Assembly (NCBI GenBank): GCA_048882505.1
Contig: JBHLRO010000005.1
Coordinates: 180,001-212,000, forward strand
DNA: 32,000 nucleotides
Origin: Candidatus Thorarchaeota archaeon
Lineage (GTDB): Archaea; Asgardarchaeota; Heimdallarchaeia; Hodarchaeales; Hodarchaeaceae
Direction of reading: 5' to 3'
Notes under the pieces: model-generated
Databases searched by the model: none
What the model was told of the DNA's origin: nothing
Seen by the model: only the letters and a program-made list of their open reading frames with translations
Shown: positions 1 to 32,000 of the stretch, piece after piece
Layout: the number at the start of each line of letters is the position of its first letter
Numbering within the stretch: the first letter of the stretch is position 1
Made by a program: the position numbers and the translations under genes

Positions 1-1
1 T

Positions 2-442
2 CTCTTCCCGGCTCGAGGGTAGTTTTCCTTTTGCTAAATCCTCTTTATTGCCTATTACTATGATTTTTGCCGAGGGGCTTTGCTCCTGAACATCTTTACG
101 CCAGCGTTCTAATTTTTTGTAAGTTTCGTCAATGCGCGTGAGATCAAATACCAAAAACACACCTTGGGCCTTCTTCAGGTAGAGATGTCGGAAGTTTGTA
201 AATCCTGACTGGCCAGCAACATCCCAAATCTGAAAGGATAGTTCTCGATCCTCGCCAGTCTTCGGATCCTGAAGAATCACGGTCTTCGAGAGGAAATCAA
301 CTCCCAAAGTGATTTGGTAACCTTCTTTGAAGAAATCATCAACGTACCTCTTTATTAAACTTGTTTTTCCAACTTCGGGCTCCCCTACCAAAAGCAATTT
401 AAAACTATATTTTGGGGTTTTACCTTTCTTACTCTTGACCAA
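2..442 (-). CDS. Rab-like small GTPase (3' end runs off the window start)
   Basis: Manual translation, absent from the ORF track: (M)VKSKKGKTPKYSFKLLLVGEPEVGKTSLIKRYVDDFFKEGYQITLGVDF...FQIWDVAGQSGF...GVFLVFDLT...IVIGNKED. G1 GEPEVGKT, G2 Thr, G3 WDVAGQ and G4 NKED are present, with RabF-like LGVDF and LVFDLT. TTG start at 442 has GGAG upstream. Confidence 0.93.
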   Translation of the reverse strand, partial: MVKSKKGKTPKYSFKLLLVGEPEVGKTSLIKRYVDDFFKEGYQITLGVDFLSKTVILQDPKTGEDRELSFQIWDVAGQSGFTNFRHLYLKKAQGVFLVFDLTRIDETYKKLERWRKDVQEQSPSAKIIVIGNKEDLAKGKLPSSREE

Positions 443-822
443 CTTAGCTACTCCTGTATGATCTCTACGTTTAAATAGAATGATGTTCAGACAATGTCCA
501 GCGATTGAGGACGCGTTTATGACGCTAAACTCTTGCGGAGTCTTAACTACCTTCGTGATAAACGGTTTTTAAGTTTTACTACGTAATTTACCAAGTCGCA
601 GCATTGAAGGTTTCGTACTCATCTTTGGGATTGATTCCGGATCGATTGATTAATTCCTTAAATGGAATTGGAGTATAATACCCTCCAATTTTGCAAATCA
701 GTAAATCCCATTATATAAGACTGATATTTGCGGAAAATTGTATTCAAAAATGCTTAAATAGGTTCCAGAGGACAGAAAATATCATTAGACATGTTTAATC
801 TTTGTTTTGGTGAATGTGGTAA

Positions 823-3426
823 ATGACTAAATGGGAGTTTTCATTCAAACTTGAGGCGGATGATCGTTCAGCAGCAAAAAAATTCCAGATTATGGTTAGT
901 TCCATTGTGGAACCCGCGGTCCATATCCCTAATTTCCCTAAGGATAAATTATTACGAGCATTGAATGTTCACAGCACCAAGAATGAATATGAATTGTATA
1001 AAGGGATAATTTCAGATCTCAAAATCAAAAAAACCAATGCTTTGGATTCCTCAAAGGAAATCCACGTCCTAATGTTAGTTTTGGAGAAAATTGGGCCGAT
1101 TACATTGGTTTTTAGTAATAAGTTTGAATATTTGGTGCTCGAAGGTATTGATTCTGCCTATGAGTACATCGGTCATGCCGCATTATTGAACATCCTTATT
1201 CAAATAATCAATCCACAGTCCCAAACAGTTAGTGGGCTAGGTAAGATCAAGACAATTTACCACGCTTCAAACTTGAACGCCTTAAAAAGATCCTTAGATT
1301 ATGTTCCTCTACTAGATACTCCAGAGGGGCAGATCCTTCTGTTGGGAATTTCCTTTCTAGTTCCTCTGGTCACCATAATCGTCCTCCCTGGACCGATTCT
1401 AGAGTCCACCACATTCTACCTTTTAATTTTGGGAGTCCTAGGGATCTTGTTTTGCCTGTTCCCCTTCTTTAAAAGATCTAGCCGATACCTATCTGTTTCA
1501 CTTATATCCACAATTGTCCTATACATTTTTGTTGAAGTTATCATATCTTTCCATTTCCTGGTTGAAGGTAGAAACCCCTGGGGGATATTTAACAGCATCG
1601 CTCGATTGGACCTAATTGGAAATCTAAAAAGGCAAACATTAATCCAATCAGCCGGCCAGGGTGTGTTTTTAGGCCTTGAAATTCTTCAGATAGTTATTCC
1701 ATTCTTGGACTTGGTGTTTTTGGCGATAATACCACTCACAATCGGTCTATTTCTTACGCTATCAGTTCAAAAAACCGAAAACACCAGGCGATTAGTTAAA
1801 GCAGGAAGGATCTTTGCGGTTTTATTCTTCATTGTCTCATTGTTGACTCTACCTATAGTCTATCATGCGCTAGGGAAAGGAACAGAAGGAACCATCTATG
1901 CAAGTATTGGACTTGTCGAAACCGCAGAGATGTTTTCTCCGAGATTCGTAAAAAATCTTGAATCAAATCTGGCTGAACTTCAGGAACTGATTGATTCTGC
2001 GAAAGGTCACCTAGAAAAAGCGGGAAACTCCTTTCAGCAGTTTGGTGAAAATCCACTTATATCTGTTGTACTGCCCTATTTTTTCCCGAGCGTTGCAGGG
2101 ATCCCTCTAGATCAAATCCCGAACATTCTGAATTTAACCCATGATCTTGGTGAGGCCGTTCCATTTTACTTGAATTTTCTTTGGGCTTATTTTAGTTTTG
2201 AGCGAGGGTTCAATCAATCTTTTCAAATACTTTCGGAAACTATTTCAGGGCAGAACTTGGGTTTCGGTGCCCAAGAAAACCAGAGATACAACCAATCCAT
2301 GCTCGGAGCCCTCCGTATTCTACAATTAGGTCTTCAGAATCTTACTTTTGCGGAAGAAAATCTCCTACCAAGACTCAGCAGTGCACGAGAGACTTTAAAC
2401 TTTCCAACCTTCCAAGAAATCGGAAATTTCCTTTCTGAACTTGAACTGGGACTCCCAATCCTCGTTTCAGTCATAACTGCTGCGATTCCATGGACGAACT
2501 CGACCTATAAGCTGACACTCGCTCTGGAAAATCTAGATCAATCTCGATTTTCTAATCTGAACGAAATAGAAAATGCTGAATCTGATTACGTTCTTTCACA
2601 GATGGCACTTCAAGATATAGAAATTGAGGAGTTGGGCCTTCCTACTCAAGCGGCTTCGATTTTACCCATCCGTGAGCTTTATAATTTCAGTGAAGGTCTT
2701 CATTCGGTTACAGGTAAGTATCTTCTGGCTGTTAAAAACGCAACTTTTATGTTTCAAGCATTTAATACAACATTGCGAGAGATCCAAGCAATAGATTTTG
2801 CTAATGCTAGTAATATTGCCGACCCTAAATGGCAAAGGGTGGATGAAAGTATGACTAATACATCCTCATATTTGAACGCAACACAATCAAGTTTAGATGA
2901 TATGGAGGAAGTAATCAGTCAATTAAATCTAAATGTACTTAGTGACCTAATAGATGTCTCTCAGCTGTTACAAGAACTAAATAGTTTTACTCAATCAACC
3001 TCAAATAGGTTGGATGTAATTAATACTTACTTTAACGCGTTTGAAACGACCTTTGAATCGATAAATTACTTTTCATTAGGTTCGAATAGTTTGAACGCTA
3101 GTATGACCACTAGTTTAGGGCCTCCGGCCACTTCAGGCAATTATACTCAAGCAAGACAAAACTTTACCCTCAGTCAGGTGGCTGCAAATGAAACAGATTT
3201 AACTTTGGCTGGTATCTCAAACCACCTCTTGAACGATACAGCGATTTCTAACTGGCGAGAACTTGTCAAGGGCGGCGTTAATTCCGTTTATAATTTGGCG
3301 GAAAGAAGTTTGAGTGTTATCGATGCTATCGAAGCAAACGGCTCGATTACAACAGTAACGCATGTAGGTGATTTCGCGCTGATACTAGTTGATATGGAAA
3401 GTTTAGATTGGGATATTTTTGCTTGA
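823..3426 (+). CDS. Large multi-pass membrane protein with C-terminal helical, probably N-glycosylated ectodomain; function unknown
   Basis: 867-aa ORF. About 5 hydrophobic segments lie between aa ~170 and ~350. The amphipathic helical C-terminal ~500 aa carry 17 N-x-S/T sequons, against none in the first 350 aa. Confidence 0.75.
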   Translation: MTKWEFSFKLEADDRSAAKKFQIMVSSIVEPAVHIPNFPKDKLLRALNVHSTKNEYELYKGIISDLKIKKTNALDSSKEIHVLMLVLEKIGPITLVFSNKFEYLVLEGIDSAYEYIGHAALLNILIQIINPQSQTVSGLGKIKTIYHASNLNALKRSLDYVPLLDTPEGQILLLGISFLVPLVTIIVLPGPILESTTFYLLILGVLGILFCLFPFFKRSSRYLSVSLISTIVLYIFVEVIISFHFLVEGRNPWGIFNSIARLDLIGNLKRQTLIQSAGQGVFLGLEILQIVIPFLDLVFLAIIPLTIGLFLTLSVQKTENTRRLVKAGRIFAVLFFIVSLLTLPIVYHALGKGTEGTIYASIGLVETAEMFSPRFVKNLESNLAELQELIDSAKGHLEKAGNSFQQFGENPLISVVLPYFFPSVAGIPLDQIPNILNLTHDLGEAVPFYLNFLWAYFSFERGFNQSFQILSETISGQNLGFGAQENQRYNQSMLGALRILQLGLQNLTFAEENLLPRLSSARETLNFPTFQEIGNFLSELELGLPILVSVITAAIPWTNSTYKLTLALENLDQSRFSNLNEIENAESDYVLSQMALQDIEIEELGLPTQAASILPIRELYNFSEGLHSVTGKYLLAVKNATFMFQAFNTTLREIQAIDFANASNIADPKWQRVDESMTNTSSYLNATQSSLDDMEEVISQLNLNVLSDLIDVSQLLQELNSFTQSTSNRLDVINTYFNAFETTFESINYFSLGSNSLNASMTTSLGPPATSGNYTQARQNFTLSQVAANETDLTLAGISNHLLNDTAISNWRELVKGGVNSVYNLAERSLSVIDAIEANGSITTVTHVGDFALILVDMESLDWDIFA

Positions 3427-3438
3427 GAGGCCAGGTAT

Positions 3439-4911
3439 TTAGTCAGAGATGAAAGAGAATTGCGTTTGTCCTTCCAGATAAGGTTTAGGATCCATGTCCC
3501 ACACGGCAAGATCAAACTCTCCTCGAGTGGCCGCTAAATCGCGAAATACCATTCCTGCTTGTGCATCTTTCCAGAACTCCTCTCCAAATTCATCTACCAT
3601 CTGATCGATCCATTCTTTTACGCGTATACTAGCCAAGATGTATGATGGAGAATATACATCGTAATCAGGCATTACATGGTGCAATAACCAATAATTACCA
3701 GGTATTTCCCAGAAAAACCGCTTAGTAAGTTTTTGATAACGATTAGAAGCCAATTCTACCGTATATTCTTTTTTCCAGTACTCTAGCTTCATAAGCGAAT
3801 TAGCAGCGTAAAAGACCAGGAAATACAAATTCATGAAATGGCGTCTGTCTATAATTTGATTCACAACTTCATCGGAAAGACCAAGTTCAGATTTCAAAAA
3901 CTGAGGCTGTTCAAGGAGGGATTCAAGAAATATAGAAAAGGTTTCTGCGACACCCATTGGGATTAAATACCTTATCCAGAAAGGATCTTCTTTTCTTCCA
4001 GATACACCATGAACTGCATGACCAAATTCATGAAAAACGCTTGCAAAGTCACTAAATGGCGAGACTCGCTTATAAACGACTCGAATATCATCTGGTACCC
4101 GAATAGAAAAACAGAATGCTGAGGGGGATTTTTTTTCCCGGTCATCACTGTCAACTGAAATGCTTTTCAACTCATCTTGAAACCCCCAATTCGAAAGAAC
4201 CTTTTCGACAGCCTTGATAGGATCTTTCTTTTGGAAGTGTTTGTTCAACGGTGTATATATGCGGCCCCGCGCAACATAAAAATCATCAAAGTATTCAAAC
4301 TGGGACTTGCCCAATATTTCTGGAGCATAGTGATCAGCGGCTGCGAGAAAAGGTTTACGGGCCTCCTCACCGAGGAAGACCATCAAATCATGCAGCTTTT
4401 GATATTCAACTCCCTCTCTTTCTAAATATGAATCAAGAGGAGAAATATGATATTTTGAATAGATTTCACGGGAAATTTGAAACCTTTGTTCAACCAGAGG
4501 GGCTAATTGGGGGGCCTTAGCGATGAAATCATCAAACACTTTTTTACGGGCGGATATATCGTTGGATTGAGAATTGAACTGTCTCCAACTTCCCCAATTT
4601 ACTGGCTTTCCATTAACCTCAAATTCAGTATTTCTGATTGCGATCGGTCGTAATTCGTGAATTCTAATGGTTAACGGTAATCTTTTGGCCGCCACTGTCG
4701 TTGAAATAGCTGAAAGATATAACGATCTGGGATCCATGTAGGAGGCTAGAAATTCTGAACTTAGCTCCACCTGAATCTCTGCAATTGATTTCATAAGATT
4801 TTCATCGTATTGAAGGCCAGCTGTTTGATTGTATCTTTGCTCGCTCATCTGGATAGCATATTTTTCAAAATCAGCGGCAAGACTGTTCAAGCTACGGGGT
4901 TGAGTATTCAT
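3439..4911 (-). CDS. M3-like zinc metallopeptidase (gluzincin, oligopeptidase-like)
   Basis: HEFGH zinc motif, downstream Glu (GVAETFS) and SPSAFCF segment typical of M3/M2-type peptidases. Start placed at ATG 4911 because GGTGA directly abuts the track's TTG at 4920. Confidence 0.8.
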   Translation of the reverse strand: MNTQPRSLNSLAADFEKYAIQMSEQRYNQTAGLQYDENLMKSIAEIQVELSSEFLASYMDPRSLYLSAISTTVAAKRLPLTIRIHELRPIAIRNTEFEVNGKPVNWGSWRQFNSQSNDISARKKVFDDFIAKAPQLAPLVEQRFQISREIYSKYHISPLDSYLEREGVEYQKLHDLMVFLGEEARKPFLAAADHYAPEILGKSQFEYFDDFYVARGRIYTPLNKHFQKKDPIKAVEKVLSNWGFQDELKSISVDSDDREKKSPSAFCFSIRVPDDIRVVYKRVSPFSDFASVFHEFGHAVHGVSGRKEDPFWIRYLIPMGVAETFSIFLESLLEQPQFLKSELGLSDEVVNQIIDRRHFMNLYFLVFYAANSLMKLEYWKKEYTVELASNRYQKLTKRFFWEIPGNYWLLHHVMPDYDVYSPSYILASIRVKEWIDQMVDEFGEEFWKDAQAGMVFRDLAATRGEFDLAVWDMDPKPYLEGQTQFSFISD

Positions 4912-5068
4912 GAGAACCAATCACCCTCGAAGAACTAGTAAGAGGACGTGCAGATGATCTCTATGAGCATTCAAGTTTTAAAGGTTGGGGATTTTTATTT
5001 AAAGATCCAATCGATCTCGTAGCGTGGAAATCAGCATTCTTAAAGTAGTTGAAATCCAAATACAAAGA

Positions 5069-6157
5069 TCAAAGACCTTCCATCCAATCCAGAAACTTGG
5101 CAGACAAATGCTTCAGAACGAGTTCCCGTATTAAAGGATTTCTCTGAGCGCTAATCTCCGCGGCAATCTCTACTAGGTCACGATCATTTGTTTCTTTAAT
5201 AATCTGAAGGCTCCGGTCTCGTTCTTCTTCGGATTGTGAAAAAGCATCAGTCAATTGGTTAGCAACTTGTAGGATATCATTGATAGCTGCATCAACAATT
5301 TCTAGTTGACGATTACGATTACGACGTAACTGCTTTATAAGTTTCCTTGAAAACGGGCATGACTTCCCGTTCCTGACCAGATTTTTTTTCGTATCCACGA
5401 GTATTTCTTGAGGGAAGTGTTTGACCAAACCTTGGGGAATACCAATGATATCCGCTTGGTGCGGATCAATCAGTTGAGTAGAGTAACCAACCTTTCTAAG
5501 GGCTTGGTGAGGCGCAAACAAACTCAGGCTATGGACGATAAGCTCAACAATGGCACCAGAATCTCCCGTCACAAATATGGGTTCGCCACGTAATAATCCC
5601 CCTACGGCTCGATCCTCGTTCTTTTTCACTTGTGCAAGAAAGAATTCAATACTACTTCCATCGCGTTTTTCAGATATGGTTACACGGCGCTCAACAATTT
5701 CTATCTCGGCCACAGCTTCTTTTTCTGTGATTTTCCAATTGCTCAATAAGCTGGCCAGTTGAGGAGGTAACGTCGCGTTACCAGTATAGACAAATTGCTG
5801 CTTTATTTGGTTAGCGATTTCCTCAGCCTTAAATTTAAGGAAAGGTACTTTATTGTAGAGAAATACCTGTTGATCTTGGGGCACCAAATAGCTAATAGAG
5901 GCAACACACCTTGGATTATTCGGATCCGCTTGTGAAATCTGAAACAAAAGAATGAATGCAATCTTCTCGAGCTTTGAAAAGGGCAAAATGGCTTCAGCAC
6001 TTTCTAAATCAGCGGAAGACATCATTGCCAATGTCATTTGAGAGCGCAAAGCGATTTGAGTTGCTTTTTCTGAAGTTAGATTTTTACCCTCGTAGAACAA
6101 TGGAATTGCCCCTCTTTTTTTGTCATACACGCTGAACAAAACGGTCCGATCCATCAT
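5069..6157 (-). CDS. DENN-domain-like protein (uDENN/longin + cDENN + helical dDENN), C9orf72-like
   Basis: aa 1-125 longin-like (VLFSVYDKKRGAIPL...RCVASISYLVPQDQQVF). aa 185-262 cDENN-like (GLLRGEPIFVTGDSGAIVELIVHSLSLF...DIIGI...ILVDTKKNLV). Helical C-terminus. GGTGA RBS before ATG. Assignment is by pattern match to remembered sequences. Confidence 0.65.
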   Translation of the reverse strand: MMDRTVLFSVYDKKRGAIPLFYEGKNLTSEKATQIALRSQMTLAMMSSADLESAEAILPFSKLEKIAFILLFQISQADPNNPRCVASISYLVPQDQQVFLYNKVPFLKFKAEEIANQIKQQFVYTGNATLPPQLASLLSNWKITEKEAVAEIEIVERRVTISEKRDGSSIEFFLAQVKKNEDRAVGGLLRGEPIFVTGDSGAIVELIVHSLSLFAPHQALRKVGYSTQLIDPHQADIIGIPQGLVKHFPQEILVDTKKNLVRNGKSCPFSRKLIKQLRRNRNRQLEIVDAAINDILQVANQLTDAFSQSEEERDRSLQIIKETNDRDLVEIAAEISAQRNPLIRELVLKHLSAKFLDWMEGL

Positions 6158-6404
6158 TATGGCTCACCTAGCTTGAATTCCAGTATTTTCCTTATCTATC
6201 CTGACGAGCTACCTAAAATCACCAAAAAGCGTTGAAACAAGTTGATTTTAATCTCGACCATGTTTTCAGGATGGGGCAATTGCTGTGATGGGATTTTTAA
6301 AATTATTGACCAAGACCTAGCTGTGAATATCCTTTTTTAAGGGATATAACGACCTCGCCATCAAAAACGAGCTTATAAACGAGGCTTAGATATCTAAAAT
6401 TCAG

Positions 6405-6866
6405 CTATGATGAAAGTTCCCAGAAATTAATTATCTGATTGGCATGTTCTGAAGTATTAACTTTCTCTATGCCATGGTCCCCTCCAAAAATCCCTTCTAT
6501 TGTGCCTTTTTCATCAATTAAGAAGGTTACCCGTGTCACCCGCATTGGTTTTTTATATACACCATATTTTTTGGCCAAAGAGAGGTCTTGATCCATTAGC
6601 AAAGGAAAGGGGAGGCTATTCTTTTCCTTAAACCTCTGATGGGACTTTTCACTGCCCCCAGAAACACCAAAAATCGGTATGCCTTGTTTTTGAAAGATCT
6701 GATAATTGTCACGGATAGAGCAGGCTTCCTTTGTACAACCTGGGGTGGAATCTCTTGGATAAAAATAGAGAACGAATTTTTTACCCTTTAGCAAGTCTGA
6801 ATCAACTTGATTACCCTCTTCATCTGTTGTTTCAAAGGACGGTGCTGTGTCTCCTATTTTAAGCAA
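6405..6866 (-). CDS. bcp: Thioredoxin-dependent peroxiredoxin, BCP/PrxQ family
   Basis: VLYFYPRDSTPGCTKEAC active-site motif, FPLLMD, and RVTFLIDEKG. Confidence 0.95.
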   Translation of the reverse strand: MLKIGDTAPSFETTDEEGNQVDSDLLKGKKFVLYFYPRDSTPGCTKEACSIRDNYQIFQKQGIPIFGVSGGSEKSHQRFKEKNSLPFPLLMDQDLSLAKKYGVYKKPMRVTRVTFLIDEKGTIEGIFGGDHGIEKVNTSEHANQIINFWELSS

Positions 6867-7269
6867 ATCGGTTCCTCCTTCAATAGATAGATGGCTGACA
6901 TGCTGGGATTTTTTGATATGCTAAAAAAGTATCCTAGCTGATCTTCGAAAAAAAGAGTTTCATCGTTTTACCTTGTCAACATTTACGGAATGCAGACAGT
7001 ATAATCTCCTCAAATACGTTTGATTGGATTTGACTTCGATCATTACGATCTGGGGTATATTCGTTGCCATAATAGTTCCGCTCTAGAGGAAATTAGGGCT
7101 ATTAGGATGGAGATTTAACGTGAACTTTCGTTCTCTTTTGCCCGCCTTTCTCGAAGAAAAATCGTTTGGGTTATAAACCATCAATAGCGGATTATTTGGC
7201 ATAAATTGGAAAGCTGATTAAAATGGAAATCAATCCCGCCTAGTTCTTAATATGATGAAACGGATTCTC

Positions 7270-7698
7270 CTAGTACAATGATCTAATGAAACTTTGAATT
7301 TTGGCTAAAAGATCTTCCTCATTTCTATAAGAAGATATCTTTAACAGCGATGATACGTTTCCTAAAATCATGACGGATATTGGCCCCAGTTCCTCCCGAT
7401 ACAGGGCTAAAACTGGTTTCTTAAGCGTTTCCAAGGCATATGAAATCTCATAACCCACTCCCAAACTAGGAATACTAACCTCCGCAACTACTCCATCGCA
7501 TTGGTTCAACCATTGAATATCTTGCTTAAAAATGTCCTTTTCAGATATAGAATTTTCAATCTCCAACACATTCTCCGAGGCCACATGATGGGCTAATACA
7601 GAGACTCCATTTCGATCTAAATAACCATAGATCTTCTGGTAGGTGGGTTGAAGTTCACGACCTCCCCTTATCGCGCCGGATAGATAGATTTGAAGCAT
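7270..7698 (-). CDS. 2'-deoxynucleoside 5'-phosphate N-hydrolase (DNPH1/RCL-like; nucleoside 2-deoxyribosyltransferase fold)
   Basis: IYLSGAIRGG, QDIQWL and AEVSIPSLGVGYE match the DNPH1/RCL motifs with catalytic Tyr, Asp and Glu retained. Confidence 0.88.
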   Translation of the reverse strand: MLQIYLSGAIRGGRELQPTYQKIYGYLDRNGVSVLAHHVASENVLEIENSISEKDIFKQDIQWLNQCDGVVAEVSIPSLGVGYEISYALETLKKPVLALYREELGPISVMILGNVSSLLKISSYRNEEDLLAKIQSFIRSLY

Positions 7699-7707
7699 TT
7701 GGATTCC

Positions 7708-8484
7708 CTAAATAGATGTAGGTAGTTTTTTAAGGATCAATTGACAATGCTCTTTAACTTTCATATCAGTTGTTTGTTGTTTTAACAGTTCGAGGGCCGT
7801 TAGGGTGTTCCCTCTGAAAACGGATAACTCTATGTGTTCAGTTTCACATAAATCTGCCAGACGTTCATTTAACAGTGGATTGGTTTGGAGAATGGAAGAA
7901 AGGACTTGGAACGTTTTTTTATCAGAATTTCCCTTCCGTAATGCTTTCAAGAATTTTGAGGGGTTGTTATAATGTCCACTCCTAATTATTGCAGCTATGG
8001 AAGGGTAAAACGCTTCTGATTTATCTTCTAACCAGCTATGAATCTCGTGGATACCTGTCATTGCATGTTCCCAATGTTTCTGAAATCGTTCTGAAGGAAA
8101 TCCTAGATCTTTCCATGATTCCATTTTTTGGACTATTTGCATATATTCTTTGAAATGTTCTATAGAAGCTTCCCGATTGCGGGCTGAAAATTCAAGAGCT
8201 CCGAGGACAAAACCATGAGAATAATGCGACAAACTCCAAGGGAGCTCTTTAGAAAGGATTTCTTGTCTGATCTCTTCAAGTATTTTGCTATTTACTGAAT
8301 AATGCTCCATTTCTTCTTGGGAATATCTACGGGGATCTCTCGAAATATTATCGATTGCCCAATAAATCAGTAAAGCTTCTTCTTCAGTCTTTGAATCAGA
8401 AACAAACTCTTTAATTTCAAATTCCTTCAACAGATAGCTTTTTATGGACTGAAAATCAACATCTAACCTAATCAATGTGATCAC
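7708..8484 (-). CDS. Hypothetical alpha-helical protein
   Basis: 258-aa ORF with GTG start, 9 nt upstream of the DNPH1-like gene and co-oriented. No motif recognised. Confidence 0.7.
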   Translation of the reverse strand: MITLIRLDVDFQSIKSYLLKEFEIKEFVSDSKTEEEALLIYWAIDNISRDPRRYSQEEMEHYSVNSKILEEIRQEILSKELPWSLSHYSHGFVLGALEFSARNREASIEHFKEYMQIVQKMESWKDLGFPSERFQKHWEHAMTGIHEIHSWLEDKSEAFYPSIAAIIRSGHYNNPSKFLKALRKGNSDKKTFQVLSSILQTNPLLNERLADLCETEHIELSVFRGNTLTALELLKQQTTDMKVKEHCQLILKKLPTSI

Positions 8485-9014
8485 GTTCTATATTCTGGAA
8501 TTCAGTTAAAACTCATTCGTAATCGGGCACCGTTAAAAGGGTTTTTAATCCTTCTCTTGGCAGAAGATGGCATGATCTGTAGGAAAATCCAAATTCATAG
8601 AATACGAAACCAAAACCCGCGCGTTTGACAAGAAATGCGATTATTCTTCTCTCAAAAAGCTGGATAGCAACTGAATCTAGTATTTCCGTAAAAATACCCT
8701 ACAAAGTTTCAACCAGATGATTTAGATCCAATAGGATGAACTAGGAATTTCTTTCTAGGCTATTAGAGGAAAAGGGTTAGAAACAGATAAGTTATTATAT
8801 AGCGTTAAGAGGAGCTAGATCAACGGATGAAAATGCCCCATTCCATCTGAAATAATTCCGTTCCATATATGCTGTCACTATTATTGCGTGGGTGTAGCTG
8901 GGGACGGGATTACATTTGGAGAGTCACCCGAAATTATTTAAAGATGTATTAGTAGTTTATCGGGGTAAGTGAGGCTTTTTTCGTGAAATAACAAAATAAT
9001 GAGGATAATTCGTA

Positions 9015-9383
9015 ATGTCTAAGAAAAGGAAAACGAGGCCAGGTTCAGAAACAATTGTCAGGAGAACTAGGTACCCATCAAGAAGTGAGGTTATCGGAGT
9101 TGTAATCCGAAACCTTGGCGCTCGAAGGATGGAAGTACTTTGTACAGACAAAGTTAAACGTGTTGCGCGCATCCCAGGACGCTTTAGAAGAGGATATCGA
9201 ATCACAGTAAATGATGTCGTTCTTGTGGAGCCGTGGAATGACTTGGCTGGCGATAAGGCAGATATAACGTATAGATACCGTAAAAACGAAATTCGCCCAC
9301 TGGCAAAGAGATATAAAAAGGAATTATTGGATCTCGAGGTCGAAATTCCCCGTCCTTCAGAAGAATACGGATTTCCTTCCTAG
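9015..9383 (+). CDS. eif1a: Translation initiation factor aIF-1A (eIF-1A)
   Basis: OB-fold pattern EVIGVVIRNLGARRMEVLCTD...ARIPGRFRR...DVVLVEPW...KADITYRY. Confidence 0.92.
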   Translation: MSKKRKTRPGSETIVRRTRYPSRSEVIGVVIRNLGARRMEVLCTDKVKRVARIPGRFRRGYRITVNDVVLVEPWNDLAGDKADITYRYRKNEIRPLAKRYKKELLDLEVEIPRPSEEYGFPS

Positions 9384-9850
9384 GGATAGCTTTTTAGGCT
9401 TTGTTACGATCCTAACCAGTTTAAACGAATTCTTCCATCAGTTCAAAGATTGTATGAATAAAGGGATCAAAACTCAACCCTAACCTGTCCTGAGTACGAT
9501 ATTTGAAGCGAAACCAATGAATTCGATAAGATTTCGAATCTCTTATTTCATTTCAGGCAAACGGGCAAAGAGAAATCGTTGAATCTGCTTCAAATCCCGT
9601 TGAAAAACCCAATTAATAAGAATTAGGAAGAATAGCTACAAAAGGATATATTTCTGAGGGGATGAATAATTCTGAGATTTCGATTTCCACAATACGTTTT
9701 CTTCCTCAAAGTAAAGGCCAAATGCCAGGCGTAAGAGCTATATTAGACAAAGAATCTCTTTAAAAGTATGTCTTTACTACTTTACTAAAGCTATTCTTTT
9801 ATTTAAAAGCTAACTTACTTTAAGTGGATATAATACATTAACGGTGACAA

Positions 9851-10423
9851 TTGATGCTTACAAAAGTTAACGGAAAAACTGCTCTAGGAGACATTATGCG
9901 TTATCCACCTCTGGTTAACATTCTTCAAGATGCAGGATTACAGCTAGTTGGTTGCTCCCTACCCTTGGATATGTCGCTAAGGAGGTTCTTCAAGGCCCAA
10001 GGTTTGCCCTCCGATAAGCTGGATTCAAGCCTTTCTCGGCTGAATGAGGCTATTGAAGAATTACACACGCAATTAAACACGGATGCAGTAATTGGTAACA
10101 TAACGATTACCGAGATGGCCGCTGAGAAAATAACACAATTCTTGAAACAGAAAAACGAGCTAGATGCGGGATTACGTATAACAGTGGTTCCAGGTGGATG
10201 TTCTGGCTATCAATATTACCTTAAGGTAGACAAAGCCCGAGAAGATTATGATGTGGTCTTTTCAATGAACGGAGCTCATGTAATTGTCGCAAAAGCTGAC
10301 ATCCCCTTGGTTGACAACTCTATTCTTGACTTTAAGGAAAGTTTAACCTATGGCGGAGGCGGTTTCATGCTTGATAATCCCAATGCAAGATCCACATGTG
10401 CATGTGGACAATCATTCGCGTAA
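9851..10423 (+). CDS. A-type Fe-S carrier (HesB/IscA/ErpA family) with N-terminal DUF1858-like domain
   Basis: C-terminal GLRITVVPGGCSGYQY and NPNARSTCACGQSF supply the three conserved Cys. The N-terminal ~75 aa (LGDIMRYPPLVNILQDAGLQLVGC...L.RLNEAI) resemble DUF1858. Confidence 0.88.
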   Translation: MMLTKVNGKTALGDIMRYPPLVNILQDAGLQLVGCSLPLDMSLRRFFKAQGLPSDKLDSSLSRLNEAIEELHTQLNTDAVIGNITITEMAAEKITQFLKQKNELDAGLRITVVPGGCSGYQYYLKVDKAREDYDVVFSMNGAHVIVAKADIPLVDNSILDFKESLTYGGGGFMLDNPNARSTCACGQSFA

Positions 10424-10513
10424 GCTTCCAAAATCTCCTTTTTTCTTTTTGTTTTTCCCGGATTATAACCGAATTAGCGAAATATGTAGTTAACATGGCA
10501 AGGGAAACTATGG

Positions 10514-11011
10514 CTATTCCCCTAAATCCCAATGATATATTTTTTCGCCTTTGTACATAAACTTCGCCTCAAAAAACTCGTCAGTTTCCAGTATTCTAGG
10601 AGTAAAGATACGATCACCTTCCCACATTTGAGGATACGGGATTTTTTCGAATGGAATCCAGTGTAATTCGCCCTCTGGATTCTCGATCACCCTTTTCTTT
10701 TTCACTCTTGCTGAATACAAGAACACCAACCAGTTAAATGGAGGAAGATCTTCTGATTCCTTGTCTCGGTTGATTTCATCAAAGTAAATGTATCCCCGAA
10801 ATTGGACATCCTGCGCTGAGAAAGTATAACCAGTTTCCTCCCTAATTTCGCGCAACACGCACTCAAGAGGGGTTTCTCCAGCTTCCAACCTTCCGCCAAT
10901 ACCTATATAACGATTTTGATGAAAATCGTTTGGCTTCTTATTGCGAAAAAGCAAAAGCACTTCTCGGCCATTTACTATATAGGCTAAAGTAGCTAATTTA
11001 TGAGGTATCAT
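10514..11011 (-). CDS. NUDIX hydrolase, 8-oxo-dGTP diphosphatase (MutT/MTH1-like)
   Basis: Nudix box GGRLEAGETPLECVLREIREETG, plus EGELHW and MWEGDRIF, typical of the MutX/MTH1-like group. Confidence 0.9.
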   Translation of the reverse strand: MIPHKLATLAYIVNGREVLLLFRNKKPNDFHQNRYIGIGGRLEAGETPLECVLREIREETGYTFSAQDVQFRGYIYFDEINRDKESEDLPPFNWLVFLYSARVKKKRVIENPEGELHWIPFEKIPYPQMWEGDRIFTPRILETDEFFEAKFMYKGEKIYHWDLGE

Positions 11012-11073
11012 GTAATAGGTTGTATATGTTGTTGGGCTTTATACTTTCACTATTGATTGAAACGTGTTATACT

Positions 11074-11553
11074 TTGGCAAATAATAAGATAAAAGACCTA
11101 TACATAAGACAATTGTCTTTAAGTGACATCAAGGATATGGTGAGAATAGAAGAAAAGTGTTTCCTTGAAAGGTTTAGGTTTAATGAGCCAATTCTAGTTT
11201 CGCTAGTCACTCGCGCAGCACATGGAACTTCATATGCAGCAGTATCCGAAGGGAATCTTGTTGGCTTTATCATTGGTAATATTGTGCACGATGTCGGCAG
11301 AATTGCAGAAATTGTAACAGTACAGGTTGAGCCTGCACTCCATCGGAACCATATTGGTCAAAGATTACTATTATATTTGGAAACTGAATTGAGGAAGTAC
11401 TACGAGATTAACACAATAATGCTTCAAGTTTATTACAGGAATAAAGGTGCCATCTCCTTTTATGAGGCAAACGGATATCTCCTTGAAAAGAAAATAAGAA
11501 ACTATTACGGGAAAAAAGATCACGCACTCCTTATGAAGAAGCTCTTAACCTGA
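11074..11553 (+). CDS. GNAT family N-acetyltransferase (RimI-like)
   Basis: IVTVQVEPALHRNHIGQRLL acetyl-CoA motif and NKGAISFYEANGY...IRNYY...ALLM. Start moved to the in-frame TTG at 11074, because the track's 11020 start leaves only 8 nt to the divergent NUDIX gene. Confidence 0.88.
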   Translation: MANNKIKDLYIRQLSLSDIKDMVRIEEKCFLERFRFNEPILVSLVTRAAHGTSYAAVSEGNLVGFIIGNIVHDVGRIAEIVTVQVEPALHRNHIGQRLLLYLETELRKYYEINTIMLQVYYRNKGAISFYEANGYLLEKKIRNYYGKKDHALLMKKLLT

Positions 11554-11568
11554 TCATAAGAGTTAACC

Positions 11569-12735
11569 TTATGGAATATAGGTATATAGGGCAAAATCAA
11601 TTCTCTCTCCATCCCTACCCAAAAGGGTATGATACTCAATACTTGGCAGTTTCTCAAAAGCTATAACAACCTCGATCTTGCCTATCCTTTCCATTCCCAG
11701 AGACTTAGTTCTATGAAATGCGTATATGGAAAGACGTGGCGGATTCGGATCATCTAGGGGAAAATAAGACGCAAATACCACCATGGGGACCTGGGGAATG
11801 AAGGCTTCTTTGGAACTAGGAAAATGAATTAAACCTCTTTGAGGATATTTCTGCGTCACGCGGTTCTTGAAGTGGATTCTAAGAAATATCTGTTTATTAT
11901 AGGCGGTTAGGGTGAGTAATCTTATCTTGAATACGGCTACTTCAGGAATAAGAAAAGGACGAAGTAACCTGAAAATGGTTTTATGCCTAAGAACCCGTAA
12001 ATGCGTTAAACCAACTGTGATATTTATAGCATCGGAGAGTGGCACGAATTTCCTAGCAAGAGTTCCCGCTTGCCGTAATCTAATCCCTGGGTATTTCAAT
12101 GTCCCGATATTAACCAAAGTTAACCTGTAAAGTTCCTTTTCTGTTGTTTCTGCATTCATATCTTCAAGATAGTCAAGCTGCTGATTTATTTGGGAATCGC
12201 TAACTTCTAGGTTTCTTATATTAGCCAAAGTTCCTAAGTAGTTGGCTTTATGGTGAGGAGATTCTATCATCGCCAGTATACGTATGTTGCTATCGGCTCC
12301 AGCTATGAATTTTGAATAAAATCGGGCCGATAATCCACCAGAGGAGTTAGTAATCATTGAAATGCGGTACGCTTTCGTTATCTTCCTTATATCGGCAATT
12401 ACCTTCCCCAATTGCTCTGCGTTCTCAATAAAACTCAAGTTATTTGAGAAATCGATTGAAAAGATTAGGCGAAATCCGAAGTACCACAACTCGCGGGCCA
12501 GCCAATTGAAAATTCGGTGGTCCTTACCTATCCCATGGATCAATAGAACTGGCTCATAAAATCTTGATTTTGCGGGAGGAATATGCTTCCCTTTGGGATC
12601 CTCGTCCCAAAGATAAGAAAAACGCCATAAACGGAGTGATGAATCAATAGAAATCCAAAAGTGATCAAGTTTCGCCAACCGTTCTGTTTCAGGTGTGATG
12701 TCCTTAAATCGGGGCGGTTGAAACTGACGAGTCAA
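11569..12735 (-). CDS. Alpha/beta-hydrolase (lipase/esterase-like) fused to a beta-rich C2-like C-terminal domain
   Basis: PVLLIHG oxyanion motif, nucleophile elbow variant ITNSSGG, SPH motif and distal His (GLTHL). aa ~266-388 show alternating beta-strands. Confidence 0.7.
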   Translation of the reverse strand: MTRQFQPPRFKDITPETERLAKLDHFWISIDSSLRLWRFSYLWDEDPKGKHIPPAKSRFYEPVLLIHGIGKDHRIFNWLARELWYFGFRLIFSIDFSNNLSFIENAEQLGKVIADIRKITKAYRISMITNSSGGLSARFYSKFIAGADSNIRILAMIESPHHKANYLGTLANIRNLEVSDSQINQQLDYLEDMNAETTEKELYRLTLVNIGTLKYPGIRLRQAGTLARKFVPLSDAINITVGLTHLRVLRHKTIFRLLRPFLIPEVAVFKIRLLTLTAYNKQIFLRIHFKNRVTQKYPQRGLIHFPSSKEAFIPQVPMVVFASYFPLDDPNPPRLSIYAFHRTKSLGMERIGKIEVVIAFEKLPSIEYHTLLGRDGERIDFALYTYIP

Positions 12736-13062
12736 ACATTCATCTCACAAGATTAGAATAAAAACTTGGAATTTGAATCCTTAATCGGAGATCATAAATT
12801 GATCATCGCCAGGGAAATGTGCGAATTCTCGATTTTTTTAATCTTTTTGTTGGATTAACCATTTTAATGAAAACATTTATTCATTCTATGCTCACCAATT
12901 TGAATATAAATTACTAAATGCAGTTTCGATTAGTATTCAACAAGGATGACTGGACTTGTAAGCAAGCTGAAGATGAGTTATGTTGATTTAATAATTTTAG
13001 GAAGATTTTAAACGATAGTAGAGAAAACCTCTGCGTTCAAAAATTATTTAGACGGAACTAGA

Positions 13063-13425
13063 GTGCCCATGTCGGATGAAGAATCTTTCAGTCTCGGAAA
13101 ATTAACACCAAGGGTTTTAGCAGAATGGTGGCAGGAATCTTACAACCAGATTAGATTGATGCATCCTCACGAATCCCAAGAATTTCACGAAAAATTAACG
13201 GAGCGGCGTGTCCAAACACGCATTGATGAATATCATGCAAATCAACATACTGTACCACAGCCCAGCGAGGAACGAATTGCAGACTGGTATGCTACTGAAC
13301 TGGCCAAGCTTCGTCGTTTCATTCGATCTATTCCTTTGAAAGAAAGGGAGCAGTTAGCAGCGGAACGAGTTGAGGCAAGGATCAGGTTATGGCGAAAACA
13401 ACGCCAATTAGATGAGTTTTTTTAA
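13063..13425 (+). CDS. Hypothetical helical protein made of two internal repeats
   Basis: 120 aa. LAEWWQESYNQIR...EKLTERRVQTRIDEY versus IADWYATELAKLR...EQLAAERVEARIRLW. The true start may be ATG 13069. Confidence 0.7.
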   Translation: MPMSDEESFSLGKLTPRVLAEWWQESYNQIRLMHPHESQEFHEKLTERRVQTRIDEYHANQHTVPQPSEERIADWYATELAKLRRFIRSIPLKEREQLAAERVEARIRLWRKQRQLDEFF

Positions 13426-13475
13426 TTGAAAAAGCGATTTTCTTAAATTTCTCTACTTTCGAGGGTAAGATCACA

Positions 13476-14192
13476 ATGACGGAAAGATTGTACTTCTCTG
13501 ATTGCTATATAAACCAATTTGATACCATAATCACAGCTATTGATGCTCACGGAGCCGTTTTGGAACAGACTGCTTTCTTTCCCCAAGGCGGAGGCCAATT
13601 GGGGGATCAGGGGCAGCTAAGAATAAATTCAGAAGTCTATGAGGTCAAGAGAACAGGTGAGAAAAAGGGGGAAATTATCCATGAACTGAACACTGTGGAG
13701 AGTATCCATATCGGAGCTGCTGTTCACGGGATATTGGATTGGAGACGGAGATACCAAATGATGAGAATGCACACGGCTCAACATTGTATCAGTAGATATT
13801 TTCAGGTGAATTACGGCGCTCAAACTGTTAGTAACCAGCTGGGTATTCGTAAAAGTCGCCTTGATTTTTTCCCTATACAAAAACTCGCTGAACTCGATAG
13901 AGTGATTGAGGAAATCAATGAGATCATCAAAAAAGGGATAAAAGTTTCTTTCGATATTCAACCCCGAAAAAGGGCAATCAGCTTTTTGAAAGCGAATAAC
14001 TATCAGATTAAATATTTGGAAATGGTTCCTAAGCACGTCAAGGAGTTTCGAATTGTATCAATAGGGGATTATGATTTTGCAGCTTGTGCAGGTACCCACG
14101 TCCGCAATACGAGAGAAATTGGCGAGATCTACCTTGAAAAAATTATAAATAAAGGACAAAATCGAGAACGAATTTATTATTCATTAACCTAA
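13476..14192 (+). CDS. alaXM: Alanyl-tRNA editing protein AlaX-M
   Basis: TERLYFSD, TAFFPQGGGQLGDQG, and zinc-binding HTAQH and CAGTH motifs; 238 aa. Confidence 0.93.
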   Translation: MTERLYFSDCYINQFDTIITAIDAHGAVLEQTAFFPQGGGQLGDQGQLRINSEVYEVKRTGEKKGEIIHELNTVESIHIGAAVHGILDWRRRYQMMRMHTAQHCISRYFQVNYGAQTVSNQLGIRKSRLDFFPIQKLAELDRVIEEINEIIKKGIKVSFDIQPRKRAISFLKANNYQIKYLEMVPKHVKEFRIVSIGDYDFAACAGTHVRNTREIGEIYLEKIINKGQNRERIYYSLT

Positions 14193-14407
14193 ACAGATTT
14201 TTGTCTAAACGAAACATACAAAAGGAGGATTGTTACGGCTAAGGATGCTAACCTCGATAATTTCAATATAGAAATTAATTTCACTCCTGTTAATTTATTA
14301 CACTAGGTTAAAATAGCATGAGCTCAACGCCATCTCCGTATATTAGAATCTTTGAGAGAGTTCAGAATACCATAGCGTCAATCAAATTGGATTAAACGAA
14401 GGTATAG

Positions 14408-16348
14408 ATGGTGACAGAAGCTCTTTCTGATGTTGGGTATGATTGTCAACTCTCCTCAAATGTGATTGTACGTAATCCAACTCATTCTTGGTTTAAAGAC
14501 TTCCTTCAACCATATTATATTATAACAAAAGATCATCAGTATCTTTTTGGTTCTGTCCAGACAGGAAGAAGACCTGATAGAGTCTATTATATGGTCCCAC
14601 GGGGTTATCGTCTGGGAGCTGGCCAGAAGGCATTTGATCCAGAAAGGGGAAAAAAGCTATACGAAGTCGTTCTCGGGTATCTTCGAGACGAAAAGATACC
14701 CTGCATCGTTATGGATGGTATTCAGGGAGAAGCCGATTATGAGGTAGGCATTAGAACCACTGTAAGCGTAAAAAACCACCATTCAGCCTATATAGCCTGG
14801 ATGGGAAAAATGATGACATTTCCTCCCAAAATAAATCAAAATATCCATTGTTGGAACTTCATCGTACAAGAACAGCTTCCTTTGTTCTATATCAACGAAA
14901 TACGTGATTTTTGGCCCAATTTTGATCCTAATGAACCAATCTCCCTTTTTGACCTTACTGGAATGGATCAAAATAGAAGACGCGTCTTGAATTTAAGAAT
15001 CGATTACTTCGGAGGAGCTTTTAAAAAGCCTAATCTAACCTTAGTCTGGAATAAGGCGGAATCAGACGGGTTTATTTCTTATCATGCGGGAATGACTAAT
15101 CATCGTGTACTGAAGGGACTTTCCGGTACTGGAAAAACTACTCTAACCGTGGGGCCCGAACTACAACAAGATGATGCTGCAATCGGTAAGATTTGCAGGA
15201 ATTCCCAAGGGAATAAGGTGGTTCAGGTTCAGCTTATCGGTTTAGAAGCGGCGTCATTCGCTAAATCAGCAGATTTGGGACCAAAAAGCCCCGAATGGCC
15301 AGGTTTAATGAAATCAAGTGAAGTTACCCAAGAAGGCGAACGTCCAATCGTTCTGGCAATGAACATTGACTGCGAGAACGTAAAGTATCAGCTGAAAAGG
15401 ATAAACGGATATGTTGTAAAAGTCCCAGTAGTTGAAGCCGATCAGTCTCCAGGCTCATTACTGTGTCGCCAATATCACAAAAGCGGTACAACAAACGGCC
15501 GCTTTATCTTCTCCTTCAAGGCATTGAATCCAAAATGGGGACAAAATTCTCACCCTCGAGATTTACGAACCATTGTATTAGCCATGAAACGATTTGACTA
15601 CATTCATCCTTTGTTTCGAGTCGTTGATCCAATTATCGCTGTTGCGTTTGATTCTGCCGTTGAATCTATTATTACATCGGCAATTGCTGCCAAAAAACCT
15701 GGTACGAGAGTAAGAAGCTATGCTGCAACTGACTTCATGGCACGAGAACAAGCACAACAAGCTCTTCTCAAACTCGAGATATATAGGGATCTTGGACTGG
15801 GATTGGATGGAAAATTGGCATTCATAATCTTAAACACCGGAGCCATTGGAGAACATGACATAAATGGCAATCAGATTCGGTTGACAGATGAGAATGGCGA
15901 GTTTATTCAGAAGATTGACCACAGAACAGGACTTTTACTTAAAAACGAGCTCGGAGAACCTATTTGGCAAGGTTCAGGGCGTAAAATTCGTGTATCACAT
16001 TCTAAGAGGCTCTTACAGCTAGCCGAAGAGCGAAAAATACAGAATTGGCTTCCACACCCAGTTTTTGGCGATCGCGTCCTATTGCCCGATCCGTATGAAT
16101 TAGAAGAATCATTCGGCATTAAGGGTTTTGGGAAAGCATTTAACCGATTAAGATATTATACGATAAAAGAATTTCTCGCATTTGTAAAACGTGACATTAA
16201 AGAAAGAAGTGAATTCTTACACAAGCTTTTCAAAGGTCAGGAAGGAGAAGAGGATCTCAGAGAAGTGATCAACGTTTGGGATTCATTCAAACTGCCCCCA
16301 CCCGAGACGATTGAAGCTTTTTATCGGAATCACTATTGGAATTACTAA
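14408..16348 (+). CDS. pckA: Divergent phosphoenolpyruvate carboxykinase, ATP-dependent-type fold
   Basis: TGRRPD (cf. TGRSPKD), FGGAFKK (cf. YAGEMKK), SYHAG, P-loop GLSGTGKTT, QQDD, TTNGRF (cf. TENTR) and ILNTG. Confidence 0.8.
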   Translation: MVTEALSDVGYDCQLSSNVIVRNPTHSWFKDFLQPYYIITKDHQYLFGSVQTGRRPDRVYYMVPRGYRLGAGQKAFDPERGKKLYEVVLGYLRDEKIPCIVMDGIQGEADYEVGIRTTVSVKNHHSAYIAWMGKMMTFPPKINQNIHCWNFIVQEQLPLFYINEIRDFWPNFDPNEPISLFDLTGMDQNRRRVLNLRIDYFGGAFKKPNLTLVWNKAESDGFISYHAGMTNHRVLKGLSGTGKTTLTVGPELQQDDAAIGKICRNSQGNKVVQVQLIGLEAASFAKSADLGPKSPEWPGLMKSSEVTQEGERPIVLAMNIDCENVKYQLKRINGYVVKVPVVEADQSPGSLLCRQYHKSGTTNGRFIFSFKALNPKWGQNSHPRDLRTIVLAMKRFDYIHPLFRVVDPIIAVAFDSAVESIITSAIAAKKPGTRVRSYAATDFMAREQAQQALLKLEIYRDLGLGLDGKLAFIILNTGAIGEHDINGNQIRLTDENGEFIQKIDHRTGLLLKNELGEPIWQGSGRKIRVSHSKRLLQLAEERKIQNWLPHPVFGDRVLLPDPYELEESFGIKGFGKAFNRLRYYTIKEFLAFVKRDIKERSEFLHKLFKGQEGEEDLREVINVWDSFKLPPPETIEAFYRNHYWNY

Positions 16349-16387
16349 AAAACTGCATGTGGTTCCAAAAGATATGAAATGCCTTCC

Positions 16388-17473
16388 TTAAGAGATTAGG
16401 TTGAGCGCTATTTCTTGACTAAAATAGAGTTTTAACCAACCAAGAAGGTTACTCCAAAAGGGATTTCGCTGGAAGATCGAGCGAGGGGCGACGATTTCTA
16501 TCCTCTTTGGAGGAGAGTGCAATTTCAAGTAGAATGATTTCAGAATAGGAGTGAATTTATCTTCGTTTTCTACAATGGCAACTGTACGGTAATTTAGATT
16601 CGAAGGAAAATTGGAGTTGTTGCCATTGGAAGACATTGCAAATTTGATCTTAAATTTCCGACTGTTCAGTGAAAGAGGCTCGAGAATGAAATGATCTGTG
16701 TTACGTTTTATGCCCTCTCCACCAAATTTATCTTGAATGCTTTTGATAGAACGTAACATAATATGCGTTTTCTGAGCATGTTCAAACTCCAAGTTTTCAA
16801 CGGAGTTTTGCATTGATTCCTCTAATTCTCTGACAAAGACTTTGTTTTTCCCGGAGAGAACCTTTATCAGATCTTTATTACCTCGAAACGTTTTTACATT
16901 ATGGCGGCACTGATTCACGCATAAATCCAATTGGTTTTCCCAGCAGGACTTGGAGGAGGAACGGGATGGACAGATACAAAAGCGAAATAGTTTTCTGAGG
17001 CCAGTAAGACGCTCTATGAGTTCCAGGTAATAGAGATTAATACGGAAGAAAGTTTCTGACTTTGAAATGCGATCATAATCTTCACCCCGGACACAGGCGA
17101 TATGCGGATGCGGATCTTCACGAATAATAAGGTACGAGAATGCTTTGGGGTGCACACCTTTCTTATTAAACATTGGTTGGTGCACCCAGATTTCTTTTTC
17201 TTCTGCGCTAAACGCTTCTTCAGCAGTAGAATAACATTGATATTCCAAGAAAGCTGACTGAGATATCATAACCAGTTTCCTATGTTCTTTGTTGCTATAT
17301 TTACGTAAATGCTGTGCAATGCGTTTTTGGAGATTTGAGGATGCTCCAGTATATAAAATTTGATTATAGTCGGATAGAAAACGGTAAACACCGGGCTTGG
17401 ATGGAATGTTTCTGTAACAATGGGGTTGTATGACGAGACGGGTGTAACCAGATGACATAGGAGGGAAACTCAT
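16388..17473 (-). CDS. GIY-YIG nuclease, UvrC N-terminal/Cho-like
   Basis: IPSKPGVYRF...LYTGASSNLQKRI, catalytic-helix Glu (EAFSAEEKEI), four-Cys cluster (CICP...CWE...LCVNQC) and UVR-like MQNSVENLEFEHA. No UvrC RNase H or HhH C-terminal half. Confidence 0.82.
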   Translation of the reverse strand: MSFPPMSSGYTRLVIQPHCYRNIPSKPGVYRFLSDYNQILYTGASSNLQKRIAQHLRKYSNKEHRKLVMISQSAFLEYQCYSTAEEAFSAEEKEIWVHQPMFNKKGVHPKAFSYLIIREDPHPHIACVRGEDYDRISKSETFFRINLYYLELIERLTGLRKLFRFCICPSRSSSKSCWENQLDLCVNQCRHNVKTFRGNKDLIKVLSGKNKVFVRELEESMQNSVENLEFEHAQKTHIMLRSIKSIQDKFGGEGIKRNTDHFILEPLSLNSRKFKIKFAMSSNGNNSNFPSNLNYRTVAIVENEDKFTPILKSFYLKLHSPPKRIEIVAPRSIFQRNPFWSNLLGWLKLYFSQEIALNLIS

Positions 17474-17652
17474 TTTGGGAGGCCATTAGATTTTCCGATT
17501 AAAAACGAAAATTCGCAATGTTTATTTACTCGAGCTAAGGAGGGAAATAAGAAAGGTTTAATAACGATTCCTATGGTAATGAAAACAGGGAAGAAAAACG
17601 AATTACCTAAAAATGTCCCAAGAATTCAAAAGAAGCTATAAGAGGAACAGAA

Positions 17653-17796
17653 ATGTCTGAAGATGAGAAACAAAAGATACCTGATGATCTAAAGAAAGAA
17701 CTCTTGAAAAAAACCGGAGAAGATGGCTATCACTCAATTGAAGACGCCAAGGCAAAACTCGAGGGAAAAATCCCGACGAAAAAGAAGGACGAATAA
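17653..17796 (+). CDS. Small charged hypothetical protein (47 aa)
   Basis: Manual translation MSEDEKQKIPDDLKKELLKKTGEDGYHSIEDAKAKLEGKIPTKKKDE*. GAGGA RBS upstream. Below the ORF-track length cutoff. Confidence 0.6.
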   Translation: MSEDEKQKIPDDLKKELLKKTGEDGYHSIEDAKAKLEGKIPTKKKDE

Positions 17797-17851
17797 TCCT
17801 TCGTGAATATCCAGGATCGCTGTTTTACACAATCACAGATCTCTTTTTGAG

Positions 17852-17882
17852 GGGAGAGGCCCTGGTTTTTTTTGGGTCTCCC
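17852..17882. terminator. GC-rich imperfect hairpin with T-rich loop between convergent genes
   Basis: GGGAGAGGCCC-TGGTTTTTTTT-GGGTCTCCC, preceded by a T-tract. It lies between the 47-aa ORF (+) and the stop codon of the KaiC-like gene (-). Confidence 0.45.
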
Positions 17883-17886
17883 GTCC

Positions 17887-18606
17887 TCATGAGGGTAATT
17901 CGACATTTGGGGAGATTACAATTCCTTTTCCGGTAATCGAGAACGGGAATATCCCTCGTTTGTGGTTCATTCCTCGCATTTTCACCACTTCAATTCCTCG
18001 TTGTCTTTTTGCTCCTTCACGTTCATTATACAAGCGGATGATACCAGAGGCCAAGAATTCTTCAACAGTATAGTTGGCTGTACCTGGACGTTCAGCGATA
18101 GCCAAGGTAGTCACGCCAAATTTGCCAATAACTTCGAATAATCGAAGAATATTATATCTGATTTCACGAATGTTTTCAAATAGTAATGAAATAATCGTCA
18201 AGGGATCAATTACCATTCTTTGTGCGTCAATTGACTTAATCGGCTCTCGTATCTTTAAAATCAATTCAGGGAGATCTATTGTACCCGTAGAAGGGGGAAG
18301 TTCCAATTTTCCTTGACCAAGTGCATGGCTGTAGCTGAAATCAAGGAATCGGAAATTCCCATCATCTTCATATTTCTGTAGGTCGTAACCGAACGCTTTC
18401 TGTGTTAAATACAATTCCTTCTTTGATTCATTGAATGATACGTATATCCCGTTTTCTCCTTTTTGGATTCCCTTGACAAGGAACCCTACTGAAAGACAGG
18501 TTTTCCCAGCCCCTGGCTCACCTGAAAGAATTATAATCCAGCCCTTCGGAATTCCGCCCATAAGGAGTTTATCTAGACCTTCTAATCCAGTTTTGATAAC
18601 TTCCAT
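17887..18606 (-). CDS. KaiC/RAD55-like RecA-superfamily ATPase (single domain)
   Basis: KTGLEGLDKLLMGGIP, Walker A GEPGAGKT, RMVIDPL, EEFLASGIIRL and EVVKMRG. Confidence 0.92.
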   Translation of the reverse strand: MEVIKTGLEGLDKLLMGGIPKGWIIILSGEPGAGKTCLSVGFLVKGIQKGENGIYVSFNESKKELYLTQKAFGYDLQKYEDDGNFRFLDFSYSHALGQGKLELPPSTGTIDLPELILKIREPIKSIDAQRMVIDPLTIISLLFENIREIRYNILRLFEVIGKFGVTTLAIAERPGTANYTVEEFLASGIIRLYNEREGAKRQRGIEVVKMRGMNHKRGIFPFSITGKGIVISPNVELPS

Positions 18607-18732
18607 TGCTTATACCTCGAAATTTCAAGGGCCGAAGTTATGTGTCTTGATATCATGTATTTGGATATACTGTTGCAACATGATTACACAGGTAGCTTAA
18701 AAACCCTCCCAAATTAATCAAAATTACCCTGT

Positions 18733-20109
18733 TTACTCAATCAAGGCTATCTGAATATCCATTGTATTGGTTCCAGTCGGGCCAGTTTGTATTAGACATC
18801 CACCGATCCTTTGGAATAATGTTGTTGTATCATTTTGCGCTTGATAGCGAGAAATATTAATTCCTCTTTTAATACACGTTTTCATGCTAGATTGATCTAG
18901 AATGACGCCCGAAAACTTTGAATTCCCATCGATTCCGTCAGTTGCGCAAGATAAAAATGTAAAATTCAGATTTTTCGATAGAATTTCGTCCAAAAAAGAT
19001 GCTGCAAGCTCCTGATTCCTTCCTCCTATCCCTTTCCCTTTAACCGTGACTGTAGATTCGCCTCCGGAAACCGCAAGTATAGGTGGAGACGATGAACCAG
19101 CTATACCTTGATAAATCCGTGCTAAAAGTTTTCCGAGGTAACGAGCGTCGCCTTCAAGCTGATTGGTAAGAAAAATTGAATTGAATCCCAATTCAACCCC
19201 TTTTTCTTTCACAGCGTGACAAGCAATGTTACCCGATCCCAACAAGTAGTGTCGTGGACTTTTTCTGATCGTTGATCTCGATTCTGAATTATAACGAGGC
19301 TTGGAATCAGGAGATTCCTTCAAAACAGTTCTCACACTAGGGGGGAGGATTGTAGGATGTTCCCAAAAACCGTATCGATGAAGAATTTCAATGGCGTCCT
19401 TAGAGGAAGATACTGTTTTGAAAAAAGGTCCAGAAGCAATGGTTCCGAAGTCATCTCCAATAACGTCCGAAATTACAAGAATTATAGTGGTTGCTTTTGT
19501 CATCTCGGCCATTTTTCCGCCTTTTACGAGTGAAACCTCTTTTCTAATTGTGTTCATTTCATGAATGGACATTCCAGATTCGACTAAAATCGAATAAAGC
19601 TCTCTTAGGTCACCGATAGAAATCGGAGGTTTAGGAAGAACCAACATAGATGAGCCTCCTCCGGATATAAGCGATAAGATAACGTCCGAGTCAGGAACCG
19701 CCTCTAAAAGGTTTAATAGCTTCTTTGTAGCTCTCAAATTGGTTTCGGATGGTAAAGGGTGTGTAGTTGGGATACACTCGATCCCAGGCAAATTAAGGCG
19801 AGTTTCCAGTCCAAATGGAACCAAGACAATTCCTTCCATTGTTGATTCACCAAATATAGCTTCCAATCCCTCCGCCATCTTGCCTGATGCTTTTCCAAAA
19901 CCTAAAACCCAAATCCGCCTATCCTTGAGAGGAATTACATCATCGTGAATTTTTAATTCAGACCGGGAATTGTTTATTGAAACTGAACTTTTTACGAGAT
20001 AAAAGGGATCAATTGAATTCAAAGCTAATTCAAATAAACCCAGAATCGTCTCACGTCGCTTTTGATGCGAAATATTGTGAACATATTTAATTAGAGAAGT
20101 TTTATTCAT
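18733..20109 (-). CDS. Glycerate 2-kinase (type 2; DUF4147 + MOFRL)
   Basis: GFGKAS, THPLPS, LISGGGSS, SDVIGDD...IASGP, GGESTV, GGRNQE, TDGIDG and TGPTGTN. Start placed at ATG 20109, which overlaps the hyuB stop. Confidence 0.92.
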   Translation of the reverse strand: MNKTSLIKYVHNISHQKRRETILGLFELALNSIDPFYLVKSSVSINNSRSELKIHDDVIPLKDRRIWVLGFGKASGKMAEGLEAIFGESTMEGIVLVPFGLETRLNLPGIECIPTTHPLPSETNLRATKKLLNLLEAVPDSDVILSLISGGGSSMLVLPKPPISIGDLRELYSILVESGMSIHEMNTIRKEVSLVKGGKMAEMTKATTIILVISDVIGDDFGTIASGPFFKTVSSSKDAIEILHRYGFWEHPTILPPSVRTVLKESPDSKPRYNSESRSTIRKSPRHYLLGSGNIACHAVKEKGVELGFNSIFLTNQLEGDARYLGKLLARIYQGIAGSSSPPILAVSGGESTVTVKGKGIGGRNQELAASFLDEILSKNLNFTFLSCATDGIDGNSKFSGVILDQSSMKTCIKRGINISRYQAQNDTTTLFQRIGGCLIQTGPTGTNTMDIQIALIE

Positions 20110-21685
20110 TATTTGGGGGGCCATAGCCGCCTCCACCGGGGGTTTTGATGATTAAGGTTTCACCAGCATTGAAATTGAGTGTTGCTCGACCAGGAAGAAC
20201 AATTTCCTGCCCATCGATAGTTCGTTTAATATTTACTCCATTTTTTCCCCGTTCTCCCCCGTGTAGCCCATATGGAGCGAACTTACGGCGCTCTGTTTGA
20301 AGTGAGACAATACAATCTGTTAAACAGAGGATCTCTCGGATGATTCCCATCCCCCCGCACGTTTTTCCCGCTCCGCCCGATCCGTCTCTGAATCCATAGG
20401 ATAAAACGCGGAGGGGGAAAATCATTTCTAATGACTCGATAGGAGTATTCCGCGTATTTGTCATATGCGAATGAATTCCTGATTCCCCCGAGACAAGAGA
20501 TGCCGCACCCGTACCCCCACCCAGAGTTTCGTAATAAGCGAAGGGGGAACCGTCAGGTCGTTTTCCACCTATACTTATATTGTTCATGGTACCTTGGGAC
20601 GCCGCAGGAATTTTACCTTGAATTTTTGCAAGGGCTCCTAACAGGACATCCACTACTCTTTGTGAGGTTTCCACATTTCCCGATGATACCGCAGCTGGAA
20701 ACTTCGGATCTAACAAAGAGCCACTAGGAATTTGAATTACTAAATTCCGAAAAAACCCAGCATTTGTCATAATACTGGGATCCGTAAGACTCCGAAAGAC
20801 ATAGAAGACACAGGAATAGGTAACACTCTTTGGAGCATTGACATTCCCCTCCTGCTGGGCGTCTGTTCCCTGGAAGGATACGTACAGTTTTTCGCCACTC
20901 TTTGAAATCGAGACTCGGATCCTAATCGGTGTTTCTGTAATGCCGTTTGAATCCAAAAAATCCTCAAATGAAATTGGCTCGTTACCTATCTGAATCTTGG
21001 CGATCTGCTCATTAAATGCTTTTTCTGATAGATTTAACAATTCTTCACAGGCAGCATTTAGAGATTTCCATCCATATAAAGTTGTGAGTTCTTCTAATCG
21101 GTTTTTACCGCGTAAAAGTGCCGCCCTCTGCGCTCGGAAATCCCCTATTCTTTCATTTGGAACTCTTACATTTCCCAATATAAGTTTGAAAACTGATTCA
21201 TTTTCCTTGCCCCTCTCATATAGCTTCAATGGTGGGATTATTAAGCCCTCCTCGAACAATTCGTGCGACACTCCAGGCATGGAACCAGGTGTCGCTCCGC
21301 CAATATCTGCATGGTGAGCACGGTTTGCAACAAAGAAGATTATCCTATCTTTAAAGTAAACAGGCATAAAAAAGGTTACATCAGGTAGATGAGTACCACC
21401 GCGATATGGTGAATTGTATATGATAATATCTCCACGTTGAAATTCTTCAATGGAAAACTCCTCTAAGATTTCATGGGCGGCAGAAAACATTGCTCCTAAA
21501 TGGACCGGAATATGTTCTGCTTGGGCAATCATTTCACCTGTAGATAGGTAAATGCAACAAGAAAAATCCAGACGTTCTTTACAATTGGCACTAAAGGATG
21601 AACGTTGCAATACAATTCCCATTTCCTCAGCAATGTTTTCTAGCGCCTTTTGGATTATGCTAAGAGAAACTGGATCAATATTCAT
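20102..21685 (-). CDS. hyuB: Hydantoinase B / 5-oxoprolinase subunit
   Basis: SANCKERLDFSC, HIPVHLG, PYRGGTHLPD, HHADIGG, SQGTMNN, HSHMTNT and TPGGGGYG. Alternative TTG start at 21694 overlaps the hyuA stop. Confidence 0.93.
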   Translation of the reverse strand: MNIDPVSLSIIQKALENIAEEMGIVLQRSSFSANCKERLDFSCCIYLSTGEMIAQAEHIPVHLGAMFSAAHEILEEFSIEEFQRGDIIIYNSPYRGGTHLPDVTFFMPVYFKDRIIFFVANRAHHADIGGATPGSMPGVSHELFEEGLIIPPLKLYERGKENESVFKLILGNVRVPNERIGDFRAQRAALLRGKNRLEELTTLYGWKSLNAACEELLNLSEKAFNEQIAKIQIGNEPISFEDFLDSNGITETPIRIRVSISKSGEKLYVSFQGTDAQQEGNVNAPKSVTYSCVFYVFRSLTDPSIMTNAGFFRNLVIQIPSGSLLDPKFPAAVSSGNVETSQRVVDVLLGALAKIQGKIPAASQGTMNNISIGGKRPDGSPFAYYETLGGGTGAASLVSGESGIHSHMTNTRNTPIESLEMIFPLRVLSYGFRDGSGGAGKTCGGMGIIREILCLTDCIVSLQTERRKFAPYGLHGGERGKNGVNIKRTIDGQEIVLPGRATLNFNAGETLIIKTPGGGGYGPPNNE

Positions 21686-21690
21686 ACAGC

Positions 21691-23700
21691 TCAATTCCTT
21701 TTTAAGCGAGTTAGCACCATGTGGCCATCAGATTTCACAATAGCCTGCCATCCTAAATTAATTAGTATTGTCGTATCATCTTGTTCTATAATACAGGGTC
21801 CCTTCAAAATATTATTAGCCTTTAACCGTGATTTTTGATGTACATAGGAACTTTGCCATCTATTGTCCAAATAGACTGATCTTGAAAGAGGTTGGGTTTC
21901 TAGAGTCTGAGCATTACCAGATTCCAACCTTGGCATCCGAAACCTTGGCAAGGGAACCATTGCTGAAATTCTTAGGTTTACGATCTCTTTTGGATCATCA
22001 GGAGTAGCGTAACCATATGTTTTTTCATGGATCTTATCGAAAGCATCTGAAATTACCTCTATATGCCCATAATACGGAACAGACAATTCATAGGACTGAC
22101 CAACTAACCTAATTTCAAGATTTCGCGCAATAAGGACGTCTTTTTCCTCAAATCCGTCTTCGATACATAATTGAACACCCTGTTTTGCCAAGTCCGCAAA
22201 GGTGGCCTCAAGCTGCGAGGCCTTTAATTCACCAAGCAGTTTCAGATAGGATCTAGTCAAGTCATGCCTAATATCAGCTGTTAAAAGTCCGTAAGCAGAC
22301 CAAACCCCTGGAAATGGAGGAATAACAATTGATTTCATTGATAACCGCTCAGCCAAAGCGCAGGCAGCGAGGGGTCCTGCGCCTCCGAAGGCTATCAAAT
22401 CGAAGTTTCTACAATCAAGTCCCCGTTCTGTGGATACCTTTCTTAGAGCTAACTCGACGTTATTCTCAAATATCCTTATGATTGCACTAGCGCACTCCTC
22501 CATTGTAATATCCATCTCTACTGCAAGTTCTGTTATTGCTTTTCTGGCTAACTCTGGATAAATCCTAATTTTTCCCCCGCAGAATGACTCTTCATTTATT
22601 AAACCAAGAACAACGTACGCATCTGTTACCGTCGGATGAATTCCACCTTTATTATAGCAAACTGGCCCTGGGTCCGCGCCAGCACTTTCAGGACCCACGT
22701 TCAAGAGACCAAATCGGTATTTCGCAATGGAACCCCCGCCTGCTCCGATGGTTTGCACGTCAATGGTTGGAATCTTTAACGGAAATCCTTCAATTTCAGC
22801 TTCGGTCGTTATCGTCATTTTACCTTCGACAATGCTTGCAACATCAGTGCTCGTGCCCCCAATATCTAACGATAAAGCATGAGTTAGGTCGAGTTCTGTG
22901 CACGAAAATAAACCACCCAAAGCTCCTGCAGCTAAACCAGAAAGCACTGTATCAATTGAACGATCACTTGCGTTTTCTATTTTTGTAACACCTCCAGTAG
23001 AGAGAAGTACCAGGGGAGATATTTTAGAGGTATACTTTCTGACCTCTGTTAAAAAGGCAGAAAAGTATTTTTTCATTAGAGGCGCCACGTATGCATCTAT
23101 CACCGTTGCAGCCGTTCTGGCATACTCTCTGAATACTGGTAGTACGTGGCTGGATAAGGACACATTTATTGATGGGAAATTTCGATTCAATGATTTGGCA
23201 AGTTCTTTTTCATGAATTGGGTTAAAAAACGAGAATAATAGAACGATTGCTATGCTTTCTATCTCATACCTTTCCAGGAGACCCATAAGGTCATTAATGG
23301 TATTTGTGGAAAGCGGTCGTAGCACTTGACCATCAGGCCCAATGCGCTCATCTACTTCAAATCGAAGTTCTCTAGTAACTAGAGCTGGTGTTCGGGTCGG
23401 AAAAAGGGAATATATCTCTAATCTATTCTGTCTCCCAATTTCCAAAACATCTTTAAATCCCTTGGTAGTTATCAGGCAAGTTTTTGCCCCTTTTTGTTCA
23501 ATTATTGCGTTGTTCGCCAGAGTAGTTCCATGGACTAGTAAATCAAGGCCCTCGGTTCCCAACTGAGAAAGTCCATTTCCTATGGCATTAGAATGATCTT
23601 TGGGCGTTGTAGAGATTTTTATAACTTTAACGTTGGATTCTGTGTCAACTAATATTAGGTCAGTGAACGTTCCACCAATATCAATCCCAAGACACTTCAT
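21691..23700 (-). CDS. hyuA: Hydantoinase A / 5-oxoprolinase subunit (ATP-dependent)
   Basis: GIDIGGTFTD, HGTTLANNA, DIGGTSTD, GAGGGS, GPESAGADPGPVCY and FGGAGP. Confidence 0.94.
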   Translation of the reverse strand: MKCLGIDIGGTFTDLILVDTESNVKVIKISTTPKDHSNAIGNGLSQLGTEGLDLLVHGTTLANNAIIEQKGAKTCLITTKGFKDVLEIGRQNRLEIYSLFPTRTPALVTRELRFEVDERIGPDGQVLRPLSTNTINDLMGLLERYEIESIAIVLLFSFFNPIHEKELAKSLNRNFPSINVSLSSHVLPVFREYARTAATVIDAYVAPLMKKYFSAFLTEVRKYTSKISPLVLLSTGGVTKIENASDRSIDTVLSGLAAGALGGLFSCTELDLTHALSLDIGGTSTDVASIVEGKMTITTEAEIEGFPLKIPTIDVQTIGAGGGSIAKYRFGLLNVGPESAGADPGPVCYNKGGIHPTVTDAYVVLGLINEESFCGGKIRIYPELARKAITELAVEMDITMEECASAIIRIFENNVELALRKVSTERGLDCRNFDLIAFGGAGPLAACALAERLSMKSIVIPPFPGVWSAYGLLTADIRHDLTRSYLKLLGELKASQLEATFADLAKQGVQLCIEDGFEEKDVLIARNLEIRLVGQSYELSVPYYGHIEVISDAFDKIHEKTYGYATPDDPKEIVNLRISAMVPLPRFRMPRLESGNAQTLETQPLSRSVYLDNRWQSSYVHQKSRLKANNILKGPCIIEQDDTTILINLGWQAIVKSDGHMVLTRLKRN

Positions 23701-23754
23701 TCCGATCCGGAACCTTTAATATTTCTTTTTTCATTATTATATTCGCTAAACGCC

Positions 23755-23772
23755 ATATGCATCGATGCGTAT
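23755..23772. promoter_or_regulatory. Imperfect 18-bp palindrome upstream of the hyuA operon; candidate operator
   Basis: ATATGCATCGATGCGTAT: perfect 10-bp core GCATCGATGC with one flank mismatch, 55 nt upstream of the hyuA start. Confidence 0.25.
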
Positions 23773-24257
23773 CATGTTTTTTTATAATGATTCACACCGC
23801 TTTACTTGGATCAAGTTTGGAAGTCAAACTACTCATATATCTTGGAGAGAGTGATTCAAAATACATCTGCAATTTGACCCGTATCTAGCCTAAAATCGGT
23901 TCTGCCTTATCGAGACCAAAACCCATTTCAAATATGTACACTTCTACCCTCTGCAATTACAGGCACTGTTTCGGGCTCTTCTGGGATGTTTTTCCTGGTT
24001 TGAGATATAAACAATTTATATGCGAATTAGAATCGCAAGAGAACAACAATCAGTCCTGGCGTTGCTGAAAACGTAATACTTCCCATGCTAGAGGTTAATA
24101 TATCTTGGAAAAGGAACTCCTTTTGCTTTTCAGTTAATATCGAATATTTCTAATGCTGAACGCGATGAATTTGTGAAAAACAAGCCTAAGGGTTTAAAAA
24201 CCAAATATATCGATAACGAATCTAATATCGCTGTTTGTTTACAGGCGGTGACAAAGG

Positions 24258-24458
24258 CTGGCAAAAACTAGCGTTATCAGCATTCGTATATCAGACAAAA
24301 CAAAGAAGATGCTTGAAAAATACGCCCAAATCCTACAGCTGAAGGTATCTGTGCTTGCAGCAAAGATTTTAGAGGAAAAAACTGAGGATTGGAGTAAGGA
24401 GTACGCAGAGCGGATTTATTCAGAGCTGGGTTTATCAAAAGAATCGAATTCGACTTAA
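24258..24458 (+). CDS. Ribbon-helix-helix (CopG/MetJ-like) DNA-binding protein with CTG start
   Basis: Manual translation (M)AKTSVISIRISDKTKKMLEKYAQILQLKVSVLAAKILEEKTEDWSKEYAERIYSELGLSKESNST* (66 aa): beta-strand SVISIRIS followed by two helices. GGTGA lies 6 nt before the CTG, and an in-frame TGA at 24249 excludes earlier starts. Confidence 0.72.
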   Translation: MAKTSVISIRISDKTKKMLEKYAQILQLKVSVLAAKILEEKTEDWSKEYAERIYSELGLSKESNST

Positions 24459-24474
24459 CTTAGGTGATCGGGCC

Positions 24475-25254
24475 ATGGGATTCTATGAATTTCTAATCAT
24501 CTCGTTCCCCCTTCTAGTCCTCACAGGACTAGCATCGCTCAATTGGTATTTTTTTCTCAAAAACTATCTGCGTGAAGGAGAAGAAACTTTACTACATTCT
24601 GCCTTGGTTTTTATCCTTGTAACCGCGGCCTTCCTGATAATCGCCATTGCAGGCTTTTTGACCCCAACGGAGCCTATAATCTGGTTTATGGTGGCGCATT
24701 TTATTTCATGGTTAATCTTTCTAGAAATCGCCAATGCATACTTTTCTACGTTTATAAATCGTTCTAGATCCGTAGAAAGGTACGTGTTACCAGTCCTTGG
24801 AGCGGGAGCAGGTTTGGCTCTTTTTGGCGTATTTAATCCAGATTTTTATGTATTAGCGGGAGGAATAACAGCGATCGATACCATTGTATATGCAGTTGGA
24901 ATATTCTCCCTTCTTTTTGTCCTTTTAAATGCCTATAACCGGATAAGTTCCGCGCTTGGGCAGTATGAAGCGGATGAAGAACTTCTTCTGGTCTCTACTA
25001 CAAGGGAACTGCTGTACGGCGCCATAGCATTAACATATACATTCATATCCGTGGGGTCCTGGCTAATCTTTAAAACGCCTTCTCAAATCTCGTTAATTGT
25101 TTCAACCTGGGACCTTTATGATTGGTTCGTTTATCTAAATATCCCTATCTATTTTATCGTGTTCATCGGAGCATTAGTAAAGTTTTCCAAACTAAAATTC
25201 GAGAATATCAATATTGCTGACCTATTCAACATCCTAGATTCTCCACAGGATTAA
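24475..25254 (+). CDS. Stand-alone 7-transmembrane protein, unknown function
   Basis: Seven hydrophobic segments (about aa 7-28, 40-62, 68-90, 103-120, 132-153, 178-199, 217-237). AGGTGA RBS. Confidence 0.75.
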   Translation: MGFYEFLIISFPLLVLTGLASLNWYFFLKNYLREGEETLLHSALVFILVTAAFLIIAIAGFLTPTEPIIWFMVAHFISWLIFLEIANAYFSTFINRSRSVERYVLPVLGAGAGLALFGVFNPDFYVLAGGITAIDTIVYAVGIFSLLFVLLNAYNRISSALGQYEADEELLLVSTTRELLYGAIALTYTFISVGSWLIFKTPSQISLIVSTWDLYDWFVYLNIPIYFIVFIGALVKFSKLKFENINIADLFNILDSPQD

Positions 25255-25275
25255 TAATTTCTTTGAAACGGCAGA

Positions 25276-25911
25276 ATGAATTTGTTAATGGATTTCCAGA
25301 TACTCTGCATTGGTGATTCCCATACAGCTGGATTTCCAGAATATGATCCGTCCCATGGCGGCAATCCGGAGAGTACATATGAGTTCTGGCTCCATAATAG
25401 TCTGATCGTGAGATTTCCTGCACTCAGATTCAGTATTGAGAACCGGGGAATATGCGGCCTCCTTGCGTACCAGGTTTATCCTGTTTTAAAAGCCAGGTTA
25501 AAGCGAAATCGTCCAGATTTGGTGATCTTATGGGCAGGAGCCAATGATCTGGCCAGCATGATCGATACCAGGTCAATTTGGAACAGTCTCTGGGAAATCT
25601 TCGAGCTTTCGAAAGCGAATCAAGTCCCGTTTTGCATGGTTACTATACCACCTATGGCTTTCAAGGATCTTGTATCTCCCATAAAGCGGTTGAACCAGAA
25701 GATTATAGAAAATGCTGATGGGAATTACCTCTGTGCCGATATTTATTATCCTTTGGCAAGTAATGATCGACTGGATCATAAGTTTACCATAGGAGATGGT
25801 GTACATCTTTCTATCCAAGGTTATAGGTTGGTGGGTGGCATCATCTATAATGTCATAGAACAAAAAGTCTCAATGCTTGTAGGGGATGATGACTGGGCCT
25901 TTTCACCATAG
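25276..25911 (+). CDS. SGNH/GDSL hydrolase
   Basis: Blocks GDSHTAG, NRGICG, GANDL and DGVH. Confidence 0.92.
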   Translation: MNLLMDFQILCIGDSHTAGFPEYDPSHGGNPESTYEFWLHNSLIVRFPALRFSIENRGICGLLAYQVYPVLKARLKRNRPDLVILWAGANDLASMIDTRSIWNSLWEIFELSKANQVPFCMVTIPPMAFKDLVSPIKRLNQKIIENADGNYLCADIYYPLASNDRLDHKFTIGDGVHLSIQGYRLVGGIIYNVIEQKVSMLVGDDDWAFSP

Positions 25912-25981
25912 AGGAGCATGACTCAAAGGGATACAACAGAAATTCGATAATATCAGAATTATGATTCTACGGGTATAACAC

Positions 25982-26776
25982 CTACAATCGTTGAATGGTA
26001 TTCCCCGAAATGAAAATTTTTCCTTTTTCGGCTTCTCCCTTTATAACGTCTTCAACAAGTCCAAAATCCAGTCCCTTATTCTGAGCGAGCTTTTTTAGTT
26101 TATTAAGAGTTATTGGCGAACTTCCAATTGAATTTAAAAACTCTTGGGCACTTGTTTTACCGTCAAATACTGATTTCAGGGTGGATTCGATTTCTTTTAT
26201 CTGATCATCCGTGAGAATGGCTTTCTTCCTTGCTCCGTCCGCCATCTGCTTAAAATCCTCCACTGGATCTTCTGAGCTTGTTCGAAAGAAACAGTCCGTG
26301 TGATAAAGGTTCTTTCCTAAAATCTGTCGGCCGTCAGGTAACTGCACCTCTCCTTCTCGTCGTACAACACGTATTATTCCCTTTTCTATCTTGGATCTAC
26401 ATTCATGGCATTTTCCTCTTCCACTTTTGGATATCTCAAAATAGGGTGGACGAGGTTTTAACTGTCCCTGATCCTGATAAGTTGAAATATCTTCAAGGTC
26501 TACTAGGGCTTGCTTTTTATCTGCAGCACTTAACATTGACAAGGGGATTATTTGAGTTCTAAGTTCATCTAAGTATTTTCTCATTTGATCAGGTAAAAGA
26601 CACCTTGGATGATAATATTGATAAGTTTGTATTTCCTGGCCGTTTCCTCTAGAGAAAGTTGATGGAATTCCAATCCTTACTGCCCCTTTTTCTATTTTCT
26701 CTCTGCATCCTCTGCATCCCGCCCGACCAGATTTTGAATATTCAACTAATGGAGAGCGTCCCGTTTCATCAGGCAT
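25982..26776 (-). CDS. Tandem PARP-type zinc-finger protein with probable C-terminal winged helix
   Basis: VEYSKSGRAGCRGCREKIEKG...YHPRC (C-x2-C-x31-H-x2-C) and FEISKSGRGKCHECRSKIEKG...YHTDC (C-x2-C-x32-H-x2-C). Start placed at ATG 26776 after a purine-rich RBS. Confidence 0.85.
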   Translation of the reverse strand: MPDETGRSPLVEYSKSGRAGCRGCREKIEKGAVRIGIPSTFSRGNGQEIQTYQYYHPRCLLPDQMRKYLDELRTQIIPLSMLSAADKKQALVDLEDISTYQDQGQLKPRPPYFEISKSGRGKCHECRSKIEKGIIRVVRREGEVQLPDGRQILGKNLYHTDCFFRTSSEDPVEDFKQMADGARKKAILTDDQIKEIESTLKSVFDGKTSAQEFLNSIGSSPITLNKLKKLAQNKGLDFGLVEDVIKGEAEKGKIFISGNTIQRL

Positions 26777-26873
26777 ATCAATCCCCCTTCTCTTCTCAAA
26801 TATAAGGATTTTCAAGGAGCTAAAAAGAAAAATTTATTGAATCATGAGTTCGGGACTGAGCGATTTTTTTGTT

Positions 26874-27824
26874 TTAGGAAAGCAGAATTATTCGGGAGGT
26901 TTCGAGGTTGTTTTCTGTGTCTTCTGGCTTTTTAGGGAATAGTTGGATTGAGGAAATGAACTTTTCTAGGTTATTCGAGATAAATGTCAGCATTTCGGAC
27001 TTCAGCGTATCAAAAGTATGCATCTCTGGAATTTTATATGTAAAGAAGACAAAAATCTTATCAAAACATTTAAAATGCCATATTACGCTAGAAGATAGCT
27101 GTTTGGATCCAATTAGGGTTTCAGATTTAAACTTCGAGCCTACATACTGTCTTTTTATATAATGAGATATAGCGGTTAAAAGCGGATCAGCTATATCAAC
27201 TTCTGGCTTTTTTGAAGTTGAAAAAAGGAATTTACCTTCATCATTGTAAACCAAAATGAACGATACGACATCAGTAAGATCCCTCTTGATTCGATCCAAA
27301 ACTCGCCAATAGATCGCTACATCTTCGCTTAAAGGTGCTACGACGGTTTTCTCAAAATTAACCTCCAAATTACCGAAGAGAAGCTCTCGTACGTCGTCTT
27401 TTAGGGGAGAAATCTGCTTTAAGAGCGAAATCGGTAGCTGTTGAAAATCTGGGGAAGTTGAGAGGCTGATTAGCGATATTCCCTGTTTTGTCTTCGCATA
27501 ATCCAGGTACAAAGGTTCTTTATCCCTTTTATCACCCGCAACCTTAATGATTATGGGACTTACAATTTCCTTTAGCTGCATAATGGCTTCAATCAATCCC
27601 GACATCAGGAGGATGTTTTCATTGGATGATGAGATTTCTAAATCCAAATCCTCGATTCTACCATTCCACTCATTTATGTGAATACCTCGAGTAAATATTG
27701 GCAAGCCGCCCTCGTCGGAAAGAATGACCAAGATACTGTTTCCTCTTAAAGATGAGGAGGCACGAAGGATTTCCGCTTTTTCCTCGTGGAACCATTCTCC
27801 AATGGAAATAATCCTGTCTTCCAA
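26874..27824 (-). CDS. Protein with two tandem longin/roadblock-like domains
   Basis: Internal repeat ILVILSDEGGLPIFT...SGLIEAIMQL versus FILVYNDEGKFLFST...DPLLTAISHY, matching the beta-hairpin plus helix start of longin-like folds. GGAGG RBS before TTG. Confidence 0.6.
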   Translation of the reverse strand: MEDRIISIGEWFHEEKAEILRASSSLRGNSILVILSDEGGLPIFTRGIHINEWNGRIEDLDLEISSSNENILLMSGLIEAIMQLKEIVSPIIIKVAGDKRDKEPLYLDYAKTKQGISLISLSTSPDFQQLPISLLKQISPLKDDVRELLFGNLEVNFEKTVVAPLSEDVAIYWRVLDRIKRDLTDVVSFILVYNDEGKFLFSTSKKPEVDIADPLLTAISHYIKRQYVGSKFKSETLIGSKQLSSSVIWHFKCFDKIFVFFTYKIPEMHTFDTLKSEMLTFISNNLEKFISSIQLFPKKPEDTENNLETSRIILLS

Positions 27825-27983
27825 TTACCCTTCAACCTCCTTTCCATTTCGAGGCATTGTAAGGAGACTTAAGCTCTAATATTTTAAAAAATCTTCTAGA
27901 AAAAACGTTCTTGCTTCACTTAACACAGAAGTTCTCAGCGTCCGCAGCCTTGATCTTCCCAGAGCATTAGTTTTGCTCTTCTA

Positions 27984-29003
27984 TTACATAAATCCTCTTT
28001 CTAAGAGCTGATTCCATGTGATTTGGCCGAAGAGATATAAAAATTCTTGAAATGTGATCAGCGGACGGTTATATCTAATGATGTCATCCAAAGCTATACG
28101 GGGACAAGCTGTGTTTACCCAGGCATCAATCCATGTGAAATTAGCCAGATACGAAGGCGTTATTGTTTTTCCCACTAGTTCAACAAACGTAAATTTTGTT
28201 TCACTTAGTATCCTGGAGGCACGCTTATGGGGATTTGGTTGCCATTGTCCATGCTTAAGGCTGCTTACTATTCCCCAGGTTGTCGCCTTTCGTGCCTTCT
28301 CAATTACCGCAAACCGCTTTTTGATCAGTGCATTCCTTTCTGAGATTGTGTACAATGATAGATCACCAGTGAAGGGATCAATCTGAAGGATCGGCCAAGA
28401 AGTTAAGAAAAGCAAGGCTCTTGTATGGAAATTTCCTGGGTGAAGACTAACGATACCGTCAATATCGTTGGCTCCGAATTCGGTCTTTGATTTGCCAATG
28501 TAACAACCCAAAATTTGCCCACCTTGCTGAGAAATGGTAGATTCGATTTGATGTGCTTCGAACTGATGTTTTATGTTGTGTAAATACATCATATGCTGAG
28601 CGGTGGCAGTTAATCCCACTTTTTTCCAATTTAGCTCTCTAATCTTGTTAATTATTTTTGGGAAGTCAATTCGATAATTCTCAATGCGAGCAGGAACCAA
28701 TACCACATCTATCATATTTTCAGCACTGTGTACCCGCTGTTCAAAACCAAAGGAAGTGTGACCATAATGGATTAAGGCATCTACCTCCAGTTCAATCGCT
28801 GTATCAACCGCAAGATCACAAACTCCATAAGATGGCTCACCTTCCACAAATACGGTAATATTCAGTGCCTTTAATGCCGAGAGAACTTCTTGGAGAGGAT
28901 GATTCAACATCCCCTCTGGCATCTGGACAAGGACTCTATTCCATCCCTTATTTTGAATAGTCTTCGTTAATGAAGGAATGTCGAGGTCATAATCGATTTT
29001 CAC
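27984..29003 (-). CDS. dph2: Diphthamide biosynthesis enzyme Dph2 (radical-SAM-type, 4Fe-4S)
   Basis: VLVQMPEG, YGVCD, IHYGH, GQILGC and NTACPRI supply the three cluster-ligating Cys. Start moved to GTG 29003; the track's extension to 29225 overlaps the divergent gene. Confidence 0.9.
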   Translation of the reverse strand: MKIDYDLDIPSLTKTIQNKGWNRVLVQMPEGMLNHPLQEVLSALKALNITVFVEGEPSYGVCDLAVDTAIELEVDALIHYGHTSFGFEQRVHSAENMIDVVLVPARIENYRIDFPKIINKIRELNWKKVGLTATAQHMMYLHNIKHQFEAHQIESTISQQGGQILGCYIGKSKTEFGANDIDGIVSLHPGNFHTRALLFLTSWPILQIDPFTGDLSLYTISERNALIKKRFAVIEKARKATTWGIVSSLKHGQWQPNPHKRASRILSETKFTFVELVGKTITPSYLANFTWIDAWVNTACPRIALDDIIRYNRPLITFQEFLYLFGQITWNQLLERGFM

Positions 29004-29068
29004 GCTGTTTTCATCCACTATTCCGTCTAAATACAACCGAGGGGGAAAAAAATTATAAGAGTGATTTA

Positions 29069-30010
29069 GTGAAACCGGAAATCGTGTTGGATACCTTACT
29101 TGAATCAGCTGGAATTGTCTCAGAAGGTCAACGGATAAAACTGCTTTGTGCCCCAGACTACATTTTTTTTCGAACACATAGTCATATGCTCTATCGAGAG
29201 TTTCGTGGTATCCCCAAGTACTCAATTATTACCCGAAAAATTACGGAAAAAAGCTACAATTGGAAAACAACACCGAAAGAATGCTCTTTAAAGTCTCTCT
29301 ATATCATTGACGGTTCCACAGGTCTTAAGACAGCCCCTTTTTTCTTTCAATTGGCAAGCCATTTAAGAATTTCTATTGTTGGATCAAACATCAACTTTTT
29401 TGTCCTTCCCCGGCTAAGATTCGAAAGTGCTTCAAATCCTAAACTGGTCTTCAAACCTTATCATCCATATTATCTCATTAGCAGTCATCTTCATAGGCAT
29501 AAGCCGGTAGATGATAGGGGATTGGAAACAAAGGCAGTCATACTTCCACCCTCCTCTCAGCTGTTCCTAGAAGAAGAGAACTCGGTTCCGCCCAAAAACG
29601 CGATAGCTATCGGGGCTACTGGTGACGTGAGCGACTTCTTTCCAACCTCATTTGATATTTTGAGAGTAAATTTAGGTGATCTGATCGAATACGATCAACA
29701 CCTCGATTTAGGTGCGAATCTAAGGGAACAGATATTAAATAAGCTCGAGCTCCTAATCTCGGCCTTTAATATTCCCTGCGTGCTTGTTTCAGTTTATAAA
29801 ATTGCAAAGTTCCTGAACTCCCTGGGCGGTAAAAGCTCAGTTGCTTCGCAGATGGCTAGGGTTCAAGAAATATGCAATTCATGGAGATTTTCAGAAGTTC
29901 TTCTCGTAAATAATGAGAAACGAAGGATTTGGGATTTGATTTCTCTACATACGCTCCCTGAGGTATATGACAAGTACGCTTACCTAGTTTTCTTCAATCC
30001 CTCGAAATGA
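29069..30010 (+). CDS. Hypothetical protein; possibly a degenerate metallo-beta-lactamase/beta-CASP fold
   Basis: In-frame GTG 29069 with GAGTGA upstream. Weak motif echoes: DYIFFRTHSHMLY (cf. HxHxDH), AIGATG (cf. TGW) and YDQHLD (cf. SDHAD). Confidence 0.45.
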   Translation: MKPEIVLDTLLESAGIVSEGQRIKLLCAPDYIFFRTHSHMLYREFRGIPKYSIITRKITEKSYNWKTTPKECSLKSLYIIDGSTGLKTAPFFFQLASHLRISIVGSNINFFVLPRLRFESASNPKLVFKPYHPYYLISSHLHRHKPVDDRGLETKAVILPPSSQLFLEEENSVPPKNAIAIGATGDVSDFFPTSFDILRVNLGDLIEYDQHLDLGANLREQILNKLELLISAFNIPCVLVSVYKIAKFLNSLGGKSSVASQMARVQEICNSWRFSEVLLVNNEKRRIWDLISLHTLPEVYDKYAYLVFFNPSK

Positions 30011-30123
30011 GAGATCCATTTTCAGAACCTAGGTTTTAGAATCGATTTTTGAAAACTCTGAAAACCGCATAATCTGCACGACTAAACCCCATGCTCGTCT
30101 CCGACAATAATACCTAAGCACAG

Positions 30124-30141
30124 TACCTTTTTAAAAAGGTA
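30124..30141. promoter_or_regulatory. Perfect 18-bp palindrome; candidate operator overlapping a TATA-like element
   Basis: TACCTTTTTAAAAAGGTA is its own reverse complement and lies 160 nt upstream of the coiled-coil/wHTH gene. Confidence 0.4.
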
Positions 30142-30208
30142 TGAAAAAGTAAAGAGAGAATAAACAACAAGTATAAATGAAGCGACAGATGTAGCGAAAG
30201 CAGGAGGT

Positions 30209-30245
30209 GACGTAGGATACGTTTTCGACAGCAATGTCCTACGTT
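30209..30245 (+). other. RNA hairpin in the leader of the coiled-coil/wHTH gene
   Basis: GACGTAGGATA (30209-30219) pairs with TGTCCTACGTT (30235-30245): 11 bp including two G-U pairs. Confidence 0.4.
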
Positions 30246-30300
30246 AGGCTTGAATTAAATCGATTCGACGGATTTACCATCGAAGGAAGGTTGTTTATAA

Positions 30301-30837
30301 ATGAGCGATGAACCCCTGGAAATAGATGAGATTATTCCTACAATTGAGAGAGTTAAATCTACTCTCATGCTACAAAACGAGAAACTTCTAAATATGAGAA
30401 AGGAACTAGAAGCGAAAGAAACAGAAATTGAGATTAAAGAAAAGGAAATCGCAGCACGGGAAAAGGCGCTTGAGGAAGCTCATTTACGTCGCCAACAGCT
30501 CGAATTTGACTATATGAATCTAGAGAACGAGCTCAAAAAGATCTCCGAACTGTATCAAGAAATGACTGGTAGAGAGGAGGCATCATTAGATGTCAAACAG
30601 TTACTCGGGATCTACATTGCCCTCTTAGAAAAGGTTTTCGCGGGTCAGCCCCATGCGAAGATCCTCTACCTACTTCACGGCGATAAATCAGAAATGACGC
30701 GTGAAGAGCTTACCAAGGCGAGTGGAGTTTCCGCAGCTATAGTACTTCACTCGATCCATGAACTTCATCGGGCGGAGCTTGTAACGTGGGATGAAGAAGC
30801 TGGGCTTGTGCAGTTAACAAATCGTATTTTTGAATAG
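30301..30837 (+). CDS. Coiled-coil protein with C-terminal winged helix-turn-helix
   Basis: E/K-rich heptad region at aa ~15-90. HAKILYLLH...MTREELTKASGVSAAIVLHSIHELHRAELVTWD...VQL is a wHTH pattern. Confidence 0.8.
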   Translation: MSDEPLEIDEIIPTIERVKSTLMLQNEKLLNMRKELEAKETEIEIKEKEIAAREKALEEAHLRRQQLEFDYMNLENELKKISELYQEMTGREEASLDVKQLLGIYIALLEKVFAGQPHAKILYLLHGDKSEMTREELTKASGVSAAIVLHSIHELHRAELVTWDEEAGLVQLTNRIFE

Positions 30838-30948
30838 CTCTTCTGGTCGGAGACCTATTCGGTTATAGAGACTCCCGGTGCTATGTCGATATTATCCCAT
30901 GATTTATCTTGTTCAAACTTCAATATACCTGATATGCTGGCTGGTAAC

Positions 30949-32000
30949 ATGCAGATTAACTTTATAGAGGAGTTTTTGCTTTTCCTGGAGGTAGAGAAGA
31001 ACTATTCGGCAAAAACAATTAAGGAATATTCGTATGATCTGGAATTATTCAAACAATCCTTATCGTCTGAAGGGTTGGACAAGAAGATCGAGAAGGCAAC
31101 TACGACAGATGTTCGCCGTTTCCTCCTTTTTCTAAAACGGGATAAAGATTACGCTCCACGAAGTCTGCATAGGAAAATATGCGCTCTAAAATCGTTTTAT
31201 AAGTACCTAAGAAAAGCAGGTTATATTACTACTAATCCAGTAGAACAGATAGAATCTCCAAAAATACCCAAATCCTTGCCAAAGACGGTTACAGTTGATG
31301 AAGTCTTTCGACTCCTATCGTCTCCAGGAGGAGAACGTGATGCCTCAATCCTGTATTTACTTAGAAACGAAATTAATCTACCCCAAAGTAACATGGGTGC
31401 CAATTTTCAGTTCAATCTTGCGACGGACACAATCCTTATTGAAAATAACAACGGGTATGCCAACAGTTTAATTCCCATTCCTGAGCTGATACTCTCAGTT
31501 TTACAAACTAGGCAAAAGACTGAACCAATGGAAAAAAACAATACAATATCGCTTTTCGAGATGTTAACCAAGCTCTCCAGCCCTATAAATCTCAGAGACA
31601 AGACTATCTTGTACCTGCTTTACGGTACAGGATTACGGGTGTCAGAACTTAGTAATTTGAACACGGAACATATTGATATCCCTAATAGAGTCATCCGTGT
31701 TGAAGGCGGGAAAGGCAACAAAGATCGGATTATTCCGTTACCAGACCTGCTTGTGCCTATTCTTACAGAATACATATCTTCTTACTTCAGTAAATTCAAT
31801 CGTAAGGATTCAGCATTGATATTAAACCAGAGGGGAACTCGCTTAACTCCACGCTCCATTCAACGCATTGTCAAAAAGCATAGGAAGCTAGCTGGATTAA
31901 ACGACAAGAGACTTACTCCTCATACCTTACGGCACGCATTTGCAACTCATCTTCTCTCCAACTCGGTTGACATTCGAGTAATACAAGAATTATTGGGTCA
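30949..32000 (+). CDS. xerA: XerA/XerC-D-like tyrosine recombinase with internal insertion (3' end runs off the window)
   Basis: Manual translation, absent from the track. N-terminal SAM-like domain (FLEVEKNYSAKTIKEYSYDL...ALKSFYKYL), then LYGTGLRVSEL, GGKGNKDR, TPHTLRHAFATHLL and IQELLG(H). Alternative ATG at 30934. Confidence 0.9.
   Translation, partial: MQINFIEEFLLFLEVEKNYSAKTIKEYSYDLELFKQSLSSEGLDKKIEKATTTDVRRFLLFLKRDKDYAPRSLHRKICALKSFYKYLRKAGYITTNPVEQIESPKIPKSLPKTVTVDEVFRLLSSPGGERDASILYLLRNEINLPQSNMGANFQFNLATDTILIENNNGYANSLIPIPELILSVLQTRQKTEPMEKNNTISLFEMLTKLSSPINLRDKTILYLLYGTGLRVSELSNLNTEHIDIPNRVIRVEGGKGNKDRIIPLPDLLVPILTEYISSYFSKFNRKDSALILNQRGTRLTPRSIQRIVKKHRKLAGLNDKRLTPHTLRHAFATHLLSNSVDIRVIQELLG
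31318..31833 (+). repeat. Degenerate intragenic duplication (258-nt offset) within the recombinase
   Basis: SSPGGERDASILYLL...ILIENNNGYANSLIPIPELILSVL versus SSPINLRDKTILYLL...VIRVEGGKGNKDRIIPLPDLLVPIL. The ILYLL-to-IP spacing is 36 versus 37 aa. Confidence 0.8.

Follow-up and report, generated by a model that had tools for sequence, protein, structure and literature searches.

An enzyme-free tandem PARP-type zinc finger protein with an MCM-derived tail in Heimdallarchaeia

In eukaryotes, zinc fingers of the PARP1 type are first responders to DNA strand breaks. Human PARP1 carries two of them at its N-terminus (Zn1-Zn2, or F1F2; structures 2n8a, 4av1, 3od8 and 3odc), both CCHC fingers and joined by a short flexible linker, together with Zn3/PADR1, BRCT, WGR and ART domains. 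Break sensors of the zf-PARP family are also found outside the PARP enzymes, as the finger of DNA ligase III (1uw0) and the fingers of the plant 3'-phosphatase ZDP, the name that P0020 bears, in each case fused to a repair enzyme, and stand-alone tandem zf-PARP proteins with two fingers and no enzyme occur in bacteria. The phosphate backbone is gripped in PARP1 by R18 and R122 (PMC8150716). A standard survey reported no PARP in archaea (PMC4245714), and no paper dealing with zf-PARP in the Asgard group, or in archaea generally, came up in a full-text literature search; one 319-aa entry of AlphaFold DB already bears the label 'PARP-type domain-containing protein' from automatic annotation. The module type itself is known; new here is the occurrence of an MCM-derived tail on an enzyme-free tandem zf-PARP protein, which had previously gone unnoticed.

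The window, that is, the whole stretch of 32,000 nucleotides that was analysed, is part of a 4.3-Mb assembly that is 94.5% complete and whose host is a relative of the Heimdallarchaeota (Asgard, Heimdall group). The ORF at 25982-26776 on the minus strand begins with ATG and encodes a protein of 264 aa, with the following features.

25982..26776, minus strand: whole gene, 264 codons and stop, encoding zf-PARP, zf-PARP, linker helix and MCM-type winged helix
26783..26787, minus strand: Shine-Dalgarno-like GGGGG run (putative role), 7-11 nt 5' of the ATG
26489..26755, minus strand: finger 1, residues 8-96, with ligands C21, C24, H56 and C59 and with R18 as the backbone grip
26453..26488, minus strand: flexible linker, residues 97-108, pLDDT about 60
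26192..26452, minus strand: finger 2, residues 109-195, with ligands C123, C126, H159 and C162
25985..26167, minus strand: tail, residues 204-264, an acidic linker helix and a truncated winged helix

The gene could be longer, starting with TTG at 26815; 17 of 17 orthologs align from the ATG-encoded Met onward. By sequence comparison the gene is under purifying selection, with a dN/dS of 0.14 against an ortholog of 87% identity (L014) that is carried by a 'Candidatus Heimdallarchaeota archaeon' MAG. It is present in 19 of the 21 genomes of the genus, and the two genomes without it are 71% and 83% complete. Identity to most of the orthologs is 30-37%, compared with 79-84% for Orc1/Cdc6, and the protein is therefore fast-evolving; despite this, the eight zinc ligands as well as R18, R34, R120, R136, L146 and R150 are invariant across 17 orthologs. 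No NCBIfam model matched the protein, and word-based searches returned only three near-length homologs of finger-finger-tail architecture and, as longer homologs, only eukaryotic PARP1-like proteins. The gene is genuine and conserved, and its product is a tandem zf-PARP protein of Heimdallarchaeia that carries no enzyme.

The sequence-only reading had described two complete CCHC fingers, an observation that is confirmed far beyond chance. The Pfam family zf-PARP (PF00645) matches the protein in two stretches with an E value of 6.4e-26 and a score of 91.4 bits (curated cut-off 39.3), and in the search at genome level finger 1 scored 59.5 bits and finger 2 scored 36.3 bits. The E-x-x-K-S-x-R openings (E12..R18 and E114..R120), both KIEKG segments and the closing helices listed in the same reading were all found. 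The Pfam stretch of finger 1 covers residues 12-88, with two closing helices, the genome-level match of finger 2 lies at window positions 26192-26437, and the ligand spacing of both fingers fits C-x2-C-x(about 28-32)-H-x2-C. A phmmer search of PDB sequences retrieved human PARP1 Zn1-Zn2 (2n8a, E 4e-13) and the LIG3 finger (1uw0, E 6e-8). The backbone-grip arginine is conserved with PARP1, R18 of the archaeal protein being aligned with both R18 and R122 of PARP1. Residue F41 in a loop of finger 1 is nearly invariant and lies 3 positions off the base-stacking F44 of PARP1 in the ungapped HMMER alignment. The cores of both fingers are basic, with mean net charges of +4.8 (finger 1) and +2.8 (finger 2). 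The base-stacking residues of Zn2 are given in PMC8150716 as L161/I164; by the numbering of 2n8a, L151 and I154 are the hydrophobic residues of the loop and positions 161/164 coincide with the last zinc ligand, and a slip of numbering in that source may be involved.

Structure prediction agreed with these assignments. Run on the single sequence, AlphaFold modelled the fingers poorly (pLDDT 43.6), and a model built on the 17-sequence ortholog alignment (pLDDT 84.6) was used instead. In this model, finger 1 occupies residues from about 8 to 96, a low-confidence linker 97-108 and finger 2 about 109-195, followed by a long acidic helix at 190-216 and a three-helix, two-strand winged helix at 217-264. 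The top Foldseek match of the model was PARP1 F1F2 (E 8e-10, probability 1.00). Alignment of model residues 5-97 by VIA-align gave Z 9.1 to PARP1 Zn1 (4opx) and 8.8 to Zn2 (3odc), and against the solved PARP1/LIG3-type fingers Z was 9.1, 9.0 and 8.8 with rmsd 2.6-3.1 A over 85-87 residues, these listed matches being those of finger 1 and the assignment of finger 2 being made by sequence.

Unlike PARP1, the protein has no Zn3/PADR1, BRCT, WGR or ART domain in its ORF; of the domains that characterise a PARP1-type polymerase, ART (PF00644) and WGR (PF05406) were not found, and zf-PARP is the only one there. Unlike DNA ligase III, it has no ATP-dependent ligase domain in the ORF, the winged helix being the sole module that accompanies the fingers, and the earlier statement that neither an ART nor a ligase domain lies in the ORF or nearby was borne out for every ORF in the window that reaches 100 aa. 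The search for partners was also extended to the whole 94.5%-complete genome, in which no PARP catalytic, WGR or macro domain was found; neither PF00644 nor PF05406 had a match, although the search with PF00644 is weak, its control having been silent in all control genomes. The sole ATP-dependent ligase of the genome (PF01068) is located on another contig. With none of these three domains found in the genome, the finger protein would work without an ADP-ribosylation set.

Beyond the fingers, the sequence-only reading had noted a tail resembling a winged helix-turn-helix. A winged helix is indeed present, but not a generic one: on the evidence of profile comparison, the tail is a homolog of the winged helix at the C-terminus of the MCM that the same organism encodes, and this is the main new result. 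When a profile of the 17 ortholog tails (A2) was searched against the six frames of the genome, there was a single other match (E 1.7e-5), at the last 45 codons of a 731-aa ORF identified as MCM by the Pfam families MCM, MCM_OB, MCM_lid and MCM_N. In each of the 21 genus genomes a second long ORF is matched by the profile at its end (E as low as 4e-10), and the profile likewise matches several genomes of other Heimdall families that are without the finger-finger-tail protein. Ten of the second-ORF C-termini and the tail of the host's own MCM align together as MCM C-termini (alignment A4). With hhalign, A2 matched A4 at 97.4% (E 1e-11), the match spanning 62 columns from end to end, with the last residue reached in both alignments and the homology extending over the linker helix that precedes the winged helix; against the MCM of the genome itself, the tail profile matched at 95% (E 3.7e-8). 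A motif of the form G-x-hydrophobic-F-E-P-x-x-G is common to the ortholog tails and the MCM C-termini at the extreme C-terminus, and the shared F-E-P-x-P-G motif has been lost in the protein of the window and its two closest relatives. The tail differs from that of MCM in being joined to break-type fingers instead of an AAA+ helicase.

The curated Pfam models of MCM winged helices yielded no significant match, with one of the 17 tails matching PF21120 (MCM_WH_arc) at E 0.017 and one matching PF25051 at 0.02, and the tail is therefore considered a divergent relative and not a member of the Pfam family. The tail profile had no match below E 0.1 among PDB sequences, a word-based search found no tail-only relatives, and a protein-atlas match to WHD_MCM (score 0.77) was taken as a lead only. 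In the model, tail residues 208-264 adopt a winged-helix fold at pLDDT 85-91. Its best structural match is the winged helix of Pyrococcus abyssi Rpa2 (9f27, 9f2a; Z 8.5, rmsd 1.6 A, 58 residues), followed among MCM winged helices by those of Sulfolobus and Methanothermobacter (2m45, Z 7.9; 2ma3, Z 7.7; rmsd 1.9-2.0 A, 57 residues). Because many other winged helices score in the same range (Z 7-8.5), fold alone does not decide the identity of the tail, and the values for Rpa2 and MCM are tied within 1; for the match to Rpa2, no counterpart was found at the level of sequence. In P. abyssi, the Rpa2 winged helix binds PolD and primase. The mean charge of the winged helix is +0.6 and that of its third helix about 0 (0.1), falling to -3 in the protein of the window, and the linker helix has a mean charge of -4.5.

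A search with the Pfam zf-PARP model was positive in 94 of 301 Asgard genomes sampled, compared with 5 of 121 genomes of Myxococcota. The Asgard occurrences cover most Heimdall families and one large family outside the class, and no zf-PARP was found in three other Asgard families (0/68, 0/19 and 0/11 genomes). The following architectures were distinguished.

Finger-finger-MCM-like tail: confined to this genus, with about 13 representatives in 1.84 billion proteins
Finger-OB-finger-tail: P0010 (L031:5091-6215:+, G015), a positional ortholog with an Ssb-like OB fold (PF21473, E 2e-13) in the inter-finger linker
Finger-OB-like-finger: family f5, proteins of about 316 aa
Finger-OB: family f7
Finger and another winged helix: family f2
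A 150-aa domain without known identity and one C-terminal finger: family f3 and the outside family f11

The order of OB fold and winged helix in the G015 ortholog recalls that of Rpa2. The Asgard single-finger proteins belong to the same finger family and the same phylum as the tandem protein, from which they differ in their one C-terminal finger and their other partner domain. A further Heimdall protein, of 619 aa (L046:3675-5531:+, G038), consists of an N-terminal zf-PARP followed by about 560 residues without a Pfam match. In bacteria, where isolated zf-PARP domains had been mentioned in the sequence-only reading, stand-alone tandem-finger proteins of about 180 aa were indeed found in Myxococcota and Planctomycetota, all without a winged-helix tail. 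Six larger proteins, 560-1330 aa in length (P0054, P0095, P0146, P0078, P0082 and P0141), carry tandem fingers of the bacterial type fused to repeats of the ankyrin, TPR, LRR or DKNYY kind, and no fusion of bacterial tandem fingers to a repair enzyme was found.

The fingers are best interpreted as a sensor of nicks or ends, and the protein as a whole may be a non-catalytic nick/gap sensor and adaptor coupled to replication factors, a function that is proposed tentatively, as something close to an even call. The binding of breaks, a protein-binding role for the tail and the identity of its partner are inferred. The two basic fingers would bind, independently of sequence, the exposed duplex ends that flank a nick or short gap, in the manner of PARP1 F1/F2, the flexible linker between them would allow the fingers to cooperate, and the OB fold that relatives have in their linker would take up the single-stranded part of a longer gap. 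The MCM-type winged helix, which is near neutral, and the acidic linker helix would bind a protein, so tethering the bound lesion to a replication factor, which could be Orc1/Cdc6, MCM or some other partner of the domain. Without any ADP-ribosylation, the sensing of breaks would thereby be coupled to helicase loading, restart or restraint. The winged helix of archaeal MCM is reported to contact Orc1 and to govern the ATPase and helicase of MCM (PMC11686378, citing Samson 2016; PMC4357721), and the ATPase of Sulfolobus MCM is modulated by the linker and winged helix (PMC4357721); it is these contacts that suggest a link from breaks to Orc1/Cdc6 or MCM. When the tail alignment (A2) was modelled in complex with the genome's main Orc1/Cdc6 (A3), the score was 0.18 and the mark 0.32, which is neutral with regard to binding.

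Several observations count in favour of the nick/end-sensor reading: the grip arginine and zinc ligands are kept, the fold matches that of DNA-bound PARP1 fingers at Z about 9, the finger cores are basic where the winged helix is near neutral and its linker helix acidic, the tail is homologous to that of MCM, the gene is syntenic across most of its genus and under purifying selection, finger-OB-finger and finger-OB proteins exist in other Heimdall families, and support is gained from the ortholog P0010 because it has its Ssb-like OB fold between the fingers. Counting against it are the offset of F41 from F44, the loss of F-E-P-x-P-G in this protein, its fast evolution, its uninformative neighbours, and the joining of bacterial tandem fingers to repeats and not to repair enzymes.

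The alternative that survives best, although it is considered unlikely, is a general DNA-binding architectural protein or transcription regulator, in which the winged helix would read duplex DNA and the fingers would add unspecific affinity, without any particular part in break sensing or replication. The winged helices of MarR, PadR and HxlR match the tail at Z 7.0-8.0, compared with 7.7-8.5 for MCM and Rpa2, no repair genes adjoin the finger gene, and PARP1 fingers bind undamaged DNA too (PMC6135609). Against this reading, the third (recognition) helix of the tail is not basic; the tail matches the MCM C-terminus in sequence, and no match to any regulator family was found at that level; the winged helices of archaeal MCM are truncated forms without wings (PMC4357721); and the OB insertion of P0010 points to single-stranded DNA.

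It is a rather improbable alternative that the protein is a trans-acting regulator or decoy of the helicase, its tail competing with that of MCM for Orc1/Cdc6 or docking on the ATPase tier of MCM; in this reading the fingers would only place it on DNA, and helicase loading would be blocked or redirected. Homology between the tail and the C-terminal domain of MCM extends to the linker helix in front, and the reported effects of that linker and domain on the Sulfolobus ATPase, as well as the reported binding of the domain to Orc1, would suit a protein of this kind. The rapid divergence of the tail, against the 79-84% conservation of Orc1, would be unexpected for a strict mimic.

The origin of the fingers was examined with a tree of 95 single fingers (90 columns, LG+C20+F+G4), which is unrooted and based on a short alignment. 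Seven rows, namely both fingers of P0145, P0129 and P0049 and the finger of L046, were left out because four long branches had distorted the backbone of the first tree. The eukaryotic rows are PARP1 Zn1, PARP1 Zn2 and plant ZDP, with LIG3 and most of eukaryotic diversity absent, and ten rows are labelled bacterial only through being 34-53% identical to named proteins of bacteria. All eukaryotic fingers fall into a single clade (96/92), in which Zn1 and Zn2 of PARP1 pair as sisters (93/83); the Asgard single-finger family stands as sister to that clade (94/90), and the first fingers of the bacterial proteins come next (90/87). A separate clade (92/85) holds the second fingers of the bacterial proteins, of family f5 and of this genus. 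The suggestion of the sequence-only reading that the tandem might be an antecedent of the PARP1 Zn1-Zn2 module found no support, the eukaryotic clade standing beside the Asgard single fingers, even if an AU test of Heimdall second fingers grouped with PARP1 Zn2 gave p 0.19 and did not reject that grouping. From this topology, the prokaryotic tandem looks like a single old invention common to bacteria and Heimdallarchaeia, and the PARP1 finger pair looks like a later duplication within eukaryotes.

Horizontal transfer had been named as an alternative origin; a recent gain of a bacterial stand-alone tandem-finger gene, with no lineage-specific role, is very improbable: such genes exist in Myxococcota and Planctomycetota and their second fingers share a clade with those of Heimdall proteins, but the Heimdall fingers fall outside the bacterial clades and are not nested in them, the gene is found in an unchanged syntenic position at 19 genus loci with 30-37% identity and is under purifying selection, zf-PARP is far commoner in Asgard genomes than in Myxococcota, and the tail derives from an archaeal MCM.

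A broader scenario, put forward as speculation to which only a small probability is attached, would make Asgard archaea, and not bacteria, the main prokaryotic home of zf-PARP, would derive the fingers of PARP1, LIG3 and ZDP from an Asgard single-finger gene, and would have the finger combined, within Heimdallarchaeia, with OB folds and with a copied MCM tail to give an ADP-ribose-free break sensor that directly addresses the licensing and helicase machinery (Orc1/Cdc6-MCM). If true, this would amount to a primitive device coupling damage to replication in the lineage nearest to eukaryotes. The largest potential significance lies in the spread of the finger among Asgard archaea and its place in the tree next to the eukaryotic fingers. 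The combination of fingers and MCM tail suggests an unstudied link between break sensing and replication in the closest archaeal relatives of eukaryotes, and the MCM-derived tail makes the coupling of break sensing to a replication initiator or helicase a concrete, testable hypothesis. With its two fingers and no enzyme, the protein offers a simple system for the role of the finger module before its wiring to ADP-ribosylation, and it is small and should be suitable for expression for DNA-binding, pull-down and structural work.

The gene order in the 19 genus loci is Xer recombinase, two unknown genes, Dph2, a gene for a 316-aa protein, the finger gene, GDSL hydrolase and hydantoinase. The neighbourhood was rejected as a guide to function, since Dph2, the GDSL hydrolase and the 316-aa gene are syntenic only within the genus, and the neighbours of the finger genes of families f5, f7 and f2 are unrelated (MFS transporter, nitroreductase, DegV, NAD synthase and OTCase). 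The 316-aa protein, encoded at window positions 26874-27824 (minus strand) directly 5' of the finger gene, is kept in 18 of the 19 loci (identity about 51%) and matches no model of Pfam or NCBIfam. The Dph2 ORF at 27984-29225 (minus strand), with a TTG start, overlaps a divergent 346-aa ORF at 28970-30010 (plus strand) by about 255 nt; because orthologs cover only its last 81%, Dph2 probably starts further downstream, and an artefact of ORF calling is likely to account for the overlap. A 178-aa protein encoded at 30301-30837 (plus strand) is syntenic in 15 loci at about 60% identity, and has weak matches to ArsR/MarR-type HTH and SMC-related NCBIfam models, all below the cut-offs.

Elsewhere in the genome there are four paralogs of Orc1/Cdc6; the loci noted in this connection are L058:574-1827:+, L058:1884-3068:- and L061:514-1830:+. 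The best-scoring paralog is located back to back with an ORF that resembles, as read by eye, the small subunit of PolD, an arrangement suggesting that a replication origin may lie there, and another paralog is found about 3 kb upstream of the MCM gene. Long ORFs without a Pfam family are present in the window at 823-3426 (plus strand, 867 aa), 5069-6157 (minus strand, 362 aa) and 11569-12735 (minus strand, 388 aa). At 2-442 (minus strand), the edge of the window cuts the gene of a small GTPase of the Ras/Roc/Arf family (Pfam Ras, E 1e-31), and Ras-type small GTPases are typical of Asgard genomes.

Follow-up and report, generated by a model that had tools for sequence, protein, structure and literature searches.

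An Asgard archaeal XerA recombinase with the first half of its catalytic domain duplicated and one copy catalytically dead

Introduction

Xer recombinases are textbook two-domain enzymes. At the end of the window analysed here, the whole 32,000-nucleotide stretch of contig JBHLRO010000005.1 (positions 180,001 to 212,000) from an Asgard archaeon, lies a xerA gene in which an earlier note, made from the sequence alone, had seen an additional in-frame stretch ahead of the catalytic residues. The locus raises the question of what this stretch is, whether it is real and retained, and what a dead half domain may be doing within the only tyrosine recombinase found in the genome. The gene offers a rare and clean case of a partial domain duplication that has survived in an essential enzyme, the sole Xer gene of an Asgard archaeon, and it bears on how archaeal XerA is controlled without FtsK, with a reach that is limited because few close lineages carry the insertion.

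Identification of the gene as an archaeal XerA

The xerA open reading frame occupies window positions 30883-31998 on the forward strand and is open at its 3' end. Its in-window part (30883..32000, +) covers aa 1-372 of the 413 encoded by the full gene on the contig, the stop lying 125 nt past the window end. The start is ambiguous, with M1 (30883), M18 (30934) and M23 (30949) all in frame, and the true start is likely M23 at 30949 or M18 at 30934, because the orthologues begin there. In the genome of the closest relative (G016), 21 residues upstream of the called start also align in frame.

The protein follows the XerA plan of one core-binding and one catalytic domain, the half-copy described below being an addition to that plan and not a replacement of any part of it. 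The N-terminal SAM-like core-binding domain (30964..31218, +; aa 28-112) was recognised by PF02899 (E 5.9e-17) and modelled with a pLDDT of 85-98, and is followed by the interdomain linker ESPKIPKSLPK (31252..31284, +; aa 124-134), which is invariant across the genus in the alignment. Pfam placed Phage_integrase (PF00589) at aa 218-372 and gave no domain match on aa 125-215. The remaining, unduplicated part of the catalytic domain within the window (31777..31998, +; aa 299-372) contains H347-x-x-R350 at 31921-31932, and the codons for H373 and Y382 lie just past the window end, with the catalytic tyrosine falling within an LYTH motif near the C-terminus of the full-length contig translation. 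All six catalytic residues (R252, K277, H347, R350, H373 and Y382) match invariant columns of an 80-sequence alignment.

Among the NCBIfam models, the archaeal XerA family NF040815 (recomb_XerA_Arch) matched at 255.3 bits, above its cut-off of 220, in two stretches split by the insert; P0007, a relative of normal form, scored 271.3 bits on the same model. Scores lay under the cut-offs of the bacterial XerC (TIGR02224, 296.7 versus 335.15) and XerD (TIGR02225, 280.3 versus 329.6) equivalogs, of NF011946 (98.1 versus 435 bits) and of the integron integrase model TIGR02249 (integrase_gron, 144.8 versus 265 bits), and identification of the protein as an IntI was rejected on the last of these. The AF2 model of the full-length protein had a mean pLDDT of 81.5 and found its best structural matches in the XerA structures 5hxy and 4a8e, and the close relatives bear the source names of proteins from Heimdallarchaeota or Hodarchaeales MAGs. 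By its profile and structural matches, the 413-aa gene is an archaeal XerA, a tyrosine recombinase.

A profile search of the 94.5%-complete genome found this to be its sole PF00589 gene, and the genome of the closest relative likewise holds a single PF00589 gene at the threshold used. The gene is chromosomal, present in a single copy, set in conserved synteny and outside any mobile element. As the only tyrosine recombinase found in a genome so nearly complete, the enzyme presumably works, and the sole gene and its intact active site together suggest that the protein presumably still acts as the dimer resolvase of the cell.

Extent and layout of the insertion

Alignment against nine relatives of normal form resolved a clean in-frame insertion of 86 aa (258 nt) at aa 149-234 (window 31327-31584, +), located in the catalytic domain, where it separates the first helix from the Arg-I helix. 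The earlier placement at 31318-31575 (aa 146-231) describes the same insertion, as the boundary slides across the duplicated SSP. Because the block is so clean relative to the normal relatives, the layout can be written as two successive units, a1-b1 and a2-b2, followed by an unduplicated C-terminal half.

In the first unit, helix a1 (31285..31326, +; aa 135-148, with the helix itself at 138-145 and a pLDDT of about 86) stays near the orthologous helix of normal XerA in the alignment, and leads into the dead copy b1 (31327..31518, +; aa 149-212), which is made up of helix G, a three-stranded sheet and the first part of the helix that follows. The stretch joining the two copies (31519..31542, +; aa 213-220) has a pLDDT below 50 and is poorly conserved among the three orthologues that carry the insertion, and is probably disordered. 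The second unit consists of its own first helix, a2 (31543..31584, +; aa 221-234), and the active copy b2 (31585..31776, +; aa 235-298), in which R252 is encoded at 31636-31638 and K277 at 31711-31713. Helix a1 is better conserved and better modelled than a2, which has diverged further.

Evidence for duplication and loss of the catalytic residues

BLASTP, shuffling and a unit HMM alike bore out the proposal that the insertion is a tandem copy, now diverged, of the segment after it. When aa 125-215 were compared with aa 216-372 by BLASTP, 75 columns were aligned (aa 135-209 with aa 221-294), of which 31% were identical (E 1e-7). With the first helix left out, Smith-Waterman alignment of b1 (149-212) with b2 (235-298) gave a score of 64, which was reached by 0 of 5000 shuffles (23.6 +/- 4.6), and an HMM of the normal XerA unit produced two matches in the protein, at aa 135-207 and 222-297. 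The b1 segment alone matched XerA of its own genus at the corresponding residues, with E-values down to 6e-8, and scored lower against distant Xer proteins. In a comparison of language-model features, 39 of the 40 hits for aa 135-234 were to Phage_integrase clusters, and the insert alone was not recognised by the Pfam and NCBIfam libraries. An hhalign comparison of the insert alignment with normal XerA returned a probability of 98.5%, a value inflated by 21 directly orthologous residues at its start, for which reason the tests restricted to b1 were preferred. As DNA, the copies share 58% nucleotide identity, about 1.7 SD over codon shuffles, and their similarity is no longer significant, in agreement with the many synonymous differences between them that had been reported from the letters.

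The catalytic Arg and Lys are gone from the first copy, as the earlier note had read, with R252 aligning to N165 and K277 to N190. The loss extends to all six positions of the segment that are invariant in an 80-protein alignment (Y247, G250, R252 as Arg-I, E255, K277 as the catalytic Lys, and R282), each of which is changed in copy 1 in all three carriers, while three of nine near-invariant positions are kept. Copy 1 contains four Lys and Arg residues and has a net charge of -2, compared with eight and a net charge of 0 in copy 2; the conserved blocks of the insert are mainly hydrophobic core positions, and its catalytic and basic residues have been lost. The second copy and the rest of the gene retain R, K, HxxR and H, and the Tyr (Y382) lies past the window, again as first described. 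Judged from these alignments, the first copy duplicates the first half of the catalytic domain but is catalytically dead.

Distribution, origin and retention of the duplicate

Among the best hits from 5.8 billion protein clusters, the long form was found in three proteins only: the XerA described here, P0004 (84% identical, from GenBank MAG GCA_048881705.1) and P0005 (74% identical, from Logan contigs of two runs). The remaining close relatives have the normal form of about 296 aa. The carrier loci have the same neighbouring genes, in conserved synteny. The distribution, which the earlier note had left to alignment with archaeal XerA, is narrow: a search of the 22 species genomes of the genus (own included) showed the insert in two, the normal form in 17, a gene fragment only in one and no match in two.

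The insertion is also present in assemblies of independent origin. In addition to the second genome and the Logan contigs, a 965-nt contig from a separate study covers window positions 30883-31592 with 54 substitutions and no gap (about 92% nucleotide identity), and another public-run contig spans the joint between copy 1 and copy 2. The earlier view that the insertion is not an assembly artefact thus holds, its junctions being supported by independent contigs. No deleted (joined) form was found among the public-run contigs, from which, as contigs, rare variants could escape. The public runs matching the gene included no RNA run. Two further candidates for the gene product were considered and rejected: an intein or intron, as the segment is a paralogous copy and the contigs show no skipped form, and an internal start at M215 for a separate catalytic protein, as this Met is not conserved in the two other orthologues.

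A tree of XerA computed without the insert grouped the three carriers together (SH-aLRT 100) within the normal-length XerA of the genus, and the simplest reading is a single gain in one small clade. The stem of the carrier clade measures 0.29 substitutions per site, versus at most 0.18 in neighbouring clades, and evolution of XerA outside the insert may have sped up at about the time when the duplication arose. In the segment tree (b1, b2 and orthologues), the branch of copy 1 is about 3.4 substitutions per site long, with an unresolved attachment, whereas that of copy 2 is shorter than 0.3 over the same period; this tree has few columns, is rough, and neither proves nor disproves a local origin. 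As judged from sequence divergence, copy 1 evidently underwent a burst of change, relaxed or directional, before constraint was restored.

Among the three orthologues, dN/dS is 0.14-0.42 in unit 1 (aa 135-220) and 0.01-0.09 elsewhere in the gene for the comparisons that allowed an estimate of dS, synonymous sites being near saturation among the three carrier lineages. Within the insert, pS exceeds pN (p between 0.002 and 1e-9) and indels are absent; by these substitution patterns, the insert is under purifying selection. The intact frame is uninformative in this regard, because a stop or frameshift would also destroy the essential downstream catalytic half, and it is amino-acid conservation, not the open frame, that provides the informative sign of retention. 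Purifying selection and conservation in three orthologues bear out the claim that the insertion is old and retained.

Predicted structure of the insert

AF2 predicted the insert, both in the full-length protein and alone, as helix-helix-strand-strand-strand-helix, an order that repeats that of copy 2. Confidence in the insert was low (pLDDT 52-74 in the full-length model and 51.5 alone, from a three-sequence alignment), and a Foldseek search of the stand-alone model, itself weak, against the PDB gave no match at E <=0.001. The expectation that the insert is related in fold to the N-subdomain of the catalytic domain was thus borne out in the order of its elements, but not in model confidence or in a structural match, and the fold and position of the insert therefore stay provisional. 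Copy 2 was placed within the catalytic domain with a pLDDT of 91-96. Prediction of a complex between unit 1 (aa 135-220) and the C-terminal half (aa 299-413) scored 0.08, which carries no weight either way.

Neighbouring genes and search for a dif site

A 178-aa gene (30301..30837, +) precedes xerA and combines an N-terminal coiled coil with a weak ArsR-like winged helix (HTH_5, E 0.015). It was found directly upstream of xerA in 10 of 10 examined loci holding that gene, with or without the insertion, these including the other carrier loci and seven insert-free loci of the genus (55-93% identical). Being present with or without the insertion, the gene is context and not part of it, and its protein may be an operon partner of XerA. 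Just past the window end, a gene for a DCC1-like (DUF393) thiol-disulfide oxidoreductase (L001:2741-3166, -) is oriented convergently to xerA; of the loci examined, only those of the own genome and G016 were found to have it.

The site expected for a XerA is a 28-bp dif (11-6-11) near the replication terminus, and it was sought as 11-6-11 palindromes with an ATAA/TTAT core, with the dif arms of P. abyssi (PMC2958812) as a guide. Two intergenic 11-6-11 palindromes with a TATAA/TTATA core were recovered, both outside the window (G000:C29:29586-29613 and G000:C18:58644-58671). The first is conserved in G016 at 28/28 positions and the second at 26/28, with flanks that are 91-94% identical and thus equally conserved, and both palindromes are missing from other members of the genus. 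They resemble promoter TATA-box regions more than a dif. A relaxed dif-core pattern applied across the genus gave hits no more than the control, and the cognate dif, which the earlier note had hoped to locate, could not be assigned from genome palindromes and genus comparison.

Interpretation of the dead copy

Duplication, loss of the catalytic residues, single origin, retention and selection are established by the sequence comparisons above, and any account of the dead copy has to begin from them. The account preferred here, which is probable though well short of certain, is that a single in-frame duplication gave rise to an active downstream copy and to an upstream copy that persists as a tolerated structural module. 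A 258-bp in-frame tandem duplication would have occurred once inside xerA, in the ancestor of a small clade in one Heimdall-group genus, and would have doubled the first helix, the Arg-I helix, the three-stranded sheet that bears the catalytic Lys and the opening part of the helix after it. Together with the unduplicated C-terminal half, the downstream copy would build the normal active site (R252, K277, H347, R350, H373 and Y382), from which we infer that the enzyme is active and that the protein is still a chromosome-dimer resolvase. The upstream copy would have diverged very fast, to about 31% identity, losing half of its basic residues together with the catalytic and DNA-facing invariants and keeping the hydrophobic core pattern. 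Purifying selection would later have acted on a folded extra lobe of about 86 aa, which is predicted to sit at the hinge between the core-binding and catalytic domains. Such a lobe would be a tolerated module that must fold without disturbing the clamp, and would present at most a protein-contact or regulatory surface, without amounting to an additional DNA-binding or catalytic unit.

The suggestion that the extra copy is a DNA-binding module is disfavoured. Its invariants have been lost, its Lys and Arg content is halved (4 versus 8) and its net charge is -2 versus 0, and as the conserved catalytic and DNA-facing residues are among those lost, DNA binding by the dead copy through the ancestral surface is unlikely. 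No support was found for the related ideas that the module alters site recognition or substitutes for an activator such as FtsK.

A regulatory or protein-contact role is possible. As a counterpoint to mere tolerance, a half domain normally leaves an exposed hydrophobic face, which argues for a partner or for intramolecular docking, and a dN/dS down to 0.14, together with an independent duplication in a XerC-type clade, would fit a real function at least as well as tolerance. It is conceivable, though on balance doubtful, that the dead half domain has been neofunctionalised into a regulatory or protein-binding surface that controls when XerA fires, with candidate contacts in the partner protomer of the synapse, the upstream coiled-coil and winged-helix protein, or a division or segregation factor. 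The insert is under selection and holds the invariant blocks PGGERDASILYL, NFQF, SLIPIPEL and SVLQT in three lineages, a partial duplicate of ~130 aa, likewise lacking Arg-I and the GKG hairpin, became fixed independently at this position in the XerC-type clade, and the long XerA stem of the carrier clade (0.29 versus <=0.18) could reflect co-adaptation. However, the candidate partner encoded upstream adjoins xerA in carriers and non-carriers alike, the insertion is very narrowly distributed (two of the 22 species genomes in the genus), and folding and non-interference alone can explain constraint inside an essential enzyme. A wider form of the same idea, that dead N-subdomain duplicates are recurrent and selected hinge lobes in Xer proteins that serve regulation or partner binding and control XerA here, is likewise tentative, with perhaps one chance in several of being right. 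If true, the hinge lobe would have evolved at least two times (in Heimdall-group XerA and in the XerC-type clade), and would set when or where the sole dimer resolvase of the archaeon acts.

It is improbable that copy 1 acts as an auto-inhibitory decoy, docking on the C-terminal half in place of copy 2 and so giving an inactive fold without Arg-I and Lys that would need switching to the active one. The Arg-I helix and the sheet normally pack against the rest of the domain, and copy 1 does keep their hydrophobic pattern; the a1-b1 and a2-b2 joints are both preserved in native-like form, but 12 of its 15 invariant or near-invariant positions are changed, a proline falls in the second half of the helix, and AF2 puts copy 2 in the catalytic domain (pLDDT 91-96) and models the insert with low confidence.

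Slightly less probable still, and very hard to reconcile with the layout of the gene, is an origin of the insert as a fragment of a foreign, distant integrase inserted in frame and not as a duplicate of the host gene. The long branch of copy 1 (about 3.4 substitutions per site) and its unresolved attachment speak for such a fragment, but the units stand head to tail and in register at an offset of 86-87 aa, b1 scores best against XerA of its own genus and not against distant Xer proteins, the insert and the XerA of the genus have the genus-specific motifs RD..ILYLL and IP.P.L in common, and the joints SSPGGERD and SSPINLRD are both native-like.

An assembly artefact or decaying pseudogene is effectively refuted: the source genome is an 83-contig MAG and tandem repeats are prone to mis-assembly, but at about 58% DNA identity the copies are too different for an assembler to collapse or expand them, independent assemblies carry the insertion with substitutions and no gaps, and the gene has an intact frame, complete catalytic residues and a dN/dS well below 1 as the sole tyrosine recombinase gene.

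Comparison with known and parallel systems

Read as the host of a tolerated module left by one in-frame duplication, the protein can be set beside the archaeal XerA enzymes of Pyrococcus abyssi (PDB 4a8e) and Thermoplasma acidophilum (PDB 5hxy) (Cortez et al. 2010, PMC2958812; Serre et al. 2013, PMC3646895). It is like archaeal XerA in having a core-binding and a catalytic domain, the R-K-HxxR-H-Y set, a score above the NF040815 cut-off and a single chromosomal copy, and differs in its 86 extra residues from a partial tandem duplication. This insertion is absent from the XerA descriptions in PMC2958812 and PMC3646895, from the nine aligned relatives and from the 17 genus genomes of normal form.

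The nearest parallel is a XerC-type clade of metagenomic proteins of 411-418 aa (P0175, P0270, P0271 and P0272), of which P0175 (415 aa) was flagged by the unit HMM. Each carries an in-frame, diverged partial duplicate (~130 aa) of the N-terminal portion of its catalytic domain at the insertion point seen in XerA, and the first copy has a Lys instead of Arg-I and no longer has the GKG hairpin. The insert of P0175 is 63-84% identical to those of its three relatives; the protein passes the XerC equivalog TIGR02224, and its gene (L017:4001-5236) adjoins a topoisomerase I gene on a 4.9-Mb contig. The clade has about 39% identity to the archaeal XerA, its unit is ~130 versus 86 aa long with other breakpoints, and its dead copy stays very basic, unlike that of the archaeal protein. 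Given these differences in breakpoints, length and charge, the XerC-type duplication is a separate event, and it shows that the insertion site tolerates, or perhaps favours, such additions. A literature search, which was not exhaustive, found no published description of either duplicate, in archaeal XerA or in the XerC-type clade.

In the integron integrases, the extra segment lies later in the catalytic domain and is not a duplicate. The likeness to IntI (for example VchIntIA, PDB 2a3v) is confined to the presence of an extra element inside the catalytic domain, although archaeal XerA also goes by the NCBI product name 'integron integrase'. Tandem Xer-Xer fusions (650-750 aa) likewise join duplicated or fused Xer sequence in one polypeptide, but consist of two complete recombinases, each with both domains, and have no dead half domain. 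Among the retrieved proteins, 34 are 520 aa or longer and match the unit two or more times, and many proteins of 600-870 aa in the range P0123-P0204 match the query in four stretches and appear to be complete tandem Xer-Xer fusions.

Outside the recombinases, the JAK pseudokinase JH2, which stands beside JH1, is a whole dead domain with a proven regulatory role. By analogy, the XerA described here would resemble the JH2/JH1 arrangement in carrying a dead duplicate in the same chain as the active copy, with the difference that the duplicate here is a half domain only.
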